Positions 1 through 64,000 of a stretch of DNA of 64,000 nt are shown piece by piece. Under the pieces are notes generated by a model. That model did no database searches. It was not told the origin of the DNA and saw only the letters and a list, made by a program, of their open reading frames with translations. The DNA is taken from contig NZ_BONY01000008.1 in NCBI RefSeq assembly GCF_016862955.1, forward strand, positions 144,352 to 208,351. Direction: 5' to 3'. Numbering within the stretch: position 1 is the stretch's first letter; every line of letters begins with the position of its first letter. The position numbers and the translations under genes are program-made. This stretch comes from Rhizocola hellebori. GTDB lineage: Bacteria; Actinomycetota; Actinomycetes; Mycobacteriales; Micromonosporaceae.

Positions 1-1248
1 TTTCAGTACAGCTCGTCGGCTGACCCCGCTCTGGCCGCTCGTCATTGGACAGTCCGGACCGGTGGGGGCGGGCCGGGGATACCCGGCGCCTCCTGGCTGG
101 CATCCAACGTCACGTTCCCCGTCGTGGATGGACAGAAGGTCCTTCAGCTGTCCTCCTACACCGACGGCACCGGCGCCGGGACTGCCCAAACCGAGGTCTA
201 CCACCAGCGGAAGTTCTTCGAAGGCACCTATGCCAGTCGCGTCCGCTTCGCGGATACACCGATAGCCGGAAACGACGGCGACCGTATCGTGGAGACCTTC
301 TTCACGATCACCCCGTTGGCCTACTCGATGGATCCGAGCTACGGAGAAATCGACTTCGAGTATCTGGCGAACGGAGGATGGGGCGAGACAGGCTCTGCCT
401 TCTTCGAAACCACTTGGGAGACCTATCAGCCGGACCCGTGGGTCGCCGACAACGTTCATGCCGTCCAGCGGCGCAGCTACAACGGCTGGCACGATCTGGT
501 CGCTCAGGTCAGTGGCGGCCGAGTCAAATACTTCATCGATGGCACCCTTGTCGCCGATCACGGTGACAAGTTCTATCCCGAGACACCAATGTCTATCAAC
601 TACAACCTCTGGTTCATTGACAGCTCCGGCCATTCAGGCGGCCGAAGCACCTATATCCAGCAGGTGGACTGGCTCTATTTCGCCGGCAATGAGGTGATCT
701 CGGGTGACGTGGCCCGCAATCGGGTCAACGCCTACCGGGGCATTGGAACGTCGCATGTGGACACTGTCGGAACGGCCGGCACCTGTCCCGATCCGGGAGG
801 CGGCGGGCCGATCTCGCCCAGCACCTGGTACAGCGTCGTCAACAAGACCAGCGGCAAATGCGTCGACGCCCGCGCCGCGGGAACAGCCAACGGCACGGCG
901 ATCCAGCAGTACACGTGCAACAACACCTATGCCCAGCAGTACCAGTTCCAGCCCACCGGTGGCAGCAATGTGCGCATCAACAGCCGCAACAACTCCGCGC
1001 AGGTCCTCGATGTAAGCGGAGTGTCCACTGCGGACAATGCGGTGGTGCACCTTTGGGCATACGTGGGAGGTGGCAATCAGCAGTGGACGCCGGTGTCGGA
1101 GGGTAACGGCTATTACCACTTCGTCGCCGTACACAGTGGAAAATGCCTTGATGTGCCGGCCTCCTCTACCGCCGACAGTGTGCAGCTCGTGCAATACACG
1201 TGCAATGGCACCGGGGCTCAGTCGTTCCGGCTTGTCGCCCAGCCGTAG
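1..1248 (+). CDS. Secreted glycoside hydrolase-like (GH16/concanavalin-like) protein with two C-terminal ricin-B lectin repeats. 5' partial: frame 1 is open from nt 1 with no stop, so the gene begins upstream of the window.
   Basis: ORF 124..1248 plus open frame back to nt 1. N-terminal part has the EIDFEY / GWGETG beta-sandwich hydrolase-like pattern. C-terminus has two ricin-B QxW repeats (AIQQYTCNNTYAQQYQF, QQWTP, VQLVQYTCNGTGAQSFRL). Confidence 0.7.
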   Translation, partial: FQYSSSADPALAARHWTVRTGGGGPGIPGASWLASNVTFPVVDGQKVLQLSSYTDGTGAGTAQTEVYHQRKFFEGTYASRVRFADTPIAGNDGDRIVETFFTITPLAYSMDPSYGEIDFEYLANGGWGETGSAFFETTWETYQPDPWVADNVHAVQRRSYNGWHDLVAQVSGGRVKYFIDGTLVADHGDKFYPETPMSINYNLWFIDSSGHSGGRSTYIQQVDWLYFAGNEVISGDVARNRVNAYRGIGTSHVDTVGTAGTCPDPGGGGPISPSTWYSVVNKTSGKCVDARAAGTANGTAIQQYTCNNTYAQQYQFQPTGGSNVRINSRNNSAQVLDVSGVSTADNAVVHLWAYVGGGNQQWTPVSEGNGYYHFVAVHSGKCLDVPASSTADSVQLVQYTCNGTGAQSFRLVAQP

Positions 1249-1261
1249 CAGACTTCGGCCG

Positions 1262-1299
1262 CCCGCAGTCACACCGGCCGCCGACGGCGTGACTGCGGC
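1262..1299. terminator. GC-rich hairpin (CCGCAGTCAC...GTGACTGCGG) between two convergent genes. A possible bidirectional terminator, but it lacks a U-tract.
   Basis: Inverted repeat read directly, lying between the 1248 stop (+) and the 1301 stop (-). Confidence 0.3.
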
Positions 1300-1300
1300 A

Positions 1301-2176
1301 CTACCGCAAAAAGGCTTGGGCGTTGCGCCGGGCGAACTCGAGGAAACTTGTGGGCTCCACGCCGAATGCCCGGTGGGTCTGTAGCCACACGTGGGACTCG
1401 GGGCGGCGGCTGCGCTCAGCGAATATCTCGTTCAGGGTCTGGATAGCGGGCTCTGGCATTCCCTTGGCCCGCAACTCCTGCAGCTTCTCCTCCAGAGATA
1501 TTTCTGTGTACCGGAACGCGATCCCGGTGGCTTCGGAGATCTGCTCGACAATCTCCTTCATCGACAACGCTTCTGGCCCGGTCATGTCGTAAGCCTTGCC
1601 CTCGTGGCCGTCGGAACGCATCAGCGCGACAGCGACCTTGGCGACGTCTTCGATGTCGACGGGCGACAGCCGGCTGTCGCCGATCGGCATGCGCAGCTCC
1701 CGCTGGCCCGCTTCCACGCCGGCGAGGGTGCCCGGCAGGTAGAACTGCATGAACTGGCTCGGGCGCAGGTGGGTCCAGGCCAGCCCGGATGTTTCGAGGT
1801 ATCGCTCGATCTCCAGGTGCTCGCGGGTCCCCCGGAACTTGTCGGGGTCGAAATCGACGCCGGACTCCTTGCCCGAGTACTTCACGATGTGTGGCACGCC
1901 CGCGGCCTTCGCGGCGTCGATGAACCCGCATTGTGTCTGCACCATCCGCTCCCGGGCGGACGAAATCATGAGCACCCGCTCCACATCGCGGAAAGCCGCC
2001 GTAAGCGATTCCGGCTGCAGCATGTCGCCCTGCACCAGCTCGACATCAGACAGCCCGTGGAACTGCTGGGCCTTGTCGGGGTTCCTGAACAACGCTCGGA
2101 CAGACATGTTCTGCTGGGCGAACTCGCGGATGATCATTGATCCGCTGAGGCCCGTTGCTCCGGTCACTAGAATCAT
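1301..2176 (-). CDS. NmrA-family NAD(P)H-binding protein (atypical SDR)
   Basis: N-terminal MILVTGATGLSGSMII Rossmann motif; 291 aa; divergent from an HxlR regulator, the classic HxlR-NmrA pairing. Confidence 0.85.
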   Translation of the reverse strand: MILVTGATGLSGSMIIREFAQQNMSVRALFRNPDKAQQFHGLSDVELVQGDMLQPESLTAAFRDVERVLMISSARERMVQTQCGFIDAAKAAGVPHIVKYSGKESGVDFDPDKFRGTREHLEIERYLETSGLAWTHLRPSQFMQFYLPGTLAGVEAGQRELRMPIGDSRLSPVDIEDVAKVAVALMRSDGHEGKAYDMTGPEALSMKEIVEQISEATGIAFRYTEISLEEKLQELRAKGMPEPAIQTLNEIFAERSRRPESHVWLQTHRAFGVEPTSFLEFARRNAQAFLR

Positions 2177-2243
2177 GACTGCAACCTTAGTAGCGTTTAC
2201 TACATAAAAACAAGTAACTCATCTGGACTATGTAGGATGAGGT
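2177..2243. promoter_or_regulatory. AT-rich divergent promoter region between NmrA and HxlR, with inverted repeat TAGTA-N5-TACTA (2188-2202). Likely the HxlR operator.
   Basis: A local AT-rich stretch in a 68 percent GC background; the IR was read directly. Confidence 0.3.
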
Positions 2244-2885
2244 ATGACCACCGTCCGTTCCTACGGCGACCCGTGCGCCGCCGCGCGTGCCCTCGACGTG
2301 ATCGGCGAACGCTGGGCGTTGATGATCGTCCGGGAGCTCCTCTTCGGCCCCAAGCGATACAGCGACCTGCAAGCCGGGCTGCCCAACGCCAGTCCCACCG
2401 TGCTGTCGCAACGACTGCGCGATCTGGAGGAAGGCGAGGTGATCCTGCGGCGCAAGCTGGGCCCGCCGACCCGGGCCTGGGTCTACGAACTCACCGAGTG
2501 GGGCCACCAGCTCGAGCCGATCCTCGTGCACCTTGGCCGCTGGGGCAGCCGCTCCCCCGCCAAGCCGGCCACGAAGACCCTGAGCACTGACTCCTTGATG
2601 CTCGCCATGAAGAGCCATCTCGAACCCGCTCGGATGGAAGGCCTCGATGCCACCTTCATGATCGACCTCGGTGAGGACCTCTTCACCGTCCGCGTCATGG
2701 ACGGCGAGCTCACCATCCAGCGGGGCGAACCGACGCGATGGGACGCGGCCATCCGGACCGATACCGCCACCTTCCAAGCCCTGGTGATCGGGGGACGCTC
2801 CACCAGCGAGCTCGGCGCTCGGCTGGAGACCACCGGCGATCGCAAAGCCCTCCGGCGGATGTTGGACGCCCTGGTCGCGTCGTAA
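2244..2885 (+). CDS. HxlR-family winged-helix transcriptional regulator with a C-terminal SCP2-like extension
   Basis: CAAARALDVIGERWALMIVRELLFGPKRYSDL is the HxlR signature; 213 aa, longer than the HxlR core. Confidence 0.85.
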   Translation: MTTVRSYGDPCAAARALDVIGERWALMIVRELLFGPKRYSDLQAGLPNASPTVLSQRLRDLEEGEVILRRKLGPPTRAWVYELTEWGHQLEPILVHLGRWGSRSPAKPATKTLSTDSLMLAMKSHLEPARMEGLDATFMIDLGEDLFTVRVMDGELTIQRGEPTRWDAAIRTDTATFQALVIGGRSTSELGARLETTGDRKALRRMLDALVAS

Positions 2886-2897
2886 CGATGGACTGTC

Positions 2898-3554
2898 CTA
2901 TGTGGCCGGTCGAACGAGTCCGTTCTCGTACCCGAAGATGACCGCTTGGATCCGGTCTCGTAAGCCGAGTTTCATAAGGATCCGCTTGACATGGGTTCTG
3001 GTTGTCGACTCTTCCACCACCAGCGCCGAGGCGATCTCGCGATTGGACAGTCCGCGGCAGATCAGCTCGAGGACCTGGCGTTCCCGTGCGGTCAGCTGCG
3101 CGAGCGTGGCGTTGGCGGTGTATTCGGGTGTCGGCTGCTGGGCCATCCGGGCGATGACCCGGCGCGTGACCGAGGGTGAAAGCAGGCAGTCGCCGGTGGC
3201 GATGGTGTGCACGGCGGCGATGAGTTCTTCCGGGCGTGTGCGCTTGAGCAGGAACCCCGAGGCGCCGGCGCGCAGCGCGCCGAAGATGTAGTCGTCTTGC
3301 TCAAACGTCGTCAGCACAAGGACTTTGACCTCGGGCAGGGTCTGCGCCAGCAGCCGTGTGGCGCTTATACCGTCCAGGTCCGGCATCCGCACATCCATGA
3401 GGATCACTTCAGGGTTCAGGGCGCGCGCCAGCTCGACAGCTTCGCGCCCGGTCCCGGCCTGGCCGAGGATCTCGATACCGCGGTCGTAGGAGAGCAGCTC
3501 GGCCAGACCGGCCCGCATCAGGTGGTCGTCGTCCGCGATCAGCACCCGGGTCAT
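2898..3554 (-). CDS. NarL/LuxR-family response regulator (REC receiver + C-terminal LuxR HTH)
   Basis: MTRVLIADDDHLMRAGL...ILMDVRMPDLDG is the receiver domain; ARERQVLELICRGLSNREIA is the LuxR HTH. It is the 218-aa C-terminal part of the 629-aa track ORF; the rest of that ORF is out-of-frame read-through of the kinase gene. ATGA overlap with the upstream kinase. Confidence 0.9.
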   Translation of the reverse strand: MTRVLIADDDHLMRAGLAELLSYDRGIEILGQAGTGREAVELARALNPEVILMDVRMPDLDGISATRLLAQTLPEVKVLVLTTFEQDDYIFGALRAGASGFLLKRTRPEELIAAVHTIATGDCLLSPSVTRRVIARMAQQPTPEYTANATLAQLTARERQVLELICRGLSNREIASALVVEESTTRTHVKRILMKLGLRDRIQAVIFGYENGLVRPAT

Positions 3555-4750
3555 GAGCGTTGCCCGCCGATCGGGATGCGCGCGTGGACGCGAAACGTCC
3601 CATGCTCTGTGCCCGTGTGCAGGGTGCCCCCGAGCAGGGTGACGCGTTCTCGCATCCCCACCAGGCCATGACCACCGCCGGAGCGCGGCTCCTGCTGAGC
3701 CGGCACGGGATTGGTGATCGTCAGATCGGCCGAGCGGTCGTCGAAGCTGAGCGCTATTGCGGCGCTGCCTTGACCGTGGCGGGCCGCATTGGTGAGCGCT
3801 TCCTGCAGGATGCGGTACACCGTCTGATCTGCCGGGCTTCCATAATCGGGCGGCCGGCCGGAGACATCGAGGGTGACCACCAGACCGGCTGCGGAGTGCT
3901 GGCCAATCAAGGTGGGCAGGAAGGCCAGCCCGGCCGGAATCTCGACACTGCCGGTGGCGGGTGTTTCCCGCAGACCGCCGACAATGTGGTCGATCTGCTC
4001 GGCGGTCTGCCGGGCAAGCTGTTCGATGGCCTCGATCGCCGCCAGCGAACGCTGGGGGCTGTGCTGATGGTGCAGCCGGGCCGCTCCGGCCCGCACGGCG
4101 ATGACATTGATGGCGTGGCCCGCCGAGTCGTGCAGATCGCGCGCGATGCGGGCGCGCTCCTGGGCGACGGCGAGCTGGCGTTCCCGTTCGGAGTCCCGCT
4201 CGGCGCGCAGCGCGCGGGCCTGAAGCTCGGCGATCTGCTCGCGGCGCAGGCGGGTGCGTTCCCCCGCGAACCAGGCACCCGACCAGGCCAACCCGGTGTG
4301 CAACAGCTCCACGCCCGGAAAGCCTTGCCGCCCAAGCCCAGCCGCGCCCAGATAGGCGACGAACAACACGGCGACGATGACCGTGGTGCGGCCGGTCCAC
4401 GGCGCCGGTCGCTCCCGGGAGGCCGCCAACAGGTAGAGCGCGATCGTGGGACCGAGGATCACATCGGCCGGATAACCCAAACCGGCCAGCAGGATGCCCG
4501 CTGCCGTGGTGGCGGCCATCACGCTCAAAGCGTGCCGCCGCCAGGCAATCAGCGGCAGCGTGGAGCAGGCGGCCAGCGTCACCGCCGAGAGGTCGAGCTG
4601 GCCCGACCACGCGTCGGCGGCGACGATGCCCCCGTGGCGCAGCAGGGCGAGGGTCACCGCCAGCGCTACCGCGGCGACCACGGCGTCCACGAACAGCCTG
4701 AGCCGCAGCGGCACGGACGCAGGCCGCTGGACAGTGGCGAAAACAGACAT
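3551..4750 (-). CDS. Membrane sensor histidine kinase (HisKA_3 / NarL-partner type, 4-5 TM N-terminus, no large extracytoplasmic domain)
   Basis: ARDLHDSAGHAINVIAVRAGAARL is the H-box; the C-terminal HATPase_c pattern is present. Start taken at MSVFATVQRP; the ORF continues upstream to 5020, so the start is uncertain. Confidence 0.85.
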   Translation of the reverse strand: MSVFATVQRPASVPLRLRLFVDAVVAAVALAVTLALLRHGGIVAADAWSGQLDLSAVTLAACSTLPLIAWRRHALSVMAATTAAGILLAGLGYPADVILGPTIALYLLAASRERPAPWTGRTTVIVAVLFVAYLGAAGLGRQGFPGVELLHTGLAWSGAWFAGERTRLRREQIAELQARALRAERDSERERQLAVAQERARIARDLHDSAGHAINVIAVRAGAARLHHQHSPQRSLAAIEAIEQLARQTAEQIDHIVGGLRETPATGSVEIPAGLAFLPTLIGQHSAAGLVVTLDVSGRPPDYGSPADQTVYRILQEALTNAARHGQGSAAIALSFDDRSADLTITNPVPAQQEPRSGGGHGLVGMRERVTLLGGTLHTGTEHGTFRVHARIPIGGQRS

Positions 4751-4876
4751 GACCCCGTTGAGGGTACCGGCCGATGACCTGCGCCAAGTCGCCCCGTCGG
4801 ATGACCCGCGTGGACTAAATGGGGACGGCGAAGTTCCCCTCGCGGCGCGATTCGCCACCCGCCATCCCTTCATAGG

Positions 4877-5065
4877 TTGGCGGACATGGACACGGAACAA
4901 GAATCGGCCGGCGGAATTCGGCGCTGGATCAAGATTGCGGTGATCGTGGTGGCCGTGGCCGTCCTGATCACCTTCGTCGTGATGATCGTCCTCGGTGATG
5001 ACCACGGCCCGGCCCGCCACTTCTCCGCCGGACCGGCCAACATTGCCGCGGAGAGCGAACTCTGA
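4877..5065 (+). CDS. Small single-pass membrane protein (62 aa), first gene of the ABC operon
   Basis: RRWIKIAVIVVAVAVLITFVVMIVLG is a TM helix; the stop overlaps the ATPase start as TGATG (translational coupling). Confidence 0.5.
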   Translation: MADMDTEQESAGGIRRWIKIAVIVVAVAVLITFVVMIVLGDDHGPARHFSAGPANIAAESEL

Positions 5066-5781
5066 TGCGGTACACGATAGAAATCGACGATGTTGTCAAG
5101 GCATATCCGTTGGGACAAGGCCGATTCATCGCTGTCGACCACCTCAGCTTGACGGTGGGCGCTGGTGATTTCGTGGCGGTGGTGGGGCGTTCGGGCAGCG
5201 GCAAGACGACGCTGCTCAATCTGCTGGCCGGTATAGACCGGCCCACCTCAGGAACAGTCCGGGTAGCGGACGCCGATCTCGGCGCGCTGTCCGAGTCGGG
5301 CCTGGCCGGCTGGCGGGGCCGCAACATCGGGCTGGTGTTCCAGTTCTTCCAGCTGCTGCCGACGCTGACGGTGGCCGAAAATGTGATGCTGCCCATGGAC
5401 TTCGCCAAGACCATCCCGGCCGGGCGGCGTCGTGAGCGGGCACTCCAGCTGCTGGACCGCGTCGGCGTGGCCGATCAGGCCGACAAGCTTCCCGCCACCC
5501 TGTCCGGTGGTCAGCAGCAACGCGCCGCAATCGCTCGCGCATTGGCCAACGACCCGCCGGTGCTGCTTGCCGATGAACCGACCGGAAACCTCGACTCCGC
5601 AACCGCCGCCGCGGTGCTCGAGCTGTTCGCCAGCCTCAACAAGGAGGGCAGAACCATCGTCGTGGTCACCCACGAGCGCGAAGTCAGAGCCGTCGCGGGC
5701 CGTGAAGTGATGCTGCAAGACGGCCGAATTGTCACCAGCGACACGGCAGGCGAATCCCCACGGCAGGGGACCAAAGCATGA
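5065..5781 (+). CDS. ABC transporter ATP-binding protein (MacB/LolD/FtsE-like)
   Basis: Walker A GRSGSGKTT, signature LSGGQQQR, Walker B VLLADEPTGNLD. Confidence 0.9.
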   Translation: MRYTIEIDDVVKAYPLGQGRFIAVDHLSLTVGAGDFVAVVGRSGSGKTTLLNLLAGIDRPTSGTVRVADADLGALSESGLAGWRGRNIGLVFQFFQLLPTLTVAENVMLPMDFAKTIPAGRRRERALQLLDRVGVADQADKLPATLSGGQQQRAAIARALANDPPVLLADEPTGNLDSATAAAVLELFASLNKEGRTIVVVTHEREVRAVAGREVMLQDGRIVTSDTAGESPRQGTKA

Positions 5782-8234
5782 CTGCGCTGATGAGAATCAA
5801 GCTGCGCCGTGACATCCGGGCGGTGTGGCCACGGCTGGCGCTGATGGCGGCGGCCATCGCGGTGAGCCTGACCACTTTCGCGGCGGTGCTTTTCGCTTGG
5901 GCGGCCAGCGGCCGGGAGACCGGCGCCGCTTACGCGAGCACCGAGCCCGCGTCGGCGACCATCCTGCTGGACAAGCCCATTGCCGCCGGGCAGATGGCCC
6001 AGATCGCCCGCTCGGCGCTGACCAGACCGGGCGTGATACAGGCGGCCGGACGTACCCAGCTGCACAGCGCGCTGGAGGTCAACGGTCAGCCACGCGACCT
6101 GCCCATCCAGGTCTTCGTCGCTCCGGCGGACGACCCGATGCTGATGGCCAAGATGTTCCCGGCCCGACGCAGCTGGCCGCCGGCGCCGGGCGAGCTCTTC
6201 CTGGGCCGAGATTCGCTTGCGCTGCTTGACATCACGTTGGGCGATACGGTGACCATCACCGTGCCCGGTGGCGCAAAGGTGAGCCTGCGGGTCGCCGACA
6301 CCGTCTATGACCCAAGCCTGTCCCCCTCCCCCCAGGAACAGACCGCCCGCGCCTATATGTCCGCCGCGTCGCTGACCCCTGCGGGCGAAGAGCCCCAGCT
6401 GGACCAGCTCAAGATCCAGCTGGCTGAGCCAGGGCAGATAACGCCCAGCCGCGACCGCGACTATCTGGTGGCCGCCGCTGGTGAGGTCGGCCGGTGGCTG
6501 CAGAGCGACTACGGTTTGGCTGTTCGTGAGGTGCAGGTTCCTCGCCCGTACACCCATCCACATCAATGGCAGGCCGATGCGCTGCTCGCTTCGCTGCTGG
6601 CCGGGGCTGCGGCATCCTTGCTGCTGTCGGCGATCCTGGTCGCGAACATGCTCAACAACCTGTTCACCCAGCAGATCCCGCAGATCGGCATCATGAAAGC
6701 CGTCGGCGCCCGCCCCCGCCACATCGGCGGTCTCTACCTGACGATGACGCTGCTGGTTGCCGCTACGGCCACTCTGCTCGCTTTCGGTCCGGCGATCCTG
6801 CTCGGCCGGCTCGCCGTCGACACCTTCCTCGGCTTCCTGGGCATCACCCCGGCGAGCCTCGCACCTCCAAGCTGGACGGTTCTTGTCGTGCTGGCCGCAG
6901 GTTTGCTTCTGCCACCGCATTTGGCTCTGGTCCCGTTGTTCAAGGTGAGCCGGATCACCGTGCGTGCCGCGATCGACCACCACGGCGGCGGCTCCAGGCC
7001 AAGCAGGGCAACGGCTTTGCTGGCCCGGCTCAGCCGCTTTGGCGCTGTCGACCGGGGCCTGCTGATGGCGCTGCGCAACACGATCCGCCGTCCAGCCCGG
7101 TTCTGGCTGTCGGCAGGTCTGCTCGCCACCGCCGGAATGGTGTTCGTCGCCGGAATGTCGCTGAGTACCAGTACCCAAGCCATCTCTGAGGAACAGGAGC
7201 GGCAGCGCACCTGGGATCTCGACGTTCAATTGTCCGGCCAGTTCTCGATGCGGCAGATCGAAACCGCCGCGCAGCAGGTGTCCGGAGTGAACACCGTCGA
7301 GGGCTATCAGGTGGTACCGGCCGGGCTCGCCGGTCCGGGAAAGATCCCGATCACCCGCACCTACCCCGACCAGGGGCACGGCCGGATCGCTGTCACCGCC
7401 ATACCGGCCGATGCCATCACCTTCCCGCGGCCCAGGATGCTCGAAGGCCGCTGGCTCAACCCCGGCGAGACCGGCGCGCTGGTGCTCAACCAGATCACCC
7501 GCGCCAGCACCGCACCCGGCGTACAAGCAGGCGACACCGTGCAGCTCATCATCGGCGGTCAAGCCACGACCTGGCGCGTGGTCGGCATCGCGGAGGAACG
7601 TATGGGCGGAGCCGGTGGCGTCTATGCCACCGCCGAAGGGCTGGCTGTCGCCACCGGACAGCCGACGCAGGTCAATCAGCTCCGCATCGTCACCACGAAC
7701 CACGATGAGACGGCGCGCCGCACCGCCGCCGACGCGGTCGGCACCGCGCTCACCGCGGCAGGGGTCGGCGTCGCCTCCTCCAAGTCGGTCAGCCGCCGCC
7801 AGGACATCTCCGAAGGCCACCTCGGCCCGGTCATCCTCATCCTGCTCGGCATCGCTCTGCCCCTCGGCGTGGTCGGCGTCATCGGTCTGGCCTCCACCAT
7901 GAGCGCCAACGTTCTCGACCGCATCCGCGAGTTCGGAGTGATGCACGCCATCGGCGCCCGCCCGAAAGCGGTGCGCCGCATCGTCGTGGCCGAAGGTGTT
8001 TTCCTTGCCATAATCAGCTGTCTGCTCGCCATCGGCCCGGCCCTCGCGCTTACCTCAATCCTCGGCGCCGGCCTGGGCAACCTGTTCTTCGCCGCGCCAC
8101 TGCCCTACCGGGTGTCCCTACCGGCCGCGGCCATCTGGCTGGGCCTGGCGGTGCTCGGCACCATGCTGGCCACCGAGGCCGCCGCGGCACGCGCCGCGCG
8201 CCTGACCGTCCGCGAAGCCCTCACCTATCTCTAG
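5778..8234 (+). CDS. Fused double-FtsX ABC transporter permease (MacB-type, 818 aa, two large extracytoplasmic domains)
   Basis: Two repeats of N-terminal TM + about 240-aa loop + 3 TM (FtsX-like); overlaps the ATPase by 4 nt. Confidence 0.9.
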   Translation: MTALMRIKLRRDIRAVWPRLALMAAAIAVSLTTFAAVLFAWAASGRETGAAYASTEPASATILLDKPIAAGQMAQIARSALTRPGVIQAAGRTQLHSALEVNGQPRDLPIQVFVAPADDPMLMAKMFPARRSWPPAPGELFLGRDSLALLDITLGDTVTITVPGGAKVSLRVADTVYDPSLSPSPQEQTARAYMSAASLTPAGEEPQLDQLKIQLAEPGQITPSRDRDYLVAAAGEVGRWLQSDYGLAVREVQVPRPYTHPHQWQADALLASLLAGAAASLLLSAILVANMLNNLFTQQIPQIGIMKAVGARPRHIGGLYLTMTLLVAATATLLAFGPAILLGRLAVDTFLGFLGITPASLAPPSWTVLVVLAAGLLLPPHLALVPLFKVSRITVRAAIDHHGGGSRPSRATALLARLSRFGAVDRGLLMALRNTIRRPARFWLSAGLLATAGMVFVAGMSLSTSTQAISEEQERQRTWDLDVQLSGQFSMRQIETAAQQVSGVNTVEGYQVVPAGLAGPGKIPITRTYPDQGHGRIAVTAIPADAITFPRPRMLEGRWLNPGETGALVLNQITRASTAPGVQAGDTVQLIIGGQATTWRVVGIAEERMGGAGGVYATAEGLAVATGQPTQVNQLRIVTTNHDETARRTAADAVGTALTAAGVGVASSKSVSRRQDISEGHLGPVILILLGIALPLGVVGVIGLASTMSANVLDRIREFGVMHAIGARPKAVRRIVVAEGVFLAIISCLLAIGPALALTSILGAGLGNLFFAAPLPYRVSLPAAAIWLGLAVLGTMLATEAAAARAARLTVREALTYL

Positions 8235-8271
8235 CCGCAAAACCTTTATGGATCTGCGGATGTTCGACCGA

Positions 8272-8298
8272 CCAACGCCGGGCCGGGCCCGGCGTTGG
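8272..8298 (+). terminator. Perfect 13-bp stem hairpin (CCAACGCCGGGCC g GGCCCGGCGTTGG) 38 nt after the permease stop. An I-shaped terminator without a U-tract.
   Basis: Palindrome read directly. Confidence 0.45.
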
Positions 8299-8359
8299 TC
8301 CGCGGAATCTGACCGGCTCGGATGCCTGGTGGCCGTGGATAAACCGCTACTATTCGGCC

Positions 8360-8812
8360 ATGCCGACCGAGTGGGTGCTTTTGTCGTACCGGCTGCCGCG
8401 CGAGCCGTCCACGCCGCGGATCGCGACCTGGCGAAAGCTCAAGCGGCTCGGTGTGGCGCAAATCAACGACGGCCTGGTCGCCTTGCCCGACGACGCACGC
8501 ACCCGGGAACAGCTGGAGTGGCTGGCGGGCGAGATCGCAGAGGCGGGCGGGGTCGCCGCCACCTGGCTGGCCCGGCCCAGCGTGATCCAGGTAGGACGGG
8601 ATCTGGTCGCCGAGCTGACCCAGGCGCGCATCGACGAATACGCGGAGGTCATCGAGGAGGCTCGATCAGCTGGTGACCTGGACGACTCGGCCCGCCGGGC
8701 GGTCAAGCGGCGGCTGCTCGACAGGCTGCATCGCATCGGAAGGCGCGACTATTTCCCGACACCTGAGCGGAAGGAAGCACACGAGTTGGTTGCTGCCATA
8801 GTAAGCACATGA
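8360..8812 (+). CDS. chrB: ChrB N-terminal-domain protein (chromate-resistance regulator family)
   Basis: WVLLSYRLPREPSTPRIATWRKLKRLGVAQINDGLVALP matches my recollection of the ChrB N-domain pattern (LP.EPS..R...WR.LK..GA...DG...LP). Confidence 0.55.
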   Translation: MPTEWVLLSYRLPREPSTPRIATWRKLKRLGVAQINDGLVALPDDARTREQLEWLAGEIAEAGGVAATWLARPSVIQVGRDLVAELTQARIDEYAEVIEEARSAGDLDDSARRAVKRRLLDRLHRIGRRDYFPTPERKEAHELVAAIVST

Positions 8813-8990
8813 AGTGGGCGACCCGTGAACATATTCACATTGATCGCTGCGCCTGTGCCTGGCTGATCCGCGCGCCCATGAGCTGGGGCACGAGCCCGCC
8901 TAGTGGCCTGCGGGGCCGGGCAGCCATCCCGATGTCGCGCAGATCCAAACTATGCTTGAAGACCTCGTCCGCCGGCGGTCGGAAGAATAG
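8809..8990 (+). pseudogene. Decayed remnant of the ChrB C-terminal domain. The conserved start KWATREHIHIDRCACAWLI is followed by out-of-family sequence, and it is truncated by the downstream convergent gene.
   Basis: KW(V/A)TRE-x-HIDR-x-AC-x-WLI matches the ChrB C-domain N-terminus; the expected RFIDP continuation is absent in all frames; ATGA overlap with the N-domain ORF. Confidence 0.4.
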
Positions 8991-8993
8991 ATG

Positions 8994-9902
8994 TCACAGG
9001 TCTTCCAGGCGCAGTGCCAGATCCGCTGTGGCAGCTTCGGTGTGCGACGCGCCGCGAGCGATAACCGCAAGATCGGTGCAGATCATCGCCACGGTCCAGA
9101 TCTGATGGAACTCACGCGCAGGGACGGCCCCATCGAGGTACGCATGACGTAGCAGGATCCGATCGGCGGGGTCGGGCCAGCGGTGCAGGTCGAGCGCGGG
9201 ATGGCCGGCATAGGAGTCACCGAAGTCGATCAGGCCGGTGAGTTGGCCTGTGCCCGGGTCGACGAACGCGTGGGTAGGGCCGGGATTGGAGTGCAACAGT
9301 GCGGGGGCCTGAATCAGGGTTTCGGGCAGCGCGGCAAGCGATCGACTGATCACCATGTTTAGTGGCAGCGGTAGCGGTACCAAGGAAAAACCATCGGCAA
9401 TATCGGCGAATCCGTGTTCAAATCGGTTGCGCAGCGCGGCAGCGTCGTTGTCGGTGGGAAGCCGGCTGATGTCGACTGATGTGGCGTGCAGCCGGCGCAG
9501 TAGCGCGCCGAGCTCGGCGAGGAGATCCGGCTGTGCCGCAGCATCAAGGGAGGCGTTGCCCGGGATTCGGGTCATACACAGGTACTCCACCGGACCCTGG
9601 TCGGTGTCGGTGCGGTCGTAGCCCAGCAGCCGGGGAATCCAGCCGCTCAACGGCTCAGCGAGCGCGTCAAGCAAATACGCCTCCTTGGCGAGGCTGGTGC
9701 GTGGGCGCAATCGGTGCGGGCGCTGGGTTTTGACCACGATCGTGTCATCGACCAGATACGCACGCGCCTCCCCTCCCGACTCGTCCACACCGGTGACATG
9801 GTCCACATTGGACACATGGCGCCGAGTCAGGCGCACGATGAGTTCGTCGGACAGCACCGGATCGGGAGCATGCGGTTGCAGATAGACGTCGGCGCGGCCC
9901 AC
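8994..9902 (-). CDS. Phosphotransferase-family protein (APH/ChoK-like kinase fold)
   Basis: HSNPGPTHAFVDP (catalytic loop) and LIDFGDSYAGHPALDL (DFG-type) motifs; start placed at GTG with an AGAAGGGAG SD 6 nt upstream, 23 nt after the chrA stop. Confidence 0.75.
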   Translation of the reverse strand: MGRADVYLQPHAPDPVLSDELIVRLTRRHVSNVDHVTGVDESGGEARAYLVDDTIVVKTQRPHRLRPRTSLAKEAYLLDALAEPLSGWIPRLLGYDRTDTDQGPVEYLCMTRIPGNASLDAAAQPDLLAELGALLRRLHATSVDISRLPTDNDAAALRNRFEHGFADIADGFSLVPLPLPLNMVISRSLAALPETLIQAPALLHSNPGPTHAFVDPGTGQLTGLIDFGDSYAGHPALDLHRWPDPADRILLRHAYLDGAVPAREFHQIWTVAMICTDLAVIARGASHTEAATADLALRLEDL

Positions 9903-9924
9903 GATCGACTCCCTTCTCGGCGGG

Positions 9925-11142
9925 TTACCAAGGCCAGTGCAGGATGATCCCGGCGATGGCGCCCGCGGCCACCACATACGGTTCCTTAATCTTCCAGCGC
10001 AGCAGGACAGCCAGTGTCGCTACGGCGATTCCGGCGGTGGCCCAGTCTGTGACGATCTGCTGAGACAACACGACGACGACGCCGGCGATCGCGCCCGCCG
10101 CAGCCGCTGTGGCGCCCTTGACGAACGCTTGGATCTGAGCGTTGTCGCGGTGGCGCAGGAACCACGGCCCGGGCAGGACTACGCCGAGAAAGATCGGGGT
10201 GAAGATGGCGACGGTGGCCACGATTGCGCCCTGCCATCCGGCGGCCAGGTAGCCGACAAAGGTGGCGGTGATGACCACCGGCCCCGGGGTGATCAGGCCC
10301 ATCGCGACCGCGTCCAGAAACTGCGCATCGGTCAGCCAATGGTATTGGTGTACAGCCCCGTCGCGCAGAAATGGCACAATCGCCAGCCCCGATCCGAAGG
10401 TCAGCGCTCCGGCCTTGGCGAAAAACCAAGCCAGGGTAAGCAATGTGCCGGCTCCGGTGGCGGCGGCGAGTGCTTTGACCGGCCAGGCGATCGCGGCCAC
10501 GGGGGCGATTGTCAACGCCGGTCGGTCGCGGCGGCGAAACCAGCGCGGGGGCGCGTCTACGAGAATCATCACGAAGCCGGAGCCGAGGAAGAGCAGGGCG
10601 ATCTCCGTTCCGGTCCACGCGGTCGCCACCGCCAGCACGACGCTGATCGTCCACAATCGCCAGTCACGCCGGTTGGTCATCCGGGCCAGTTTGTAAGCGG
10701 CGATGGCGATAATGGCCATCACCGCCGGAGCGATGCCGTAAAACAGCGCCTGCACCAGGCTCGACCCCTGATAGCGGCCATAGGCGACCGCCACAGCGAG
10801 CACCACGACGAACGACGGGGCGATGAACGCGATGGCCGCGGCCAGCGCGCCCCAGGATCGGGCGCGAAGGAATCCGAGCCACATTACTACCTGCGCGGCA
10901 AGGGGTCCTGGCATCGCCTGCCCCAGCGCCACCCCATCCAGAAAGTCCTGCGGTGACAGCCATTTGCGCCGTTCGACCAGGTCGCGTTGCATGTAGCCGA
11001 CAGTGGCGATCGGACCGCCGAAGCCCCAGGCGCCCAGGCCGAGGAAGTAGCCCAGGAACACCTTCATCGGCACGGCGCGGATATCAGGCGCAGAGTCATC
11101 GGCATCCGATGTGCTCATGCCGGCGTCAGTAGAGGTAGACAT
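9925..11142 (-). CDS. chrA: Chromate ion transporter ChrA (CHR family, full-length two-domain type)
   Basis: 405 aa; duplicated CHR halves with GGP/TPGP motifs (GFGGPIATVGYM..., GLITPGPVVITATFVGY). Confidence 0.9.
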   Translation of the reverse strand: MSTSTDAGMSTSDADDSAPDIRAVPMKVFLGYFLGLGAWGFGGPIATVGYMQRDLVERRKWLSPQDFLDGVALGQAMPGPLAAQVVMWLGFLRARSWGALAAAIAFIAPSFVVVLAVAVAYGRYQGSSLVQALFYGIAPAVMAIIAIAAYKLARMTNRRDWRLWTISVVLAVATAWTGTEIALLFLGSGFVMILVDAPPRWFRRRDRPALTIAPVAAIAWPVKALAAATGAGTLLTLAWFFAKAGALTFGSGLAIVPFLRDGAVHQYHWLTDAQFLDAVAMGLITPGPVVITATFVGYLAAGWQGAIVATVAIFTPIFLGVVLPGPWFLRHRDNAQIQAFVKGATAAAAGAIAGVVVVLSQQIVTDWATAGIAVATLAVLLRWKIKEPYVVAAGAIAGIILHWPW

Positions 11143-11494
11143 CGACGAGAAACGCCGCTAGACCTGCCAGCAGCGAAAGGCTGACCGCGCGGCGGGCGGG
11201 CTCGCCGCTCAACGGGCCCAGGCCGAGCACAAGCGCTGTGGCGGCGATCGCAAACACCCCGGAGCCGGTGTCCTGCCAGCTGGCTGGCATTACCGCGATC
11301 GGCGCGTCAGTGAAGAAGCTGTCGGCGTGTGTCGCCCGCAGAATCGCGTTCCAGGCGATCGGCCCCACTGCGGCGCCCAGGGCAGCTCCCACTCCAGCGG
11401 CGACCCGGTGACCGCGCGCAGCGAGCGCAACCAGGGCTGCGGCCAGCAGCGCCGACAGCGCCGCGCCATAACCGATGACCATCCAGCTGATCAT
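11126..11494 (-). CDS. Hypothetical small membrane protein (about 120 aa, 3-4 TM)
   Basis: Hydrophobic ORF upstream of chrA; start taken at MISWMVIGYG. Confidence 0.45.
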   Translation of the reverse strand: MISWMVIGYGAALSALLAAALVALAARGHRVAAGVGAALGAAVGPIAWNAILRATHADSFFTDAPIAVMPASWQDTGSGVFAIAATALVLGLGPLSGEPARRAVSLSLLAGLAAFLVDVYLY

Positions 11495-11530
11495 GTCGCA
11501 GCCTCCCCTGGGCTTGGTGGGCGATGTCCT

Positions 11531-11609
11531 ATCTAGACGGTCGACGACCGCCGGCTCGGAGTTCACCATCGCACCTTTTCAATTCTGATGCAACCGTGGT
11601 TACATCTAG
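11531..11609. promoter_or_regulatory. Putative operator copies ATCTAGACGG (11531-11540) and ATCTAG (11604-11609) immediately upstream of the 11613 gene. The same 8-mer occurs in the ars-island promoters.
   Basis: TCTAGA-containing motifs are rare in this GC-rich DNA, yet appear three times at promoter positions. Confidence 0.35.
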
Positions 11610-11612
11610 CGC

Positions 11613-12002
11613 ATGGAAAGTCTGGTCACCTTTGTCTGCCAACACGGCGCCGGCAAAAGCCGCATCGCCGCGGCCCTGTTCAATGCGGCCGCGCCACCCG
11701 GCTGGCGGGCAACCTCCGCCGGTATCGAGCCTCAAGAGCAACCGAGTGCGGCCGCCGCATCAATGTTGGTTGCCGACCCCGCGGCAGCGGAGCTCGACAC
11801 CACCGCCCCTCGCCCATTGGGCGACACCCACAACGGCATGGTCGTAGCCATCGACTGCGATATCCCCGAGGCCCGGCAGTGGATGCTCACCCACGAATGG
11901 CCCGACCCGCAAGTCCTCGCGGAGCTCCGTGCCCTGACCGCCGAACTTATCGCGGGTCTGAACCTGCGGCTATCGAGCGACCAGCATGGGCAGCTGGCGT
12001 AA
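11613..12002 (+). CDS. Low-molecular-weight phosphotyrosine-phosphatase / ArsC-like family protein (P-loop variant)
   Basis: N-terminal VTFVCQHGAGKSRIAAALF resembles the LMW-PTP/ArsC CX5R P-loop but with altered spacing; 129 aa. Confidence 0.5.
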   Translation: MESLVTFVCQHGAGKSRIAAALFNAAAPPGWRATSAGIEPQEQPSAAAASMLVADPAAAELDTTAPRPLGDTHNGMVVAIDCDIPEARQWMLTHEWPDPQVLAELRALTAELIAGLNLRLSSDQHGQLA

Positions 12003-12545
12003 CGTCAGGCCGACGCGGGCGATGCTGGCTGGGACGGCCAGCGCCATGGGCCAGACGAAGCCTGGCGCCGCGTACCCGATGGAAAAGAGCATGATCAGGT
12101 CGAGCAGGCTCATGGCGCAGGCGCCCATCACGGCGATACGCGTGCGGGAGTAGGTGTTGCTGGTTGCCGCGGCGGCCAGCACCGCGATAGTGGCCAAAAG
12201 GCTTGCCACGAAGGCGATGACGGCGGGCCTGGGAATGGGCCAGGTCCAAAAGCGAGCAGCCACAAGACTGGCGCCCCAGCACATCCCTACGGCAGGCCCG
12301 GTGACAAGCATCAGGCGCGCAGCCCGCCGTGCCGGTGAGTGCCGGGCAAATGCGGCATTGATTTCTTTTGTGGTACCGAATTCGGCTAACGCCCTTGCGG
12401 CAGCGTCCTGCGGCGACAGGCCCGTGCCGAGGTGATGGTGGTAAGTCTCGGCCAGCCCGTCGGCGAGCTCGTCAAGGGCGTCGGCGGGCAGACGGCAGCG
12501 GGCGAGGCCGGCCAGAAAAGTCTCGATCAGGTGGTGGCTGGCCAC
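11970..12545 (-). CDS. PadR-associated HAAS-domain membrane protein (N-terminal cytoplasmic helical domain + 3-4 TM)
   Basis: ETFLAGLARCRLPADALDELADGLAETYHHHLG...ALAEFGTTKEI follows the DUF1700/HAAS pattern; hydrophobic C-terminal half; overlaps the PadR stop. Confidence 0.65.
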   Translation of the reverse strand: MASHHLIETFLAGLARCRLPADALDELADGLAETYHHHLGTGLSPQDAAARALAEFGTTKEINAAFARHSPARRAARLMLVTGPAVGMCWGASLVAARFWTWPIPRPAVIAFVASLLATIAVLAAAATSNTYSRTRIAVMGACAMSLLDLIMLFSIGYAAPGFVWPMALAVPASIARVGLTLRQLPMLVAR

Positions 12546-12871
12546 GGTTTGGCCTCCAGCATCGCGGTGACAGCGGCGGCGAACTCACGCCAGTTGGTGC
12601 GCTCGCCGGCCAGCTTGGTTTCACCGGCGGCGGTGAGCTGGTAGCTGCGGCGGCGTCGTCCGTCCACCACCGACCAGCTTCCGGCGATGAGGCCGGCGGC
12701 TTCGAGGCGGTGCAGCGCAGGGTAAACGGTGCCGGTGGGCAGATCGAAACGGCCGTTGCTGCCGTCGCGCAGCGCCTCTTTGACGGCGTAACCGTGCTGC
12801 GGCCCGTCGGCGAGGGTGGCCAGCAGCAGCACATCAAGGTGGCCTTTGAGGGCTTGCGAATCCGCCTTCAT
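12527..12871 (-). CDS. PadR-family transcriptional regulator
   Basis: LKGHLDVLLLATLADGPQHGYAV...TVYPALHRLEAAGLI is the PadR wHTH. Confidence 0.9.
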   Translation of the reverse strand: MKADSQALKGHLDVLLLATLADGPQHGYAVKEALRDGSNGRFDLPTGTVYPALHRLEAAGLIAGSWSVVDGRRRRSYQLTAAGETKLAGERTNWREFAAAVTAMLEAKPWPATT

Positions 12872-12888
12872 AGGTAGCTATCCTACAC
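12872..12888. promoter_or_regulatory. Motif TAGGTAgctaTCCTACACT directly upstream of the PadR start. The same motif (without gcta) recurs at 15808-15830 upstream of the monooxygenase.
   Basis: Shared 6+10-mer read directly at both sites. Confidence 0.35.
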
Positions 12889-12909
12889 TCATGACGGTGG
12901 GCAGCAAAC

Positions 12910-14154
12910 CTAGCGGCGGGTGAACGCCAGGCCGGCCAAGGCAAGCAGCATCCATCCGACCAGATACCAGAAGGCGACAGCGGGCGAGAGGACCGTCCAC
13001 AACAGACCCGCGATCGCCGAGGCGGCAAGGTTGCCCAGCGACTGGACGGCGGCGAGCATGCCGAAGGCAGACCCGCGAATGTCGCCCGGCGCCATCGCGG
13101 CGACTGCGGCGTGTTCGGCTGTCTCCACCGCGCCGATGCCGATCCCGGCAAGCACAAACGGTAAAGCCAGCACAGCGACCGAGGCCGGAGCGAGGGCGAA
13201 ACCGGTGTAGGCAAAGGTGAAACAGGCCACCCCGCCGGTCAGCACGACGACCGGGCCGGTCGCGCCGAGACGGTCGGCCAGCCTTCCGGCGGGGATGCTG
13301 GCCAGCGTGGCGGCCACGTTGTAGCCGATGTAGAGCGCGATCGCATAGGTGGTCGCGGTGGCGCTGCCGTGCTGAGGGGTGAGCAGCTCGGTGGCGCGCA
13401 GGATGAGCAATGTCGCTGCGATGTTGCCCACTTCGAACGCGGCCACCGCACCCAGCAGCCTGCCCAACCGCCCGCGTAGCACCGGACGGACGATGAACCG
13501 GATCGGGGTGCGTGGGCGGGCGGCGGCGCGGCGGGTATGCCGGATCGCGTAGACGATCGCTCCCGCCGCGAGCAGACCGGGAATCACCGATAGCGCGATC
13601 GCCCACCGCACTCCCACCACGGCGACCAAACCCAAGGCCAGCAGCGGGCCGAGAATCGCGCCGAGGTTGTCCATGGCCCGTTCGAAACCGTAGGCGCGCC
13701 CGTAAGCGGAAGCGGGTACGACATCGGCGAGCAGAGCGTTGCGGGCCGGCACCCGCAGCCCACGGGCCAGCCACGCGCCGCTGCGCAGCAGCCCCACCTG
13801 CCACACGCTCTGCGCGGCGGCGATGCCCGCCGAAAGCACCGCGGTGGCCGTGTATCCGCCTACTGCCACCGCCCGGCGCCGTTGCGGATCGTCAGCCAGC
13901 GCGCCACCGGCAAAGCGGGCAACCCCCGCCAACCCGTCGGCCACACCTTCGATCACCCCGAGCGCGGCCGCGGGTGCTTGCAGGGTCGAGGTCAGCAGCG
14001 AGGGCAGCAACGCTGTGGGTATCTCATGACCGACATCAGCGAGCAAACTCGCGGTGCCGATTCCGGTCACACCGGCGGTGAGCCAGCGCTGCTCGTCGGA
14101 GTCGGCAGCGACCGGCTCGGGCTGACTGGAGGTCACGGCACGTGAGTCTGCCAT
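12910..14154 (-). CDS. MFS transporter (12 TM)
   Basis: 414 aa; hydrophobic; MFS-type loop motifs; 12 nt downstream of the monooxygenase gene. Confidence 0.85.
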   Translation of the reverse strand: MADSRAVTSSQPEPVAADSDEQRWLTAGVTGIGTASLLADVGHEIPTALLPSLLTSTLQAPAAALGVIEGVADGLAGVARFAGGALADDPQRRRAVAVGGYTATAVLSAGIAAAQSVWQVGLLRSGAWLARGLRVPARNALLADVVPASAYGRAYGFERAMDNLGAILGPLLALGLVAVVGVRWAIALSVIPGLLAAGAIVYAIRHTRRAAARPRTPIRFIVRPVLRGRLGRLLGAVAAFEVGNIAATLLILRATELLTPQHGSATATTYAIALYIGYNVAATLASIPAGRLADRLGATGPVVVLTGGVACFTFAYTGFALAPASVAVLALPFVLAGIGIGAVETAEHAAVAAMAPGDIRGSAFGMLAAVQSLGNLAASAIAGLLWTVLSPAVAFWYLVGWMLLALAGLAFTRR

Positions 14155-14166
14155 AGACCTCTCTTA

Positions 14167-15750
14167 CTATGGCTGCAGCCACCGGTTCAGGTAGCCGTGC
14201 AGTCTCGGCAGGCCGGTGACGCCAGCGCGCAAGCCGATGTATCCGTCCGGGCGGACCAGGATGAGGCCGGCGTCGCTGGGGCCGAAACCTAGACGTTGCA
14301 AGGCTTTTCCGGTCGCGTCGGTGCGGCCGGTCGCGGACAGGCGGTGGACCGCTACCGATCGGCTGTGCGGCGGGTGTAACAGTTCCCCGGCTGCGGGCCA
14401 GCCTGGCCCGCACAGCATCAAATGCCAGCCCGGCTGGCGCAACAACGTGTGCAGAGTCGTTGGCAGTCCTTCGTGGATGACTGGTGCGTCGGGCATCCGG
14501 TCGCCTGCCTTCGGCCCGCGGCGAGGAGCATGCGGTTCGTCGATCGACAGCGGGCTGCGCCGGTAGCTGATGGCCAGCTGCGAAATGGTGCGAAACCCGT
14601 ACCGGCGGCTCAGTTTGGAGCAGACCACCAAGGGGATGAGGCGGGGCGCTACCTGCGTGCGGGCGAAGCTCACCAGCGGGTTGGTAGAGGTGGCGATGGT
14701 GAAGGCCCGGTCGGTGAACCGCAGCACCTCAGCACCGATCGGCACACGTTCCGGCTGGTAGGTGTCCAGCAATCGCAACGGGGCAAGGCCGGCCGTGACC
14801 TGGGCGAGTTTCCAGCCCAAATTGACCGCGTCCTGGATGCCGGTGTTCATTCCCTGCGCTCCGGCGGGGCTGTGGATGTGCGCGGCATCCCCGGCCAGAA
14901 ACACCCGCCCGGCCCTATATTGCACCGCTCCCCTGTTGTGCAGCCGAAAATTCGTCATCCACACCGGATCGCGCAACCGCACCCCACCTTCCCCGGTGTA
15001 GGCGTCGGCCAACGCCTGAACCTCGGCCAGAAAGACGGGCTGCGCAACGGGTGTGTCATCAGAGCGCGGTCGCATGGCGAGCATTCGCCAGGTGGCTGGT
15101 TTGCCCAGCGGGAAGAAGAACAGCATTCCGTGCCGGGAAAGGAAGACGTGGGCCGCACCGGTTTCGATCCCGTCAGCCTCCAGATCCGCCAGCACAAAGG
15201 TTTGCGGGTACGCGGCGCCCTCGAAAGCTATCCCGGCCTGCTGCCGCACCGTGGAATGCGCGCCATCACAGCCGACGACGTATCCCACGTCGACCTGTTC
15301 CTGCCTACCGTCGCCGTGGCGAAGCACGCACTTAACCGCATCAGCAGTTTGTCGCATGTGGACAAGCTGGGTACCGCGTTCCACCACCACATCGCGAGAA
15401 GCAAGATGCTCACCCAGGATGCGTTCCGTTTCCGCTTGCGACAGGAACAGCAGGAACGGGTAGGCAGTATCCTCCACTCCGATATCGAACAACTCGACCG
15501 GCACCACGCGCCGCCCCGCGTGCATCCTCAGCTGGACAGCGCGATTGCCCAGGGCGACCAGCTCCTCGGTGACGCCGAGCCCGGCAAGCACCTCCAGCGT
15601 TCGCGGCTGGATCGCCAGCGCCCGCGATTCGCTTGCCCGGTCAAGGTTGCGGTCGACGATCCGCATATTGGTGCCGTAGGCCGCCAGCTGTGCGGCCAGG
15701 CTCAGCCCGGTCGGACCGGCGCCCACGACCAGCACATCCACATCGCTCAT
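14167..15750 (-). CDS. FAD-dependent aromatic-ring monooxygenase (PheA/TfdB / PHBH-fold, with C-terminal thioredoxin-like domain)
   Basis: MSDVDVLVVGAGPTGLSLAAQLAAYG is the FAD GxGxxG; DG and GD motifs (FLAGDAAHIHSPAGAQGMNTGIQDA); 527 aa. Confidence 0.85.
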   Translation of the reverse strand: MSDVDVLVVGAGPTGLSLAAQLAAYGTNMRIVDRNLDRASESRALAIQPRTLEVLAGLGVTEELVALGNRAVQLRMHAGRRVVPVELFDIGVEDTAYPFLLFLSQAETERILGEHLASRDVVVERGTQLVHMRQTADAVKCVLRHGDGRQEQVDVGYVVGCDGAHSTVRQQAGIAFEGAAYPQTFVLADLEADGIETGAAHVFLSRHGMLFFFPLGKPATWRMLAMRPRSDDTPVAQPVFLAEVQALADAYTGEGGVRLRDPVWMTNFRLHNRGAVQYRAGRVFLAGDAAHIHSPAGAQGMNTGIQDAVNLGWKLAQVTAGLAPLRLLDTYQPERVPIGAEVLRFTDRAFTIATSTNPLVSFARTQVAPRLIPLVVCSKLSRRYGFRTISQLAISYRRSPLSIDEPHAPRRGPKAGDRMPDAPVIHEGLPTTLHTLLRQPGWHLMLCGPGWPAAGELLHPPHSRSVAVHRLSATGRTDATGKALQRLGFGPSDAGLILVRPDGYIGLRAGVTGLPRLHGYLNRWLQP

Positions 15751-15807
15751 GGCGGCGACCCACGCCCGGTAGCTGCATCCATGTGGGCACTCCCGTCCAG
15801 CGGCACC

Positions 15808-15830
15808 TATACGTAGGTATCCTACACTAG
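15808..15830. promoter_or_regulatory. GTAGG-TAT-CCTAC palindrome / TAGGTATCCTACACT motif upstream of the monooxygenase. Shared with the PadR promoter at 12872.
   Basis: Read directly. Confidence 0.35.
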
Positions 15831-15831
15831 C

Positions 15832-16218
15832 CTACGGCGCCTGGCAGTGTCCGGACGGCGCGAAGCGGCAGCGCCCATCGCGGCACTCGGCGATGGTGTT
15901 GGTGATGTTCAGGCGGGTCCGCTGCAGCTCGGCGATTTTGGCATCGATGCGGTCCACAACGGCTTCCATGCGCCACAGCTGGCTGGTTTGACTTGCCTCG
16001 CCGGAGTCGTGGGCGCGCAAGGCGTCGATGACCTCGTCGAGGGTGAAGCCGAGCTGTTGAAGCATGCGGGCCATGCGGATGCGCTCGACCGCGTCCGGCG
16101 TGTAGTCGCGATATCCCGAGGGCCGCCGTTGCGCCGGCGGCAGGACTCCGCGGCGCTCATAGAAGCGCACCGTGTCGATGGTGACCCCAGCGTCTGCGGC
16201 GAGCTGACCGATCTTCAC
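15832..16218 (-). CDS. MerR-family transcriptional regulator with C-terminal Cys cluster (C112/C117/C125)
   Basis: MKIGQLAADAGVTIDTVRFYERRGVL is the HTH; the C-terminus is AECRDGRCRFAPSGHC. Confidence 0.9.
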   Translation of the reverse strand: MKIGQLAADAGVTIDTVRFYERRGVLPPAQRRPSGYRDYTPDAVERIRMARMLQQLGFTLDEVIDALRAHDSGEASQTSQLWRMEAVVDRIDAKIAELQRTRLNITNTIAECRDGRCRFAPSGHCQAP

Positions 16219-16242
16219 ATGGGACCTGATTTCTTCGACGTC

Positions 16243-16274
16243 TTGACTCTGGACCTAAGTCCAGAGTTTACGTT
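16243..16274 (+). promoter_or_regulatory. Textbook MerR-type promoter/operator: -35 TTGACT (16243-16248), 20-bp spacer containing the perfect dyad CTCTGGAC-ctaa-GTCCAGAG (16247-16266), -10 TACGTT (16269-16274). It drives the + strand operon, and MerR1 is transcribed divergently.
   Basis: Hexamers, dyad and the overlong 20-bp spacer were read directly; the architecture follows established MerR/ZntR/CueR promoters. Confidence 0.55.
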
Positions 16275-16347
16275 TGGAGGGCAACCGGGGCAACACCCCC
16301 GGTCAGATCCCGAAGGGTGGCAACAGGTGGAGGACAACATCATTTCG

Positions 16348-16743
16348 ATGCCGGACAGGCCGGTCATCGCGTGTGACATGAGCACGGCTCCAGACACGCC
16401 GGACGAGCGGACCGCCGAATACGGCCGGCTGTTCGGGCAGCACCTGCTGGGCAAAGAGCGCACGGCCGAAGGGATCCGCTTCCGGCTGCGTGCCGCCGAA
16501 GGTGTGGAGGCGTGGGTGAGGGACCTTTCCGCGCGGGAGAAGGCGTGCTGCCCGTTCGCCGACTTCGAAATCGCCACCGCCGACGAAGAGGTGCGCTGGG
16601 ACATCACCGTCGTCGACGACGATTTGGCCAGGGCGGCGCTGGACGAGTTCTACCAGGTGCCCGAGATGACAAGCGCCGGTGAAGACTGGCGGGTCATGGG
16701 ACAACGGCTGGCCGATCGCGGCTTCAGCATCACCACCCGCTGA
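16348..16743 (+). CDS. Small cytoplasmic protein with conserved E-x-x-C-C-x-F vicinal-cysteine motif (131 aa). Paralog of the next gene; unknown family.
   Basis: SAREKACCPFADFEI; RBS GGTGGAGGA; it is the C-terminal part of the 298-aa track ORF, which otherwise overlaps MerR1. Confidence 0.55.
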   Translation: MPDRPVIACDMSTAPDTPDERTAEYGRLFGQHLLGKERTAEGIRFRLRAAEGVEAWVRDLSAREKACCPFADFEIATADEEVRWDITVVDDDLARAALDEFYQVPEMTSAGEDWRVMGQRLADRGFSITTR

Positions 16744-16790
16744 CGTCCGGGGTTGCATCCTGTACCTAGGTACAGGTTTACCGTGGGGTC

Positions 16791-17156
16791 ATGACCACAC
16801 CGAACCTGCCGCCGGCCTGGGCGCCCGACGCGTGCACCCTGCCGACCGCAGACCGGCCGCTGCGGCTCTCCGAGTTCGATGACCTATTCACCGGCCTGAC
16901 GTCGCTAGACCGGATCAGCCCCGTCCAGATTCGCCTGCACCTGGCCGGGGCCGCCGGGCTGGAGGCCACGGTGCGCAATCTCACCGCCCGGGAGACCGAG
17001 TGCTGCTCGTTCTTCACCTTCACCACCACACCGGTTCCGGGCACAGCCGACGGCCGGCTGACCCTGGACGTGGAGGTACCCGCAGCGCACATCGCGGTGC
17101 TGGCGGCCCTGGCCGAGCGGGCGGAAACCCTTGCCGCATCAGGAAAGGCGAGCTGA
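16791..17156 (+). CDS. Paralogous small protein with the same vicinal-cysteine motif (121 aa)
   Basis: TARETECCSFFTFT aligns with REKACCPFADFEI in the previous gene; similar length and layout. Confidence 0.55.
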   Translation: MTTPNLPPAWAPDACTLPTADRPLRLSEFDDLFTGLTSLDRISPVQIRLHLAGAAGLEATVRNLTARETECCSFFTFTTTPVPGTADGRLTLDVEVPAAHIAVLAALAERAETLAASGKAS

Positions 17157-17181
17157 TGCAAGCCAGCGCCGGAGGCCGGCC

Positions 17182-17619
17182 GTGAACAATGAGGGCGGGC
17201 TGCGTACCGGTGAGGTCGCCGAACAGGCCGGGGTCAACATCCAAACCTTGCGCTACTACGAACGCCGGGGCCTGATCGCCGAACCCGCCCGCAGCCCCGG
17301 CGGACACCGCACCTACCCGGCCGACACGGTCACCCTGCTCGCCGTCATCAAAGCCGCCCAGAAACTCGGGTTCACCCTCGACGAGGTCGCCGAGCTGCTC
17401 GCCACCGGCCGCCGCCGTCACCCCACCCGCGACCTTCAACACCGGGCCGCCGCCAAACTCACCGAAGTGGACCAAAAGATCGCCCACCTGCACACCATCC
17501 GCCAAGCCCTCACCCAGCTGATCGCCGCCCGCTGCGACAGCCTCACCAACTGCACCTGCGCCGATTGCCCGATGCCGTTTGCCGGACTGGCCCAACCCGA
17601 AGGACCCACACCACAATGA
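17182..17619 (+). CDS. MerR-family regulator with C-terminal Cys-rich tail (CDSLTNCTCADCP)
   Basis: GTG start with a GGAGG SD; HTH GLRTGEVAEQAGVNIQTLRYYERRGL; four Cys in the last 30 aa. Confidence 0.85.
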   Translation: MNNEGGLRTGEVAEQAGVNIQTLRYYERRGLIAEPARSPGGHRTYPADTVTLLAVIKAAQKLGFTLDEVAELLATGRRRHPTRDLQHRAAAKLTEVDQKIAHLHTIRQALTQLIAARCDSLTNCTCADCPMPFAGLAQPEGPTPQ

Positions 17620-17918
17620 CCACACCTGCCACGCAGCAGACGGCACACGGACAAGACAACAGCCCACCCAAACGCAGCAAGATAACCGGCGGGCTCGCCG
17701 CGCTCGCATGCGCGGCCTGCTGCGCCATCCCACTACTGATCGCCGCCGGACTGGTGACCGGCGCAGGAGCCGCGATCCTGGAGAAGACCCTGCTCGCCGT
17801 CGCCGCGCTGCTGGCGGCTGCCGCCCTGGGCATGTGGTGGTGGCACCGCCGCCGCCAAGCCGCAAAAGCCGTCGCCGCGGGCGCATCCGGCTGCGGCAGC
17901 GGCAACTGCTCCTGCTAA
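17616..17918 (+). CDS. MerF/MerT-like small membrane protein (2 TM, CC pair in TM1, C-terminal CGSGNCSC). A putative thiophilic-metal transporter.
   Basis: GGLAALACAACCAIPLLIAAGLV resembles the MerT/MerF TM1 vicinal-Cys motif; ATGA overlap with MerR2. Confidence 0.5.
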   Translation: MTTPATQQTAHGQDNSPPKRSKITGGLAALACAACCAIPLLIAAGLVTGAGAAILEKTLLAVAALLAAAALGMWWWHRRRQAAKAVAAGASGCGSGNCSC

Positions 17919-18128
17919 CCCGACCTCCCGACGGTGGTCGCCGAGACCGAAACGCAGCTCCGAGCCGCGTTTGCTTGCACACGAACGCCACTGCCGTTTC
18001 CAACCAGACTGTCCCCGCGGGCCGCGACGGCTCACGGGTCACCGATGTCGACTGTCCGTTTCGGACACTCTCGTCACTGTCACGGCCGGCCGCCCGAGTG
18101 CTCTCGGGCGGCCCGCTTCCCTTGTGGC

Positions 18129-18890
18129 TCAGGCGACTTTGCGGTGGTACACCCTCATGGCGAACGCGTAGGCGACGATGAGGATGCCGGCGCACCAGCC
18201 CAGGGCGATCCAGATGTCATTGCCGACGGGCTGCTGCTCGAACAAGGCTCGCAGGGCGTTGACGATGGAGGTGACCGGCTGGTTCTCGGCGAAGGCTTTC
18301 ACCGGTCCGGGCATGGTTTCGGTGGGGACGAAGGCCGAGCTGATGAAGGGCAGGAAGATGAGCGGGTAGGAGAAGGCGGTCGCACCGTCGGTGGAGGAGG
18401 CCGCCAGCCCCGCGATCATCGCAACCCAGGTCAGGGAGAGGGTGAACATCGCCAGGATCGCGGCGACGGCGAGCCAGTCGAGGATTCCCGCCGAGGTACG
18501 GAATCCCATCACCAGCCCGACGGCGATGATGACGACCACCGAGATGGCGTTGGACACCACCGAGGTCAGCACGTGTCCCCATAGGACAGACGATCGTGCG
18601 ATCGGCATGGAGTGGAACCGTTCGAAGATGCCGCTTTGCATGTCGTTGAACAACCGGAAGCCCGTGTAGGAGATGCCACTGGCGATGGCGATGAGCAAAA
18701 TCCCGGGCATCAGATAGTTGGTGTAGTTGTCGGTGCCGGTCTGGATGGCACCGCCGAACACGTAGCGGAACAACAGCATGAACGCGATCGGCATGATGGT
18801 GACGGTGATGATGGTGTCCATGCTGCGGGTGACGTGCCGGATGGACCGGCCGAGCATTACCCCTGTGTTGCTGATGACATGTGCGCTCAT
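18129..18890 (-). CDS. ABC-2 type exporter permease (6 TM)
   Basis: 253 aa, ABC-2 hydrophobic pattern; ATGA overlap with the ATPase. Confidence 0.85.
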   Translation of the reverse strand: MSAHVISNTGVMLGRSIRHVTRSMDTIITVTIMPIAFMLLFRYVFGGAIQTGTDNYTNYLMPGILLIAIASGISYTGFRLFNDMQSGIFERFHSMPIARSSVLWGHVLTSVVSNAISVVVIIAVGLVMGFRTSAGILDWLAVAAILAMFTLSLTWVAMIAGLAASSTDGATAFSYPLIFLPFISSAFVPTETMPGPVKAFAENQPVTSIVNALRALFEQQPVGNDIWIALGWCAGILIVAYAFAMRVYHRKVA

Positions 18891-19660
18891 CGCCGCGCTC
18901 CTTCCTTGTTTCCGACGATCGCCAGGAAGATCTCTTCCAGGGTGGGCTGACGTTCGACCAGTTCGGCCTTTGCGGGCGGCAGGAGCTGACGTAGCTCTGC
19001 CAGAGTGCCGGAGACGATGATGATGCCCTGGTGCAGGATGGCTATGCGGTCGGCCAGTTTTTCGGCCTCTTCCAGGTATTGGGTGGTGAGAAGGATCGTC
19101 GTTCCTTTGCCGGCCAGGCTTTGGATCTCGTGCCACACTTCGAGGCGGGCTTCCGGGTCAAGCCCGGTGGTCGGCTCGTCCAGGAAGATGACCGGCGGGT
19201 CGCCGATGAGGCTCATGGCGATGTCGAGGCGGCGGCGCATGCCACCGGAATAGGTCGCTACTCGGCGTCCTCCCGCATCGGACAGGCCGAACCGTGCCAG
19301 CAGGTCGTCGGCGACGGTGCCAGGATTGGGTACCAGCCGCAGCTTGGCGACCATGATGAGGTTCTCCCGGCCGGTGAGGATCTCGTCGACCGCGGCGAAC
19401 TGCCCGGTCAGGCTGATCGACTCCCGAACCCGCTCCGGCTTGGCCACCGCGTCGAATCCGTTGACTGTTGCCGTTCCGCCATCTGGTTTGAGCAAAGTGG
19501 ACAGGATGCGGACAACGGTGGTCTTGCCGGCTCCGTTGGAGCCGAGCAGCGCGAAGATGCTCCCGCTGGCCACCGAGAAGTCCACGCCTTTGAGGACTTC
19601 GAGTTTGCCGTAAGACTTTTGCAATCCGCTGACTTGGATGGCGAGGGGTGGGGTTTTCAT
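18887..19660 (-). CDS. ABC transporter ATP-binding protein (DrrA-like)
   Basis: GSNGAGKTT (Walker A), YSGGMRRRLDIAMSL (signature), VIFLDEPTTGLD (Walker B). Confidence 0.9.
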   Translation of the reverse strand: MKTPPLAIQVSGLQKSYGKLEVLKGVDFSVASGSIFALLGSNGAGKTTVVRILSTLLKPDGGTATVNGFDAVAKPERVRESISLTGQFAAVDEILTGRENLIMVAKLRLVPNPGTVADDLLARFGLSDAGGRRVATYSGGMRRRLDIAMSLIGDPPVIFLDEPTTGLDPEARLEVWHEIQSLAGKGTTILLTTQYLEEAEKLADRIAILHQGIIIVSGTLAELRQLLPPAKAELVERQPTLEEIFLAIVGNKEGARR

Positions 19661-19674
19661 GTGTCGCTCTCTCC

Positions 19675-20532
19675 TTATTCGACAGTCACGTTGGCGGGGG
19701 CAACGCCGAAGCCTTTGAGCGCGGCGTAGGTCAGCTTGTCCATGCGCGCCCCTTCGAAGTTCACAGTGGCCAAGGCCCGGTAGTACTTCTTGCTCCAGCC
19801 ACGGAAGGAGCAGTCGCGCAGGATCGCCCCTCGCATCGACACGCCCTCAAGCCCTGCCCGGTCGAACTTCACCCCGGTGAAGGACGCCCCGTCGAAGTTG
19901 AGGCCGCTCAGATCGGAGATGGAGAAGTCCACGCCGGTGAAGGTGCAGCGCTCGAAGATGGTGTGGCGAAGGTCGGTCTTGCGGAACGCGACATCGATCA
20001 ACACCGCGTCGGCGAAGCGGACTCCTTCGAGACCGGAGATGCTGAAGTCGGTGCGCACCAACCGGGTTCGGTGGAAGCTGGAACCCTTCAGCTCGGAGGT
20101 GGTCATGACCGCGTCGGTCAGGTTGGCGCCGTCGAAGTTCGCCTCGGCCAGGTCGCTGCTCTTGAACTTGCCACCGGTCAGATCCGCGTTGGCGAAATTG
20201 GAGCCACGCAGCGCGCTGGTGCTGAACTTTCCGTCCCGCGCCACCACACCGGCGAAGTCGCTTCCCCGCAGGTCGGTCGAATCGAATCGGGTCACGACCT
20301 TTCGCTCCAGCACCCGAGACAGTTGCGACACCTCCTGCACCGTCTCCTCGATGTCGCCGATGCTGTCGACGGTCATCTCGAAAGCGGTCTCCTCGTCCTT
20401 GCCTTCGGCCAGCAGCTCGCGATATCGCTCCTGCAGGTCGGCGAGCAGATCAGCTTTGAGCTCACCGACGCTCTTGGTGCCCTCGTAGGTGGCGAAGATG
20501 CCGTCGATGTATTCGTTCAGCCTGTTGTTCAT
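19675..20532 (-). CDS. Pentapeptide-repeat protein with N-terminal PadR-associated (HAAS/DUF1700-like) helical domain. No TM segment.
   Basis: N-terminus MNNRLNEYIDGIFATYEGTKSVGELKADLLADLQERYRELLAEGKDEETAFEMTVDSIGDIEET; residues 80-285 are continuous A(D/N)LxG pentapeptide repeats. Confidence 0.8.
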   Translation of the reverse strand: MNNRLNEYIDGIFATYEGTKSVGELKADLLADLQERYRELLAEGKDEETAFEMTVDSIGDIEETVQEVSQLSRVLERKVVTRFDSTDLRGSDFAGVVARDGKFSTSALRGSNFANADLTGGKFKSSDLAEANFDGANLTDAVMTTSELKGSSFHRTRLVRTDFSISGLEGVRFADAVLIDVAFRKTDLRHTIFERCTFTGVDFSISDLSGLNFDGASFTGVKFDRAGLEGVSMRGAILRDCSFRGWSKKYYRALATVNFEGARMDKLTYAALKGFGVAPANVTVE

Positions 20533-20544
20533 CGTGGTTTCCCC

Positions 20545-20874
20545 TTACAGCAGCGTGTCCAGTACGCGTTTGGCGTACGCCCAGGTGGTTTTGTTGTGCG
20601 CGTAAGTCGCGTGGCCTTTTTCGGTTACCCGGAAGTACTTGCGTCTTCCGCCCTGGGATTCGTCGCCCCAGTACCACGTGATGTCGCCATCGGCTTCCAG
20701 ACGCCGGACGCTGGAGTACATCGTGGCTTCCTTGAGCTCGTACTCGCCCTTTGATCGTTCGCCGATCAGCTTGACGATCTCGTAGCCGTAACGGTCTGCC
20801 TCCGTCAGCAACCGCAAGATCATCGTGTCGGTGTTCCCCCGTAGCAGGTCAGATGTGACCTTGTTCGTGCTCAT
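20545..20874 (-). CDS. PadR-family transcriptional regulator (lower GC than its neighbours)
   Basis: LRGNTDTMILRLLTEADRYGYEIVKLI...TMYSSVRRLEADGDI. Confidence 0.9.
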   Translation of the reverse strand: MSTNKVTSDLLRGNTDTMILRLLTEADRYGYEIVKLIGERSKGEYELKEATMYSSVRRLEADGDITWYWGDESQGGRRKYFRVTEKGHATYAHNKTTWAYAKRVLDTLL

Positions 20875-20986
20875 ACCTCACCTCCTGAGCTACACCGTAG
20901 CTCGCACTACTGTGACTGTCAAGGTACTAGGGTATTCGAGGTAGGCCGATGGGTATGGTGGGTCCAGCGTGCGACTGGTTTAATTT

Positions 20987-21040
20987 CTACCTTGAATTTT
21001 TTAACATCTCAACTAGATGATCTTAATTTATTCAAGGTAG
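20987..21040. promoter_or_regulatory. AT-rich island with 10-bp perfect inverted repeat CTACCTTGAA ... TTCAAGGTAG (34-nt spacer) upstream of the PadR gene. A candidate PadR operator.
   Basis: Region 20881-21053 is markedly AT-rich; the IR was read directly. Confidence 0.4.
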
Positions 21041-21053
21041 TTAGCTGAAGTCG

Positions 21054-23000
21054 TTAAACCTCGATGTGAGAGCCCATGATGATGGTGCGGTCGCGCGGCA
21101 GGGCGAAGTGTTCGGCGGCGTCGGCGGTGATGTGTGAGGTGGCCACGAACAGCCGCTTGCGCCACGGCACCATCGAGGCGTCGGGGCCGCTGCGCAATTC
21201 AATGGTGGAAAGGAAATAGGAGGCGTCGTCGAGGTCGAGGCGCCCCTCGGTCTGGGCTGGGTCCAGCATCCGCAGCGCGGCCGGCACGTCAGGGTTTTCC
21301 ATGTAGCCGAAGCGCGCCGTCACATGGATGATGCCGTCATCGGCGTGGCCGAGGTCGTCGACGATAAGCCTTTCCTCGGCCGGCACTCGCGGCATCGGTT
21401 CGGTTTGCACCGACAGGATCACGACGTGCTGGTGGCGGACCCGGTTGTGTTCCACGTTGGCCCGCAACGCCAGTGGCGCGGTTGCCTTGCCCCGGTTGAG
21501 AAACACGGCGGTGCCCGGCGTGCGGCGGATCAGGGCTTTGCCGTCACGCAGTTTGGCGACGAACTCGCTCAGTGAGCCTTCGCGCTGCTGACGGCGAGCG
21601 GTGACCAGCTCACGCCCACGCTGCCATGTGATCATGATGGTGAAGGCGACAATGGCGATCAACAGCGGCAGCCAGGCGCCGTGCAGGATCTTGGTCAGGT
21701 TGGCGGCCAGGAAGAGCAGATCGACGCCGAGCAGGATGACCGCGCCAATAGCCAGCAGCCACACCGGTGTCTTCCACTTCAGGTGGGCGACATAGAGGAA
21801 CAGTGTCGTGGTGATGGTGATAGTTCCGGTGACCGCCATGCCGAACGCGAAGGCGAGCGCCGCCGAGCTGCGGAAGGCGAACACCAGGATCAGCACGGAG
21901 GTCATCAGCAGCCAGTTGATCCACGGTACGTAGATCTGGCCAATCGTCGACTCGGAGGTGTGCGCGATCCGCAGTCTGGGCAGATAACCCAATCGTGCGG
22001 CCTGCGCCGCGACCGAGAACGCGCCGGTGATCACCGCTTGCGAGGCGATCACCGTGGCGGCGGTGGCCAGCAGTACCAGCGGCAGCCGCGCCCAGCCCGG
22101 GGCGAGCAGGAAGAAGGGGCTGCTGATGTTGGCCGGGTCTTCGAGGATCAGCGCGCCCTGGCCCATGTAGCTCAATGCGCAGGCGGGCAGCACGAGGAAC
22201 AGCCATCCTCGTGCGATGGCCTTGCGGCCGAAGTGACCCATGTCGGCGTACAGCGCCTCGGCGCCGGTGATGGCCAGCACGATCGCGGCCAGCGCGAAAA
22301 ACGCGACCCCGAAGTTGCCGGCCAGGAACTTCAGCGCGTAAAGCGGTGACAGGGCTTTGAGGATGTCCGGATGGGTGGCGATGCCCACGACACCCAGGAC
22401 GCCGATGGTGGTGAACCAGACGATCATCACCGGCCCGAAGACCTTGCCCACGGCCGCAGTTCCGCGCCGCTGCACCAGAAACAGGGCCACGATGATCACC
22501 GCTGTGATGGGGATGATCGCGTCTGCGAAGGCCGGGTTGACGACCTTGATGCCCTCCACTGCGGACAGTACCGAGATCGCCGGGGTGATCATGCTGTCGC
22601 CGAAGAACAGCGCGGCGCCGAAGATGCCCAGTCCGGCCAGGGTCACGGCCGCCCGCTTGCCGGTGCCCGAAGCCCACTGCCGCAGCAGGGTGATCAGCGC
22701 CATGATGCCGCCTTCACCCTGGTTGTCTATCCGCATGGCCAGAAGTACGTAGGTCACCGTCACGATGATCATCACGGACCAGAAGATGGTGGAGACCACA
22801 CCGAAGACATTGTCGACCGATACCGGCACCGGATGGGGATCGGCCGGGTTGAACACCGTCTGAATGGTGTAGATCGGGCTGGTGCCGATGTCGCCGAACA
22901 CCACGCCCAGGGCGGCGACGATCACTGCCAGCCGCACGACATCGCTTACCCCGCGGTCGTGATTCGTCTCGGCCTGTGGGTGATTGCCGGCCATTACCAT
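21054..23000 (-). CDS. kup: KUP/HAK/KT-family potassium uptake protein
   Basis: GVVFGDIGTSPIY near the N-terminus; about 650 aa, 12 TM + C-terminal cytoplasmic domain; the exact start is uncertain (the ORF extends to 23051). Confidence 0.9.
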   Translation of the reverse strand: MVMAGNHPQAETNHDRGVSDVVRLAVIVAALGVVFGDIGTSPIYTIQTVFNPADPHPVPVSVDNVFGVVSTIFWSVMIIVTVTYVLLAMRIDNQGEGGIMALITLLRQWASGTGKRAAVTLAGLGIFGAALFFGDSMITPAISVLSAVEGIKVVNPAFADAIIPITAVIIVALFLVQRRGTAAVGKVFGPVMIVWFTTIGVLGVVGIATHPDILKALSPLYALKFLAGNFGVAFFALAAIVLAITGAEALYADMGHFGRKAIARGWLFLVLPACALSYMGQGALILEDPANISSPFFLLAPGWARLPLVLLATAATVIASQAVITGAFSVAAQAARLGYLPRLRIAHTSESTIGQIYVPWINWLLMTSVLILVFAFRSSAALAFAFGMAVTGTITITTTLFLYVAHLKWKTPVWLLAIGAVILLGVDLLFLAANLTKILHGAWLPLLIAIVAFTIMITWQRGRELVTARRQQREGSLSEFVAKLRDGKALIRRTPGTAVFLNRGKATAPLALRANVEHNRVRHQHVVILSVQTEPMPRVPAEERLIVDDLGHADDGIIHVTARFGYMENPDVPAALRMLDPAQTEGRLDLDDASYFLSTIELRSGPDASMVPWRKRLFVATSHITADAAEHFALPRDRTIIMGSHIEV

Positions 23001-23105
23001 TCCTCCGCCCGAGCGGTGGGCCACCGCATGATCGGTGTCCTCCAGCGGCACATTATCCGGCCCGCCGCCGGTGGCATCGGGCTGGGCGCGCCTCGCGCGA
23101 GACGC

Positions 23106-24299
23106 TCAAGGCTGGCTGGCAACGATTTGTGACTGCAGCGCACGGCTGCCCGTGCTCGCGGCATACGCGCACACCGCCATCCACGCGCCCATCAGCCAGA
23201 TGAACACGTGGACATTAACCACGTTGCCGAGCAGCCCAAGCGGGAAACTGAGCATGAAAAGCGCCAGCCTCGCCCAGGTCGCTTTGTCGAAGTCGATCCG
23301 CATCCCCAGCAGATAGGTACCGATGCCGCAGCTGACCAACCAGTATCCGGCCACCGCGGGGTTGGGCAGCAGCAGCACCCGCAACCCTGCGGCGATCATG
23401 ACGATGGCGAACGCGGGAATTATTCGCCCGGCGCCAAAGACCGATCGCGCAATTTCCGGTGCCCCGCCTGACATTTCCAGCAGTCGCTCGTAGGTGCGCG
23501 CCACGGCGTCGAAATAGGTCCACCACAAAGCGCCGGCCAGAACGAGCACACCGGCGGCATCCGGCCACGACAGGTCGCCGTGCGCCACTGCCGCCTGCCC
23601 GGCCGTCACCACGACCTCACCGAGCAGGATGATGATGAACAGGCCGAGCCGTTCGGCTAGATGCGGCACGTTGAGCGCGTACTCCGGATCGGTCGGCTTG
23701 AGCAGCCGCAGGCTTTTGCGCCAGTCTTTGCCCGTGTCCGCCTGCTCTTCGGCGGAGAGGCGGCGGGGTTTGCCCGCGGCGAACGCCGCGAGGGACTCGC
23801 TGACGATCACGGCCGCCCACAGCAGCCACCACAACGGGCTGGGCAGCAGCAGCGACACCACCAACGCGATGGCCGACGCCCCGTAAGCGGACGCGATGCG
23901 TCTGGACAGGTCGCGCCCCTGCACCGCGTTCATGACCGCAAGCAGTGCCCGGGCGGCGGCAAGGCTCAGGGTGAACGCCACCCGGTGACCATCCATGAGG
24001 GCGGGCAATGCCACCGCCGCCAGCCCGCACGGGACGGTCGCCGCGATCAGCGCAAGGCGTTGCCATGCCGAACGGTCGTCGCCGTAACGGTTGTAGAAGA
24101 CGACGAACCCGATCCAGGTCCACCACAACACCGCGAACAGGCCCAGACCCTGCGCCAGCCCGGCCCATCCCGGATGGTCGGCCACCACATGGGACACCTG
24201 CGCGATCGCCAGGACGAAGACCAGGTCGAAGTAGACCTCGATCCACGCTGCTTTCTTCACTGCCGGGATGGGGGTGATCATGCCGCCCATTATGATCAA
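23106..24299 (-). CDS. Low-temperature-requirement A (LtrA)-family membrane protein
   Basis: EVYFDLVFVLAIAQVSH N-terminal signature; 397 aa polytopic. Confidence 0.75.
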   Translation of the reverse strand: MIIMGGMITPIPAVKKAAWIEVYFDLVFVLAIAQVSHVVADHPGWAGLAQGLGLFAVLWWTWIGFVVFYNRYGDDRSAWQRLALIAATVPCGLAAVALPALMDGHRVAFTLSLAAARALLAVMNAVQGRDLSRRIASAYGASAIALVVSLLLPSPLWWLLWAAVIVSESLAAFAAGKPRRLSAEEQADTGKDWRKSLRLLKPTDPEYALNVPHLAERLGLFIIILLGEVVVTAGQAAVAHGDLSWPDAAGVLVLAGALWWTYFDAVARTYERLLEMSGGAPEIARSVFGAGRIIPAFAIVMIAAGLRVLLLPNPAVAGYWLVSCGIGTYLLGMRIDFDKATWARLALFMLSFPLGLLGNVVNVHVFIWLMGAWMAVCAYAASTGSRALQSQIVASQP

Positions 24300-24330
24300 C
24301 CGCCGGTCGCTCGCAAAACCGATAGCCGAT

Positions 24331-25014
24331 TCAGGGGTTGGCCAGGAAGCGGTAGCCCATGCCCGGCTCGGTCAGCAACTGGCGGGGGTGGGCCGGGTCG
24401 GGCTCGAGTTTCCGGCGCAGTTGCGCCATGTACTGGCGCAGGTAATTGGTTTCCGATGCGTACTGCGGGCCCCACACATCGTGCAGGAGTTGCTTTTGGC
24501 TGATGAGCTTGCCGGGGCTGCGCACCAGAAGACTCAGCAGGTGCCACTCGGTGGGGGTCAGGCGCGTCCCTTCACCACCCTCGGTGCTGGTGATGAGATG
24601 GTTGGCGACGTCGACCGAGTGCCGGCCGATGAGCACAGTCGTGGCGGCCTGGCCGGCATGGCGGCGGGTGACGGCCCGCATCCGGGCAAGCAGTTCGTCG
24701 ACGCCGAATGGTTTGGTGACGTAGTCGTCAGCACCCGCGTCGAGGGCCTTGACTTTGTCTTCGCTTCCGGCCCGCCCGGAGAGCACGATGATGGGCGCGT
24801 CGGTCCAGCCGCGTACCCGCCGGATGACCTCGACGCCGTCCATGTCGGGCAGGCCGAGGTCGAGGACGATGAGGTCGGGTAGGTAGGCGGCCGCGCTTTC
24901 CAGCGCCGAGCCACCATCGGCGGCCGTCTGCACGTCGTAGTCGCGGGCGCGCAGGTTGATGCGAAGCGCGCGCAGGATTTGCGGCTCGTCGTCGACGATC
25001 AGCACCTTCGTCAT
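24331..25014 (-). CDS. kdpE: KdpE response regulator (OmpR family)
   Basis: MTKVLIVDDEPQILRALRINL...; winged-helix C-terminus; ATGA overlap with kdpD. Confidence 0.9.
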   Translation of the reverse strand: MTKVLIVDDEPQILRALRINLRARDYDVQTAADGGSALESAAAYLPDLIVLDLGLPDMDGVEVIRRVRGWTDAPIIVLSGRAGSEDKVKALDAGADDYVTKPFGVDELLARMRAVTRRHAGQAATTVLIGRHSVDVANHLITSTEGGEGTRLTPTEWHLLSLLVRSPGKLISQKQLLHDVWGPQYASETNYLRQYMAQLRRKLEPDPAHPRQLLTEPGMGYRFLANP

Positions 25015-27551
25015 GTACCGGTTCCTTCCGCCTGTTCCAAGGACAGCACCATGGTCAGTCCGCCGCCCGGGGTGGTCTCCGGGGTCAGGGTGCCGCCCAT
25101 CGCCTCGGCCAGGCCCCGGGCCAACGCCAGACCCAGGCCCACGCCGGTGGTGTTGTCGCGATCTCCTAGCCGTTGGAATGGCAGGAAAACCTTGTCCCAA
25201 TCGGCCTCGGGGATTCCTGGCCCGTGGTCGCTGACACGTAGCTCGACACGTCCACCATGTTCGCTCGCCGACAGCAGCGGCGGCTGTCCGGGCGGACTGA
25301 ACCGCAGCGCATTGGTGATCAGGTTGACCAGAACCCGTTCCAGCAAGCCGGGATCGGCGCGCACCGCCGACAGGTCCGCCGCGATCTGCATGCGTACAGC
25401 GCGGGCGTCCTCGCCGATTTCGTCAAGCGCGTGGGGGACGGCTTCCTCCAAGCCGATCGGCCGCAGTGACACCCCGAGGACACCGGCTTGCAGCCGGCTC
25501 ATGTCCAGCAGGTTGGCCACCAGCCCGGAAAGCCGGTCCAGCGATTCGTCTGCGGTGGCGAGCAGTTCGGCCCGGTCGTGCTCGTCGAAGTCCACTTCGG
25601 TGCTGCGCATGCTGGTGATGGCGGCCTTCGCTGACGACAGTGGCGTTCGCAGATCGTGGCTGACTGCGGCGAGCAGCGCGGTGCGCATCTTGTCCGCGGC
25701 GGCGAGCGGCTTGGCCGCGGCCGCTTCCCGGGCCAGGCGCTGCTGACGCAAGGCCGTGGCCGCTTGAGCGGCAAAGGCTTCCAGGATGCGCCGGTCCGAT
25801 GCGGCCAGCGGTGGCCCGTTCAGGACGAGCGACAGGTCCTCACCGATGGGCACGTCGGCGTCACCGGCCCCGGGCGCTTCGGCGGTGGGCTGGCCCACCG
25901 ACTCGGCGATGTACCAGCAACCGGGATCGTGGCGCATCTCCACGGTCTTGGCTGCGTCTGGTACCCGCTGAAGAAGAGTGACCGAGGTGAGCTGAAAGGT
26001 TTCCCGCAGCTGCTGCAGCAACGCCAGCAAAGGCCTTTCCCCGCGCAACACTCCTCCGGCGATGGTGGCCAGGATTTGCGCCTCCGCCCGGGCCGCGGCG
26101 GCGTCGCGGGTGCGCCGCGCGGCGAGGTCCACCACCGCTGCCACCGAGATGCCGACACCCGCGAACACCACCAGCGCCAGCAGGTTCTCCTGTTCGCTGA
26201 TGGTCCATTGTTTGATCGGTGGGGTGAAGAAATAGTTCAGCAACAGAAATCCGCCGACCGCGGCCACGACCGCCGGCCAGAGCCCGCCGACCAGAGCGAC
26301 GATGACCACGGCCAGCAGGAACAGCAGCACATCGCTGGTCAGGTTGAGTTCCCCGACGGTGGCCAGAAACAGCGTCAGCAGCGGCAGACCGAGCAGGGCC
26401 AAGGCGAAGCCGGCCAGCCGCCGATGAGGCGACAGGGCGCTGGCGGTGCCGGCCGGAAGGCGCCGGCCCCGATTGACCTCGGCGTGCGTGACCAGGTGAA
26501 CGTCGATCGACCCCGACTCCGCGGTGGTGGTGACACCCACGCCCCGGGAGAAGATCTGCGCGAACCTGCCCCGCCTGCTCGCGCCGAGCACAAGCTGGGT
26601 GGCGTTGACGCTGCGGGCGAAATCCAGCAGCGCCTTGGGAACGTCCGATCCCACCACCTCGTGGTAGGTGCCGCCCATGCTCTCCAGCAACACCCGATGC
26701 TGCGCCAGCAGCGCCGGGTCGGCCCCGGCCAGACCGTCGTTTCGGGTGACGTGCACGGCCATCAGATCGGCACCGCGCGCCCTGTCCGCGATGCGCGCCG
26801 CCCGGCGCACCAGGGTCTCGCCCTCCGGACCGCCGGTCACCGCGACGACGACACGTTCCCGCGCTTCCCAGGTCTTGTCTATATGATGCTCGGCGCGGTA
26901 CCGGTCAAGCTGATCGTCCACCTTGTCCGCCAGCCACAACAGCGCCAGCTCGCGCAGGGCGGTGAGATTGCCGATCCGGAAGTAATTGCCCAGCGCCGCA
27001 TTAACCTTCTCCGGGCGGTAGACGTTGCCGTGCACCATCCGTCGCCGCAACGCTTCCGGCGTCATGTCGACCAGCTCGACCTGCTCGGCCTGGCGCACGA
27101 TCGCGTCTGGAACGGTTTCGCGTTGCGGGACGCCGGTGATGGTTTGCACGACGTCGTTCAGCGACTCCAAGTGTTGAATGTTCAATGTGGACAGAACGGT
27201 GATCCCCGCTGCGAGCAGCTCCTCGATGTCTTGCCACCGCTTGACATGCGGGGAACCTGGCACGTTGGTATGCGCGAGCTCGTCGACCAAAGCCACCTGG
27301 GGATGCCGGGCGATGATGGCGGCAGTGTCCATCTCGGTGAAAGCGGTCCCTCGATACTGCATTTCCTTTCTGGGTACCACTTCCAGGTCGCCGATCATCT
27401 CGGCGGTGTGCTCGCGTCCGTGTGTTTCGACGAAACCGACCACGACATCGGTGCCCCGGCCTTTGCGGCGGTGGGCTTCCTCGAGCATGGCGTAGGTCTT
27501 GCCGACCCCGGGGGCGGCCCCGAGATAGATTCGCAGTTCTCCGCGAGACAT
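25011..27551 (-). CDS. kdpD: KdpD sensor histidine kinase (KdpD N-terminal domain + Usp + 4 TM + GAF + HisKA/HATPase)
   Basis: LRIYLGAAPGVGKTYAML N-terminal P-loop, AVSHDLRTPL H-box, 846 aa. Confidence 0.95.
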   Translation of the reverse strand: MSRGELRIYLGAAPGVGKTYAMLEEAHRRKGRGTDVVVGFVETHGREHTAEMIGDLEVVPRKEMQYRGTAFTEMDTAAIIARHPQVALVDELAHTNVPGSPHVKRWQDIEELLAAGITVLSTLNIQHLESLNDVVQTITGVPQRETVPDAIVRQAEQVELVDMTPEALRRRMVHGNVYRPEKVNAALGNYFRIGNLTALRELALLWLADKVDDQLDRYRAEHHIDKTWEARERVVVAVTGGPEGETLVRRAARIADRARGADLMAVHVTRNDGLAGADPALLAQHRVLLESMGGTYHEVVGSDVPKALLDFARSVNATQLVLGASRRGRFAQIFSRGVGVTTTAESGSIDVHLVTHAEVNRGRRLPAGTASALSPHRRLAGFALALLGLPLLTLFLATVGELNLTSDVLLFLLAVVIVALVGGLWPAVVAAVGGFLLLNYFFTPPIKQWTISEQENLLALVVFAGVGISVAAVVDLAARRTRDAAAARAEAQILATIAGGVLRGERPLLALLQQLRETFQLTSVTLLQRVPDAAKTVEMRHDPGCWYIAESVGQPTAEAPGAGDADVPIGEDLSLVLNGPPLAASDRRILEAFAAQAATALRQQRLAREAAAAKPLAAADKMRTALLAAVSHDLRTPLSSAKAAITSMRSTEVDFDEHDRAELLATADESLDRLSGLVANLLDMSRLQAGVLGVSLRPIGLEEAVPHALDEIGEDARAVRMQIAADLSAVRADPGLLERVLVNLITNALRFSPPGQPPLLSASEHGGRVELRVSDHGPGIPEADWDKVFLPFQRLGDRDNTTGVGLGLALARGLAEAMGGTLTPETTPGGGLTMVLSLEQAEGTGT

Positions 27552-27586
27552 GGGTTAATCCTCTCAAGACCGCCCCTGGGCGCTGG

Positions 27587-28456
27587 CTACAGGTTGTCCA
27601 GTGCCAGGTTGAGCTGTAACACGTTGACTCCCGGCTCGCCCATGAACCCGAGCACCCGCCCGTTGGTGTGTTCGGCGATCAGCGAGTTGACCTGTTCGAG
27701 CGAGATGCCGCGCGCCTTGGCCACCCGTGGCGCCTGGAGCTTCGCGTAGGCCACGCTGATGTGCGGGTCAAGTCCGCTGGCGCTCGCCGCCACGGCATCG
27801 GCCGGCACCGGAGAGTCGGCTGGGGCGTTACCCCGGATAGGCGTGAGCACTCCGGCGGAGTAGTCCTCACCGAACTGGGCGCATTCCACCTTCACCCCCT
27901 CGTACTCGGCGAGGAACGGGGTCGCCGGGCAGCGCTCGTTGACGCTGACCGCCCGCGTCACCTTGCCGGTGAGGCCGTTCTCGCGGAACACCCGCAGCAC
28001 CGCCCCGACACCGTCTGCAGTGCAGAACGGCCGGCTGCCGTCCACACCCTCCAGCTCGCCGACAGCTTTGCTACGCGCGCACACTTGGCTCAGCAGCGCC
28101 TGCTTGCTGCCGTCGCCTTCCTCGGAGTCCGGGTCCAGCGCGGGATCCCCGAGCGTGTCCTCGATGGACTCCGGGCCGAGATTGCTGGCGGCGGTGGCGT
28201 CGAGGTCGTATCCATCACCGGCCGCGGACGGCCGGCTCTGGAAGTAACGCGGGTCGGCCATGCCGTCGGCGTCGGTGAACAGCTGGCCGATGAGCGTGCT
28301 GCCGACCGGTTTGCCGTTCACCTCGACGATGGAGCCGTTGGCATTGCCGCGCAGGCCTGGAATCTGGGCGATCGCCAGGATGGCAAAGGGATAGACCAAC
28401 CCGGTTATCACCGTGAGAACCAGGACCGCGCGCACCGCGGCCCAATGCTGTGTCAT
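27587..28456 (-). CDS. kdpC: KdpC, potassium-transporting ATPase subunit C. Atypically long (about 289 aa) with an inserted Cys-containing segment. An alternative start at 28489 is coupled to the kdpB stop as TGATG.
   Basis: N-terminus AVLVLTVITGLVYPFAILAIAQ and C-terminus ASGLDPHISVAYA...VLQLNLALD are KdpC signatures. Confidence 0.85.
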   Translation of the reverse strand: MTQHWAAVRAVLVLTVITGLVYPFAILAIAQIPGLRGNANGSIVEVNGKPVGSTLIGQLFTDADGMADPRYFQSRPSAAGDGYDLDATAASNLGPESIEDTLGDPALDPDSEEGDGSKQALLSQVCARSKAVGELEGVDGSRPFCTADGVGAVLRVFRENGLTGKVTRAVSVNERCPATPFLAEYEGVKVECAQFGEDYSAGVLTPIRGNAPADSPVPADAVAASASGLDPHISVAYAKLQAPRVAKARGISLEQVNSLIAEHTNGRVLGFMGEPGVNVLQLNLALDNL

Positions 28457-28488
28457 CCAACTTGACCGTAATTCTGAAAAGCGCAGCA

Positions 28489-30594
28489 TCACGATATCCC
28501 TGGTATGAGCGACACGATCATGTCGATGAGTTTGATGCCGATGAACGGTGCGATGATGCCGCCTAGACCGTAGATCCACAGGTTGCGGGTCAACAGCTTG
28601 CTGGCGCTGCTGGGGGTGTAGCGCACGCCGCGCAGAGCCAGCGGGATGAGCGCGATGATGACGAGCGCGTTGAAGATGATCGCGGAGATGATCGCCGTCG
28701 TCGGGGAGGTCAGGCGCATGATGTTCATGCCCTCCAGCGCCGGGTACACGCCCGCGAACATCGCCGGGATGATGGCGAAGTATTTCGCGATGTCGTTGGC
28801 GATGGAGAACGTCGTCAACGCTCCGCGCGTGATGAGCAGCTGCTTGCCGATCTCCACGATCTCGATGAGCTTGGTGGGATCCGAGTCGAGGTCCACCATG
28901 TTCCCGGCCTCTTTGGCCGCCGAGGTGCCGGTGTTCATCGCCACCCCGACGTCGGCCTGCGCCAGTGCGGGCGCATCGTTGGTGCCGTCGCCAGTCATGG
29001 CGACCAGCCGCCCGCCCTCCTGCTCCTTGCGGATCAGCGCCAGCTTGTCCTCCGGCGTCGCCTCGGCGAGGAAGTCGTCCACGCCCGCTTCATCGGCGAT
29101 CGCTTTAGCTGTCAACGGGTTGTCGCCGGTGATCATCACGGTGCGGATGCCCATGCGGCGCATCTCGTCGAACCGTTCCCGCATGCCCTGCTTGACGACG
29201 TCCTTGAGGTGGATGACACCCAGCGCGCGAGCCTGCTGCCCTGACACGACCTCTGCCACCACCAGCGGCGTGCCGCCCGAGGACGAGATGGCGTCGACAA
29301 CGTGACCGACCTCGTCGGTGGGGTGACCGCCGTTGTCACGCACCCACTTCATGACCGCGGTCGCCGCCCCCTTGCGTACCTGCCGTCCGGGCAGGTCCAC
29401 TCCGGACATTCGGGTCTGTGCGGTGAACGGCACGAAAAGAAGGCCTGCCGTCTCCCGTTCGCGCAGGTTGTATTGCTGCTTGGCCAGCACCACAATCGAG
29501 CGGCCCTCCGGCGTTTCGTCGGCCAGGCTGGACAGCTGTGCGGCGTTGGCCAGCTCCTGCGCGTCGGTCCCGGCGACCGGCAGGAATTCGGCTGCCTGCC
29601 GGTTGCCCAGGGTGATGGTGCCGGTCTTGTCCAGCAGCAACGTGTTCACATCACCGGCAGCCTCGACAGCACGCCCGGACATGGCCAGCACGTTGCGTTG
29701 CACGAGCCGGTCCATGCCCGCGATGCCGATGGCCGACAGCAACGCGCCGATGGTGGTCGGAATCAACGCCACCAACAACGACACCAGCACGATGCCGGAC
29801 AGACCGTCTTGGCCCAGCGCGATGGTGTCCGGTGCCGCGCCCTGCCATGCCTTGGCGTAGATGGCCATCGGCTGCAGTGTCACGACGGTCAGCAGGAAAA
29901 TGATGGTCAAGCTCGCCAGCAGAATGTTGAGGGCGATCTCGTTGGGGGTCTTCTGCCGGTTGGCCCCCTCCACAAGCGCGATCATCCTGTCGATGAACGA
30001 CTCCCCCGGCCGCTGCGTGATCTTGATGACGATCCTGTCCGAGAGCACCTTGGTGCCGCCGGTGACCGCGCTGCGGTCTCCGCCGGACTCGCGGATCACC
30101 GGGGCCGACTCGCCGGTGATGGCCGATTCGTCAACGCTGGCAATGCCTTCGATGACATCGCCGTCACCGGGGATGGTGTCGCCTGCCTCGCAGACCACCA
30201 CATCGCCCTGCTTGAGCGCCACAGCCTCGATGGCCACCTCGTCGGTGGCCGGCCACCTTGGCAGCTTGCGCGCGATGGTGTCCTTCTTGGCCTGGCGCAA
30301 GGTGGCGGCCTGCGCCTTGCCCCGGCCCTCGGCTACCGCCTCGGCCAGGTTGGCGAACACGACGGTCAGCCACAGCCACACCACGATGATCCAGGCGAAA
30401 GCCGACGGGTCGGTGATCGCCAGGACCGTGCTGAACACCGCCCCCACCCAGACGATGAACATGACCGGGTTGCGCCACAGGCTGGCCGGGTTGAGTTTGC
30501 GCAAAGCATCGGGAAGGGACTTCCAGAGCATCCTCGGGTCCAGCAGGCCGGCCCCGATCTTCTTGGGGGATGTTGTTGCCAGTGTTGTCATCAC
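28489..30594 (-). CDS. kdpB: KdpB, P-type ATPase catalytic subunit
   Basis: [13 protein letters not shown] phosphorylation motif, [24 protein letters not shown]; 701 aa. Confidence 0.95.
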
Positions 30595-32261
30595 AGACCT
30601 TCAGCCAGGGGGCCCAGCGCCAGCGCGGGCAGGAATGTCAACGCCACGAGGATCACGACGACACCGGCCACCATGGCGACGAAAAGCGGCTGGTGCGTCG
30701 GCAAGGTCCCCGCCGAGGCCGGAGTCGGCTTCTGTGCCGCAAGGGATCCGGCCAGACCGAGCACCATGATGATGGGAAGGAACCGTCCCAAAAGCATGCA
30801 CAGTCCAAGTGCGGTGTCCCACCACGGCGTGTTGACAGTGATACCGCCAAACGCCGAGCCGTTGTTGTTCGACGCGGACGTGAACGCGTAGAGCACTTCC
30901 GAGAACCCATGCGGGCCTACGTTGGCCTGCGTCCGCCAGTTCCCGGAGGCCAGCGCCGCGGCCGTGCCGATCAGCACCAGCGCCGGGGTGATCAGGAAGT
31001 AGAGCGACGCGAATTTGATTTCCCGGGCGCCGATCTTCTTACCCAGGTACTCCGGAGTGCGCCCGACCATCAGCCCGGCCACGAACACCGTGATGACAGC
31101 GATGACGAGCATGCCGTAGAGCCCCGCGCCCACACCACCGGGAGCCACCTCACCAAGCATCATGTTGAACATCGGCATCATCCCGCCCAGCGCCGTGTAC
31201 GAGTCGTGAAACGAGTTCACCGCGCCCGTGGACGTCAATGTCGTGGCCGCCGCGAAGGTCGCCGAGTCGGACACACCGAAGCGGATGTCCTTGCCCTCCA
31301 TGGCCGCACCGATGGCCATCGGCACCGTGCCCGCGCCATGAAGCTCGAACACGTTGGTCAGCGCGATGCTGGCGATGGCCAGAATGCCCATCACGGCGAT
31401 GATGGCGTAGCCCTGCCGGTTGTCCTTGACCATCCGGCCGAACACCCGCGGCAACGCCACCGGGATACAGAAGATGAGGAAGATCTGCAGCCAGTTCGTC
31501 CACGCGCTGGGGTTCTCGAACGGATGCGCGGAGTTGACGTTGTAGAAGCCGCCTCCGTTGGTGCCCAGCTCTTTGATGGCCTCCTGCGACGCGACCAGCC
31601 CGCCGGTGAGGTGCTGCTCGCCGCCGGTCAGCGTCGACACCACCGTGCCGTCGGTGAAGTTCTGCACCGCGCCGCCCGCAATGAGCAGGATCGCCGCCAC
31701 CGCACTGATCGGCAGAAGGACTCGCAACGTGATCCGGGTCAGGTCGACCCAGAAGTTGCCCAGCTGCCCGTTGCGCGAACGGGCGAAGCCGCGCACCAGC
31801 GCCACTGCCACCGCTATACCCACCGCCGCAGAGACGAAGTTCTGCACGCTTAGCCCGGCCGCCTGCACCAGATGGGTCATCGTCGACTCACCCGAGTAGG
31901 CCTGCCAGTTGGTGTTCGTCACGAAACTGACCGCGGTGTTCCACGCCAGGTGGTCGAAAACCCTTTCGTTGATGCCGGTTTCGAAGTTGGGGTTGGCGAA
32001 CAAGAAATCCTGCAGGCGCAGGAATGCATACAGGAACAGCAGCGAGACGGCCGAGAACGCCAGCACGCTGCGCGCGTAGGTGCCCCAGGTCTGCTCTGCG
32101 GCCGGGTTCACCCCGATGGCTCGGTACAGGCCGCGCTCAACAGCGCTGTGCTTGCTGCCGGAGACGACCCGGTACAGGTAGTCGCCGAGATAGCGGTACG
32201 CGACCGCCAGCGCGACGATGAGCGAGAGCACGAAAATCACTCCCGCGGATGTCGTGTTCAT
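30591..32261 (-). CDS. kdpA: KdpA, potassium-binding channel-like subunit
   Basis: [29 protein letters not shown] and NNGSAF selectivity-filter-like motifs; 556 aa. Confidence 0.95.
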
Positions 32262-32350
32262 CAGAACCTCTCCGGGAAGAGCAGCGCCACCACCAGGAAG
32301 ACCGCCAGCCCCGCCGCGATCACCAGGCCGATCACATTCGTTGCGGTCAC
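32261..32350 (-). CDS. kdpF: KdpF small hydrophobic subunit (29 aa, below the ORF-track cutoff)
   Basis: Hand translation [29 protein letters not shown] resembles mycobacterial KdpF; the stop overlaps the kdpA ATG (TGATG). Confidence 0.7.
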
Positions 32351-32430
32351 AGTCGCTCGGCTCCCCTGATCGCCAGGGCGAGCACGGCGAACAGGCCGAT
32401 AGTGAGCAGCACGTAGACGAGATCGCCCAC
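32347..32430 (-). CDS. Second KdpF-like hydrophobic micro-ORF (27 aa) with a strong SD, translationally coupled to kdpF
   Basis: AGGAGG-6nt-GTG GGC GAT CTC GTC TAC GTG CTG CTC ACT ATC GGC CTG TTC GCC GTG CTC GCC CTG GCG ATC AGG GGA GCC GAG CGA CTG TGA; the stop overlaps the kdpF GTG. Confidence 0.45.
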
Positions 32431-32575
32431 CGCGTGCCTCCTTAGCTGGTTATCGTCCGTTTTGCGTGTTCTACGAGCTTCATTCAAACAGTTCGTTGAC
32501 ACGCATCAGAGGAAACCCGAAGTGGCACGCGGATGGGAGAGCTCTTGACGGCATCCATACGTGCGGCCGCCGAAT

Positions 32576-32592
32576 TTTGACGCTGCCTTGAC
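32576..32592. promoter_or_regulatory. 6-N5-6 direct repeat (GTCAAG-gcagc-GTCAAA on the coding strand) about 150 nt upstream of the kdp operon. A candidate KdpE binding site.
   Basis: The direct repeat has 11-bp centre-to-centre spacing, typical of OmpR/KdpE-type sites; a third GTCAAG copy lies 30 nt closer to the operon. Confidence 0.3.
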
Positions 32593-32620
32593 GGAGCAGT
32601 GATTTCCCGCTCATCCGGCC

Positions 32621-34582
32621 TTAGCCCGGCTGACCATCCTGGGCAGGCGACAGCTTTCGCATGAGGGTGGCGGCCAGGCCGTCCAGGCTGGATCCGTTGC
32701 CGGTGACCAGGATGTCGGGGACCACGTTGATTTTGCCTTCGGCTACAGCGCCTGCTACCGCCACCAACGCGGTGGGCATCTCGCCGATGGCTTCCCGCTG
32801 CGCGGCGAATCCGGCCGCGCGGGCGACGCCGAGGGCCTCGGTTGCCTTGGCCTCGGCCAGTCCGATGGCCTGCACCCGGTCGGCCTCGGCCTGCCCGGTG
32901 ATCCGCGTGTACGCGGCATCCCCGCCGGCCTGCGCTTCGCGGGCTTGTGCCCGGTTGCCGTTGATGTCTACGGAGACCTGCGCGGCGGCCAGTTCCGCTT
33001 GCATGTCGGCCGTGCCGCGTGCTTTCTCCATCTCGATTCGCGCGGTCTGGGCGGCCTGCTGTTCCTTGTATGTGGCGCGTTCCTGGTTGGCTATTTCGCG
33101 GCGGGTCAGCACGGCGACCAGCTCGTCGGGAAAGACGACATCCTGGATGTAGACGCCTTTCGTTTCGATCTCGTAGCCGGCCAGGTAGCGGGTGACCGCG
33201 GTGTGCGCGCTTTGCTGCACCTGCTCGCGGGTCTCGATGAACTTGACCGCCTCCAGCGCCTGCAGCGTATTGCGGAAATGGTTGCCCACGGCCGACTGAA
33301 GAACCTCGTTGACGAGATTCTTCATCGTGCCCACCATCGAAATCACCTTGGGCGCGCGGGCATCCGGCACGTGGATCTGCACCTGCAGATCGATGGTGAA
33401 GATGAAACCCTCCCGGCTCTTACCCACAATCGGCTCCAGGCGGGCGTCCAGATCATGGGCCTGCGAGGCGGCATTGGCCCAGTTGAGCGTCAATATGAAG
33501 GTGGGTACGAGCTCGGCGGCGTAGATGCGGGGATTGATGGCGTATTTGCCTGTCCGCAACGGCTCCTGCCAGATGCCGCGGTGCCCCGGCGCCACAATGC
33601 TGCCGAACTTGAACTCCTCGCCCGAAGTGTCCAATGTGGGCAGCCCCACGAAGGACTTGATGACGGCGACCTGCCCTTGATTGACCACCAGCATCGGCAC
33701 CAATTCCACCCGCACCAGGAACGGATTGAGCAGGTATGCGCCGTACAGCAGCGGATCGTGTTGCAACCCGATCCGGCCGCCGGCATCCAGGAACGCTTGG
33801 AAGTCCTGGTAATTGTTGTGCAGGCCGTTCTTGGTACCCATCAAAATGTCAATGACCTGAGCATCGGTGACCGCCCGATCGGTTTCCAGCGCGACAATGT
33901 CGTCGAAGGCGCCGATCCGGCTGGCTAGATCACCAGAAGGCAACGGCTCACCCTCCAAAGTGGTCACCAACCCGATGACGTCGGTCGTGCCATGGGGTGC
34001 GATCACCGCCACCTCAAGCTGTTTGGGGTCAAGCTTGAAAGACTGGGCGACAAGTTTGCCTCCCCGAGCCAGCGCCGCGAACTCCGGCGCGACCGGCAGC
34101 CCATGCACGTGCCGGGCGGTGATGACCAGGAATCCCACGGGATGGATCGGCACCAGCGATCCCGGTGGAAGCACCGGCCGCTGCACACCCTTCTCCCCAC
34201 CGCCGGAGATGAAGCCGCGCAGATCGGTGAAGGTGCCAAACTCGGTGCGGTACCGCGCACTTTTCGCACCGATCGGCAACGACCGCCCGACCTGGGAGAT
34301 CACCACACCGATCTCGCCGGCCTGGATCTGTACCCAAGGAAACTTGGTGACAGTGAAGATTGGCCACCATTTCATCCGCATCCCCGGCATCAGCAGGTCG
34401 GCCTGATGTCCGGCCTCCCGATTGAAGGCGATTGGATTGTCATCGGGCAGCTTGCGGCCAAAACGCTTGGTGACCAGGCCGACCTCGGTCGGACCTATCC
34501 GGTGCACCGACTTGGCCACCATAAGAAAGAACACGAGGAGCACACCGATGGCTGCTCCTACCGCGAGGGCAATAAGCTCCAC
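32621..34582 (-). CDS. Flotillin-family (SPFH/band-7) membrane protein, 653 aa
   Basis: N-terminal TM, SPFH region, C-terminal Ala/Glu-rich coiled coil (AQTARIEMEKARGTADMQAELAAAQ...AEADRVQAIGLAEAKATEALGVA). Confidence 0.8.
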   Translation of the reverse strand: MELIALAVGAAIGVLLVFFLMVAKSVHRIGPTEVGLVTKRFGRKLPDDNPIAFNREAGHQADLLMPGMRMKWWPIFTVTKFPWVQIQAGEIGVVISQVGRSLPIGAKSARYRTEFGTFTDLRGFISGGGEKGVQRPVLPPGSLVPIHPVGFLVITARHVHGLPVAPEFAALARGGKLVAQSFKLDPKQLEVAVIAPHGTTDVIGLVTTLEGEPLPSGDLASRIGAFDDIVALETDRAVTDAQVIDILMGTKNGLHNNYQDFQAFLDAGGRIGLQHDPLLYGAYLLNPFLVRVELVPMLVVNQGQVAVIKSFVGLPTLDTSGEEFKFGSIVAPGHRGIWQEPLRTGKYAINPRIYAAELVPTFILTLNWANAASQAHDLDARLEPIVGKSREGFIFTIDLQVQIHVPDARAPKVISMVGTMKNLVNEVLQSAVGNHFRNTLQALEAVKFIETREQVQQSAHTAVTRYLAGYEIETKGVYIQDVVFPDELVAVLTRREIANQERATYKEQQAAQTARIEMEKARGTADMQAELAAAQVSVDINGNRAQAREAQAGGDAAYTRITGQAEADRVQAIGLAEAKATEALGVARAAGFAAQREAIGEMPTALVAVAGAVAEGKINVVPDILVTGNGSSLDGLAATLMRKLSPAQDGQPG

Positions 34583-34640
34583 GCCGCAAACAGTACGCCC
34601 GTCCGGCTAACTGGTCGCGTATGGATTTCGTCAAGACCTT

Positions 34641-35114
34641 TCAGGATGCCCCGCGTTCCTTTTGCCCATTTTCCAAGAGCGTGACCATTTCGGCGATCCG
34701 GCGCGCTCGCTCGTCTGGGCGGCGTTTGGTGCCGTCGATCCAGCGCAGGTAAGCCTTGCGGTAAAACTGGGCCAGCCCGTCGAAGAAGGCACCGGCCCGC
34801 GGGCTAGCCTCCAGCGCCGCGGCGACATCCGCTCCGAGGTCACCGCGTTGCGGCCCTTCGGGAATCAGTTCGACCTCGACGTGCCCGCCGATGGTCGCCC
34901 GGCTGTCACGCAGCCATGCCGCTCCTACGGCAAACCCGTGAACACCATCAGCGCCGGTTTCGATCACACCACGAAATCCGCAGCCGTTGAGCGTGCCCGT
35001 GACGGGATGACGAGGTTTGACTCCCCACGCTGCATCAGGGTCAAACGGGACGGCGATGAAACCTCCATTGCGTCCACGACCCGACATGATCGCAGAAAAC
35101 CGTTGCGGCATCAC
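34641..35114 (-). CDS. DUF1905 / YdeI-OmpD-associated family protein
   Basis: RFSAIMSGRGRNGGFIAVPFD start and C-terminal FYRKAYLRWIDGTKRRPDERARRIAEMV pattern. Confidence 0.65.
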   Translation of the reverse strand: MMPQRFSAIMSGRGRNGGFIAVPFDPDAAWGVKPRHPVTGTLNGCGFRGVIETGADGVHGFAVGAAWLRDSRATIGGHVEVELIPEGPQRGDLGADVAAALEASPRAGAFFDGLAQFYRKAYLRWIDGTKRRPDERARRIAEMVTLLENGQKERGAS

Positions 35115-35150
35115 CGGCCCATCTTCGCACCAGCGACGGCTCGCCGCGCG

Positions 35151-35564
35151 CTATGCCGGCGCGATCTCCTGGATCAACGTCTTGACCCGTTCGCGAATCT
35201 CATCACGGACCTCGCGCACCACCTCGATCGACTGGCCCGCCGGATCGGTCAGCACCCAGTCCTCGTAACGCTTTCCGGGGAAGTATGGGCAGGCGTCGCC
35301 ACAGCCCATGGTGACGATGACGTCGGATTCACGCGCGGTCTCGTATTCGAGTTTCTGCGGGATGTTGCCGGTGATGTCGATTCCCACCTCGGCCATCGCC
35401 GCCACCGCCACCGGGTTGATGGACTCCTTGGGCGCGGACCCGGCTGAGAGCACCCGGACCTTGTTGCCTGCCAGGTGTTTGAGCCATCCGGCGGCCATCT
35501 GCGACCGGCCGGCGTTGTGCACGCACACGAACAGGACCGTGGGTTGTTCGCTCGGGTCAGGCAT
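35151..35564 (-). CDS. arsC: Arsenate reductase ArsC (LMW-PTP family, thioredoxin-coupled type)
   Basis: VLFVCVHNAGRSQMAAGW is the CX5R P-loop; 137 aa. Confidence 0.9.
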   Translation of the reverse strand: MPDPSEQPTVLFVCVHNAGRSQMAAGWLKHLAGNKVRVLSAGSAPKESINPVAVAAMAEVGIDITGNIPQKLEYETARESDVIVTMGCGDACPYFPGKRYEDWVLTDPAGQSIEVVREVRDEIRERVKTLIQEIAPA

Positions 35565-36297
35565 GCTGGGCCTGCCTCTCCTCGGGTGCGGCGTTGGTCA
35601 TGACTGCGGTTTCGGCGGGGCCGACCGGATAGCACACGGCGATCAAACCTAGCGCTGCCACCATGCCAATTGCTTGGGCGGCAACGAAACCGGCTACGCT
35701 GCCGGGGGCGATCCCGGCGTAGGTGTCGGTGAAGGCACGGCCAATGGTCACCGCCGGATTGGCGAACGACGTGCTGGAGGTGAACCAGTAGGCCGCCCCG
35801 ATGTAGGCGCCCACCGCCGCGGGGATGATTGCCGCCTTGCCGGTGCGGACCAGGCCGACGATGACCACGACAAGCCCTGTGGTGGCAACGATTTCGGCGA
35901 ACCACAGGTGGGCGCCGCTGCGGATGGTCTGTGACCAGGCGATCGCGGGCAGGTCGAACATCAGGTTGGCGATGATCGCCCCGGCGATCGCCCCGCCGGT
36001 CTGCGCCGCGACGTAGCCGCCCACGTCGGGGATGGCCAGTCCGGTGCGGGTGCGCCGGCCGAGCCACCAGTCGGCAAGGGAGACGACCGGGTTGAAGTGG
36101 GCGCCCGAGATCGGGCCGAACACGGCGATCAATACGGCCAGCCCGAAGACGGTCGCCGTGGAGTTGGCCAGCAACCGCACCGCGCCGTCGGTGGACAACG
36201 TCTGAGCCATGATGCCGGAGCCGACAACGGTGGTGACCAGCGCGGCAGTGCCGACGAACTCGGCGGCGGCGCGACGCCACAGGGCTGTCATGCGCAA
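35557..36297 (-). CDS. MIP-family aquaglyceroporin (arsenite channel, AqpS-like)
   Basis: Two NPA boxes (SGAHFNPVVSL, FANPAVTIGRAF), 6 TM. Confidence 0.9.
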   Translation of the reverse strand: MRMTALWRRAAAEFVGTAALVTTVVGSGIMAQTLSTDGAVRLLANSTATVFGLAVLIAVFGPISGAHFNPVVSLADWWLGRRTRTGLAIPDVGGYVAAQTGGAIAGAIIANLMFDLPAIAWSQTIRSGAHLWFAEIVATTGLVVVIVGLVRTGKAAIIPAAVGAYIGAAYWFTSSTSFANPAVTIGRAFTDTYAGIAPGSVAGFVAAQAIGMVAALGLIAVCYPVGPAETAVMTNAAPEERQAQHA

Positions 36298-36605
36298 TCC
36301 CGGCGCGCTTCGGCATGCTCACGCGCGGTGGCGGCCAACTCGCTCAACTGCGCGGCGGCGGTGTCGAGCATGACGTGGTTGAGGTGGTAGAAGGTGAACT
36401 TGCCCCGGTTCTCGCCGGTGATCAGCCCGGCGTGGCGCAGCACCCGCACATGGTTGGATACGTTGGGCTGCTTCAGATCCAGGTCCTCCACCAGATGACA
36501 GACACATGCCGGGCCCCGCGCGAGAACCCGGACGATCCGCGCCCGGACAGGATCGGCCAGCAGGCCGGCCACCACTGTCACATCATCTTCAGCTGATATC
36601 AGCAC
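36288..36605 (-). CDS. arsR: ArsR/SmtB-family metalloregulator
   Basis: PACVCHLVEDLDLKQPNVSNHVRVLRHAGLI is the CVC metal site + HTH. Confidence 0.9.
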   Translation of the reverse strand: MLISAEDDVTVVAGLLADPVRARIVRVLARGPACVCHLVEDLDLKQPNVSNHVRVLRHAGLITGENRGKFTFYHLNHVMLDTAAAQLSELAATAREHAEARRDCA

Positions 36606-36691
36606 GCTGTGATTTTATGGGCGGCGTTCACCCGGTTGGCAAGAGCGGCACTGCTCTGTTCACGCAACGTTCGCTTTCCCGGCGCCGCAGC

Positions 36692-37057
36692 TCACGTGCC
36701 GGCGGCGGCCGGGACAGCCAGCACCGCAGCCAGCGCTTGCATCGCTGCGGGCATCGGCCGGTACCAGACCCACGTGCCACGGCGGTCACCCTCGATCAGC
36801 CCGGCTTCCCGCAGCACCCGCAGGTGATGCGAGATGGTCGGGCCGGACACGTCGAACTGCGGGGTCAGATCGCACACGCAGGCCTCCCCACCCTGAGCGG
36901 AGGTGATCATCGACAGCAGGCGCAGCCGGATCGGGTCACCGAGCGCTTTGAACATCGGCGCGAGCGTTTCGGCCTGCCCGGCATCAAGCGCGGCCTCGGC
37001 GAGTGGTTCGCAGCAGGCGCCGGTGGAGGTGTCCAGCACCACAAGCTGTTTCGACAT
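36692..37057 (-). CDS. Second ArsR/SmtB-family regulator (N-terminal CC pair + CVCDL)
   Basis: TGACCEPLAE...GEACVCDLTPQFDVSGPTISHHLRVLREAGLI. Confidence 0.9.
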   Translation of the reverse strand: MSKQLVVLDTSTGACCEPLAEAALDAGQAETLAPMFKALGDPIRLRLLSMITSAQGGEACVCDLTPQFDVSGPTISHHLRVLREAGLIEGDRRGTWVWYRPMPAAMQALAAVLAVPAAAGT

Positions 37058-37140
37058 GCCTCTAGGTTGACAGATTTCTAAACAGGGTGCAAGCTGGCCC
37101 CGTACCGCTGATTAGATATTCATCTAGACAGGAGTGGATC
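37058..37140. promoter_or_regulatory. Divergent promoter region carrying TTGACA (37067-72), TTCTAAACAG (37076-85), TAGATATT (37113-20) and ATCTAGAC (37122-29)
   Basis: The same k-mers recur in the 39593-39650 promoter and partly at 11531; read directly. Confidence 0.4.
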
Positions 37141-37293
37141 GTGTTCACCAAACTGCTGCGCAGGCTCACCGCTACCGGGCCGACCGAGTTCTGCGACGAG
37201 TGCGCCCAGGTGTGCACCAGCGCCTGCCGCGCCGAAGCGCACTACAGCCGGATCCGCGAGCAGGCCGCCGCAAACGTTCCGTTCATCCGTTAA
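37141..37293 (+). CDS. Small 4-Cys protein (50 aa; C-x2-C-x3-C-x3-C). Putative metal-binding micro-protein.
   Basis: AGGAG-7nt-GTG; MFTKLLRRLTATGPTEFCDECAQVCTSACRAEAHYSR; it is the C-terminal part of track ORF 37087..37293. Confidence 0.45.
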   Translation: MFTKLLRRLTATGPTEFCDECAQVCTSACRAEAHYSRIREQAAANVPFIR

Positions 37294-37306
37294 CCGAGGA
37301 GAATGC

Positions 37307-37538
37307 CATGACCACTACACCAACAACGGGTGGGTTCACCGGAGACCTTGCCGACGCGTTCACCCCGCCGTCCGGCGGCGGCTGTTGCGGCAGCGCTCCC
37401 TCGACCGCCGCCCCCGCCGACGCTAGCGCCGCCAGCCCGTGCTGCGGCACGGCCGCCGACGCGCAGGCGGCGGGAAGCTGTTGCGGCGCCGCTGCCAAGG
37501 CCGAAGCGGTCGCGACCGGTCAGGGCTGCTGCGGATGA
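37307..37538 (+). CDS. Low-complexity Ala/Gly/Thr-rich protein with four evenly spaced CCG vicinal-cysteine repeats (76 aa). Metallothionein-like candidate.
   Basis: GAGGAG-6nt-ATG; GGGCCGS, SPCCGT, GSCCGA, GQGCCG; the stop overlaps the next ATG (ATGA). Confidence 0.5.
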
Positions 37539-38740
37539 GCTTGCCCATCGCGGGGCCGGAAACCACCGGCCCCGCGCATCGGATGCGCGAGATGGTCGTG
37601 CGCCTTGCGGCGGACGAGTTCGCCGGACGCCGGGTAGGCAGCGCAGGTGGGCGGGCAGCGGCCCGATGGCTGGCTGAGCAGCTCAGGAGCGTCGGCGCAC
37701 AGGTGCGCCTGGACGAGTTCACCGTCACGGGCGCGGTCAAGGAGCTCTCCGCGCCGCCGGTGCTCATCTGGCACCAGGAATTCGGTGACACCGACCTTGT
37801 CCATCGGCGCGACTTCGCCGAACACCTTGCCTCAGCACACCTGCCTACTGTCCGGAAAGGACAGCTGACTCTGGCCGGGTCTGGGAAAGAGCGGGGTGCC
37901 TGGGTAGTGGCGGAAACACTTGGCACCGCGTCACTCCCCCACCTTTTCGCCGCCGGCGCAGCTGGGCTGCTGGTGCCCAGGGGCGCCGACGACGCGGGCT
38001 GGATGCCGAAAATGATCGCCGGGCCGGCCGCTGGACCGCTACCCGTCCTGTCGGTGCGCACCGACCTGCACACGCAGCTGGCCGCGTCTGCCGAAGGCAG
38101 CGGGTCATGGGTGTCGGCGTCCGTACCCGTGAAAAGTGTTGAAGTAAATGGGATCAATGTTCATGGCGTCTTTCGCGAGCCTGAGCCTGGCGCGCTGTCA
38201 GTGTTGCTCGCCGCCCATTTCGATGGGGTGGGCGATGATGCCGGGCTGCGCCATCCGGCCGCGGCCGACAACGCCTCCGGGGTGGCCGTGATTGTTGAAG
38301 CGGCGCAACAGCTTCACCACACGCTGCCACCCGGGATGGGTCTGGCGGTGGCCTTGCTGGATGCCGAGGAGGCGGGAGCGCACGGCTCGGCTCACCATGC
38401 CCCGCAGGTGCCCGCAGGCACATTGGTGATCAACATGGATGGGGCGGCGCAATTGCACCAGGCCGCAGCAGTGGAAGCGGGCGGCCCCGCCCACGCGCTG
38501 CTGGCCGCGCTCGACCAGGCGGGCCGGCTCGCCGGTGTGCCGCTGCGAGCCCAGGCCATGCCGTCGGACAACCGGCGCTACGCGGCGGCAGGGCTGGCGG
38601 CCGTGGGGATCGGGATGGGCATGCCCGGCTACCAGACACCCGCCGAAACCGCCGACCGCGTCGAGGATTCAACCTTGCTGGCCGCCGCCGCCCTGATTAC
38701 CACCACGGTCACGATCCTGCGTGAGCATGTTAAAGTCTAA
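37535..38740 (+). CDS. M28-family zinc aminopeptidase
   Basis: AAHFDGVGDDAGLRHPAAADNASGVAV and LLDAEEAGAHGSAHH metal-ligand motifs. Confidence 0.8.
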   Translation: MSLPIAGPETTGPAHRMREMVVRLAADEFAGRRVGSAGGRAAARWLAEQLRSVGAQVRLDEFTVTGAVKELSAPPVLIWHQEFGDTDLVHRRDFAEHLASAHLPTVRKGQLTLAGSGKERGAWVVAETLGTASLPHLFAAGAAGLLVPRGADDAGWMPKMIAGPAAGPLPVLSVRTDLHTQLAASAEGSGSWVSASVPVKSVEVNGINVHGVFREPEPGALSVLLAAHFDGVGDDAGLRHPAAADNASGVAVIVEAAQQLHHTLPPGMGLAVALLDAEEAGAHGSAHHAPQVPAGTLVINMDGAAQLHQAAAVEAGGPAHALLAALDQAGRLAGVPLRAQAMPSDNRRYAAAGLAAVGIGMGMPGYQTPAETADRVEDSTLLAAAALITTTVTILREHVKV

Positions 38741-38778
38741 TCGTCTATCGCCGATTGACGATGATATTGGGGTACCGG

Positions 38779-39105
38779 ATGGAGCTACTGGATCGGGCCG
38801 CGGCGGCCGAATACGCCTCATGGTTCAAAGCCTTGGCCGACCCGTCGCGGGTGCAGCTGGTCGAGCTGCTCGCGCGCACGGGTGAGCCGATGAGCGTCGG
38901 CGAGATCGTCGGGGTCATGGGATTGGCCCAGTCGACGGTGTCGCAGCACTTGAAGATCCTGGCGGAGGTGCGGTTCGTGCTCGCCGAGCCCGACGGCAAC
39001 GCCCGCCGCTATCGCATCAACACCAACTGCATCAGCTGTTTCCCCAGTGCCGCCGACCTCGTCATGGGCAAACCAGCACCAGCCAAACCGGGGGAATCAT
39101 GCTGA
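38779..39105 (+). CDS. Third ArsR/SmtB-family regulator (C-terminal Cys residues)
   Basis: FKALADPSRVQLVELLARTGEPMSVGEIVGVMGLAQSTVSQHLKIL; C-terminal NTNCISC...ESC. Confidence 0.8.
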   Translation: MELLDRAAAAEYASWFKALADPSRVQLVELLARTGEPMSVGEIVGVMGLAQSTVSQHLKILAEVRFVLAEPDGNARRYRINTNCISCFPSAADLVMGKPAPAKPGESC

Positions 39106-39596
39106 CGATCCGCCCTATGACCGACGCCGACGGCGACGCTGTGCTCGCCATCTACCAGGCCGGAATCGACACCGGCAACGCGACCTTCGAGACGGCGGCT
39201 CCGCCGTGGCAGGAGTTCGACACCCGCCGCATGCGCGAGCACCGCTTCGTCGCCGAAGGCGGCACCGGGCAAGTTCTGGGCTGGGTCGCCTGCATCCCGT
39301 TCTCCTGGCGGCACGCCTACCGGGGTGTGGTGGAGCACGCCGTCTACATCCACCCGGAGGCCCGCGGTCAGGGCGTGGGGATTGCCTTGATGCGTCAGCT
39401 CATCGCCTCCACCGAGGCGGGTGGGATCTGGACCCTGCAGTCTGGCGTCTTCCCGGAGAACACCGCCTCCCTTGCGCTGCACCGGGCGGCCGGATTCCGG
39501 CAGATCGGCGTCCGGGAACGGGTCGGCTGCCTCGACGGCGTGTGGCGCGACGTCGTGCTCGTCGAGCGCCGCAGCACGATCGCGGGCTTGTCTTGA
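39099..39596 (+). CDS. GNAT acetyltransferase of the phosphinothricin-acetyltransferase (PAT) family. ArsN-like (arsinothricin N-acetyltransferase candidate).
   Basis: IRPMTDADGDAVLAIYQAGIDTGNATFET...VYIHPEARGQGVGIALM matches the PAT/Bar pattern; it overlaps the ArsR gene by 7 nt. Confidence 0.75.
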   Translation: MLTIRPMTDADGDAVLAIYQAGIDTGNATFETAAPPWQEFDTRRMREHRFVAEGGTGQVLGWVACIPFSWRHAYRGVVEHAVYIHPEARGQGVGIALMRQLIASTEAGGIWTLQSGVFPENTASLALHRAAGFRQIGVRERVGCLDGVWRDVVLVERRSTIAGLS

Positions 39597-39650
39597 CAAT
39601 TGTCTAACTAGACGGCAGTCTAGATATTGGTTAGAGGAACTTCTAAACAG
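39593..39650. promoter_or_regulatory. Promoter region with TTGACA, palindrome GACAATTGTC, inverted repeat CTAGAC-ggca-GTCTAG, GTCTAGAT (39618-25) and TTCTAAACAG (39641-50)
   Basis: Read directly; the motifs are shared with 37058-37140. Confidence 0.4.
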
Positions 39651-39665
39651 ACTTTAAGGGGTGCC

Positions 39666-41030
39666 ATGAGCACTAATGCCAGCACGTTGCCGGTCGCGGT
39701 CATCGGCGCGGGCCCGGTCGGCATGGCCGCCGCCGCCCAGCTCGCCACCCGCAACATGCCCTTCGTGGTTCTGGAAGCCGGCGACACCGTCGCCGCGTCT
39801 GTGGCGCAATGGGCGCACGTGCGCCTGTTCTCCCCGTGGCGGTACAACACCGACCCCGCCGCCCGCGCCCTGCTGGAAACCACCGGCTGGACAGCGCCCG
39901 ACCCGCAGCAGCTGCCCACCGGCGGCGACCTGGTCAGCCAATACCTGGCCCCGCTGGCCGCGCACCCGGCGATCGCCCCGCACATCCGTTACGGCGCAAC
40001 CGTTTCCGCGATCGCCCGGCAGGGCTTCGACAAGGTCCGCACCACCGGCCGTGAACACGCCCCGTTCCTGATCCGCCTGGCCGACGACACCGAGCTGCTG
40101 GCCCGCGCCGTCATCGACGCCTCGGGAACCTGGCGTCACCCGAATCCAGTCGGCGGCAACGGCCTTGCCGCCCACGGTGAGGCCGAAGCCCGCGCCAACG
40201 GCCGTGTCTTCGACGGCATGCCCGATGTATTGGGCGTCTTACGTCCCCACTTCGTCGGTAAGAACGTTGCCGTCATCGGCGCGGGCCACTCGGCTACGGG
40301 GACCGTGCTGGCCCTGGCCGAGCTCGCCGCGGACACGACCGTGCATTGGGTCGTGCGTGCCCCGGACCCGTCCCGGGCCTACGGCGGCGGCGCAGCCGAT
40401 GCCCTGCCCGCCCGCGGATCGATCGGAAGCGCGGTCAAAGCCCTTGTCGAGCAAGGAAAAGTGACCGTCCACACCGGATTCTTCGCGCACGAGATCACCG
40501 GCGATGCTGTCGTGTCCACCGACGGGGAGAAGGTGGCGGCGGACGTCATCGTCAATGCCACCGGCGCGCGCCCGGACCACACCGCGGCCACCGAGCTACG
40601 CCTGGACCTGGACCCGATTCTCGGCTCCACTCGCGCTCTCGCCCCGCTGATCGACCCGAACCAGCACTCCTGCGGCACCGTCCCACCCCACGGCGCCGAC
40701 GAACTCGCCCACCCCGAAGCCGGGTTCTTCATCGTCGGCGCGAAGTCCTACGGCCGCGCCCCCACCTTCCTTCTCGCCACCGGCTACGAGCAGACCCGCT
40801 CGGTCGTGGCCGCCATCGACGGTGACTGGGAAGCCGCCCGCAACGTCCAGCTGGAACTACCCGAAACCGGCGTCTGCTCCACCAACGCCGACACCGCCGA
40901 GTCCTCCTGCTGCGGCCCCACACCGGACGTCAAGCGCGGCCTGGCCACCGGTGTTCAGGGCGGCCTGATTTCCCTGCCGCTGGTCACCATTGGTGGACCG
41001 GCCAGCAGCGGCGACGGCTGCTGCAGCTGA
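39666..41030 (+). CDS. FAD/NAD(P)-binding flavin-monooxygenase-like oxidoreductase (ArsO-like) with C-terminal Cys-rich tail (CSTNADTAESSCCGPT...GDGCCS)
   Basis: Two Rossmann motifs, VAVIGAGPVGMAAA and VAVIGAGHSATG; 454 aa from MSTNAS. Confidence 0.75.
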   Translation: MSTNASTLPVAVIGAGPVGMAAAAQLATRNMPFVVLEAGDTVAASVAQWAHVRLFSPWRYNTDPAARALLETTGWTAPDPQQLPTGGDLVSQYLAPLAAHPAIAPHIRYGATVSAIARQGFDKVRTTGREHAPFLIRLADDTELLARAVIDASGTWRHPNPVGGNGLAAHGEAEARANGRVFDGMPDVLGVLRPHFVGKNVAVIGAGHSATGTVLALAELAADTTVHWVVRAPDPSRAYGGGAADALPARGSIGSAVKALVEQGKVTVHTGFFAHEITGDAVVSTDGEKVAADVIVNATGARPDHTAATELRLDLDPILGSTRALAPLIDPNQHSCGTVPPHGADELAHPEAGFFIVGAKSYGRAPTFLLATGYEQTRSVVAAIDGDWEAARNVQLELPETGVCSTNADTAESSCCGPTPDVKRGLATGVQGGLISLPLVTIGGPASSGDGCCS

Positions 41031-41031
41031 C

Positions 41032-42225
41032 GTGACAGCGATCCTCACCCCGGCCGCCACCACACCCGGTGGCGGCCCGGCCGCGCATTCACGCCGTCTC
41101 ATCGCCGTCCTTTCGGTCACCCAGACTGTCGGCTACGGCGTGCTCTCCTATGCCTTCCCCGTCCTGCTCACGCCCATCGCACATGAGCTGGGCGCCAGCA
41201 CCGCCACTGTCACCGGCGCATTCACCGCGGCGATTGTCGCCGCCGCAGCCGCCTCCATCCCGGTCGGGCGGTGGCTCGACAAGCAGGGCGGCCGCGCCCT
41301 GCTCACCTTCGGCTCAGCCACCGCGGCCGCTCTGGTCCTCGCCTGGTCGCAGGTCACCACCATCTGGCAGCTCTACGCCGTCTTCGTCCTCATCGGGCTC
41401 GCCTCGGCCACCATGCTCTACGAAGCAGCCTTCCCTGTCATCGTCGCCGCCACCCGACCGGAACGCCGCGACAACGCGCTCCTCGCGGTCACCATCGTCG
41501 CCGGATTCGCCTCCAGCATCTTCTTCCCGCTGACCGGGCTGCTGCTTGAGCGCCACGGCTGGCGTACCACCCTGGTCATCCTCGCCGTCTTGCTCGCGGC
41601 GATCACCATTCCCGCCCATCTGCTGGCCGTTCCGGGCCGCCGGCAACACCAGACCCGCACGGCGGGCGCTGGCTCAGGTGTTCGCGAAGCGTTACGAGAC
41701 AAGGCATTCTGGCTCCTGGCCGCCGCCTTCGTCGTCCACGGCGCGGCCATCTCCGCCGTCGGCGTCCTTCTGGTCACTTACCTCCTGCGCGCCGGGCACA
41801 CCGCGACCGCCGCCGCCACACTTTCCGGCCTGCTCGGCATCCTGTCCGTCACCGGCCGGCTCACCACCACCGGTCTGTCCAAACGATTCGGCATGACCGC
41901 CGTCACCGCCGCCGTCTTCGCCGCTCAAGCTTTCGGCGCGGCAGCGCTGCCATTTCTTGGCGGCACCATCGCCGGCGCCGGCGCCTGCATCGTCGCTTTC
42001 GGACTCGGCTTCGGCGTCGCCACCATCGCCAGACCCGCCATCCTCGCCGCCCGCTACGGCACGAGCCGGTACGCCACCATCGCCGGCATCATGACAATGC
42101 CCATCACTCTCGCCAAAGCCGGCGCGCCCCTCGCCGCCGCAGCCGTCGCCCCCAACACCTTCATGGCCGCCGCCGCAATCGCTTGCGGCACCAGCGCCCT
42201 ACTCCTCCTGCGCATCTCGCGATAG
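41032..42225 (+). CDS. MFS transporter (possible organoarsenical / metalloid efflux, ArsK-like by context). The start could be 40990 (TTG) or 41032 (GTG).
   Basis: 12 TM hydrophobic profile; immediately follows the FMO-like gene. Confidence 0.75.
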   Translation: MTAILTPAATTPGGGPAAHSRRLIAVLSVTQTVGYGVLSYAFPVLLTPIAHELGASTATVTGAFTAAIVAAAAASIPVGRWLDKQGGRALLTFGSATAAALVLAWSQVTTIWQLYAVFVLIGLASATMLYEAAFPVIVAATRPERRDNALLAVTIVAGFASSIFFPLTGLLLERHGWRTTLVILAVLLAAITIPAHLLAVPGRRQHQTRTAGAGSGVREALRDKAFWLLAAAFVVHGAAISAVGVLLVTYLLRAGHTATAAATLSGLLGILSVTGRLTTTGLSKRFGMTAVTAAVFAAQAFGAAALPFLGGTIAGAGACIVAFGLGFGVATIARPAILAARYGTSRYATIAGIMTMPITLAKAGAPLAAAAVAPNTFMAAAAIACGTSALLLLRISR

Positions 42226-42269
42226 GCGGCAAGACACCTCAATGCTGCATTTCTGGCCAGAGGTGGCTT

Positions 42270-43859
42270 TCAGGCTCCGGCTCTGGTCAGGGTGATGACG
42301 TTGGTGGTCGTGCTGCAACCGCCCATGGTGACGCAGCCGTTGCCGGTCTGCGTCAGAGTCAGCACCGGGTCGCTGCCCGCGATCTGGTAGGTGCCAGATC
42401 CCTGCATCGACACGCCGCTACCCGAGCCGGTGTAGGTGTAGGTGCCACCGGTGCCGCTGGCCGGGGTGTAGGAGTAGACGACATCGAAGCCGGTTCCCTT
42501 GCCTTGCAAGGTGAATGGGGCGGTGAGGTCGTTGACGGTGCCGGAGACCTTCACCTGGGTGCCCCCACTGGCGACGTACCCGCCGCGTTTGGTGTCGAAA
42601 TCGATGCTCGCCTTGGCGACACCTCTGCGCGATCTGGCCTCAAGGGCCACCGTCCCGGTCTTGTCGGGGGCGTCCGGCGCGGTGTAGGTGAAGGTCGCGT
42701 CGGCGTTCACCTTGCTGCCGTCCGGCTTGACCGAGGCGCCACCTCCGGCGAGGGTCGCCTTGACCGACCCGCCGACAGGCCCGCCGTCGATCCGGCTGCG
42801 GGGCGCCGCGTTGATCGTTGAGGTTGCGCCGGGTTTCATGCCTTTCGGCCCCGGCGAGACGGTCGGCTTGAGGCTCACGCAATTGCCTGACTGCCAGCCC
42901 TTCTCGGCCGCCAAGGCGACCGAGCTCGCCACGATCATGCTGAACAGCGAGCCGAAGCCGACAGCCGATTCCTGCATCGAGCTGTTCGCCTTGCCGCCGC
43001 TGCGGGTGAGCGTCGCGGAGCGCACCTTCGTATCGCCCATCGCACCTGAGACCTCCACGAAACCACCCTTGCTGTTCGCGAAGTCGGCAAACTGCATGCG
43101 GTATTCGGTATCGGTCGACGCCAGCTTGGCGTCATCGTCGGCCTGGCCGGTGATCGCGAGGTCCAGGGTGCCCTTCTGGCCGGTGCTGCCACCGGACTTC
43201 GTCACCGAGACATCGACTTTGGCGCTCGCCTCGAAGCGGCCGTTCGCGTCGGGACATGGGCTGATCCCGATTTTCACGATCAGTCTGGTAGTCACGCCGT
43301 GCGATTCGTGAGTGGCGTCCAGCACCATGTCGACGTGTCCGCGGGAGCCCGAGATATTCATTTCCTTGCCCAGGTCCATAGAACCTTGGCCGTCCGTGAA
43401 CTCGTTGGAGGCGGACACCGCGCGGTCGGCCCCGAGGAAGGCCACGATCGCGCCGCCGAACATGCCTTCACCGATGGTGGGATCGGCCACGTACAGCACC
43501 GGCTTTATCACCATTGGCAGGTCACCGATCGCCCGTGCCTTGCTGGTGAGTGCCTTGCCGTGGGCGTCAAAGGCCGCGTCAGCGGCCGCGGCGCCGCCCA
43601 GCGCCGACTCCAGGCCCGACTCGGTCCACAGCCCTCGCTCCAGGACGTTGTCCAGCCTGGCGAGCTCGATCTCCTGCAGCTCCTTCGATCGCGCCCGCTG
43701 GGTGTCGACCATGCGCTGCAGCGCCGGCATGTCCACGGCACCGTCAACGACGACCGGGCCCTGCTTCACCGGGTCGTCGGACTTCGAGCCGCAAGCGCTA
43801 AGCACGAGTGCCGCCACCGCGACTAGCGAAAGCGAGCGGGCGAAACCGAGGTGCGACAA
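42270..43859 (-). CDS. Large secreted lipoprotein, function unknown
   Basis: Lipobox LVLSACGS after the signal peptide; AGGAG-7nt-TTG start; Gly/Ser/Thr-rich C-terminal half. Confidence 0.65.
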   Translation of the reverse strand: MSHLGFARSLSLVAVAALVLSACGSKSDDPVKQGPVVVDGAVDMPALQRMVDTQRARSKELQEIELARLDNVLERGLWTESGLESALGGAAAADAAFDAHGKALTSKARAIGDLPMVIKPVLYVADPTIGEGMFGGAIVAFLGADRAVSASNEFTDGQGSMDLGKEMNISGSRGHVDMVLDATHESHGVTTRLIVKIGISPCPDANGRFEASAKVDVSVTKSGGSTGQKGTLDLAITGQADDDAKLASTDTEYRMQFADFANSKGGFVEVSGAMGDTKVRSATLTRSGGKANSSMQESAVGFGSLFSMIVASSVALAAEKGWQSGNCVSLKPTVSPGPKGMKPGATSTINAAPRSRIDGGPVGGSVKATLAGGGASVKPDGSKVNADATFTYTAPDAPDKTGTVALEARSRRGVAKASIDFDTKRGGYVASGGTQVKVSGTVNDLTAPFTLQGKGTGFDVVYSYTPASGTGGTYTYTGSGSGVSMQGSGTYQIAGSDPVLTLTQTGNGCVTMGGCSTTTNVITLTRAGA

Positions 43860-44237
43860 GATAGGGCTCCTTCTCACAGGTGTCCGCCGGCGGTTGTGCG
43901 CCTGTCATTGGGAGGCAGGCCCGGAGTTCCACGAACACTAGCCCCTGGCCACAAGACCCGCGATGGGCCGCATGTCCATCCCCGGCGGCACCAGTGTCGC
44001 GTTCGGACAGACATCGACGCTTCGGCAAGTATCTGATCCATAGCCTTTGATCGATGCCACTAAGGGAATTCCGTCCCCGTAACATCTATTGACATGAATT
44101 TGGAATCAATCCATTCTTGACTGGAAAGTCATCCCCGATCCGCATTTGGCGCCCTGCGGAACGGATGGGACATGCAGTCAGATGGGCAGCGTCGCCCCTT
44201 ACCTCACGCGTGACTATCCACATGAGAGTTCAAGAGG

Positions 44238-47200
44238 ATGCCGATGTTCGGATCACCTAATGGCGATGTGCTGGGCATGGACGGCCCGATTGCCGAGGCG
44301 CTGCTACGCGCGGGGCGTTACCTGCGCCGCGTGGAGACGTCGGGCGATCTGCGGTCGGTATACAAGGTTGGTGGCCGCGGGTCAGATGCCTTTCAGCGCG
44401 CACAGTGGAGCCACGACGCCGTGGTGCGTTCCACGCACGGCGTGAACTGTACCGGGTCGTGCTCGTGGAAGGTGTATGTCAAGGACGGGATTATCACCTG
44501 GGAGGAGCAGCAGACCGATTATCCAAGCACCGGGCCTGACCGGCCGGAATACGAGCCGCGGGGTTGCCCACGCGGCGCGGCGTTCTCGTGGTACACCTAC
44601 TCGCCGACCCGTGTGCGCTATCCGTATGTGCGGGGTGTTCTGCTCGAGATGTATCGGGCGGCCAAGGCCGAGTTCGGTGATCCCGTGCTGGCTTGGGAGC
44701 ATTTGACCGACGACCCGATGAAGCGGCGTGCCTATCAGAAGGCCCGTGGCAGGGGCGGATTTGTGCGGGCCGGCTGGGACGAGGCCGTGGAAATGATCGC
44801 GGCCGCGCATGTTCACATCATCAAGCGCTACGGGCCGGACCGGATAGCGGGATTCTCGCCCATTCCCGCGATGTCGATGGCGTCGTACGCGGCCGGAAGC
44901 CGCTTCTTTTCGCTCATCGGTGGCGTGATGCTGTCATTTTATGACTGGTACGCCGACCTGCCGGTGGCGTCGCCGCAAGTGTTCGGCGACCAGACCGATG
45001 TGCCGGAGTCGGCGGACTGGTGGGACGCCTCGTATCTGCTGGTGTGGGGTTCGAATGTGCCGGTCACCCGTACTCCCGACGCACATTGGATGGTCGAGGC
45101 GCGTTACCGTGGCCAGAAGGTCGTCGTGGTGTCGCCCGACTTCTCCGACACCGTCAAGCTTGGTGACGAGTGGCTTCCCGCTCAGCCTGGTACCGATGGC
45201 GCGCTCGCGATGTCGATGGGTCATGTGATTCTTCGTGAGTTCTTCGTCGACCGGACAGTGCCCCGTTTCGTTGACTACGCCAAACGCTTTACCGACCTTC
45301 CGTTCCTGGTGACGCTGCGGCAAGAGGGTGAGGCGTATGTCGCGGACAAGTTCCTCACCGATGACGGATCCGACGGCGAGGCGAGCTTCAAGACGGTGAT
45401 GTACGACCGGAAAACGGGTCCAGTCGTGCCAAACGGCTCGTTGGGTTTCCGCTTCGCGAAGTCGGGCATCGGCAAGTGGAACCTCGATCTGGGCGACATC
45501 GATCCGCTGCTGACGCTGTACGACGACGCGACCGAAATGGTCGCTGTCACCATGCCGCGTTTTGACGTCACGGGTGTGCTGCCCCGAGGGGTGCCGGCGC
45601 GCCGGATTGGCGAGCACCTGGTGACGACCGTGTTCGACCTGCTGCTCGCGCAGTATGGGGTCGCGCGGCCCGGCCTGGCCGGGCAATGGCCACTGTCGTA
45701 TTCGGACACCGATCAGCCCTATACGCCCGGGTGGCAGGAGGCCATCACGTCTGTTCCGGCGGAGGCGGCGGCGCGGGTAGCCCGTGAGTTCGCGCGCAAT
45801 GCCGAAGAATCGGGCGGCCGATCGATGATAATCATGGGATCGGGTTGCAATCATTGGTTCCACTCCGACACGATTTACCGCTCGTTTCTGGCGCTGCTGA
45901 AGCTGACCGGGTGCCAGGGCATCAACGGTGGCGGCTGGGCGCACTATGTGGGGCAGGAGAAGGTGCGCCCGCTGACCGGCTGGTCTCAGCTCGCCTTCGG
46001 GCTGGACTGGGCTCGCCCCGCACGCCAGCAGGCCGCGACGCCGTACTGGTACATGCACACCAATCAGTGGCGCTATGACACGTTCACGGCCGACGCCTTC
46101 GCCTCACCCACTGGGCGGCAGCGGTTCGAGGGCCGGACGGTCGCCGATCTGATCGCACAGTCAGCCAGGCTGGGCTGGATGCCCTCTTACCCCACCTTCA
46201 ACCGCAATCCGCTAGACCTCGCCGATGAGGCCGACGATCCGGTGGCCCACGTGATCGCGCGGCTAAAGGACGGGACTCTGCGCTTTGCCGCCGACGATCC
46301 GGATGCGCCGGAGAATTGGCCGCGCGCGTTGACTGTGTGGCGGGCCAACCTGCTCGGATCGTCGGGCAAAGGACACGAATACTTCCTGCGCCACCTACTC
46401 GGCACCGACTCCGCGGTGCGGGGGGAGCCGGTGGGACAGGCTCCGGAAGGCAAGCTGGATCTGTTGCTGGCGTTGGATTTTCGCATGACGAGCACCACGA
46501 TGTTCGCCGATGTCGTCCTGCCCGCCGCGACGTGGTATGAGAAACACGACCTGTCGAGCACCGACTTGCACCCGTATGTGCACGCGTTCAACCCCGCGAT
46601 CGCGCCACCGTGGCAGACCCGCACAGACTTCGCCGCGTTCGCGGCCATCGCGAAGTCGTTCAGCGCCATGGCCAAAACACATCTCGGCGTGCGCCGGGAC
46701 ATCGTCGCCGCGCCGCTGATGCACGACACACCCGACGAGCTGGCCACCGTCCACGGGATCGTGAAGGATTGGCGCTCCGGCGAATGCGAACCGGTGCCTG
46801 GGCTCACCATGCCGCGGCTGATCGTGGTGCAACGCGACTACCCGGCCGTCGCCGACCGCATGGCGGCGCTCGGCCCACTGGTGGAAAGCCTCGGCGCGAC
46901 AACGAAGGGTGTTCGGTACGAGCTGTCCCGCGAGGTGGAGTATTTGGGAAGGCATAACGGTGTGGCCCGGGAGGGTGCCGCCGCAGGGCGGCCGTCGCTC
47001 GCGCGCGACACCGACCTGTGCGAGGCGATCCTTGCCCTGTCGGGTACCACGAATGGAGACGTTGCCGCTGCGGGCTTTGCGGAGTTGGAGCGCAGGACCG
47101 GTACCCCCTTAATGGACTTGAAAAGTCATGGGAGAGTGACCTTTGCCGACACGCAGCAAGGCCCGGTACCTGTCGGCACGTCGCCGGAATGGTCAGGAAT

Positions 47201-47858
47201 CGAGACGGGCGGACGCCGCTACAGCCCATTCACGATGAACGTCGAGCGGCTCAAGCCGTGGCACACCCTAACCGGGCGGCAGCACTTCTTCCTCGACCAC
47301 GACTGGATGACCGAGATGGGCGAGCAGCTGCCGATTTACCGGCCACCGCTGGACATGAACCAGCTTTTCAAAGAGCCGGTGATCGGCGAACAGGGCGAGC
47401 TCGGGCTGACCGTGCGCTATCTCACGCCGCACTCAAAATGGTCGATTCACTCCGAGTATCAGGACAACCTCGTCATGCTGACGCTGTCGCGTGGCGGGCC
47501 GACGATCTGGATAAGCCCGATCGACGCCGAACGAATCGGTGTGCGCGACAACGACTGGGTCGAAGCGGTCAACCGCAATGGTGTGCTTGTCGCCCGGGCG
47601 ACGGTCTCGCACCGCATGCCATCGGGCACCGTCTACCTCTATCACGCCCAGGATCGGCTGGTGGGCGTGCCCAAGAGTGAGACGACAGGCAAACGTGGCG
47701 GCGCGCACAACTCACTCACCCGGGTGCTCATCAAACCCAGTCACCTGGTCGGCGGCTATGCCCAGCTCTCCTTTGCCTTCAACTATCTCGGACCGACCGG
47801 AAACCAGCGTGACGAGGTCACTATGATCCGGCGGCGTAGTCAGGAGGTCGAGTACTGA
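44238..47858 (+). CDS. narG: Respiratory nitrate reductase alpha subunit NarG
   Basis: HGVNCTGSCSWKVYVKDGIITWEEQQTDYP FeS/Mo-bisMGD N-terminal motif; 1206 aa. Confidence 0.95.
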   Translation: MPMFGSPNGDVLGMDGPIAEALLRAGRYLRRVETSGDLRSVYKVGGRGSDAFQRAQWSHDAVVRSTHGVNCTGSCSWKVYVKDGIITWEEQQTDYPSTGPDRPEYEPRGCPRGAAFSWYTYSPTRVRYPYVRGVLLEMYRAAKAEFGDPVLAWEHLTDDPMKRRAYQKARGRGGFVRAGWDEAVEMIAAAHVHIIKRYGPDRIAGFSPIPAMSMASYAAGSRFFSLIGGVMLSFYDWYADLPVASPQVFGDQTDVPESADWWDASYLLVWGSNVPVTRTPDAHWMVEARYRGQKVVVVSPDFSDTVKLGDEWLPAQPGTDGALAMSMGHVILREFFVDRTVPRFVDYAKRFTDLPFLVTLRQEGEAYVADKFLTDDGSDGEASFKTVMYDRKTGPVVPNGSLGFRFAKSGIGKWNLDLGDIDPLLTLYDDATEMVAVTMPRFDVTGVLPRGVPARRIGEHLVTTVFDLLLAQYGVARPGLAGQWPLSYSDTDQPYTPGWQEAITSVPAEAAARVAREFARNAEESGGRSMIIMGSGCNHWFHSDTIYRSFLALLKLTGCQGINGGGWAHYVGQEKVRPLTGWSQLAFGLDWARPARQQAATPYWYMHTNQWRYDTFTADAFASPTGRQRFEGRTVADLIAQSARLGWMPSYPTFNRNPLDLADEADDPVAHVIARLKDGTLRFAADDPDAPENWPRALTVWRANLLGSSGKGHEYFLRHLLGTDSAVRGEPVGQAPEGKLDLLLALDFRMTSTTMFADVVLPAATWYEKHDLSSTDLHPYVHAFNPAIAPPWQTRTDFAAFAAIAKSFSAMAKTHLGVRRDIVAAPLMHDTPDELATVHGIVKDWRSGECEPVPGLTMPRLIVVQRDYPAVADRMAALGPLVESLGATTKGVRYELSREVEYLGRHNGVAREGAAAGRPSLARDTDLCEAILALSGTTNGDVAAAGFAELERRTGTPLMDLKSHGRVTFADTQQGPVPVGTSPEWSGIETGGRRYSPFTMNVERLKPWHTLTGRQHFFLDHDWMTEMGEQLPIYRPPLDMNQLFKEPVIGEQGELGLTVRYLTPHSKWSIHSEYQDNLVMLTLSRGGPTIWISPIDAERIGVRDNDWVEAVNRNGVLVARATVSHRMPSGTVYLYHAQDRLVGVPKSETTGKRGGAHNSLTRVLIKPSHLVGGYAQLSFAFNYLGPTGNQRDEVTMIRRRSQEVEY

Positions 47859-49309
47859 TGCGAGTGCTCGCGCAGATGGCCATGGTGATGAATCTCGACA
47901 AGTGCATCGGGTGCCATACCTGTTCGGTGACATGCAAACAGGCGTGGACGAACCGGGGCGGGGTGGAGTACGCCTGGTTCAACAATGTGGAAACCCGGCC
48001 GGGACAGGGATATCCGCGCACCTATGAGGATCAGGATCGGTGGCGCGGCGGCTGGACGCTGACCCGGCGTGGGCGGCTCAAGCTGCGTTCGGGCAGCCGG
48101 CTACGCAAGCTGGCGACCCTGTTCTTCAACCCGCACCTGCCCGCGCTGTCGGACTACTACGAGCCGTGGACCTACGACTACCAGAACCTCATCACGGCCC
48201 CGGCCGGAGACGACCTGCCGACCGCGAAACCGACCGCTCCGATCACCTGGAGCGCCAACTGGGACGACAGCCTCGCGGGTGGGCCTGAGCTGGCCCAGCA
48301 CGACCCGATCCTCAAGGCGATGTCGGAGCGGATCAGGCTGGAGTTCGAGCAGGCGTTCATGTTTTATCTGCCACGTATTTGTGAGCATTGCCTGAACCCG
48401 TCGTGCGTGGCGTCGTGCCCATCGGGCGCGATTTACAAACGGACCGAGGACGGCATTGTGCTTGTCGACTCCGACACGTGCCGTAGCTGGCGCAGTTGCG
48501 TGACCGGGTGCCCTTACAAGAAGGTGTTCCTCAATCACCAGACCGGCAAGGCGGAGAAATGCACCTTCTGTTTCCCGCGCATCGAGCTCGGGATGCCGAC
48601 GGTGTGCGCGCAGACGTGTGTGGGGAGGCTGCGTTACATCGGTGTCGTCTTGTATGACCCGGACAGGGTGCTGGAGGCGGCTTCGGTGCGCGATGAGCAT
48701 TCGCTCATTGACGCGCAGAAGCAAGTGCTGTTGGATCCGCACGATCCGTCGGTCATCGAAGCGGCACTCCGCAGTGGGATCCCGCAGGACTGGGTGGTGG
48801 CGGCGCAACGCTCGCCTGTCTACTCGCTCATTTTCGATTACCAGCTGGCGCTGCCCTTGCATCCTGAATACCGCACGCTGCCGATGGTCTGGTACATCCC
48901 GCCGCTTTCACCGGTGGTGGATGCGGTGCGGGACACCGGTTTCGACGGCGAGGACGCCGCCAACCTGTTCGCCGCCGTGGAGGCGCTGCGGATCCCGATC
49001 GGCTATCTGGCATCCCTTTTCACGGCCGGCGACCCGGCCCCTGTCCGCGAGGTGTTGCGGCGGCTGGTGGCGATGCGCGCGTTCATGCGTGACATCAACC
49101 TCGGCCGGGATCCCGATGAGTCGATCCCCGCGTCGGTCGGCATGACCGGCTCGCAGATGTATGACATGTATAGGCTTTTGGCCATCGCGAAGGCCGAGGA
49201 CCGCTACGTCATCCCGCATGCCCACCGCGAGGATGCCGGCGCGCCCAACGATGGCTGTTCTGTCCCCACTCCGGTGTCGCTGCCTTTCCCCAAGGTGAGA
49301 CAGTCGTGA
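47858..49309 (+). CDS. narH: Nitrate reductase beta subunit NarH
   Basis: MNLDKCIGCHTCSVTCK and further Cys clusters. Confidence 0.95.
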   Translation: MRVLAQMAMVMNLDKCIGCHTCSVTCKQAWTNRGGVEYAWFNNVETRPGQGYPRTYEDQDRWRGGWTLTRRGRLKLRSGSRLRKLATLFFNPHLPALSDYYEPWTYDYQNLITAPAGDDLPTAKPTAPITWSANWDDSLAGGPELAQHDPILKAMSERIRLEFEQAFMFYLPRICEHCLNPSCVASCPSGAIYKRTEDGIVLVDSDTCRSWRSCVTGCPYKKVFLNHQTGKAEKCTFCFPRIELGMPTVCAQTCVGRLRYIGVVLYDPDRVLEAASVRDEHSLIDAQKQVLLDPHDPSVIEAALRSGIPQDWVVAAQRSPVYSLIFDYQLALPLHPEYRTLPMVWYIPPLSPVVDAVRDTGFDGEDAANLFAAVEALRIPIGYLASLFTAGDPAPVREVLRRLVAMRAFMRDINLGRDPDESIPASVGMTGSQMYDMYRLLAIAKAEDRYVIPHAHREDAGAPNDGCSVPTPVSLPFPKVRQS

Positions 49310-49836
49310 GCCGGGCCGTGCACATGGCGGCGTCGATCGCCCTGAGCTATCCGACGGCCACGAGGCTGCAGCCGTTTCAGGGTTTGTTCCCCCGCCTTGA
49401 GACCTATTTGGAGGGTACTCCGCTGCCCGCCCTCGAGGCGCGCTATGTCGAAACGTTCGACCTGCGAAAGCGGTGCTGCCTCTACCTGACCTACTACACG
49501 CACGGCGACACCCGCCGGCGCGGGCTGGCGCTGCTGAAGTTCAGGCAGGCCTATCAACGGGCCGGGCTGGCGCTCACCGACGAGGAGCTGCCCGACCATC
49601 TCGCCGTTGTGCTCGAATTCTCGGCCGCTGGCCATTCCCGCGAGGCGACGGACCTGATGCTGGCCCACCGAGCCGGCCTCGACCTGCTCTGGCACGCGCT
49701 CGACGAGCTCGGCTCGCCGTATGCGGAGGCGGTCGCGGCGGTGCGGGCGACCCTGCCCCCGCCCGGCCCGGCCGACGCCGCGCTGGCCGTGACTCTGGCG
49801 CAGGACGGCCCGCCCACGGAGCTGGTGGGGATATGA
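49306..49836 (+). CDS. narJ: Nitrate reductase assembly chaperone NarJ
   Basis: RYVETFDLRKRCCLYLTYYTHGDTRRRG pattern; position between narH and narI. Confidence 0.9.
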   Translation: MSRAVHMAASIALSYPTATRLQPFQGLFPRLETYLEGTPLPALEARYVETFDLRKRCCLYLTYYTHGDTRRRGLALLKFRQAYQRAGLALTDEELPDHLAVVLEFSAAGHSREATDLMLAHRAGLDLLWHALDELGSPYAEAVAAVRATLPPPGPADAALAVTLAQDGPPTELVGI

Positions 49837-50516
49837 ACACCGCGCTGTGGGCCGTGCTGCCCTATCTGGCCCTGACCACCTTCGCTGGCGGGCTGGTGTG
49901 GCGCTACCGGTACGACAAGCTTGGCTGGACGGCCCGCTCGAGCCAGCTGCACGAGCGGCGGCTGCTCGGGCTCGGCAGCCCGCTGTTTCACGGTGGGATC
50001 CTCTTGACCGCCCTCGGCCACGCCACCGGGCTGCTCATCCCGGCCGGGGTGACCAGGGCGCTCGGGATGAGCGACGGCGTATACAAGGCGATGGCGGTGG
50101 GGGTGGGCGGGTTGGCGGGGCTGATGACGCTCGCCGGGCTCGCGATCCTGGTGTTTCGCCGGCTCACCGTTCGCGCAGTGCTGCGGGCAAGCCTCGCCAG
50201 TGACCTGGTCATGTACGTGCTGCTCGGCTCCACCATCCTGATTGGACTAGCTATCACCCTGTCCGGCAACGGACACGACTATCGCGCGAGCGTCGCGCCG
50301 TGGTTCAGGTCGGTCTTCGCGTTCCAGCCGGCGGTCGACGCCATCGCCAAGGCGCCGTGGGCTTTCCAGTTGCACGCGCTGATCGCCTGGACGCTGATCG
50401 CTGCTTGGCCGTTCACCCGGCTGGTGCACGCGTTCAGTCTGCCGCTCGGATACCTTGCCCGCCCATACATCGTGTACCGCAGCAGGGAGGCCAGCCGTGG
50501 CCAAGCATTGGATTGA
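49833..50516 (+). CDS. narI: Nitrate reductase gamma subunit NarI
   Basis: MNTALWAVLPYLALTTFAGGLVWRYRYDK; 5 TM with haem-ligand histidines. Confidence 0.9.
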   Translation: MNTALWAVLPYLALTTFAGGLVWRYRYDKLGWTARSSQLHERRLLGLGSPLFHGGILLTALGHATGLLIPAGVTRALGMSDGVYKAMAVGVGGLAGLMTLAGLAILVFRRLTVRAVLRASLASDLVMYVLLGSTILIGLAITLSGNGHDYRASVAPWFRSVFAFQPAVDAIAKAPWAFQLHALIAWTLIAAWPFTRLVHAFSLPLGYLARPYIVYRSREASRGQALD

Positions 50517-51816
50517 CGATTGGAACCCGGAGGACGAGGTCTTCTGGCGGCGTGCCGGGCGCGGGATCGCACGGCGCAACCTGGTGTTCTCCATCTTCTC
50601 CGAACACCTCGGCTTTTCGGTATGGCTCATGTGGAGCGCGGTCGTGGTGTTCCTGCCGCGCGCCGGGTATTCGTTCAGCGCGGATCAGCTTTTCTGGCTC
50701 GTCGCGTTACCCAACCTCGTGGGATCCACACTGCGTATCCCTTACACGGCGGCGGTGGCGCGCTTCGGCGGTCGCAATTGGACGATCGTGTCGACGGCGG
50801 CGTTGCTCGGACCGGTGGCGTTGCTGTATTACTGCCTGAGCTCGGCTGGTACCCCCTATTGGATATTTTTGGTGGCGGCAGCGGCGGCAGGTGTCGGCGG
50901 CGGCAATTTCGCCTCGAGCATGGCCAACATTTCCTACTTCTATCCCGACCGCGACAAGGGCTCCGCGTTGGGCATCAACGCGGCCGGCGGCAACATCGGG
51001 GTCGCGGTCGTGCAGATCGTGGTGCCACTGGTGATTGGCGCGGGCGCGATCCTTTACCACGTCGCGCTGGTCTACCTCGTCCCGATCGTCGCCGCGATCG
51101 CGTGCGCTTGGCTGTTCATGGACAACCTGACAGCCGCGCGGGCGAGCGTTCGCGAACAGCTGACCGTGCTGCGCGACAAACATGCCTGGGTCATGTCGGT
51201 CCTTTATATCGGCACCTTTGGCTCGTTTATCGGCTACTCGGCGGCTTTCCCGCTTCTGATAAAGTCCCAGTTCGCCGGTGCACAGGGCCAGTATGTGGCG
51301 TTCCTCGGGCCACTGGTGGGCTCGCTGTCACGCCCGATCGGCGGGTGGCTTTCCGATCGCGTCGGCGGGGCCAGGGTGACCGCGCTGACCTTCATGGTGA
51401 TGGCCGCAGGCACCGGCGGAGTCCTGCTGAGCCTCACGGTCGGGAACTTTGGCAGCTTCCTTGCCGCCTTCCTGGTGCTATTCATCGCAAGCGGAGTGGG
51501 CAATGGCTCGACCTACCGCATGATCCCGGCCATCTACCGTGCTCTCGCCTCCAATCAGGCCGGCTCTGGCCAAGCGGCGGTCCGAGCCCCCGTCCAGGCG
51601 GCCGCGGTCATCGGTCTGGCCTCGGCGATCGGCGCGTTCGGCGGCTTTCTCATTCCGCGCGGGTTCGGCATGTCCATTGCCTACACCGGATCCATCACGC
51701 CGGCGCTCTGGACATTCTTCGCCGCCTATGGCGTTTTCCTCGTCGTCACGTGGTGGTTCTATCTGCGCCGGGTGCTGATGGCATGGTCGCCGAGCCTCGC
51801 GGTCGCCCAGGTGTAG
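50497..51816 (+). CDS. narK: Nitrate/nitrite transporter NarK (MFS)
   Basis: GTG start after a GGGAGG SD; 440 aa MFS. Confidence 0.9.
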   Translation: MAKHWIDDWNPEDEVFWRRAGRGIARRNLVFSIFSEHLGFSVWLMWSAVVVFLPRAGYSFSADQLFWLVALPNLVGSTLRIPYTAAVARFGGRNWTIVSTAALLGPVALLYYCLSSAGTPYWIFLVAAAAAGVGGGNFASSMANISYFYPDRDKGSALGINAAGGNIGVAVVQIVVPLVIGAGAILYHVALVYLVPIVAAIACAWLFMDNLTAARASVREQLTVLRDKHAWVMSVLYIGTFGSFIGYSAAFPLLIKSQFAGAQGQYVAFLGPLVGSLSRPIGGWLSDRVGGARVTALTFMVMAAGTGGVLLSLTVGNFGSFLAAFLVLFIASGVGNGSTYRMIPAIYRALASNQAGSGQAAVRAPVQAAAVIGLASAIGAFGGFLIPRGFGMSIAYTGSITPALWTFFAAYGVFLVVTWWFYLRRVLMAWSPSLAVAQV

Positions 51817-51831
51817 CTGACTGAAGAACCT

Positions 51832-52125
51832 TCACCCGCCCGGTGTTTCATGGCGGGGCAGAGCGCGGATCAGCTCGGAGCGGGATCCGATCTCCAGCTT
51901 GGGGTAGATGCGGTAGAGGTGTGTGCTGACGGTACGGGGCGAGATGAACAGGCGCTCGGCGATGTGGCGGTTGGACAGGCCTTGGGCGGCGAGCTGGGCG
52001 ATCTGCAGCTCCTGCGGGGTGAGGCGGTCGCGGCCGTCATCGGGGCGGCGGATCGTCTCGCCGGTGGCGGCGAGCTCGGCGCGGGCGCGGTCGGCCCACG
52101 GGGTGACGCCAAGGGAGTCGAAGGT
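51832..52125 (-). pseudogene. C-terminal fragment of a large LuxR-family (LAL-type) regulator; the N-terminal domains are absent
   Basis: Only the last roughly 95 aa (GVTPWADRARAELAATGE...LTPQELQIAQLAAQGLSNRHIAERLFISPRTVSTHLYRIYPKLEIGSRSEL) look like the family; the upstream ORF sequence is low-complexity junk. Confidence 0.5.
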
Positions 52126-52251
52126 GACTGCGGCTGAGCGAAGGCGGTCGCGGGACTCGGCGGGGCGGCGGCGGCGCCTTAGCCCAATCGACAGCCATCT
52201 CAGCCTCAGGCCGATGTCACTGAGGTTCAGATATCCATATACTTCGCGATT

Positions 52252-52524
52252 ATGGATCTGCTGCTGCTCGTCGCCATTGCCGCTGCGGTCTGCGCCGGTG
52301 TCGCGGGGCTCGCGTTTGATTTCCGCCCCGGCATCTGGCGCAAGAACCCGCCGCGGATGTTCGCCGCAACCATGTTCTGCTTTACGGTGGCCCTGCTCGC
52401 CATGTACGGCCGTCGCCACGTCGAAGCCACCAGCTCCGTGGCGGGCCTGCTGTCTCTGGTGTCGGTCGCGGGTATGTTCGGCGCAACCATATTGATGCTG
52501 AGGGCTCGTAAGGCGAGTCGCTAG
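52252..52524 (+). CDS. Possible small membrane protein (90 aa, 3 TM); weak call
   Basis: Hydrophobic ORF in an otherwise empty gap; no clear SD. Confidence 0.25.
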   Translation: MDLLLLVAIAAAVCAGVAGLAFDFRPGIWRKNPPRMFAATMFCFTVALLAMYGRRHVEATSSVAGLLSLVSVAGMFGATILMLRARKASR

Positions 52525-52874
52525 CTTTCCACCAAATTTTCCAGGGTACCGGTCAGCAGCCGACGGGTTCGCTGTAGTTCAGCGATGGAATGGTCCACAT
52601 CGCGGATCTGGCCCCGAAGCCGTTCCAGGGCAGCCGGACAGGCCGTCAGAGCTCCTCCTGCGTCGAAGCATGCCAGCACCTGCGCAACGGCTTGCAGGCC
52701 GAGGCCGATGTCGAGCAGAAGCCGGATCCGGCGCACCTCCTCGACGGAGTGCTCCTCAAAGTCGCGGTACCCGTTGTGGAGACGCCGCGAGGACAACAGG
52801 CCCAGGCGGTCGTAGTGCCGCAGCGCCCGCGTGCTGACGCCGCTGCGCTGAGCCAACTGGTTGATCAGCATCAT
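52521..52874 (-). CDS. MerR-family transcriptional regulator
   Basis: MMLINQLAQRSGVSTRALRHYDRLGLL is the HTH. Confidence 0.85.
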   Translation of the reverse strand: MMLINQLAQRSGVSTRALRHYDRLGLLSSRRLHNGYRDFEEHSVEEVRRIRLLLDIGLGLQAVAQVLACFDAGGALTACPAALERLRGQIRDVDHSIAELQRTRRLLTGTLENLVES

Positions 52875-52878
52875 CCAC

Positions 52879-52910
52879 TCTTGACCTTGACACCCATGTC
52901 AAACCTTACC
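52879..52910 (+). promoter_or_regulatory. Second MerR-type promoter: -35 TTGACC, 20-bp spacer with dyad TTGACA-ccca-TGTCAA, -10 TACCGT. It drives the MFS/APH operon divergently from MerR3.
   Basis: Read directly; same architecture as 16243-16274. Confidence 0.5.
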
Positions 52911-52995
52911 GTTCAGCCATGCCGACCGACCTGCACGCTCCCGTCAGCGTAGCTGTACCCGATCAACCTACCGTCGCCTTGCTGGTGGTGCCCGC

Positions 52996-54276
52996 GTGAA
53001 CGTCGTGGTGACCCAGCTGACCAAACTGCGCGACGACCTGCGCGGTCCACAGGATCCGCGGCAGCGGTTGATGGCGCTGTCCACTCTGATCAACACCGTC
53101 GGCATGGGACTTTTCCTCTCCGCGGGCACCATCTTCCTCATCCGGTCGGCGGGGCTGAGCCCGGCCGCCGCGGGCGTCGGTCTCACCGTCGGCTCACTGA
53201 TCGGCTTCGGCGCAGGGGTGTTCGTCGGCGACCTGGCTGACCGGCGGGGCGCCCGCGAGGTGGTCATCGCCTCGATGCTGGTGGAGGCCGTGGCCAGCGT
53301 CGGGCTGCTGCTGGTACACGACATATGGATGTTGATTGTGGTGGCGACGGTCGCGGCGGTGGGCCGGGCAGGCTCGGGAAGTGCCCGCGGGGCGATGATT
53401 GGTGTGCTGGCCGAGCAGGGCAAGGGCGCCGCACTGCGTACTTACTTGCGTGCGGTCACCAACGTCGGTCTGGCGGTGGGCATGCTCGGTGCCGCAATCG
53501 TTTTAGCCGTCGACAGCCGCCCGGCCTACGTAACCATGGTGCTCACTGATGCGGCGACCTTCCTCGTCGCCGCTGCTGTGCTCGCGCGGCTGCGGCACCT
53601 CCCGCCGACCCGCAGCGCCAAGTCTGCCCCGGACGAGCGTCGCTGGCTGGCCCTTCGCGACCGGCACTACCTGGCGTTCACCGCCGCGTCGTCGGTGGCG
53701 AGCCTGCAGTACTGGGTACTTGTCCAGGCGCTACCGGTGTGGATCGTCCTGCGGACGGCGGCGCCGCGCCCCATGGCGGGGCTCGTCCTGTTCGTCGCCG
53801 CGGTGACCGTTGCCATCACCCAGATTCCGGCCACCCGGTCCATCGACGGCCCCCGGGCGGCGGCTCGGCTGCTGGCCCGTTCGGGCCCGCTCTTCCTGGT
53901 GGCCTGGATCCTGATGGCCATGGCGTCCGGCCCGTCGGTGTGGGCCGCGGTCGCCATTCTGCTGACCGCGGTGCTCATACACTCATTGGCCGAAGTCTGG
54001 CAGGCGGCAGGGACCTTCGAACTGTCCTTCGCGCTGGCCCGGCCCGAAGCGCAGGGCCAGTATCAGGGCGTGATCGGGCTCGGCCACGGCTTTGTGGAAG
54101 CGATGGCACCGGTCATCGTCATGACACTGTGCATCGGCGCGGGCAAGGTCGGCTGGGTCACCCTCGCGGTGATCGTCACGTTGGCGGGCTTCCTATGTGC
54201 ACGCATCGAGCGGCAACGGTCCAGCACCCACCTCGAGGCCGCTCACGGCACGGCCGCCTTGCCGTCAAACCCGTAA
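52996..54276 (+). CDS. MFS transporter
   Basis: 426 aa, 12 TM. Confidence 0.85.
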   Translation: MNVVVTQLTKLRDDLRGPQDPRQRLMALSTLINTVGMGLFLSAGTIFLIRSAGLSPAAAGVGLTVGSLIGFGAGVFVGDLADRRGAREVVIASMLVEAVASVGLLLVHDIWMLIVVATVAAVGRAGSGSARGAMIGVLAEQGKGAALRTYLRAVTNVGLAVGMLGAAIVLAVDSRPAYVTMVLTDAATFLVAAAVLARLRHLPPTRSAKSAPDERRWLALRDRHYLAFTAASSVASLQYWVLVQALPVWIVLRTAAPRPMAGLVLFVAAVTVAITQIPATRSIDGPRAAARLLARSGPLFLVAWILMAMASGPSVWAAVAILLTAVLIHSLAEVWQAAGTFELSFALARPEAQGQYQGVIGLGHGFVEAMAPVIVMTLCIGAGKVGWVTLAVIVTLAGFLCARIERQRSSTHLEAAHGTAALPSNP

Positions 54277-54277
54277 C

Positions 54278-55018
54278 ATGTGGCCGATGGGGTGGGAGGC
54301 GCTGGGGCACTGGGGTGAAGACGCCGCTCGTGTCGAACGGCTTGCGGGCGGAGTCGCCAACGACGTGTGGAGTGTGCGGGTCAACGGACGCCTTGCGGTA
54401 GGTCGTCTAGGTGCCAGGAGCGACGCCGACCTGGCGTGGGAGACCGAGCTGCTTCAGTACCTCGACCGCGAAGGCCTGACAGTGCCTGTGCCGATCCCGG
54501 CTAAGGATGGCCGATTGTTCGCCGATGGTCTGGTGGTGATGACCTATGTGGAGGGCGGACCGCCCGAGACACCGGCCGACTGGCGTCGCGTGGCCGGCAC
54601 GCTGCGCGAGGTGCATCGGTTGACGCAGGGCTGGCCGCAGCGCCCGGGTTGGCGGTCGTCGACCGATCTGCTGCACGCCGATTCCGGGACGAAGGTGGAC
54701 CTCGGCGCGATGCCTGCCGAGGGTGTTGCTCGATGCCGGGCGGCGTGGGCGCGGCTGACCGGACGTCAGACCTGTGTCGTGCACGGCGACCCTAACCCCA
54801 GAAACATCCGTGTGACCGCGAATCACGTCGGGTTGATTGACTGGGACGAGTCGCACGTCGACGTCCCCGACCTCGACCTCGTGCTTCCCGGCAACGCCGC
54901 CGGCCTCGACGACGGCGCGCACGACATCGCCGCGCAAGCATCGGCCGCGTGGGAAGCCGCCGTCTGCTGGGACGACGACTACTCAGTCAAGCGGCTGGCC
55001 GAAGTCCGCCCGGTCTGA
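54278..55018 (+). CDS. APH-family phosphotransferase (small-molecule kinase)
   Basis: VVHGDPNPRNI and LIDWDESHVD motifs; starts 2 nt after the MFS stop. Confidence 0.8.
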   Translation: MWPMGWEALGHWGEDAARVERLAGGVANDVWSVRVNGRLAVGRLGARSDADLAWETELLQYLDREGLTVPVPIPAKDGRLFADGLVVMTYVEGGPPETPADWRRVAGTLREVHRLTQGWPQRPGWRSSTDLLHADSGTKVDLGAMPAEGVARCRAAWARLTGRQTCVVHGDPNPRNIRVTANHVGLIDWDESHVDVPDLDLVLPGNAAGLDDGAHDIAAQASAAWEAAVCWDDDYSVKRLAEVRPV

Positions 55019-55029
55019 CGAGGTCGGTG

Positions 55030-55671
55030 TCAGCGCTCCTGATTGGAGCGTGCTCGGCGCGCGAGCCCGGGATAGGCGACGACAAGCCCGTCTGGGTCCA
55101 GCTGTAGGTCGGCGGTGAAGCCGCTATCGAGTGCGCTGAAACGGACGGTAGACCCACTGTCGTGCCTGCCCAGGTGCTCATAGCGCTGCGGCGCGGCATG
55201 AAGCGACAACTCCGGGACCGCCACCCACACCACCAGGATGTCGCAACTACCCGCATCGGTGTGAAGTTTCGCGCGACGAACCGGCATCAGATTCGTCAAC
55301 GGCGCCAAGCCCAGATCGCAGTCGAGAGCCCCCTCAAGTTCGGCCGCCAGCTCCTGCGGCGCGCCCGGCGCCGGCAGCTGGCATTCCCCAGTGCTGAGGG
55401 CCCGCCAAGTCCAGGCGCCGGATTCGTTGCGGCGCAGGAATAGTTCGCGGTGCCAGCCGTTGCCGGTGACTCGCGCGACGAGATGGCTGTGAACAAAGCC
55501 GCGCCGGACGTCGAGCTTGTAGGACAACTGGTATGGCTCAGGATCCATCCCGGCCTGAAACCCCGTTGCTAGAAAACCGATCTCCTTGCTGGGATCAAGG
55601 CGCGCCGTTTCCCATCGGTCAGCATCGACCCCACGCCATGAGATCAACTTGGTACGGTCCACGGCAGCCAT
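55030..55671 (-). CDS. Hypothetical protein (possibly glycolipid-binding-domain family)
   Basis: ORF with conserved-looking core; no diagnostic motif recognised. Confidence 0.4.
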   Translation of the reverse strand: MAAVDRTKLISWRGVDADRWETARLDPSKEIGFLATGFQAGMDPEPYQLSYKLDVRRGFVHSHLVARVTGNGWHRELFLRRNESGAWTWRALSTGECQLPAPGAPQELAAELEGALDCDLGLAPLTNLMPVRRAKLHTDAGSCDILVVWVAVPELSLHAAPQRYEHLGRHDSGSTVRFSALDSGFTADLQLDPDGLVVAYPGLARRARSNQER

Positions 55672-55697
55672 AATAGGAGAAGCCCGTGGCAGAAACG

Positions 55698-56384
55698 CTA
55701 GGCCCAATCCCCCGGAGCCTCGACTTGGTCGGACACCCGGAAGCTGGTGCTGCATTGCGTGCACGTGGCGCAGCCGAACACATACGTGAGCGCTTCGGCG
55801 ACACCGGCCTGTTGAGCTTGCAGGCTCAACGTGTGCAGCCGTTGACCGGCGCCCGTCAGCTCGTGGGGTAGGGCAGGCAGCAGTGGTGTGTGTTCGACAT
55901 CAGGCTTGATCGCGTAGTCCTCATGGGTGGCGAAATGGCCGTGCTCGCCGAACACCACGAACAGATACGTTCCGCAGGTCGGACACTCGACTTCGATCTC
56001 GTCGTGGATGACTCGGTCGAGTTCTTTGCCCCACACCTCATCGCCTTCCAGCGCCAGTACCGTCTTCAGGCGGTAGATGAAGTCCTGTGGATCGATAGGT
56101 GTGGGAAGCCAGGTTTCGGTCAGCTGATGCAGAGTTGCTAGCGCTTCGGCGTACCGGGCTCGCGAAGCTTGGTCGAGGTCCGCGGCGATGTTTCCAGCGA
56201 AGATCAACACCTGATCGCGGTCCGCGGGTGTGAATCCTGCGGCGATGACGGCAAGGTCGGGCAGGAGCGGGAAGCTGTCCGGGTAGCACTGGCCCTGATG
56301 GCAGACCTCGTGATAGAGGTCGCTCCAAGCTGGCGCATGTGGGTCGGCCGCCACGGTCTGCAGCAAGTTCTCGATCTTCGTCAC
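55698..56384 (-). CDS. Hypothetical protein with two CxxC pairs (CPTCGT, CATCTQC). Zinc-ribbon-like.
   Basis: 228-aa ORF, acidic, Cys pairs. Confidence 0.45.
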   Translation of the reverse strand: MTKIENLLQTVAADPHAPAWSDLYHEVCHQGQCYPDSFPLLPDLAVIAAGFTPADRDQVLIFAGNIAADLDQASRARYAEALATLHQLTETWLPTPIDPQDFIYRLKTVLALEGDEVWGKELDRVIHDEIEVECPTCGTYLFVVFGEHGHFATHEDYAIKPDVEHTPLLPALPHELTGAGQRLHTLSLQAQQAGVAEALTYVFGCATCTQCSTSFRVSDQVEAPGDWA

Positions 56385-56430
56385 GGTGCCGATCTAAACA
56401 CAGCGGGATTCCGGACGGTTATCGTCCGGG

Positions 56431-57678
56431 ATGGAATCTATGATCCGCACCGTGAACGAGACTCCCGTACGGGACTGGCGCGTCCTGGACGAAGGCATGA
56501 GCGCCTGGTTCGAGGCGCCGTCGATGGCCGCGGGTGCGGCACTTGTCCGCCGCATCGCCGAGCTGACGGAAGCCACCGGTCTGCCTGACGTAGACCTGCG
56601 CCCCGGCGGGGTGCGGGTGCGGATCGGCCCGGCGGGAGACCTCAGCCGCAACGACGTGGAGGTTGCGCGTTCGATCTCGGCGGCCGCCCAAGAGCTGGGC
56701 TTGGCCGCGGACCCGGCTGTGCTCCAAACCGTGCGGCTCGTGATCGATACCGCGGACCGGCCGTCGCTCATGTCGTTCTGGCAGACCGTGCTCGCCTACG
56801 AGCCCGTCGGTGCCGATGGGCTAAGGGATCCGTCGCGACGCGATCCCGTGCTGTCGTTCCACCAGAGCCAGCCCCGGCCGCTGCGCAATCGGATCCACAT
56901 CGATGTGGTTCGTGCGCCGGAAGCGGTGGAGGCGGTCAGGTCCGCAGTCGGACAAGAACCGTTCGGCGCGTACGGGGTCGCGCTCGCCGACGCCGACGGG
57001 AACGAGGTCGACCTGGTCCCCGGTGGCCAGCTCTCGAAGGGCCCGGAGACCGCGGACTGGCAAGTGCTGTTCGCCGCGATGGCCTACTACCCTGTCGATT
57101 CGCCGCTGCTGGCGTGTGCGCTTGTGTCGGCTGTTGCCGGTCTGGCAGACGACGCGGGGCTGCCGTTGCTGGTGGACCTGCGGCCCGATGGCGTCACGAT
57201 CGACGGCGGGAAGGACCAGTGGGACGACGGGGAAGGCTCCGCTACGAGCCAGTTCGAGGACCTGGCGGGTCGAATCCAGACCGCAGCCCGCGATCTGGGG
57301 CTTTCAGCCGACCTGACGCGCCCCCGTTTCGTCCAGCTCGGCATTGACGCCGTCGACGTTCCTGCGGTGCGAGCCTTCTGGGTGTCGGTGCTCGGATACG
57401 AGCGAGACCCGCGGACGTTCGTGACCGACATCTACGATCCGCGCCGCCTCAATCCGGTCCTGTTCTTCCAGCAGATGGACGCATCGGACCCGGAGCGGCG
57501 GCGCCAACGCAACCGCATCCACTTCGACCTCTTCGTCCCGCACGATCATGCCCAAGCCCGCATCGACGCGGCGTTGGCTTCCGGAGGACGGATCGTCGCC
57601 GACATCACTCCGAATCGCCGAACCCTCGTCGACCCGGAAGGCAACGAAGTGGACATCATTACCGTGCGCCAGACGTAG
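56431..57678 (+). CDS. Internally duplicated protein: two copies of a (PCD-like alpha/beta module + VOC/glyoxalase-like module)
   Basis: Halves 1-205 and 206-415 align (FWQTVLAYEP/FWVSVLGYER, NRIHIDVV/NRIHFDLF, DADGNEVDLV/DPEGNEVDII). Confidence 0.5.
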   Translation: MESMIRTVNETPVRDWRVLDEGMSAWFEAPSMAAGAALVRRIAELTEATGLPDVDLRPGGVRVRIGPAGDLSRNDVEVARSISAAAQELGLAADPAVLQTVRLVIDTADRPSLMSFWQTVLAYEPVGADGLRDPSRRDPVLSFHQSQPRPLRNRIHIDVVRAPEAVEAVRSAVGQEPFGAYGVALADADGNEVDLVPGGQLSKGPETADWQVLFAAMAYYPVDSPLLACALVSAVAGLADDAGLPLLVDLRPDGVTIDGGKDQWDDGEGSATSQFEDLAGRIQTAARDLGLSADLTRPRFVQLGIDAVDVPAVRAFWVSVLGYERDPRTFVTDIYDPRRLNPVLFFQQMDASDPERRRQRNRIHFDLFVPHDHAQARIDAALASGGRIVADITPNRRTLVDPEGNEVDIITVRQT

Positions 57679-57705
57679 TTGCCCTGGTTGCCCTAGCGTT
57701 AGGGA

Positions 57706-59277
57706 ATGACGGCCACTCCCGCTGCGTCCGGAACCGCCCCGGCGCGGTCGGCTCTGGTGCTGGGCACGCTGATTCTGGTCGCCGCGGTGGCCAACCTCAA
57801 CCTGTCGGTCGCCAACGTGGCGCTGCCTTCGATCGGGCGCGCTTTCGACTCCTCGCAAACCATGCTCAACCTGATCGCGGTCGGCTACTCGCTGGGCCTG
57901 GCCGCCTCGGTGCTCTACCTCGGTGCGGTCGGCGACCGATACGGCCGCAAGCTGTTGCTGGTACTCGGGATCGGCCTTTCGGTCCCGGCCTGTCTGCTGG
58001 CCGCCAATGCCGCCTCCGACGTCATGCTGGTTCTCGCCCGGGTGCTGGGCGGGGTCGCCGCGGGCATGGCATACCCCACGACGCTCGCCCTGATCGCCGC
58101 GCTGTGGTCGGGCAAGCGCCGTACCAAGGCGATTGCCATGTGGTCGGGCATAGGCGGTGCGGTCTCGGCGCTCGGGCCGCTGCTGGCAGGCGCTGCGCTG
58201 CAACGGTTCTGGTGGGGTTCGGTCTTCCTGCTCACCCTTCCGCTGGCACTGGTGGCGCTTATCCTCGCGTGGCGCAACGTGCCCGCGCACGTCAACGAGA
58301 CCACTGAGCCGGTCGACAACCTGGGCGGCGTGCTCTCTGTGCTGCTCGTCGCGGCATTGGTCTTGGGTGTCAACTTTGCGCCCAGCCCGGGGGCCGGCGC
58401 GGCAGTCGCCGGGCTGTTCCTGGTCGCGCTGGCCGCCGCGGTCGCGTTCGTGCTGCGCCAGCGGCGCGCGCCAAATCCGCTCTACGACCTGAAGGTGGCC
58501 TCGCGGCGCACGTTCTGGGTGGCGGCGCTGGCCGGGATCATCGTCTTCGGCTCGCTGATGGGTTCGCTTTTCATCGGGCAGCAGTTCATGCAGAACGTGC
58601 TTGGCTACACGACTTTGCAAAGCGGCGCCGCGATTCTGCCCTCGCCGCTGCTGATGACTCTGGTCGCCGCGCGTTCTGCGAAACTGGTTGACCGCTACGG
58701 TTCCCGCTTCACCCCTTTATGTGGGTACGGGTTCCTGCTGCTGGGTTTCCTCACCATGTTATTGCTGTGGCACGAAGGCATCCCATACTGGCGGGTCGGT
58801 CTGGCCTACGCCCTTGTCGGCGCCGGCATCGGCTTCGCCGGCACCCCCGCCTCGCGGGCGCTGACCAACTCGGTCCCGGTACGCCGCGCCGGCATGGCCT
58901 CCGGCACCGCCGACCTGCAACGCGATCTGGGCGGCGCCGTCATCCAGTCCATGCTCGGCGCCCTGCTCACGGCCGGCTACGCCGCCTCCTTCGCCCGGCA
59001 GATCCACCAGTCGCCGGACGCCGCCCGGGTCAGCCAGGCCACCGAATCCGAGCTGCAGAAGTCTTTCGCCGGCGCCGAGCAGACCGGCCATCGCTATCCC
59101 GACTACGCCACCCAGATCACCCACGCGGCACGGGAGGCGTTCCTGCAAGGCGACCGCTGGGCGTATGCGGCCGCCGTGGCGGCGAACCTGATCGGCATCG
59201 CCCTGGTCTACTTCGCCTACCCCACGCACGCCGAAGAGACCCGCCTGCTCGCCTCCTACCAGTCCAGCGACGCCTGA
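57706..59277 (+). CDS. MFS drug:H+ antiporter, DHA2 (EmrB/QacA) family, 14 TM
   Basis: 523 aa; LNLSVANVALPSIGRAFDSSQ and GRKLLLVLGIGLS motifs. Confidence 0.85.
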   Translation: MTATPAASGTAPARSALVLGTLILVAAVANLNLSVANVALPSIGRAFDSSQTMLNLIAVGYSLGLAASVLYLGAVGDRYGRKLLLVLGIGLSVPACLLAANAASDVMLVLARVLGGVAAGMAYPTTLALIAALWSGKRRTKAIAMWSGIGGAVSALGPLLAGAALQRFWWGSVFLLTLPLALVALILAWRNVPAHVNETTEPVDNLGGVLSVLLVAALVLGVNFAPSPGAGAAVAGLFLVALAAAVAFVLRQRRAPNPLYDLKVASRRTFWVAALAGIIVFGSLMGSLFIGQQFMQNVLGYTTLQSGAAILPSPLLMTLVAARSAKLVDRYGSRFTPLCGYGFLLLGFLTMLLLWHEGIPYWRVGLAYALVGAGIGFAGTPASRALTNSVPVRRAGMASGTADLQRDLGGAVIQSMLGALLTAGYAASFARQIHQSPDAARVSQATESELQKSFAGAEQTGHRYPDYATQITHAAREAFLQGDRWAYAAAVAANLIGIALVYFAYPTHAEETRLLASYQSSDA

Positions 59278-59323
59278 GTCGCCGGGGCGACGAGGCAACG
59301 CCAGACCTGGAAGGCTGCTCGGT

Positions 59324-59899
59324 ATGCGAGCGATGGACGGCGACGATGTCGAGCAAGCGGTAGCCGAGATGATGCGGATCCTCACCCCGCACGAGTCCGC
59401 GGACTGGGGACGCCGGGCCGGCACCCTCGAGTGGAGCTGCTGGACGACGGCGGCCCATGTCGCCCATGACCTTCTCGCCTACGCTGGGCAGCTCGCTGCC
59501 CGACCCGACCACGCCTACCTACCGTGCGACCTCGTTGCCCGGGAAAGTGCCTCACCCCGCGATGTCCTGCGCACGGTCGCAGGCTGCGGCCGCCTGCTCA
59601 GCACCATGCTGGCCGCTTCGGCTCCCACGACACGCGCCTGGCACTGGGGACCGACCGACCCGAGCGGCTTCGCCGCCCTCGGCGTGAACGAAACGCTGAT
59701 GCACACCCACGACATCACCCAAGGGCTCGGGATCGGCTGGAGCCCACCGGATTGGCTATGCCGGGCCGTGCTCGCCCGGCTCTTCCCCGGCGCTCCAGCC
59801 GGTGATCCCGTCGAGGTGCTGCTCTGGTCCACCGGGCGTGGCGACCTCCCCGGCCACCCACGCGTCACGTCCTGGGTACTAAAGGCAGCAATTGATTAG
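59324..59899 (+). CDS. DinB_2 / MDMPI-N-terminal-like family protein
   Basis: WSCWTTAAHVAHDL...NETLMHTHDITQGLG spacing typical of the family. Confidence 0.5.
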   Translation: MRAMDGDDVEQAVAEMMRILTPHESADWGRRAGTLEWSCWTTAAHVAHDLLAYAGQLAARPDHAYLPCDLVARESASPRDVLRTVAGCGRLLSTMLAASAPTTRAWHWGPTDPSGFAALGVNETLMHTHDITQGLGIGWSPPDWLCRAVLARLFPGAPAGDPVEVLLWSTGRGDLPGHPRVTSWVLKAAID

Positions 59900-59971
59900 A
59901 CACCGCCATGCACGCTGAGGCAGGGATAATTGGCTTGCGCAGGCGCCGAGCCGAGGGTTTGACTGCTCGCC

Positions 59972-60928
59972 ATGCTCTCCCCCTCACCGATCTTCGTTGC
60001 CGGCACGGGCCGTTCGGGAACTTCACGGATCGCCAACATCATCGGTGAACATCCGCTGATCCATCGGATTCCAATGGAGACCAAGTTTCTCATCGACCCG
60101 GGTGGCCTGCGGGACCTGGCCGACGCGCTCACCTATCGGTACGACCCCGACGTTGGTGAGGACGCCTTGCGCCGGTTGAGCGACTTCCTCACCGTAAGAG
60201 TGCCCGGCCGGCGCGACGATCGCGGCAAAACCGTTCCCGAGCTGGTCGGCGAGCAGCGCTACCGGGACGCGGTGCAACAGCTGTGGCCGCACTTGATCGC
60301 GTGCACATACGACGAACCAGCGCCCGCGGAAGGCTTCGGGAACGCCGACCGGCCCGCCGGGCCATTCGAGCCGCCCAGCCGAAGGCGGGTACTTCCCAGG
60401 TATTTCAGCGACCGGCAGGAACTGCTCGCGATTTTGCGGGGCCTGGTCGACACGATGTTCGGCGGAGCAGCCGCCGACGCGGGCAAACCGACCTGGTGCG
60501 AGAAGACACCTTTCAACCTGCTGTCCATGGAGTTCCTCTGGGAACTTGTCCCCGAAGCGACCATCGTGCACATCAAACGTCACCCGGTCTCAGTGCTTGC
60601 TTCCTATCTGGCCCAGCCATGGGCACCACCCACCGTCGACGGGGCGCTCGCCTACCTCAAACCGGTCTACCACCGATGGCTCACTTGGAAGAACACAGTC
60701 GACCTGACGGGCAGGCGATATATCGAGGTTAAGGCAGAAGATCTCGCAGCCGACTGGCCCGGACAGCGCCGCGCCCTATTCGAAAGGCTAGACGTCAACG
60801 ACTTCGCCACCCCTTCAACGTTTCAGTCGCACAAGCTGACGAACCGCGACGACCAATTCGACAGCGAAACCCGTGAACACATCGAAAAGGCACTTGGCAA
60901 AGTCATCCCGGCCATGGGATATCAATGA
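59972..60928 (+). CDS. Sulfotransferase-family protein
   Basis: FVAGTGRSGTS (5'-PSB loop), WCEKTPFN, IVHIKRHP (3'-PB). Confidence 0.75.
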   Translation: MLSPSPIFVAGTGRSGTSRIANIIGEHPLIHRIPMETKFLIDPGGLRDLADALTYRYDPDVGEDALRRLSDFLTVRVPGRRDDRGKTVPELVGEQRYRDAVQQLWPHLIACTYDEPAPAEGFGNADRPAGPFEPPSRRRVLPRYFSDRQELLAILRGLVDTMFGGAAADAGKPTWCEKTPFNLLSMEFLWELVPEATIVHIKRHPVSVLASYLAQPWAPPTVDGALAYLKPVYHRWLTWKNTVDLTGRRYIEVKAEDLAADWPGQRRALFERLDVNDFATPSTFQSHKLTNRDDQFDSETREHIEKALGKVIPAMGYQ

Positions 60929-60937
60929 CGGGTGGCG

Positions 60938-62746
60938 CTAAGGCGGTGGAGCGCTTGGCCAGACGGTGGCGGCCGAGCCGCCGCCGCGGCGGGTCGGTTC
61001 GGCCGCGGCGAGCAGCTGTCCGGAGGCTAGGAACTCGATGGCTGTCGCTGCCCCGATTTCTGGGGTGGACGCGAATTCGTGACCTAGCGCCTCAAGCCCG
61101 GGGCGCTGCGGGTCGAAGCCGGGCTCGGCCAACACGTCCGGGGTGTTGCGCTGTGCCGCCCGAGCGGCGGCAAGCGCCTCGGGCAGTGTCATTCCGAAGT
61201 CGATGCGGTTGACCAGCATCTGCAGCACAGTGGTGATGATCGTCGATCCGCCTGGCGTGCCAAGGGCCAGGAACGGGCGACCGTCGTGGAGCACGACCGT
61301 CGGTGCTATCGAGCTGCGCGGCCGTTTGAACGGTGCCGGCAGGTTGGGATCGGGCGCGGAGCCCTGGGTGGGGACGAAGCTGAAGTCGGTCAGCTCGTTG
61401 TTGAGCAGGAAGCCCCGGCCGGGCACGACCATCGCGTTGCCGCCGGACTGCTCGATCGTGAGCGTGTACTCCACGACGTTGCCCCAGCGGTCGGCCACGG
61501 CCAGGTTCGTGGTGGACTGGCCCGCCGTAGACGGCGCTCCGGCAGCGGCGGTCGGGCAGGCACCCTGCGATCCGTGCGGCACGCCCGGTGGGACGGGTTT
61601 GGTCAGCGCGGCCGCCGGGTTGATCTGGCAGGCGCGCTGCGCGGCGAAGCCATCGCTGAGCAGCTCGCGCAGCAGGGCCCGCGGAGTGTCGTCGCCGACG
61701 TAGCGGTTGCGGTCGGCGAACGTGAGCGCACTGGCCTCGAGATAGTGGTGCAGCGCTTGGGTTCGCGAGAGGCCCGACAGGTCGAAGCGCTCCAGGATGT
61801 TCAGGGCTTCGCCGACCGACTGGCCGCCGCTAGACGGCGTCGCCATGCCGTACACGTCCAGGCCGCGGTAGCGCGAGTGGGTCGGCTCAGGGAACCTCAC
61901 GTCGTAGCGCGCGAGGTCCTGCCGCGTCATCTCCCCCGGCCGGATGGGCCACGGCCAGGTCCCGACCGGGTTGGCTGCGATTGGCGGCTTCTGCACGGTC
62001 TCGACGATGTCGCTGGCGATGTCGCCACGGTAGAACACTTCTGGGCCTTGCCTGCCGATGAGACGGTACGTGGCCGCGAGGTCACGGTTACGCAACCGGC
62101 TCCCGACGGCGGGTGGCTGCCCGCCGGGCAGGTAGAGCGCGCTGGTGGAGTCGAACTGCCCGAACGCGGCGGCGTTGTCGGCGACCTGCTGCTGAAACGT
62201 CGCGTCGACGGTGAAACCCGTCTCGGCGAGCTGGGCCGCCGGGCGCAGCGCCTGCCCCAGCGACAGACTGCCCCAGCGGTTCAGCGCAGCCCGCCAGGTC
62301 GCCAAGGTGCCGGGCACACCGACCGAGAGGCCGGACACGCGCGCCTCCTGGAACGCGTAAGGCAGCCCGGTCGCCGGGTCGACGAACACGTCGACGCTCG
62401 TCGCGGCCGGAGCCGCCTCCCGACCGTCGATTGTGGACACTCGTCCGCGACGGGCGTCATAGAAGACGAAGAAACCGCCACCGCCGATGCCGGCGGAGAA
62501 CGGCTCGGTGACGCCCAACGCAGCGGCCGCGGCGACCGCGGCGTCGACGGCGTTCCCGCCCCGCCGCAGCACCTCCAACCCGATCCGCGTGGCGTCGGCG
62601 TCAACCGTGGCGACGGCTCCGCCAAAGCCGACCGCGGTCGGCTCCTTGACGAACAGATGGTCAGCCTGCGCGGGCACAGGCGGCAGCACGCCCACCGCCA
62701 GCACCGTCGCACCGGCCCATACCGCTCGCCATCCTCGGACCTTCAT
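60938..62746 (-). CDS. ggt: Gamma-glutamyltransferase (secreted)
   Basis: Signal peptide; TTNLAVADRWGNVV autocatalytic Thr region; GGGGFF; 602 aa. Confidence 0.9.
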   Translation of the reverse strand: MKVRGWRAVWAGATVLAVGVLPPVPAQADHLFVKEPTAVGFGGAVATVDADATRIGLEVLRRGGNAVDAAVAAAAALGVTEPFSAGIGGGGFFVFYDARRGRVSTIDGREAAPAATSVDVFVDPATGLPYAFQEARVSGLSVGVPGTLATWRAALNRWGSLSLGQALRPAAQLAETGFTVDATFQQQVADNAAAFGQFDSTSALYLPGGQPPAVGSRLRNRDLAATYRLIGRQGPEVFYRGDIASDIVETVQKPPIAANPVGTWPWPIRPGEMTRQDLARYDVRFPEPTHSRYRGLDVYGMATPSSGGQSVGEALNILERFDLSGLSRTQALHHYLEASALTFADRNRYVGDDTPRALLRELLSDGFAAQRACQINPAAALTKPVPPGVPHGSQGACPTAAAGAPSTAGQSTTNLAVADRWGNVVEYTLTIEQSGGNAMVVPGRGFLLNNELTDFSFVPTQGSAPDPNLPAPFKRPRSSIAPTVVLHDGRPFLALGTPGGSTIITTVLQMLVNRIDFGMTLPEALAAARAAQRNTPDVLAEPGFDPQRPGLEALGHEFASTPEIGAATAIEFLASGQLLAAAEPTRRGGGSAATVWPSAPPP

Positions 62747-62908
62747 ACCCGCGCCCCCGCATCTTGACCGGCATGTGGCGTGGTTGCCAGACCCGCGGGC
62801 GCCTCTTGTGCCGTCGGCCGGTTGCCGCCAATTCTATGAGCAATGCGGCGGGCTGCTCCTCTTTGAACCTGCCCCATTCCCCTGGCGTGTCAGCGGTCCA
62901 CGGCCCGA

Positions 62909-64000
62909 TCAGTCCATGACCGGCAGCGGCTCCCCGGTGCGGGCGTCCCAGCGCCAGACCGATGCAAGGTCACAGGTGAACAGCATCGGGCGGCCGGCCA
63001 CCTCGGCGTAGCCGGTGTCGGAAATCGGTTCCTGATGGCCCTGAATCAGGTCGCCGTGCCGTTGGCCGGTGACGGTGTCGAAACGCTGGATCTGGCAGAA
63101 GCCTCCGATGGCCAGGATGGTGCGATCCCCGTCGGGGAAGGAGCAGATCCCGCCGATCACATCCTTCATCACCCACCGATCACCAAGGGACGCACCGGTT
63201 TCGGCGTCCCAGCGGTAGGCGGCCTGATCTGTGGCGCCGGTGACGAGAATAGTGCGGTCGCCGTCGCGGTAGGCCGCGCCGTGCAGGACGTATTGGTGGT
63301 GCTTGCCGTGAACCTGTTGCGGCCGCGGGTCGGGGCCGGGCAGCCAGCGCCACACCTGGCCGAACTCGTCACCGGCGGCCAAGTGCGCCCGGCCGGCCAG
63401 CTGGTAGCTCCATAGCGCGGTCACCCGGCCGCTGAGCCGCGCGAGCCCGCCCACCGGCTCGCCGCTGGCGGAGTCGAAGCAGCGCACGGCACCCGATTCG
63501 TCACCGGCGGCCACGATCTCGTGTTCGCCATCGCGGTAGGACGTCATCGCCGTCACCTTCTCCATCACCCGCCGGCGCAAGGCGAAGGGCCGCCGTTGCG
63601 GGCGAAGCGGCGCCAGCTCCCTGCCAGACGGCACGGCCCACCGCCGCGCCCGGCCGCCCCAGCCGTCGATGCCGGCGATGACCACATCGGACCCGTCGCG
63701 ATAGGCGTGCCTGGCAACGCCGTCAAGCAATGGCCCGAGTTGTTCGCCGGTCTGCGCGTCCCAGCAGCCGATGCTGGAGTTCATGTTGAAGGTGGTGGCG
63801 ACAAGCACCACCCGCTCTCCCACCGGCACCAGGAGCAACCGGTCGGCTCGATGATGCACGAACGGCCGGGCCTGGGCCCGCCACCGCTGCGGCACCACCC
63901 CACCCGGCACGATCTCGTCTTCGATCAGCCCGGCCAGGTGCTTGGCAAACCGGCCCGCTACGGCCTGCAGCGCGGGCAGGCACGCGACGAGCTCCCGGCG
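62909..64000 (-). CDS. WD40/beta-propeller repeat protein, 5' partial (the reading frame stays open to the window edge)
   Basis: Repeated (A/G)-x-D-x-(T/S)-hydrophobic-R-x-W(D) units; no stop between 63910 and 64000 in frame. Confidence 0.7.
   Translation of the reverse strand, partial: RRELVACLPALQAVAGRFAKHLAGLIEDEIVPGGVVPQRWRAQARPFVHHRADRLLLVPVGERVVLVATTFNMNSSIGCWDAQTGEQLGPLLDGVARHAYRDGSDVVIAGIDGWGGRARRWAVPSGRELAPLRPQRRPFALRRRVMEKVTAMTSYRDGEHEIVAAGDESGAVRCFDSASGEPVGGLARLSGRVTALWSYQLAGRAHLAAGDEFGQVWRWLPGPDPRPQQVHGKHHQYVLHGAAYRDGDRTILVTGATDQAAYRWDAETGASLGDRWVMKDVIGGICSFPDGDRTILAIGGFCQIQRFDTVTGQRHGDLIQGHQEPISDTGYAEVAGRPMLFTCDLASVWRWDARTGEPLPVMD

Follow-up and report, generated by a model that had tools for sequence, protein, structure and literature searches.

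A shared palindrome as candidate PadR1 operator at a PadR-HAAS and flavin monooxygenase-MFS locus of Rhizocola hellebori

The same 13-bp palindrome, GTAG-N5-CTAC, with conserved flanks, occurs at the start of padR1 and upstream of an operon for an FAD-dependent monooxygenase and an MFS transporter in the 64 kb window, the whole stretch of Rhizocola hellebori DNA analysed here. We consider it very probable, judging from sequence comparison, that this motif is the PadR1 operator and that PadR1 controls its own gene and that of its membrane partner together with the monooxygenase-MFS unit. Comparative genomics thereby lends strong support to the original prediction that PadR1 both autoregulates and gates this unit. 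The locus reads as a PadR-HAAS pair repressing a detoxification/efflux unit, an ordinary kind of local resistance switch.

Two palindromic sites and the operon between them

Both predicted copies of the motif are present on the minus strand. Site 1, the PadR1-proximal candidate operator (AGTGTAGGATAGCTACCTATG), lies at 12869-12889, and site 2 (AGTGTAGGATACCTACGTATA), the candidate operator of the monooxygenase-MFS operon, at 15808-15828. A gapless alignment of the two minus-strand sequences gives 19 identities in 21 positions, and the 'gcta insert' previously assigned to site 1 is a misalignment. Their flanks agree at 22 of 80 positions, which is a random level, so the similarity ends at the operator edges. 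The core palindrome of site 1, GTAGgATAgCTAC, spans 12886-12874; that of site 2, GTAGG-ATA-CCTAC (15825-15813), is the more perfect, with 5-bp arms. Within the window, the pattern TAGGTA(N0-6)TCCTACACT matches only at 12871-12889 and 15814-15828, with 0 matches expected from 100 shuffles. The general core VTAG-N5-CTAB occurs three times against 0.66 expected, and the third match, at 54398, has no likeness to sites 1 and 2 beyond the pattern itself.

Site 1 had been placed within 20 nt of the PadR1 start codon. It is indeed near, but it actually includes the ATG (12871-12869; complement 'cat' at 12869-12871), which is read as CTACCT-ATG; the first T of the site is the T of this codon. The same arrangement, GTAGnnTnnCTACyT-ATG, is found in most PadR homologue loci. 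A -10-like hexamer, TAGGAT, lies within site 1 at 12885-12880, at a spacing of 8 nt from the ATG that is slightly above typical, and again within site 2 at 15824-15819. A simple sigma-70 consensus scan of 11900-16900 found no promoter, so both hexamers are assigned by inspection. A degenerate, putative distal site, CTAGGTTTGCTGC (12901-12913, minus strand), carries one arm mismatch (CTGC for CTAC); it begins 27 bp ahead of site 1 and shares bases with the stop codon of the MFS gene (12912-12910). Its counterparts in homologues read CTAGGTTTGCTAC or CTAGGTTTACTAC and keep the same 26-27 bp offset (-41/-42 versus -15).

Site 2 lies 63-75 nt upstream of the monooxygenase start (15750), with its core 63 nt away, in agreement with the 60-80 nt foreseen. 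It occupies an intergenic gap of 81 nt and begins 3 nt past the stop codon (15832-15834) of MerR1, whose gene does sit immediately upstream on the same strand, as had been noted. The monooxygenase (14167-15750, minus strand, 527 aa), 100% identical to a Rhizocola hellebori protein, is a predicted group A flavoprotein acting on aromatic rings, with 270.8 bits to Pfam FAD_binding_3 and 31.8 bits to the C-terminal aromatic-ring hydroxylase domain, Rng_hyd_C. Its nearest relatives with a solved structure are rifampin monooxygenase, OxyS, CabE and PgaE; among NCBIfam equivalogs it reached no cut-off (231.8 bits against 800 for rifampin monooxygenase). The second gene of the operon encodes a 414-aa MFS transporter (12910-14154, minus strand; Pfam MFS_1, 104.3 bits), presumably an efflux pump, and follows the monooxygenase stop codon at the predicted distance of 12 nt. 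The monooxygenase leader holds a short upstream open reading frame, MDAATGRGSPP* (15747-15782, minus strand), which is preceded by GGGAG and whose TGA overlaps the monooxygenase ATG (ATGA). In locus L029, where the monooxygenase is 86% identical, the start of the leader is conserved, and a separate 10-codon upstream frame closes with the same ATGA overlap.

The motif in homologous loci and competing readings

Searching with PadR1 yielded 25 loci (357.7 kb), 24 of them at 63-84% identity. At least one match to the motif occurs in 23 of the 25, usually with CTACCT directly before the ATG, and 54 of 59 matches to [GCA]TAG-N5-CTA[CGT] in these loci lie no more than 80 nt upstream of a PadR start. 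The arms GTAG and CTAC are invariant and the spacer varies, which fits the expectation for a dimeric regulator; the sites come in two or three copies at fixed offsets of 15 bp or 26-28 bp. In a metagenome scan with GTAGNATANCTACNTAT, each of the 15 contigs of GC at least 0.65 had a PadR gene whose start coincides with the motif or adjoins it. In three low-GC contigs (44-46% GC), two sites in the same layout precede PadR genes of only 33-42% identity by about 80 nt.

Across the PadR1-homologue loci the partner stays the same and the targets change. Divergently placed beside PadR are DrrAB-like ABC exporters in L001, L045 and L056, an ABC exporter with a 63%-identical FAD monooxygenase in L005, L007 and L008, and a small membrane protein in L015 and L055. 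Monooxygenase homologues carry the motif only where a PadR gene is adjacent, in three different gene layouts, and it is absent from the seven monooxygenase-homologue loci lacking PadR (63.7 kb). One locus, L030 (monooxygenase 71% identical), mirrors the layout of the window: two sites, small open reading frames, the monooxygenase, one site and the PadR ATG. Its equivalent of site 2, upstream of the monooxygenase operon, reads GTAGCTTTGCTAC-GT-ATAGGATTGCTAT. Conservation of site 2 was judged in this more distant locus only; the L029 contig, which has the closest monooxygenase homologue with available DNA, begins just downstream of the position where the site is expected.

Several other explanations of the shared sequence have to be weighed. 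The TAGGAT hexamers have the TANNNT form of a -10 element, are oriented toward the downstream gene in both sites and, in site 1, stand at the right distance for a leaderless transcript, so the sequence might serve as part of a promoter, as a -10 region or as the recognition site of a special sigma factor, rather than as a repressor operator. We consider this improbable: the conservation is two-fold symmetric, with GTAG and CTAC invariant and two hexamer positions variable, and the distal CTAG...CTAC and GTAG...CTAG variants and the tandem pairs 15 or 27 bp apart are unlike promoters. In addition, the motif is kept by PadR genes from high-GC actinobacteria down to the contigs of 44-46% GC. The promoter and operator readings are nevertheless compatible, since an operator overlapping the -10 region is how repression would work. 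It is somewhat less probable still that site 2 is a non-functional relic, arisen by chance or duplication, and that PadR1 regulates its own operon only. For PadR homologues the main target is often their own operon, as with LstR and LltR of Listeria (PMC6624303), and the gene order in the window is unlike the divergent layout of most homologue loci. Site 2, however, is the better palindrome of the pair and sits in its intergenic gap at promoter distance, the likeness to site 1 stops at the operator edges, and monooxygenase homologues are tied to PadR sites in three independent layouts.

The involvement of MerR1 (15832-16218, minus strand) had also been proposed, as a second layer of control. 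MerR1 might bind the motif, alone or with PadR1, and activate the monooxygenase operon; its gene ends directly ahead of site 2 on the same strand, and monooxygenase homologues elsewhere are sometimes found near MerR genes (L028, L031). In MerR-type activation, the palindrome lies in an over-long spacer of 19-20 bp between the -35 and -10 elements of the target promoter. Around site 2, no promoter with such a spacer was found, whereas MerR1 has a candidate operator of its own in this classical arrangement at 16243-16274 on the plus strand, outside the PadR system. This is a perfect 9-bp inverted repeat, ACTCTGGAC-N4-GTCCAGAGT (16246-16267), unrelated in sequence to GTAG-N5-CTAC and situated inside a TTGACT-20 bp-TACGTT promoter that faces a divergent gene starting at 16349. 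The GTAG-N5-CTAC motif, moreover, accompanies PadR in 23 of the 25 loci regardless of any MerR gene nearby, it is absent from L028 and L031, which have the monooxygenase with MerR and without PadR, and MerR is not conserved beside the PadR/monooxygenase module at other loci. Dual control is thus unsupported, because MerR1 has its own, different operator facing the divergent gene, and binding of the motif by MerR1 has the slimmest chance of the alternatives considered.

PadR1, its membrane partner and related systems

PadR1 (12527-12871, minus strand, 114 aa) matches the Pfam PadR profile PF03551 over residues 16-88 with 75.8 bits (cut-off 27). Its best NCBIfam match, TIGR03433 (padR_acidobact), scores 94.4 bits, below the curated cut-off of 101.8. 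The best solved matches (9qbc, Rv3488 (5zhc), cdPadR1 (5dym) and LmrR (3f8b)) are all subfamily-2 proteins of 113-126 aa. Members of this subfamily are single-domain proteins of about 11-13 kDa that have a C-terminal helix but lack a further C-terminal domain (PMC5728393), and the sequence of PadR1 accordingly places it among these LmrR-like, single-domain regulators of subfamily 2. In PadR1, Tyr28, Tyr50 and the basic stretch R72-R75 align with the Tyr and Arg/Lys of LmrR and other solved PadRs; the DNA-contact residues of Bacillus subtilis PadR are Tyr20, Tyr42 and Lys67 (PMC5728393). Trp94 aligns with Trp96 of LmrR, the drug-stacking residue that subfamily-2 proteins conserve in their last helix, at the dimer interface, and is kept in PadR1 homologues (e.g. 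ANWREF, DHWQEF, TNWHEF).

The B. subtilis PadR/padC system shares the Pfam family and, probably, the conserved DNA-contact tyrosines and the principle of a repressor released by a small aromatic ligand. Its regulator nonetheless belongs to subfamily 1, has a mass of 19-22 kDa and carries an additional C-terminal domain for dimerisation and ligand binding (PMC5728393), and its target is a decarboxylase rather than a monooxygenase and pump. PadR1, with its 114-aa single-domain build, is not of the phenolic-acid (subfamily-1) type, and the earlier appeal to the phenolic-compound model does not hold. Since PadR1 is of subfamily 2 and the kin of the monooxygenase are rifampin monooxygenase, OxyS and angucycline oxygenases, detoxification of an antibiotic or aromatic xenobiotic appears more likely than that of phenolic acids.

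The partner gene (11970-12545, minus strand) encodes a 191-aa membrane protein with a HAAS / permease-prefix-like helical N-terminus, followed by 3-4 hydrophobic segments in the hydropathy profile. The gene begins with a GTG and shares 19 nt with the end of padR1, and a partner placed behind PadR with such an overlap is found in the window and in 23 of the 25 loci. It scores 29.8 bits against NCBIfam perm_prefix_1 (NF038403, permease prefix domain 1; cut-off 30) and 12.9 bits (E = 0.15) against Pfam HAAS PF22564, below the cut-off of 27. The GxP kink described as conserved in the third HAAS helix (PMC11237479, passages on HAAS) is absent from the window copy, where residues 56-59 read FG-T-T; most homologues that do not belong to the Microbispora group have FGxP, and copies within that group FGDA. 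All 13 partner homologues tested match perm_prefix_1, and 9 of the 13 match Pfam HAAS at E <= 0.1 (best 3.6e-7). The partner is thus assigned to the HAAS / permease-prefix family, the window copy itself being a weak HAAS match. The suggestion that it acts as a HAAS sensor is plausible in view of the conserved, overlapping gene, but the window copy lies below the Pfam HAAS threshold and has no GxP.

The pairing resembles the dyads of HAAS and PadR-like winged-helix proteins of Ravi et al. 2024 (PMC11237479), which were predicted from domain architecture and proposed as an alternative to two-component signalling; in the passages on HAAS, the standalone PadR-like winged-helix protein invariably has a partner whose three-helix HAAS N-terminus is fused to transmembrane segments. 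The window partner likewise adjoins a standalone PadR1. Those passages describe no operators or target genes for the dyads, and the window locus adds a predicted operator and a local regulon. HAAS fused to FtsX-like permease domains is one of the architectures listed there. In the window partner the domain precedes a short bundle of 3-4 hydrophobic segments.

Two characterized systems offer further comparison. LmrR of Lactococcus lactis, a subfamily-2 multidrug sensor that represses both a drug exporter and its own gene and has palindromic operators in the promoter (PMC3506622, PMC5050560, PMC5728393), is a single-domain PadR of about 115 aa to which PadR1 aligns over residues 6-96 (E = 6e-10). 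The lmrR/lmrCD system differs in having no HAAS-type partner gene, in its operator (ATGT-N8-10-ACAT versus invariant GTAG-N5-CTAC) and in its target, an ABC exporter versus a flavin monooxygenase and MFS pump here. In Listeria monocytogenes, the PadR-like repressor LftR, encoded in a two-gene operon with LftS (DUF1048), represses LieAB, a daunorubicin-resistance-type ABC exporter (PMC4517056, PMC11237479), and Ravi et al. place LftS in the HAAS superfamily (PMC11237479). PadR1 homologues adjoin the same kind of ABC-2 exporter as LieAB. LftS, however, is only a DUF1048 protein, with no membrane region described in the relevant passages of these papers (PMC4517056, PMC11237479), versus the hydrophobic segments here, and lieAB is unlinked to lftRS in those accounts, whereas the targets are adjacent in the window. 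A term search of PMC4517056 and PMC11237479 found no LftR operator sequence.

Proposed regulation and its meaning

The canonical PadR operator is an inverted repeat, ATGT-N8-10-ACAT (PMC3506622, PMC5050560). The window sites read GTGTAG...CTACCT and GTGTAG...CTACGT, and several homologue sites ATGTAG...CTACAT. Written as xxGT-AG-N5-CT-ACxx, the motif places GT and AC nine bases apart, and its invariant bases differ from those of the canonical operator. The operator of about 21 bp, ATAg-[G/C]TAG-N5-CTA[C/G]-cTAT, can be described as a predicted variant of the canonical box.

We propose that a PadR1 dimer binds the palindrome of about 21 bp at both sites. Site 1 would span the -10-like TAGGAT together with the 5' end of a padR1-HAAS transcript that has little or no leader, and PadR1 would thereby repress itself and its membrane partner. 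Site 2 would span the -10-like TAGGAT of the monooxygenase-MFS promoter, and the same repressor would keep the modifying enzyme and the efflux pump off. Because the four genes follow one another head to tail, with gaps of 12 nt and 38 nt, padR1 probably also receives read-through from site 2. Induction could occur as in LmrR, with a hydrophobic aromatic compound held between the conserved Trp94 of one subunit and that of the other, or else the HAAS-type partner might relay a membrane signal. This would be the textbook logic of an autoregulated repressor acting over the -10 region of a detoxification operon.

It is possible, although we would put the chance at somewhat below even, that GTAG-N5-CTAC with TAT/ATA flanks is an operator, not described before, that a broad clade of HAAS-coupled PadRs has in common, ranging from high-GC actinobacteria to low-GC organisms unrelated to them. 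The HAAS-PadR signalling pair, hitherto only predicted, would in that case have its first defined DNA target and its first defined regulon, made up of efflux pumps and, in repeated instances, a flavin monooxygenase of the Rox/OxyS type. Four unstudied genes of Rhizocola hellebori gain a candidate regulator, operator and two-promoter regulon, and the Rox/OxyS-like monooxygenase with its pump becomes a candidate inducible module for antibiotic inactivation and efflux. For the widespread, experimentally untouched PadR-HAAS group, the motif offers a concrete candidate binding site that makes the proposed signalling from HAAS to PadR directly testable.

Two sites in one gene row carry the same palindrome

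All the relevant genes of the window (GC 66%) lie on its minus strand, in a row that opens with MerR1 (16218-15832) and continues after an 81-nt gap with the FAD-dependent aromatic-ring monooxygenase (15750-14167), after 12 nt with an MFS transporter (14154-12910) and after a further 38 nt with PadR1 (12871-12527, 114 aa), whose stop codon is overlapped by 19 nt by the GTG start of a 191-aa partner membrane protein (12545-11970). A homology search with the monooxygenase returned a Rhizocola hellebori (Micromonosporaceae) protein entry at 100% identity, although look-ups by exact sequence with the monooxygenase and PadR1 gave no match. Megablast of 11900-16300 against plasmids gave nothing but short FAD-gene fragments on Streptomyces plasmids. 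Within 11900-16900, no convincing terminator was found between genes, a sigma-70 consensus scan found no promoter and no RNA family matched in an Rfam scan (E ≤ 1), which leaves the monooxygenase leader without a known riboswitch. Convergent with the partner gene lies a weak LMWPc-like ORF (low-molecular-weight phosphatase/arsenate-reductase-like; 11613-12002, plus strand). On the contig of the monooxygenase homologue P0003, an LMWPc-domain protein adjoins the PadR pair in the equivalent position, which suggests that the neighbourhood is partly conserved.

The pattern TAGGTA-N0-6-TCCTACACT occurs twice in the 64-kb window (12871-12889 and 15814-15828), with none expected from 100 shuffles. On the coding (minus) strand, site 1 (12869-12889) reads AGTGTAGGATAGCTACCTATG and site 2 (15808-15828) reads AGTGTAGGATACCTACGTATA. 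The two align ungapped at 19/21 positions, with the flanks at background (22/80), and the 4-nt 'gcta' insert invoked in the original prediction is therefore not needed. Common to both is the 13-bp palindrome GTAG-N5-CTAC. PadR1 is translated from the ATG that ends site 1. Site 2 starts 3 nt past the MerR1 stop codon, with its core 63-75 nt ahead of the monooxygenase start codon. The window has also retained a degenerate copy of the ancestral distal site, CTAGGTTTGCTGC (12913-12901), 27 bp upstream of site 1 and overlapping the MFS stop codon.

The closest homologue contig, L029 (86% identical), starts just downstream of the position expected for site 2. The first ~30 nt of the monooxygenase leader past the operator are near-identical between the window and L029 (1-60), reading ATAGGyGCCGCTsGACGGGAGTGCCCAyATG. 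Both leaders hold a short upstream ORF (15747-15782, minus strand; 11 codons in the window, 10 in L029) whose peptide is not conserved. Since this ORF is preceded by GGGAG and overlaps the monooxygenase start in an ATGA, the arrangement suggests that the two are translationally coupled.

Conservation of the motif beside PadR homologues

Scanning species-representative genomes with PadR1 yielded 25 loci, 24 of them at 63-84% identity, in genera and families including Kribbella, Jiangellaceae, Dactylosporangium, Paractinoplanes, Microbispora, Nonomuraea, Acrocarpospora and Asanoa. At 23 of the 25 loci, the 80 nt preceding the PadR gene contain [GCA]TAG-N5-CTA[CGT] in one to three copies, and this interval holds 54 of the 59 matches in the 357.7 kb that the loci comprise. 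The proximal copy in most of them is ...CTACyT-ATG, identical to the arrangement in the window; at two loci (L003 and L006) this sequence is shifted 17-23 nt upstream, and a purine-rich stretch resembling a ribosome-binding site comes after it. When 56 unique sites were tallied in a count matrix, the GTAG and CTAC arms proved invariant around a variable A/T-rich spacer, with conserved flanks that widen the site to ~21 bp (ATAg-[G/C]TAG-N5-CTA[C/G]-cTAT). Multiple copies are spaced at a fixed 15 bp or 26-28 bp. Two-fold symmetry, multiplicity and fixed offsets together are the signature of an operator for a dimeric regulator. The canonical PadR box is ATGT-N8-10-ACAT (PMC3506622, PMC5050560), of which the layout xxGT-AG-N5-CT-ACxx is a variant; several homologue sites read literally ATGTAG...CTACAT. 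Our literature search found nothing relevant on a GTAG/CTAC PadR operator.

The Asanoa sp. locus (L022; PadR 64% identical) also carries two sites, ATAGCGACTCTAC and GTAGCATCCCTAC (14647-14674), at a spacing of 15 bp, just upstream of a CydA-like ORF and 6.6 kb from the PadR gene. The N-terminus of this ORF, identified by eye only, resembles cytochrome bd oxidase subunit I. The pair may mark an additional, unlinked member of the regulon.

A metagenome scan for the 14-base pattern GTAGNATANCTACNTAT returned at least 120 contigs. About 100 of those listed are AT-rich, where chance matches are expected for a pattern of this composition, so that only the high-GC subset is informative. Among the matches listed, a PadR gene starts at or adjoins the motif in all 15 contigs with a GC of at least 0.65, and in 14 of these the PadR is 59-77% identical to PadR1. 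Also among the matches listed, three contigs of 41-46% GC (L066 9000-9140; L070 4420-4560; L110, minus strand, ~1060-1190) have the motif twice, as ATGTAGATTAACTACCTAT and GAGTAGAATATCTACTTAT, at a spacing of 27-28 bp; some 80 nt downstream lies a PadR gene whose product is only 33-42% identical to PadR1. With these three contigs, the operator type would extend far beyond actinobacteria, and since PadR genes adjoin the motif in high-GC and low-GC contigs, it is predicted to be old and tied to the PadR1 clade.

Neighbouring genes and regulators

The neighbours of the PadR-partner pair differ between loci. In Kribbella and two metagenomic contigs, the divergent operon encodes a DrrAB-like ABC ATPase and an ABC-2 permease; at three Jiangellaceae loci it encodes an ABC ATPase, an ABC-2 permease and a monooxygenase 63% identical to that of the window; in Microbispora and L055 a small membrane protein is divergent from the pair. 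The P0003 monooxygenase (74% identical) adjoins ABC genes, a 114-aa PadR, a 191-aa protein and the LMWPc-domain protein. Locus L030 (monooxygenase 71% identical) has the head-to-tail layout of the window: two adjacent sites (GTAGCTTTGCTAC-GT-ATAGGATTGCTAT) precede small membrane ORFs and the monooxygenase, after which a PadR gene begins with GTAGGATAGCTACCC-ATG. The monooxygenase appears to have been placed under the PadR regulator in at least three distinct gene arrangements. The pattern is absent from all seven monooxygenase-homologue loci without a PadR (63.7 kb), and the motif tracks the regulator, not the enzyme. The closest solved relatives of the monooxygenase are rifampin monooxygenase, OxyS, CabE and PgaE, and it reached no NCBIfam equivalog cut-off. 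Homologues 64-67% identical recur within metal-resistance clusters, directly after MerB and two MerR genes beside a P-type ATPase (L031 3504-7662) or after CsoR, a CopZ-like HMA protein and two P-type ATPases (L153 689-7629); in the window, two MerR genes lie beside the monooxygenase (15832-17918).

It had been proposed that MerR1 may share control of the monooxygenase. Directly upstream of merR1 we found a perfect inverted repeat, ACTCTGGAC-N4-GTCCAGAGT (16246-16267), unrelated in sequence to GTAG-N5-CTAC and set within TTGACT-20 bp-TACGTT (16243-16274, plus strand), which has the classical MerR promoter geometry and points towards a divergent gene with its start at 16349. Given this separate operator, and given that MerR genes do not consistently accompany the PadR module, dual control is not supported. 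The divergent gene encodes a small protein with a Cys-Cys motif, AREKACCPF. A paralogue with ARETECCSF lies at 16791-17156, and a second MerR (17131-17619) is followed by a Cys-rich membrane protein.

The suggested response to phenolic acids likewise finds no footing in PadR1, which is not of the two-domain phenolic-acid type (PMC5728393): the protein has 114 aa, and the solved structures that it matches best (9qbc, Rv3488, cdPadR1 and LmrR) all belong to single-domain subfamily 2. In the alignment, Trp94 corresponds to the drug-stacking residue Trp96 in LmrR. The partner combines a helical N-terminal domain with 3-4 hydrophobic segments. The window copy scores just below the NCBIfam perm_prefix_1 cut-off (29.8 vs 30) and well below that of Pfam HAAS (12.9 vs 27), and GTT takes the place of the GxP seen in most homologues; perm_prefix_1 is found in 13/13 homologues and HAAS in 9/13. 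A second system, PadR2 (18129-20871, minus strand), encodes a regulator 31% identical to PadR1 and, next in line, a pentapeptide-repeat protein whose N-terminus is helical, then an ABC ATPase and an ABC-2 permease. Its upstream region (20872-21060) contains GTAG-N6-CTAC, with a spacer one base longer, between TTGACA and a ribosome-binding site, and the DNA further upstream is strikingly AT-rich compared with the 66% GC of the window.

A model for PadR1 control

The shared motif is real and conserved, and is very probably the PadR1 operator. The central idea of the original prediction, that PadR1 acts through it on its own gene and on the monooxygenase-MFS operon, is strongly supported by the conservation of the motif beside PadR homologues. 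We propose that PadR1 dimers bind site 1 over a TANNNT hexamer (the only conserved one there being TAGGAT, TAGCAT or TAGCGT) and over the start of a padR1-partner transcript with little or no leader, and that they also bind site 2, covering the equivalent hexamer upstream of the monooxygenase-MFS operon. The repressor might be released by a planar hydrophobic compound or by a signal from the membrane partner, whereupon enzyme, pump, repressor and partner would increase together, with repression returning once the inducer is gone. Of the systems studied so far, LmrR/lmrCD and the LftR-LftS pair of Listeria, the regulator of the LieAB exporter (PMC4517056), come closest. HAAS-PadR pairs have been put forward as an alternative to two-component systems (PMC11237479). 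The main value of our analysis is that it would provide a defined candidate operator for these pairs, which are otherwise only predicted.

Follow-up and report, generated by a model that had tools for sequence, protein, structure and literature searches.

In the mer operons of Tn21 and Tn501, a MerR-family regulator with a helix-turn-helix and a coiled coil acts at a promoter whose over-long spacer of 19 bp carries a dyad that starts within the −35 box. Assignment of a MerR protein to the Hg(II)-responsive class requires the cut-off of the NCBIfam equivalog TIGR02051 (150.85 bits) and the metal ligands Cys82, Cys117 and Cys126. The soft-metal chaperones MerP, CopZ and ArsD have ferredoxin-like or thioredoxin-like folds, and the chemistry of ArsD depends on a vicinal cysteine pair plus a third cysteine (Cys12-Cys13-Cys18 on a thioredoxin-like fold). 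A different use of cysteine chemistry is represented by TipAL/TipAS of Streptomyces, a MerR regulator whose cysteine-reactive binding domain occurs in fused form and on its own, where the free, MerR-induced form could sequester the inducer. The As(III) sensors covered in one review all belong to the ArsR family (PMC11672702).

The locus described here lies in a 64,000-nt stretch of the Rhizocola hellebori genome (the window) and consists of five genes between positions 15832 and 17918, namely merR1 on the minus strand, followed by ccA, ccB, merR2 and mem on the plus strand (Table 1). As in Tn21 and Tn501, both regulators are of the helix-turn-helix plus coiled-coil type and the P1 dyad starts within the −35 box; merR1 is transcribed divergently, P1 keeps the TTGACT −35 box of Tn21, P2 keeps the GTAC-N4-GTAC operator core and MerR2 is 37.6% identical to Tn21 MerR. 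In contrast to these systems, the spacers are 20 bp long rather than 19, merR2 is located inside its own operon, and MerA, MerP and MerB are absent.

Table 1 Features of the Rhizocola hellebori locus, with positions counted from the first nucleotide of the window
Feature	Position	Strand	Description
merR1	15832..16218	−	128-aa MerR-family regulator; Pfam MerR_1 75.6 bits, MerR-DNA-bind 39.0 bits
P1	16243..16274	+	Promoter and putative operator for ccA; −35 TTGACT (16243-16248), 20-bp spacer, −10 TACGTT (16269-16274), around dyad; read from sequence
Inferred merR1 promoter	16265..16294	−	TTGCCC (16289-16294), 18-bp spacer, TAAACT (16265-16270); read by eye
ccA	16348..16743	+	131-aa cytoplasmic CC-family protein; C9, C67, C68
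P2	16753..16784	+	Second promoter and putative operator; TTGCAT-N20-TACCGT around palindrome
ccB	16791..17156	+	121-aa CC-family protein; C15, C71, C72; first gene of the P2 operon
merR2	17182..17619	+	145-aa MerR-family regulator; C118, C124, C126, C129; Pfam MerR_1 70.1 bits, MerR-DNA-bind 53.0 bits
mem	17616..17918	+	100 aa, two transmembrane helices; C32-x2-C35-C36-x2-P39 in helix 1; tail C93, C98, C100

Two predicted MerR-controlled units

The first-pass annotation of this DNA had described a single operon in which one MerR-type promoter, divergent from merR1, drives all four plus-strand genes. The promoter itself was found as described, with its two boxes, its 20-bp spacer and the perfect 8+8 dyad CTCTGGAC-ctaa-GTCCAGAG at 16247-16266, which is unique in the window against 0.02 matches expected by chance. 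In the ccA loci examined in other genomes, P1 was conserved as TTGACTCTGGACCTAAGTCCAGA-N3-TACGnT with 2–4 mismatches in 32 bases (L032, L081 and L082/83), and these copies are situated between the ccA and merR1 homologues. The minus-strand promoter assigned by eye to merR1 would face P1 and overlap its operator.

The transcription of four genes from P1 could not be maintained, since a second MerR-type promoter, P2, takes up the 47 bp that separate ccA from ccB. P2 has a perfect 18-bp palindrome, CCTGTACCTAGGTACAGG at 16759-16776, that occurs nowhere else in the window, where 0 matches would be expected by chance. P2 was located upstream of the ccB homologue in 74 of 80 loci from other genomes and nowhere else in the 1.54 Mb of those loci on either strand, and its offset of 7 nt to the start codon recurred wherever the alignment reached residue 1; two further copies are carried by plasmid pNOCA01. 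Since the −10 box ends only 6 nt ahead of the ccB ATG, the ccB-merR2-mem mRNA is probably leaderless, judging from the sequence, and this operon is probably autoregulated. Both P1 and P2 have the dyad between boxes set apart by a spacer in the 19–20-bp range of MerR-type promoters, and each predicted operator occurred once per locus and once in the window. A generic sigma-70 promoter scan returned nothing in the region, as expected for 20-bp spacers.

The locus therefore falls into two modules that can be separated, each under a conserved predicted promoter of its own: merR1<P1>ccA and P2>ccB-merR2-mem. Both recur independently of each other across Actinomycetota. In a tblastn search, 79 of the 80 ccB-merR2-mem loci were without merR1 and ccA; the exception, L032, carries both units in a relative orientation unlike that in R. 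hellebori. Conversely, ccA-merR1 stood alone in L081, L082/83, L087, L088 and L089, where MerR1 homologues of 123–129 aa are divergent from the ccA homologues; L032 likewise has a MerR1 homologue. The two genes were opposite-facing in every locus examined, and ccA was the sole output gene in every locus seen, with unrelated flanks. In unit 2, tblastn placed merR2 behind ccB in most of the 80 loci, in many as the very next gene and elsewhere separated from it by an inserted gene, and the ATGA coupling of merR2 to mem was seen at 17616-17619. Pairing of a MerR with a CC protein is the sole constant feature common to both modules.

The CC protein family

The two small proteins with the shared E-x-x-C-C-x-F motif, CC-A and CC-B, are indeed paralogues (38% identity over 98 aa, E 6e-11). 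The first-pass annotation knew no family for them, and the HMM and structure searches that it had called for did not lead to a well-characterised one: neither protein matched Pfam or NCBIfam, nothing meaningful was found in the PDB by sequence or profile search with CC-A, CC-B or the family profile, and a structural search with the AlphaFold2 model of CC-B gave no significant neighbour. Pfam matches were likewise lacking in all 127 family members that were searched, and no description of the family or the cassette was found in the literature. CC-A is 100% identical to a hypothetical protein of R. hellebori, deposited as Rhe02_17030 with a GTG start at 16327 and 138 aa. Its 345 homologues are all unnamed and without Pfam domains; CC-B has 1354 homologues, and the whole family comprises 3389 representatives at 50% identity. 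The automatic UniRef name of CC-B, “Arsenate reductase,” was rejected, there being no match to an ArsC model of NCBIfam or Pfam, whether of the LMW-PTP or the Grx/Spx type, at E up to 1 and no ArsC among the structural neighbours.

Three cysteines are conserved in the family, the vicinal pair and one in the N-terminal arm (C9 in CC-A, C15 in CC-B), the latter overlooked in the first reading. Among CC-B homologues, C71, C72, F74, R25 and E28 are invariant and C15 is kept in at least 90%; the many conserved charged residues (R25, E28, R48, R62, D63, R67, E68 and D93) suggest an enzyme or a surface for interactions more than they do a simple binding site. The AlphaFold2 model of CC-B (pLDDT 80.6) consists of a disordered arm (residues 1–22) followed by an alpha-beta-beta-alpha-beta-beta-alpha sandwich, with the cysteine pair at the end of helix 57–71. 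Around the N-terminal cysteine the pLDDT drops below 50, which leaves the proposed three-sulphur site out of the model. Like ArsD, the CC proteins are small and cytoplasmic, with a proposed site of a vicinal pair plus a third cysteine, and are found next to metalloid resistance genes. Unlike ArsD, they have a predicted fold that is not thioredoxin-like and no ArsA partner, and no ArsD match was obtained in Pfam, NCBIfam or the PDB by HMM or fold.

The CC domain also occurs naturally fused to a MerR, a Mem-like membrane protein or thioredoxin. It occupies the usual C-terminal position of a MerR effector domain in P0372 and in proteins of about 290 aa from L015 and L016, precedes MerR2 in P0405 and P0439, is combined with two Mem-like helices and a cysteine-bearing tail in P0402 and P0412, and follows thioredoxin in P0442 and P0413. 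An architectural analogy is provided by TipAL/TipAS, whose ligand-binding domain is also both MerR-fused and free; however, the CC domain belongs to an unrelated family, and its free form is a separate gene rather than the product of an alternative start.

The MerR sensors

Membership of both regulators in the MerR family was confirmed by Pfam scores (Table 1) above the gathering cut-offs of 21.6 bits for MerR_1 and 25.4 bits for MerR-DNA-bind. TIGR02051 was the best NCBIfam match of both, with scores (MerR1, 83.3; MerR2, 108.5) that do not reach the equivalog cut-off, and MerR1 missed every equivalog cut-off. Unlike Tn21 MerR, neither protein has an equivalent of Cys82 in the alignment, and their cysteines are concentrated in the C-terminal loop. 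In MerR1, the motif C112-R-x-G-x-C117-R-F is family-invariant and provides the only two conserved cysteines (C-x4-C), C125 not being conserved. In MerR2, the C-terminal C-x5-C-x-C-x2-C cluster seen in the first reading was confirmed as Cys118-x5-Cys124-x-Cys126-x2-Cys129, and the family invariant is C-D-[SD]-L-x2-C-x4-5-C-P-[ILM]-P-F, with three invariant loop cysteines.

The best-scoring models for both proteins were those of the metal-sensing MerR, ZntR, CadR and CueR rather than NmlR or SoxR. MerR2 shares with SoxR the presence of four cysteines in a 12-residue C-terminal stretch ending in C-P; SoxR-like Fe-S sensing was nevertheless rejected, since the spacing is not the CX2CXCX5C of SoxR, only three of the cysteines are invariant, and the score with the SoxR model TIGR01950 is 76.7 against a cut-off of 116.9.

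The membrane protein Mem

The two transmembrane helices, the cysteines in the first of them (C32, C35 and C36) and the CGSGNCSC tail of the last protein were confirmed, and the proposal that it is MerT/MerF-like was upheld for its architecture and not for its identity. Like MerT, MerF, MerC and MerE, Mem has a first helix with a CC pair followed by Pro, then a second helix and a cytoplasmic cysteine segment, and its two-helix size is that of MerF and MerE. Aligned with helices 1–2 of Tn21 MerT, it is 33% identical, with C35-C36-x2-P39 over C24-C25-x2-P28. Nevertheless, the scores of all mer-transporter models were below their thresholds, both in Pfam (MerT, 20.6 vs 32.9; MerC, 20.2 vs 27.6) and in NCBIfam (MerT, 18.4 vs 150; MerE, 17.3 vs 80), and MerF did not match. 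Weak matches were also seen among 53 family members (MerC in 29, MerT in 25 and MerE in 9), with no other functional family, and automatic pipelines name the protein a mercuric ion transport protein. Further differences from the mer transporters are the extra cysteine (C-x2-CC), the longer Gly/Cys-rich tail, the fusion of some relatives to a cytoplasmic CC domain, and the lack of any linkage to MerA in the 80 chromosomal loci.

The CxxCCxxP motif was present in 117 of 120 homologues and at least three tail cysteines in 113. The AlphaFold2 model (helices 21–47 and 54–90) has a pLDDT of 65 and gave no Foldseek match, an outcome that says little in the case of a helical hairpin, and the family profile recovered no PDB chain at E up to 10. 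No match to plasmids was obtained with Mem in tblastn, and the counterparts on pNOCA01 were recognised only by position and the CxxCC-x2-P motif.

Genomic neighbourhoods

The earlier observation that MerA is missing from the locus could be extended to the whole window (tblastn with the pNOCA01 MerA as a query) and to the 5-kb surroundings of all 80 chromosomal loci; the sole tblastn match in these loci (26% identity, L003) was read as a different oxidoreductase. Only on pNOCA01, which carries merA, an Hg-type MerR and two cassettes, is merA adjacent; a redoxin gene and CcdA follow one of these cassettes. A related locus on a plasmid of M. paragordonae is surrounded by ArsR, a P-type ATPase and CadI/ArsI. 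The neighbours in the 80 chromosomal loci included YnfA (20), ArsR (16), ArsO (7, at equivalog level) and a CDF-like transporter (7), and an arsenic-type gene was present in 14 of the 80. Mercury is thus not the ligand favoured by the context, with MerA in 0 of 80 loci against arsenic-type genes in 14, and a MerT-like importer without MerA would make little physiological sense for Hg. In other genomes the ccB operon is followed by an exporter gene, for YnfA, an MFS transporter or a BASS transporter of the ACR3-like type. Three loci have a rhodanese gene inserted between ccB and merR2, and six encode, close by, S-(hydroxymethyl)mycothiol dehydrogenase (mycothiol-dependent formaldehyde dehydrogenase), which MerRs of the NmlR/AdhR type typically control.

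Discussion

On the best reading, the locus is a so far undescribed cassette whose two evolutionarily independent units, each a MerR sensor with a CC protein, detect and bind a thiophilic metal or metalloid; we give this reading about an even chance. It is preferred because P1 and P2 are unlikely to arise by chance and are conserved, because the units occur separately, because MerR2 resembles Tn21 MerR, has three invariant loop cysteines and is paired with a promoter that shares its core with the verified Tn21 merOP, because the CC family has three conserved cysteines and is fused to MerR and to Mem-like segments, and because Mem has weak MerC, MerT and MerE matches and the neighbourhoods are rich in metal and metalloid genes. 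The first-pass suggestion of an undescribed thiophilic-metal cassette is thereby retained with regard to the true MerRs, the nameless CC family and the metal/metalloid neighbours, and abandoned with regard to the single operon and the MerF identity.

In the proposed mechanism, a MerR dimer would occupy the dyad inside each 20-bp-spacer promoter, and binding of a thiophilic metal or metalloid in the MerR cysteine loop would untwist the DNA and switch transcription on, as Tn21 MerR does at merOP. The induced CC proteins would bind the same ligand at the proposed three-sulphur site, formed by the cysteine of the flexible N-terminal arm and the vicinal pair, and buffer it in the cytoplasm. In unit 2, CC-B might exchange the ligand with Mem, whose two helices have a MerT-like architecture and whose CC-x2-P helix and cysteine tail could pass it at or across the membrane, with the exporter encoded after the operon in other genomes possibly taking part. 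The genes, the two promoters with their conservation, the family assignments, the fusions and the neighbourhoods are read from the sequences, whereas binding to DNA and to the ligand, induction and transport direction are all inferred. If this explanation is right, As(III)/Sb(III) is tentatively the leading candidate for the ligand, Hg(II) follows not far behind, Cd, Pb or Zn is unlikely, and Cu, Ag or Au is very unlikely. A bolder proposal, which we regard as rather improbable, is that MerR2, and perhaps MerR1, would be the first MerR-family sensor of trivalent metalloids (As(III), Sb(III) or an organoarsenical bound in a three-cysteine loop), and that the CC domain would be a new three-sulphur metalloid/metal chaperone fold, serving on its own, as the sensor domain of a MerR and as the cytoplasmic part of a MerT-like membrane protein, in a MerA- and ArsA-independent pathway widespread in Actinomycetota.

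Several of the observations would fit thiol redox or electrophile chemistry just as well. The two units could be stress modules in which the MerR loops sense oxidation or alkylation and the CC proteins are redox-active thiol proteins recycled by thioredoxin, acting as small reductases or as scavengers of electrophiles, organoarsenicals or reactive sulphur/selenium species. The thioredoxin::CC-B fusions, the redoxin and CcdA on pNOCA01, the rhodanese, the mycothiol enzyme, the many conserved Arg, Glu and Asp residues of the CC family and the actinobacterial precedent of TipAL/TipAS are consistent with such a role, and the invariant C-x4-C of MerR1 fits a disulphide switch as well as a metal site. 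However, both MerRs score best against metal sensors, MerR2 is without the SoxR spacing and its fourth invariant cysteine, Mem resembles mercury transporters, and metal regulators and exporters are the genes most often found nearby, which makes this explanation unlikely overall.

The constancy of the MerR-CC pairing and the CC-MerR fusions in both orders would also suit CC proteins that are regulatory partners of the MerRs (co-sensors, chaperones that load or strip the sensor, or anti-activators in the style of MerD), with Mem, exporters or unlinked genes as the outputs. This is still harder to accept, as unit 1 has no output gene besides ccA in the loci seen, a single copy of each predicted operator was found per locus and in the window, and the CC::Mem fusions suggest a membrane role as well. 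The original picture of a reduced mer-like mercury operon read from P1 through mem under MerR1, in spite of the four same-strand genes with short gaps, the lack of a terminator-like site after ccA, the closeness of P1 to Tn21 merOP and of MerR2 and Mem to mer proteins, and the adjoining merA on pNOCA01, is very improbable given the complete and strongly conserved P2 directly before ccB, the separate occurrence of the units, the absence of MerA from the window and the 80 chromosomal loci, and the missing Cys82 that defines Hg-responsive MerR.

With regard to the preferred metal or metalloid cassette, the CC family has thousands of members without annotation that are locked to MerR regulators by gene order, a near-invariant operator and natural fusions. 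Finding the ligand of the CC proteins would give a name to a large “hypothetical protein” family of soil actinomycetes and of mycobacterial and Nocardioides resistance plasmids, might extend the MerR family by a novel metal-binding domain and a novel class of ligand, and would yield two small and highly conserved pairs of promoter and sensor from which biosensors could be built. If the thiol-redox function were the true one, the CC proteins would instead be a new MerR-controlled stress effector.

Two promoters and two modules

The observations of the first-pass annotation, which had placed four genes behind a single MerR1-controlled promoter, were largely correct except for the promoter count: a further MerR-type promoter, missed at that stage, lies in front of ccB, and each of the two promoters has its own module (merR1-ccA and ccB-merR2-mem). 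The divergent promoter P1 (TTGACT-N20-TACGTT) encloses the dyad CTCTGGAC-ctaa-GTCCAGAG, which occurs once in the window, with 0.02 occurrences expected by chance. P2 (TTGCAT-N20-TACCGT) lies within the 47 bp that separate ccA from ccB and encloses the perfect palindrome CCTGTACCTAGGTACAGG, for which 0 occurrences are expected; the half-sites of P1 and P2 differ at one position (CTGGACCT versus CTGTACCT). There are 6 nt between the end of the P2 -10 box and the ccB ATG, a distance that suggests a leaderless ccB mRNA. The Tn21 mer operator, verified on plasmid R100 as TTGACT-CCGTACATGAGTACGGAAG-TAAGGT between merR and merT, has its -35 box and dyad placement in common with P1 and its GTAC-N4-GTAC core in common with P2. 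A plausible merR1 promoter (TTGCCC-N18-TAAACT), read by eye from the sequence, would face P1.

Features of the two modules and of their surroundings in the window
Feature	Coordinates	Strand	Basis
FAD-dependent aromatic-ring hydroxylase gene (527 aa)	14167-15750	-	
Inverted-repeat cluster	15800-15830		
merR1	15832-16218	-	sequence reading and ORF list
P1	16243-16274		
Plausible merR1 promoter	16265-16294	-	
ccA	16348-16743	+	sequence reading and ORF list
P2	16753-16784		
ccB	16791-17156	+	sequence reading and ORF list
merR2	17182-17619	+	sequence reading and ORF list
mem	17616-17918	+	sequence reading and ORF list
Apparent PadR-ABC operon	18129-20874	-	by eye
Third MerR-family gene	52521-52874	-	
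Apparent transporter gene	52996-54276	+	

The cysteine features and the ATGA overlap reported earlier were all found again, and the 64-kb window has no gene for MerA, as had been claimed. The small proteins CC-A and CC-B are paralogues (38% identity, E 6e-11) and correspond at 100% identity to the hypothetical protein Rhe02_17030 and to Rhe02_17040, respectively, of Rhizocola hellebori (Micromonosporaceae), the source of the window, whereas the best database match of the membrane protein Mem, P0241, reaches only 79%; mem probably lacks an annotation in the deposited assembly.

Several neighbouring features were also recorded. A cluster of short inverted repeats that overlap one another (ACCTA-tacg-TAGGT and GTAGG-tat-CCTAC) separates the 3' end of merR1 from the hydroxylase gene start, and could be an operator of that gene or a merR1 terminator. 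Immediately after mem, an apparent operon on the other strand codes for what look like a PadR-like regulator, a pentapeptide-repeat protein, an ABC ATPase and an ABC-2 permease; nothing was seen that connects it with the cassette. The third MerR-family protein (117 aa, 38% identical to MerR1, without the C-terminal Cys motif) is encoded divergently from an apparent multi-pass membrane transporter, and the two look like a drug-type regulator/exporter pair unrelated to the CC modules.

Conservation and separability of the modules

When one genome per species was scanned, 80 loci with a ccB relative were found. By tblastn, merR2 lies downstream of ccB in most of them, usually accompanied by mem. 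In many loci merR2 is the next gene after ccB, and in others an inserted gene separates the two. In 74 of the 80 loci, ccB is preceded by the P2-like sequence TTGCAT-CC(G/T)GTACC-NN-GGTAC(A/G)GG-(C/T)TTACCGT, which has no further match across 1.54 Mb on both strands; wherever the protein alignment extends to residue 1, this sequence stands at the same distance from the start codon as P2 does in the window. CC-A homologues are divergent from a gene for a 123-129-aa MerR in L081, L082/83, L087, L088 and L089, with otherwise unrelated flanking genes, and P1 is kept in the loci checked for it (L032, L081 and L082/83) with 2-4 changes per 32 bases. Since the ccA and ccB units recur apart, and are adjacent again in Virgisporangium (L032) in an orientation different from that in the window, the locus consists of two separable modules, the constant feature of both being the pairing of a MerR with a CC protein.

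In a single case (Nonomuraea L082/L083, 4113-4535), a DUF4396 membrane protein adjoins the MerR1 homologue. The ccB, merR2 and mem products of L001, a Candidatus Limnocylindrales MAG (DASUXL010000331.1), are 76-85% identical to those of Rhizocola. The contig is binned to Chloroflexota, and the finding suggests recent horizontal transfer or a mis-binned actinobacterial contig.

The CC proteins, the regulators and Mem

The earlier statement that the CC proteins belong to no known family was borne out. Neither CC-A nor CC-B matched Pfam or NCBIfam, none of 127 aligned family members matched any Pfam family, and no relative was found in the PDB with single sequences or the family profile; a literature search found no published description of either the family or the cassette. 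CC-A has 345 relatives and CC-B 1354 at the 90% cluster level, and a library of 50%-identity clusters contains 3389 representatives of the family at E<=1e-3 (1026 at E<=1e-10). Residues C71, C72, F74, R25, E28, L32, L64 and L104 are invariant, and C15 and several Arg/Asp/Glu are kept in at least 90% of members. The UniRef name "Arsenate reductase" carried by some members was rejected, as no ArsC model supports it.

MerR1 and MerR2 both exceed the Pfam MerR_1 and MerR-DNA-bind thresholds and reach none of the NCBIfam equivalog cut-offs for metal-specific MerRs, the best match being Hg-MerR (83.3 and 108.5 bits, respectively, versus a cut-off of 150.85). MerR2 relatives keep C-D-[SD]-L-x2-C-x4-5-C-P-[ILM]-P-F, with three Cys invariant and the fourth variable; only C-R-x-G-x-C-R-F is conserved among MerR1 relatives. 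MerR2 is 37.6% identical to Tn21 MerR, and its first and last Cys align with Cys117 and Cys126, but the position aligned with Cys82 has no Cys. A SoxR-type assignment of MerR2 was rejected, the SoxR Cys spacing being absent.

Mem has two predicted helices; 117 of 120 homologues carry C-x2-CC-x2-P in helix 1, and 113 of 120 have at least three Cys within the last 25 residues. Mem C35-C36-x2-P39 aligns with MerT C24-C25-x2-P28 in a pairwise comparison whose E-value, calculated without composition correction, is optimistic. Among 53 family members, MerC (29), MerT (25) and MerE (9) models gave weak, always sub-threshold scores, and neither profile nor fold searches matched a PDB entry. The label "MerF-like" therefore holds for the architecture of Mem, which is of the MerT/MerF type, and not as demonstrated membership of those families.

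Domain fusions and the likely ligand

Fusions are the most informative functional evidence on the CC domain. P0372 is a complete MerR (HTH and dimerisation helix) with a C-terminal CC-A-like domain, and C-terminal is the normal position of MerR effector domains. In several loci, including L015 and L016, a gene of about 290 aa between ccB and merR2 encodes a MerR HTH, a C-x3-C-x-C linker and a third CC paralogue. CC-B is fused to MerR2 in P0405 and P0439 and to thioredoxin in P0442 and P0413, and in P0402 and P0412 a CC-A-like domain is joined to a two-helix, Cys-tailed segment resembling Mem. These fusions argue that the CC domain would bind the same ligand to which the MerRs respond and operate beside the membrane protein on its cytoplasmic side, and that its cysteines would need reducing equivalents.

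In some Actinoplanes and Jidongwangia genomes, ccB is in frame with the next MerR-HTH::CC gene (L014 4983-5942, L021 4998-5999, L015 5375-6247, L016 3430-4449); these read-through ORFs, 319-333 aa long and containing two CC domains, may be real fusions or sequencing frameshifts.

Homology of the regulators and the membrane protein points to Hg as a possible ligand, and genomic context points more often to arsenic or a general metal island. On the Nocardioides plasmid pNOCA01, merA and an Hg-type MerR (Cys77, Cys120, Cys127) are followed by an ACR3-like BASS transporter and two cassettes, each with a P2-type promoter, one followed by redoxin and CcdA and the other by YnfA. On a Mycobacterium paragordonae plasmid, ArsR and a P-type ATPase adjoin CC-MerR-YnfA, with CadI/ArsI nearby. 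MerA was found in none of the 80 chromosomal loci, 14 of which have one or more arsenic-type genes within 5 kb. Neighbours there include YnfA (20/80), ArsR/SmtB (16/80), ArsO at equivalog level, ArsN1-like proteins and CDF-like proteins with a CC tail (7/80 each), mycothiol formaldehyde dehydrogenase and MFS proteins (6/80 each), ACR3-distant transporters (5/80) and ArsC-like proteins (4/80). The three-Cys theme common to the CC family, MerR2 and Mem would suit As(III)/Sb(III), Hg(II), Pb(II) or Cd(II).

A short CDF-like transporter, whose Cys-rich C-terminal tail contains CC, recurs with an ArsR-family regulator directly beside ccA as well as ccB genes (L045, L047, L064, L078, L089); the pair may be a further part of the same metal response.

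The main rival reading, a thiol-redox or electrophile role of the modules, draws support from the fusions to thioredoxin and from neighbouring genes for redoxin/CcdA, rhodanese and formaldehyde dehydrogenase; another rival would make the CC proteins regulatory partners of the MerRs. The original proposal of an undescribed thiophilic-metal cassette, in which metal binding, transport and any mercury specificity are putative, is partly supported: the regulators, the promoters, the novelty of the CC family and the metal context all stood up to the analysis.

Follow-up and report, generated by a model that had tools for sequence, protein, structure and literature searches.

A conserved four-gene cassette of a PadR repressor, a HAAS-like pentapeptide-repeat protein and an ABC-2 exporter: a candidate autoregulated efflux and resistance unit

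Analysis of a 64,000-nucleotide stretch of Rhizocola hellebori DNA, hereafter called the window, showed that positions 18129-20874 contain four co-directional genes, all on the (-) strand, which encode a PadR repressor, a soluble protein joining a HAAS-like domain to pentapeptide repeats, and the ATPase and permease of an ABC-2 exporter. This unit is conserved across phyla together with its promoter and putative operator, and its first two genes persist at loci from which the ABC genes are absent. It is an uncharacterised variant of a known regulatory kind; the four-gene cassette itself was not found described in the literature. On balance, we favour the view that it constitutes an autoregulated, self-contained efflux and resistance cassette, in which the HAAS protein would be the signalling partner of PadR, and for the second gene product this role is more likely than that of a Qnr-like protector of gyrase.

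Gene content and domain architecture

A sequence-only reading of this DNA had proposed the gene order, the operon structure and the four domain assignments, all of which proved correct when the ORFs and their positions were checked and profile searches were run. Its figure for the gaps (3-12 nt or an ATGA overlap) was slightly off: the 4-nt ATGA overlap exists, between the ATPase and permease genes, but the true gaps are 12 nt between padR and the fusion gene and 14 nt between the fusion gene and the ATPase gene, and a ribosome-binding site accompanies each of the three junctions. The neighbours in the window are Kup, LtrA, two MerR regulators and an FAD hydroxylase. The coding features are as follows.

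20545..20874, (-) strand: padR, PadR subfamily-2 (LmrR-like) repressor, 109 aa (PF03551, E=5e-20)
19675-20532, (-) strand: fusion protein, 285 aa (Pentapeptide_4, E=1e-42)
20299..20532, (-) strand: HAAS-like N-terminal domain of the fusion protein, residues 1-78, with an invariant SIGDIE motif (NF038403 match)
19798..20298, (-) strand: pentapeptide-repeat right-handed beta-helix, residues 79-245, about eight coils without loops (Pentapeptide_4, E=1e-42)
19675..19797, (-) strand: C-terminal helical cap, residues 246-285 plus stop (model helices 248-255 and 266-274)
18887-19660, (-) strand: ABC ATPase, DrrA/LieA-like, 257 aa, without the DrrA C-terminal domain (ABC_tran, PF00005, E=3e-28)
18129..18890, (-) strand: ABC-2 permease, 253 aa from the ATG, six hydrophobic segments (PF01061, E=2e-20)

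Members of PadR subfamily 2 are proteins of about 110 aa with a wHTH, a single C-terminal dimerisation helix and a conserved tryptophan (PMC13122737). The window PadR belongs there by its length and its PF03551 match; it aligns over its full length with BhPadR (9QBD, E=5e-31) and LmrR (3F8B, E=5e-27), and its W98 is aligned with W96 of LmrR. The best NCBIfam match is TIGR03433, at 63 bits. The open drug pore of LmrR is apparently unique among the subfamily-2 structures (PMC13122737).

The fusion protein had been taken to be cytoplasmic, and indeed it lacks any hydrophobic segment (Kyte-Doolittle means over 19 residues peak at 1.24). The claim that its N-terminus is a HAAS/DUF1700 domain held in part. 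NF038403 (perm_prefix_1, 'permease prefix domain 1') scores 35.1 bits on the full protein and 38.2 bits on the isolated 80 aa, for a cut-off of 30, and is also matched by 40 of 40 wider relatives; that it is equivalent to HAAS we infer from the listing of HAAS+MacB_PCD+FtsX in PMC11237479. The Pfam HAAS (PF22564), DUF1700 and DUF1048 models, however, gave no match to the window protein at E<=1, and an hhalign comparison of the domain with one DUF1048 protein returned a probability of 0.1, no DUF1048 similarity being detected. PF22564 is the commonest Pfam match among the 40 wider relatives, being found weakly in 11 (best E=0.004). HAAS domains are described as three-helix units with the third helix kinked at a conserved GxP; they are always found with a gene for a PadR-like wHTH protein, to which they are proposed to pass signals (PMC11237479). 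In the model of the window protein, helices span residues 3-14, 20-42 and 47-58, the last being followed, after a break at G59-D60, by a helix at 61-78; the glycine of the break is invariant, and the residues at that spot are G-D-I (SIGDI) rather than GxP. The domain is N-terminal and the domains fused to it vary, remote relatives carrying pentapeptide repeats in 7 of 10 tested and Toastrack DUF4097 in 5 further proteins. A full-length PadR gene lies directly upstream in 76 of the 80 related loci described below, and PadR adjacency extends to distant relatives. Since NF038403 is passed, since the remote relatives show these fusions and since PadR is almost always the upstream neighbour, the sequence evidence supports a HAAS-like domain. 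It is also the best conserved part of the fusion protein, with a mean column identity of 0.85 against 0.76 for the repeats. The fusion of HAAS to a soluble pentapeptide domain had been considered unusual, but it is not new: 'PadR-like-wHTH->HAAS+Pentapeptide' was already listed in 2024 (PMC11237479).

The repeats are of the pentapeptide type, as had been proposed, a type defined by tandem A(D/N)LXX units that fold into a right-handed quadrilateral beta-helix. PF13599, PF00805 and PF13576 are all over their Pfam cut-offs in this region, the register is 20 residues and places F or L at each fifth one, pLDDT in the AF2 model is 90-98 over the repeats, and the matches of the fusion-protein model in a Foldseek search of the PDB are pentapeptide-repeat structures. 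The remainder of the protein is not all solenoid, though: repeats occupy residues ~79-245, but the last 40 residues form a helical cap, which contains a near-invariant MDKLTYAxLK.

As for the exporter, the Walker A (G40-T47), Q-loop, signature (YSGGM) and Walker B (VIFLDEP) motifs of the ATPase are intact. The protein scores 283.5 bits with TIGR01188 (drrA), against a cut-off of 312, and covers positions 1-218 of the 302 of the model, so that about 85 C-terminal residues are missing; among solved structures it best matches lipid transporters of the ABCA type. The permease, with its six transmembrane-like segments, scores 86 bits with TIGR00025 and 51 bits with the drrB model, for which the cut-off is 223. 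A separate nucleotide-binding protein with intact motifs, a 6-TM ABC-2 permease and the ATGA overlap of the two genes nevertheless make up an architecture of the DrrAB/LieAB type. The name 'LieB' given to permease homologues that are 91-92% identical comes from the source annotation of two NCBI records, not from an alignment to Listeria LieAB.

Conservation of the unit and of its control region

We compared 80 related loci, from Actinomycetota, Chloroflexota, Bacillota, Spirochaetota and others, at least five phyla in all. The four genes are intact, adjacent and in identical order in 62 of them, which places the arrangement far beyond chance. Identity to the window proteins is 65-94% for PadR, with most values above 80%; the fusion proteins share 58-85%, the ATPases 66-89%, most of them over 72%, and the permeases 50-91%, most of them over 70%. 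No conserved gene family was found in the flanks of the 80 loci, where the largest family occurs in 6. At least nine loci have an intact, still-constrained pair of padR and fusion gene although an exporter is missing in cis, and of 101 conserved positions these pairs retain 94-100; the pair must therefore have a function that is independent of the exporter, and the repeat protein could equally be an effector itself. At two loci a beta-lactamase-family gene replaces the ABC genes, as would suit a regulatory dyad whose outputs can be exchanged. Among wider relatives, the bare dyad is found on a Peribacillus plasmid, with P0281 and in Bacillus muralis, and in the distant relative P0268 (locus L087) the same type of ATPase follows 13 nt later.

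The sequence-only reading had described a low-GC module beside an AT-rich island and had taken this as a sign of horizontal acquisition. The GC dip is real (62.2% for the cassette against 66.5% for the window, within the lowest 2.4% of equal-sized windows), but the island is merely the 179-nt kup-padR intergenic region (45% GC, core 28%). The dip is no evidence for recent acquisition: the GC3 of the cassette is in line with that of the neighbouring genes and, across hosts, the GC content of the cassette is below that of its flanks in high-GC genomes and above it in low-GC genomes. It reflects protein constraint, not recent transfer. What survives of the claim is horizontal spread as such, which is supported by the cross-phylum distribution and the unrelated flanks.

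Three features were recognised upstream of padR.

20894..20922, (-) strand: sigma-70-type promoter, with a -35 box TTGACA at 20917-20922, a 17-nt spacer and a -10 box TACGGT at 20894-20899
20906..20927, (-) strand: putative PadR operator GTACCTTGACAGTCACAGTAGT, an imperfect palindrome with a TAC-N13-GTA core that overlaps the -35 box
20987..21040, no strand assigned: perfect 11-bp inverted repeat, AT-rich, CTACCTTGAAT / ATTCAAGGTAG, between the end of kup and the promoter

When the upstream regions of 78 loci are aligned, the -35 box shows hardly any variation and the palindrome is kept across phyla; the -10 box of the Firmicutes loci is TATTAT or TATAAT. A conserved CTTGAC, offset from the -35 hexamer by one base in the upstream direction, lies 49-50 nt from the ATG at 67 of the 78. 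Promoter and operator DNA are thus conserved from Paenibacillus to Micromonosporaceae. Within the 64-kb window the operator is the sole match, 0.01 being expected. The palindrome at 20906-20927 is a presumed binding site of PadR, and the gating of the operon by PadR, as put forward earlier, is plausible because this conserved palindrome overlaps the -35 box. Both arms of the inverted repeat contain the operator half-site 8-mer TACCTTGA, of which there are three copies in the window, all inside 20919-21039. Candidate roles of the repeat are an auxiliary operator, a kup terminator or a remnant of duplication.

Proposed mechanism and alternatives

In the mechanism that we favour, a dimer of the subfamily-2 PadR would sit on the palindrome overlapping the -35 box of the single promoter and repress its own gene, the HAAS-pentapeptide gene and the exporter genes. 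The HAAS domain would be the module that interacts with PadR, and the pentapeptide beta-helix would offer a cytoplasmic sensor or adaptor surface, in the role that Toastrack or membrane domains have in other HAAS proteins. Upon a signal, for which a toxic natural product or the effect of one on the cell is the likeliest candidate, the HAAS protein would help to free PadR from the DNA; the LieAB/DrrAB-type exporter (two nucleotide-binding domains and two 6-TM permeases) would then be made and would pump the compound out. It counts against such a co-regulator that it is not strictly needed, because PadRs of the LmrR type can sense drugs directly. We would go further only tentatively, and with some doubt, in suggesting that the pentapeptide helix is a cytoplasmic 'guard' receptor, which would bind the toxin, a poisoned target such as gyrase, or the exporter ATPase and, via HAAS, strip the LmrR-like PadR off the conserved operator. 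If so, pentapeptide repeats would gain a new role in signalling, in a soluble and experimentally tractable model for the HAAS-PadR 'alternative two-component' mechanism, and the system would be part of a resistance cassette of four genes that has passed between at least five phyla.

An unlikely alternative to this signalling mechanism is that the beta-helix monitors the pump: it would dock on the short ATPase or on the cytoplasmic face of the permease and report transport to PadR through HAAS, in a manner akin to flux sensing by BceAB-BceS, or it would be an accessory subunit of the pump. The tight linkage of the fusion gene to this ATPase/permease pair in those 62 loci, and to the ATPase in the P0268 relative, would be in keeping with such a docking role, as would the absence of the ~85 C-terminal residues of the drrA model from the ATPase and the proposal that HAAS proteins relay signals from associated membrane components (PMC11237479). 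Against it, the dyad remains intact, with its conserved positions kept, at the loci that have no transporter; it stands alone in the wider relatives, and at two loci a hydrolase takes the place of the pump.

The sequence-only reading had instead seen in the cassette an immunity module against topoisomerase poisons. The pentapeptide domain would shield DNA gyrase or topoisomerase IV in the manner of Qnr, MfpA or McbG and would form, with the exporter, a two-layer immunity like that of McbG and McbEF for microcin B17, PadR merely gating expression. The fold is indeed shared with Qnr, MfpA and AlbG; a pentapeptide protein with an ATPase of ~250 aa and an ABC-2 permease of ~250 aa mirrors McbG/McbF/McbE; purifying selection on the PadR/repeat-protein pair after loss of the ABC genes is what one would expect of a protective repeat protein; and the C-terminal helices could provide dimerisation as in MfpA and Qnr. 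However, the net charge of the repeat domain is +1 (pI 7.7), with a family median of 0 and a range of -7 to +5, while that of QnrA1, the sole reference computed alike, is -9 (pI 4.85), so that the anionic surface of a DNA mimic is absent. The Qnr, MfpA and HetL equivalog models all score four- to ten-fold under their cut-offs, and the NCBIfam models give the window protein no Qnr membership (Qnr 56 bits against 240, MfpA 38 against 360, QnrA-S 36-49 against 425-500). In Foldseek the match is generic, synthetic solenoids and HetL outscoring Qnr and MfpA. Neither a biosynthetic cluster nor any other gene is conserved beside the cassette in the 80 loci, constraint within the protein is strongest on the HAAS domain, a part absent from known topoisomerase protectors, and the nearest characterised namesake of the exporter, LieAB, handles a membrane-active depsipeptide. 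The immunity claim thus gained no support, and we regard it as improbable.

Least probable of all is a role outside drug resistance, with the exporter moving an endogenous substrate (a lipid, a peptide or a component of the envelope) and the dyad answering envelope or membrane stress: it was in phage-shock and Lia neighbourhoods, with PspC, LiaF and Toastrack, that HAAS-PadR dyads were first found (PMC11237479), the best structural matches of the ATPase are lipid transporters and the very high cross-phylum conservation suggests a conserved substrate, but none of the 80 loci has a linked Psp, Lia or Toastrack gene, the fusion protein is soluble, the patchy, non-syntenic distribution better fits an accessory resistance trait than housekeeping export, and LmrR-LmrCD and LftRS-LieAB, the nearest analogues that have been characterised, respond to xenobiotics.

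It has been proposed that HAAS-PadR dyads offer an alternative to two-component signalling, with genetic support from LftS only. The cassette is a convenient system for testing how HAAS talks to PadR, since it is small, fully soluble on its regulatory side, extremely conserved and equipped with its own promoter, operator and output genes. If the favoured mechanism is true, it would give a pentapeptide-repeat domain a function outside the topoisomerase paradigm. The cassette is also a candidate for a widespread environmental resistance determinant, given 60-90% identity from Paenibacillus to Micromonosporaceae, unrelated contexts and its likeness to the Listeria aurantimycin-resistance module. 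As to annotation, the fold alone is no ground for naming such genes Qnr-like quinolone-resistance factors.

Relation to known systems

McbEFG, Qnr, MfpA and AlbG share with the cassette the pentapeptide beta-helix and, for McbEFG, a co-operonic small ABC ATPase with an ABC-2-type permease. Unlike the window protein, whose repeat domain is neutral, they are anionic DNA mimics, and they have neither a HAAS domain nor a PadR; moreover, McbEFG lies inside the biosynthetic cluster of its producer, whereas the cassette has no such conserved neighbours. In Acidobacteria, the PadR of TIGR03433, the family that best matches the window PadR, is accompanied by 'permease prefix domain 1'-FtsX/MacB proteins with the same NF038403 domain. 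The arrangement 'PadR -> HAAS+MacB_PCD+FtsX' is listed in PMC11237479; there, however, the domain is fused to a membrane permease rather than to a soluble repeat protein, and the transporter of the window is of the ABC-2 and not the FtsX/MacB type.

LmrR-LmrCD of Lactococcus lactis has in common with the cassette an LmrR-like subfamily-2 PadR with the conserved alpha-4 tryptophan (W98 in the window, W96 in LmrR), and an autoregulated repressor that controls an ABC multidrug exporter. But the LmrR system has no HAAS partner, and its transporter LmrCD, a full-size heterodimer, is a type I exporter rather than an ABC-2 pump. The published HAAS-PadR dyads (PMC11237479), exemplified by the HAAS+Pentapeptide protein AOH56696.1 of Bacillus muralis, share the two-gene core and the fusion architecture, the strict PadR adjacency and, as far as the model of the window protein suggests, the three-helix HAAS with its third helix broken at a conserved glycine. 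They differ in that the published example is bare and 'mostly in Firmicutes', whereas the window dyad is joined to an ABC-2 exporter in a four-gene unit found in at least five phyla; the window protein, besides, has SIGDI instead of GxP and is not matched by Pfam HAAS.

The closest working analogue is LftR/LftS-LieAB, which provides aurantimycin resistance in Listeria monocytogenes. There too a subfamily-2 PadR repressor (~108 aa in Listeria) adjoins a gene of the HAAS superfamily, LftS (DUF1048), which is required for the induction of lieAB by aurantimycin via LftR (10.1101/2023.07.27.550809); the exporter, LieA/LieB, is a DrrAB-type pair of ATPase, with Walker lysine K44, and permease (PMC4517056), and the Listeria repressor binds a partial palindrome of GTA/TAC-type half-sites like those of the putative operator in the window. 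By contrast, LftS is small and stands alone, without a pentapeptide domain, while the N-terminal domain of the window protein has no detected DUF1048 similarity; lieAB is a separate operon regulated in trans; and the window PadR resembles LmrR and BhPadR far more than it does most other subfamily-2 proteins of solved structure. By analogy, the logic of the cassette would be that of a cis-linked version of LftR/LftS-LieAB.

A four-gene unit found in several phyla

The sequence-only reading had described four co-directional genes for a PadR regulator, a pentapeptide-repeat protein, an ABC ATPase and an ABC-2 permease, and Pfam and NCBIfam confirmed all of these domains.

Genes of the cassette and its neighbours in the window
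14167-15750, minus strand: FAD aromatic-ring hydroxylase, unrelated to the cassette
15832-16218, minus strand: MerR-family regulator 1, unrelated to the cassette
17131-17619, plus strand: MerR-family regulator 2, unrelated to the cassette
18129-18890, minus strand: ABC-2 permease, 253 aa counted from ATG, ABC2_membrane
18887-19660, minus strand: ABC ATPase, 257 aa, ABC_tran
19675-20532, minus strand: fusion gene, 285-aa ORF, pentapeptide repeats
20545-20874, minus strand: padR, 109-aa ORF, PadR
21054-23051, minus strand: Kup potassium transporter, unrelated to the cassette
23106-24299, minus strand: LtrA, unrelated to the cassette

From 5′ to 3′, the cassette genes are separated by 12 nt, by 14 nt and then by an ATGA overlap, with an AAGGxG-type ribosome-binding site in both gaps. 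The permease has six hydrophobic segments; a longer ORF starting at GTG was rejected, being without homologue support. The ATPase has complete catalytic motifs, but scores 283.5 bits against the drrA model, under the equivalog cut-off of 312, and matches positions 1-218 of 302 only; it is thus a short DrrA-like NBD. Small unassigned ORFs lie between and after the two MerR genes (neighbour stretch 14167-17918).

With one genome scanned per species, 232 loci encoding relatives were detected, the best 80 of which were examined. Judged by record titles, about 40 of these are from Bacillota (mostly Paenibacillus, but also Sporolactobacillus, Neobacillus, Acetobacterium and a Clostridiales MAG), about 20 from Actinomycetota (Micromonosporaceae, Nocardia, Thermoleophilia) and about 15 from Chloroflexota, together with three from Spirochaetota, one from Ignavibacteriota and a Chromatiales MAG. 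A full-length PadR gene directly precedes the fusion gene in 76 of the 80, and 62 have the full set of four, intact and side by side, contig ends having cut several others. Identity to the window proteins is 65-94% for PadR (mostly 80-94%), 66-89% for the ATPase (mostly 72-89%), 50-91% for the permease (mostly 70-91%) and 58-85% for the fusion protein, whose nearest relatives, at 83-85%, are in Micromonosporaceae. Clustering of the flanks of the 80 loci revealed neither a fifth conserved gene nor a biosynthetic cluster, the largest flanking family being present in 6 loci; the window neighbours recur in at most 2 loci, and Kup lies near the cassette in only 2. Because identity across phyla is high while the flanks are unrelated, the four genes are taken to form a self-contained unit that has moved horizontally. 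Carriage by plasmids is without support, since no close copy was found in the plasmid collection (best identity, 33%), and PADLOC gave only generic ABC-ATPase matches, so the cassette is not a known defence system. In Catellatospora aurea (L006, 3261-3940), the cassette is preceded at a distance of about 700 nt by a separate dyad of PadR and DUF1048 protein (PF06304, 112 bits), so that two HAAS-type dyads adjoin.

Horizontal acquisition had initially been suggested from base composition. The GC content of the cassette is indeed 4.3 points below that of the window, among the lowest 2.4% of equal-sized windows, but in GC3 the cassette genes (0.78-0.89) equal the genes around them (0.78-0.86). 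Moreover, when the cassette was compared with its flanks at 67 loci, its GC was up to 12 points lower in high-GC hosts and up to 13 points higher in low-GC ones. On both grounds, the shared GC3 and an offset whose sign changes with the host, the dip was rejected as a mark of recent transfer; it reflects a constrained amino-acid sequence. The AT-rich island reported beside the module is the 179-nt intergenic region, where the lowest-GC 200-nt stretch of the window is found; the promoter lies in it, together with a perfect inverted repeat of 11 bp.

The fusion protein and the topoisomerase hypothesis

An AlphaFold2 model built from 48 homologues (mean pLDDT 88) shows three N-terminal helices of moderate confidence, an unbroken right-handed beta-helix at residues ~79-245 (pLDDT 90-98) and two short helices capping the C-terminus; no transmembrane segment was found in the window protein. 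The pentapeptide nature of the repeats is thus borne out by both sequence and fold. The C-terminal cap (residues 246-285, window 19675-19797) contains a nearly invariant MDKLTYAxLK helix, conserved above most of the solenoid, which could be a dimerisation or partner-binding element. When modelled alone, the N-terminal 80 residues form helices at 3-14, 20-42 and 47-58, a break at G59-D60, inside the invariant SIGDIE motif, and a helix at 61-78.

Whether this N-terminal part is a HAAS (HTH-associated alpha-helical signalling) domain, as had been proposed, is less straightforward. The suggested profile search was negative: the Pfam models DUF1700, DUF1048 and HAAS gave no match at E≤1 with the window protein. 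Neither did hhalign relate the domain to the DUF1048 protein of L006, structure comparison with DUF1048 was no more informative, and a PDB profile search with a wider N-terminal alignment returned a designed repeat protein and noise only. On the other hand, NCBIfam NF038403, ‘permease prefix domain 1’, was matched above its cut-off of 30 (35.1 bits with the full protein, 38.2 with the isolated 80 aa). A word-indexed profile search recovered only truncated members of the same family, and an exhaustive HMMER search was needed to reach relatives fused to Toastrack; it gave 1203 proteins with this domain, the longer of which continue with pentapeptide repeats or Toastrack/DUF4097. Among 40 sampled relatives, all passed NF038403 and 11 matched Pfam PF22564 ‘HAAS’ weakly. 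The paper defining HAAS lists HAAS-Toastrack and HAAS-FtsX/MacB architectures, the latter being the acidobacterial permeases from which the name ‘permease prefix’ derives, as well as ‘PadR-like-wHTH -> HAAS+Pentapeptide’ in Bacillus muralis, and states that HAAS is always beside a PadR gene (PMC11237479). Given the NF038403 match, the architectures of the relatives and the agreement with that paper, we accept the domain as a probable divergent HAAS, in which the GxP motif is replaced by G-D-I/V and which escapes the Pfam HAAS model. The fusion, first thought unusual, and the PadR-HAAS pairing are therefore known from bioinformatics.

The initial proposal was that the pentapeptide domain protects a topoisomerase from a poison. 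We consider this improbable. By sequence and fold, the repeat domain groups with pentapeptide proteins at large: synthetic solenoids, DotG and HetL outscored Qnr, MfpA and AlbG, and Foldseek with the full model likewise retrieved pentapeptide structures without specific affinity to Qnr or MfpA; all Qnr and MfpA equivalog models scored four- to ten-fold under their cut-offs. DNA mimicry by MfpA and Qnr reportedly relies on an anionic surface, but the net charge of the repeat domain is +1 in the window and has a median of 0 among 79 family members, against -9 by the same computation for the single reference protein, QnrA1 from a Providencia plasmid. Biosynthetic genes are absent from the window neighbours and from the flanks of the 80 loci, and the most constrained region is the HAAS domain rather than the repeats (mean column identity 0.85 versus 0.76). 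The idea that the repeat domain, by mimicking DNA, might compete for PadR with the operator was also set aside, because this domain is charge-neutral.

Promoter and putative operator

The 90 nt located 5′ of padR can be aligned as DNA from Paenibacillus to the window. An imperfect palindrome, (A/G)(C/T)TACCTTGACAGNCAYAGTA(G/C)T, encloses a TTGACA -35 box, which is followed, after a 17-nt spacer, by a -10 box (TACGGT in the window; in Firmicutes, TATTAT or TATAAT). In 67 of 78 loci, the distance from the ATG back to the start of the conserved CTTGAC, one base upstream of the -35 hexamer, is 49-50 nt.

Palindromic elements upstream of padR
20906-20927, minus strand: palindrome, putative PadR operator, sole match in 64 kb (0.01 expected)
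20987-21040: perfect 11-bp inverted repeat, CTACCTTGAAT ... ATTCAAGGTAG, with a 33-nt loop, between kup and the promoter of padR, in a stretch of 28% GC

As the palindrome overlies the -35 box, a repressor bound at 20906-20927 would occlude RNA polymerase, which suggests PadR autorepression. Both arms of the inverted repeat carry the operator half-site 8-mer TACCTTGA, and this 8-mer occurs three times in the 64-kb window, always at 20919-21039. In 67 of 78 related loci only the promoter copy is found, and the triple arrangement is peculiar to the window; the inverted repeat could serve as an auxiliary operator or as a terminator for kup, or could have been left by a duplication.

The window PadR is of subfamily 2 and LmrR-like, with full-length alignments to BhPadR (9QBD, E=5e-31) and LmrR (3F8B, E=5e-27), and it keeps the alpha-4 tryptophan. 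Direct drug sensing is possible but not implied, since this tryptophan is a general PadR-s2 feature and the open drug pore of LmrR is seemingly exceptional (PMC13122737). In a Rugosimonospora MAG (L011:600-956), padR is internally deleted, its N-terminal KITSDLLR being joined to the C-terminal part, with the fusion and ABC genes intact; the copy may be derepressed in nature, or the deletion may be an artefact of assembly.

A probable regulatory pair and its outputs

At nine loci, PadR and the fusion gene are intact and the exporter is absent. Deletion scars are visible in three more (L028, L032 and L033, about 5880-6260): in the first two the N-terminal part of the ATPase runs into the C-terminal part of the permease, and in the third an ATPase fragment is in frame with the repeat protein, giving a 391-aa ORF. 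Of the 101 positions with at least 95% conservation among exporter-linked fusion proteins, the exporter-less ones keep 94-100, so the dyad has a function of its own. Two unrelated loci, one of a Paenibacillus and the other of an Ignavibacteriota MAG, have a beta-lactamase-family gene (PF00144) where the ABC genes would be, directly after the fusion gene (L046:5882-7135 and L065:5921-7162). More distant HAAS-pentapeptide proteins occur in bare PadR dyads or again upstream of the same ATPase type. Exporter-less dyads, beta-lactamase-family substitution and bare distant dyads form a pattern that fits a regulatory pair with exchangeable outputs. Paenibacillus glycinis T1 has two dyad copies (L059 and L061; fusion proteins 92.7% identical), one with ABC genes and the other without. 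At L083:954-3534, a distant dyad (protein P0281) lies directly 3′ of a histidine kinase and a BceAB-like pair of ABC_tran and FtsX proteins, on the same strand.

For the cassette as a whole we lean, with modest confidence, towards an exporter regulated by PadR and the HAAS-pentapeptide protein. The components and their conservation are observed, whereas the molecular contacts, the signal and the nature of the substrate are inferred: PadR (PadR2) would repress the single promoter, the HAAS domain would contact PadR, the pentapeptide helix would offer a surface for sensing or docking, and derepression and synthesis of the exporter would follow upon a signal. That the fusion protein instead senses the state of the transporter seems doubtful, and a non-xenobiotic, envelope-related role of the cassette is still less probable.

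Apart from PMC11237479, no paper in the literature searched links PadR, pentapeptide repeats and an ABC transporter, and the ABC-linked four-gene cassette, its conservation across phyla and its operator are apparently undescribed. The best characterised parallel to the dyad is provided by LftR/LftS of Listeria. LftR is a PadR-s2 repressor, and LftS is needed to relieve repression of lieAB on aurantimycin (10.1101/2023.07.27.550809); LftS is a DUF1048 protein, and DUF1048 has been placed in the HAAS superfamily (PMC11237479). LieA and LieB are an ATPase and a permease of the ‘daunorubicin-resistance’ type, the Walker lysine being K44 in LieA (PMC4517056) and K46 in the window ATPase. Two NCBI records for homologues 91-92% identical to the window permease bear, as an annotation name only, ‘multidrug efflux ABC transporter permease LieB’.
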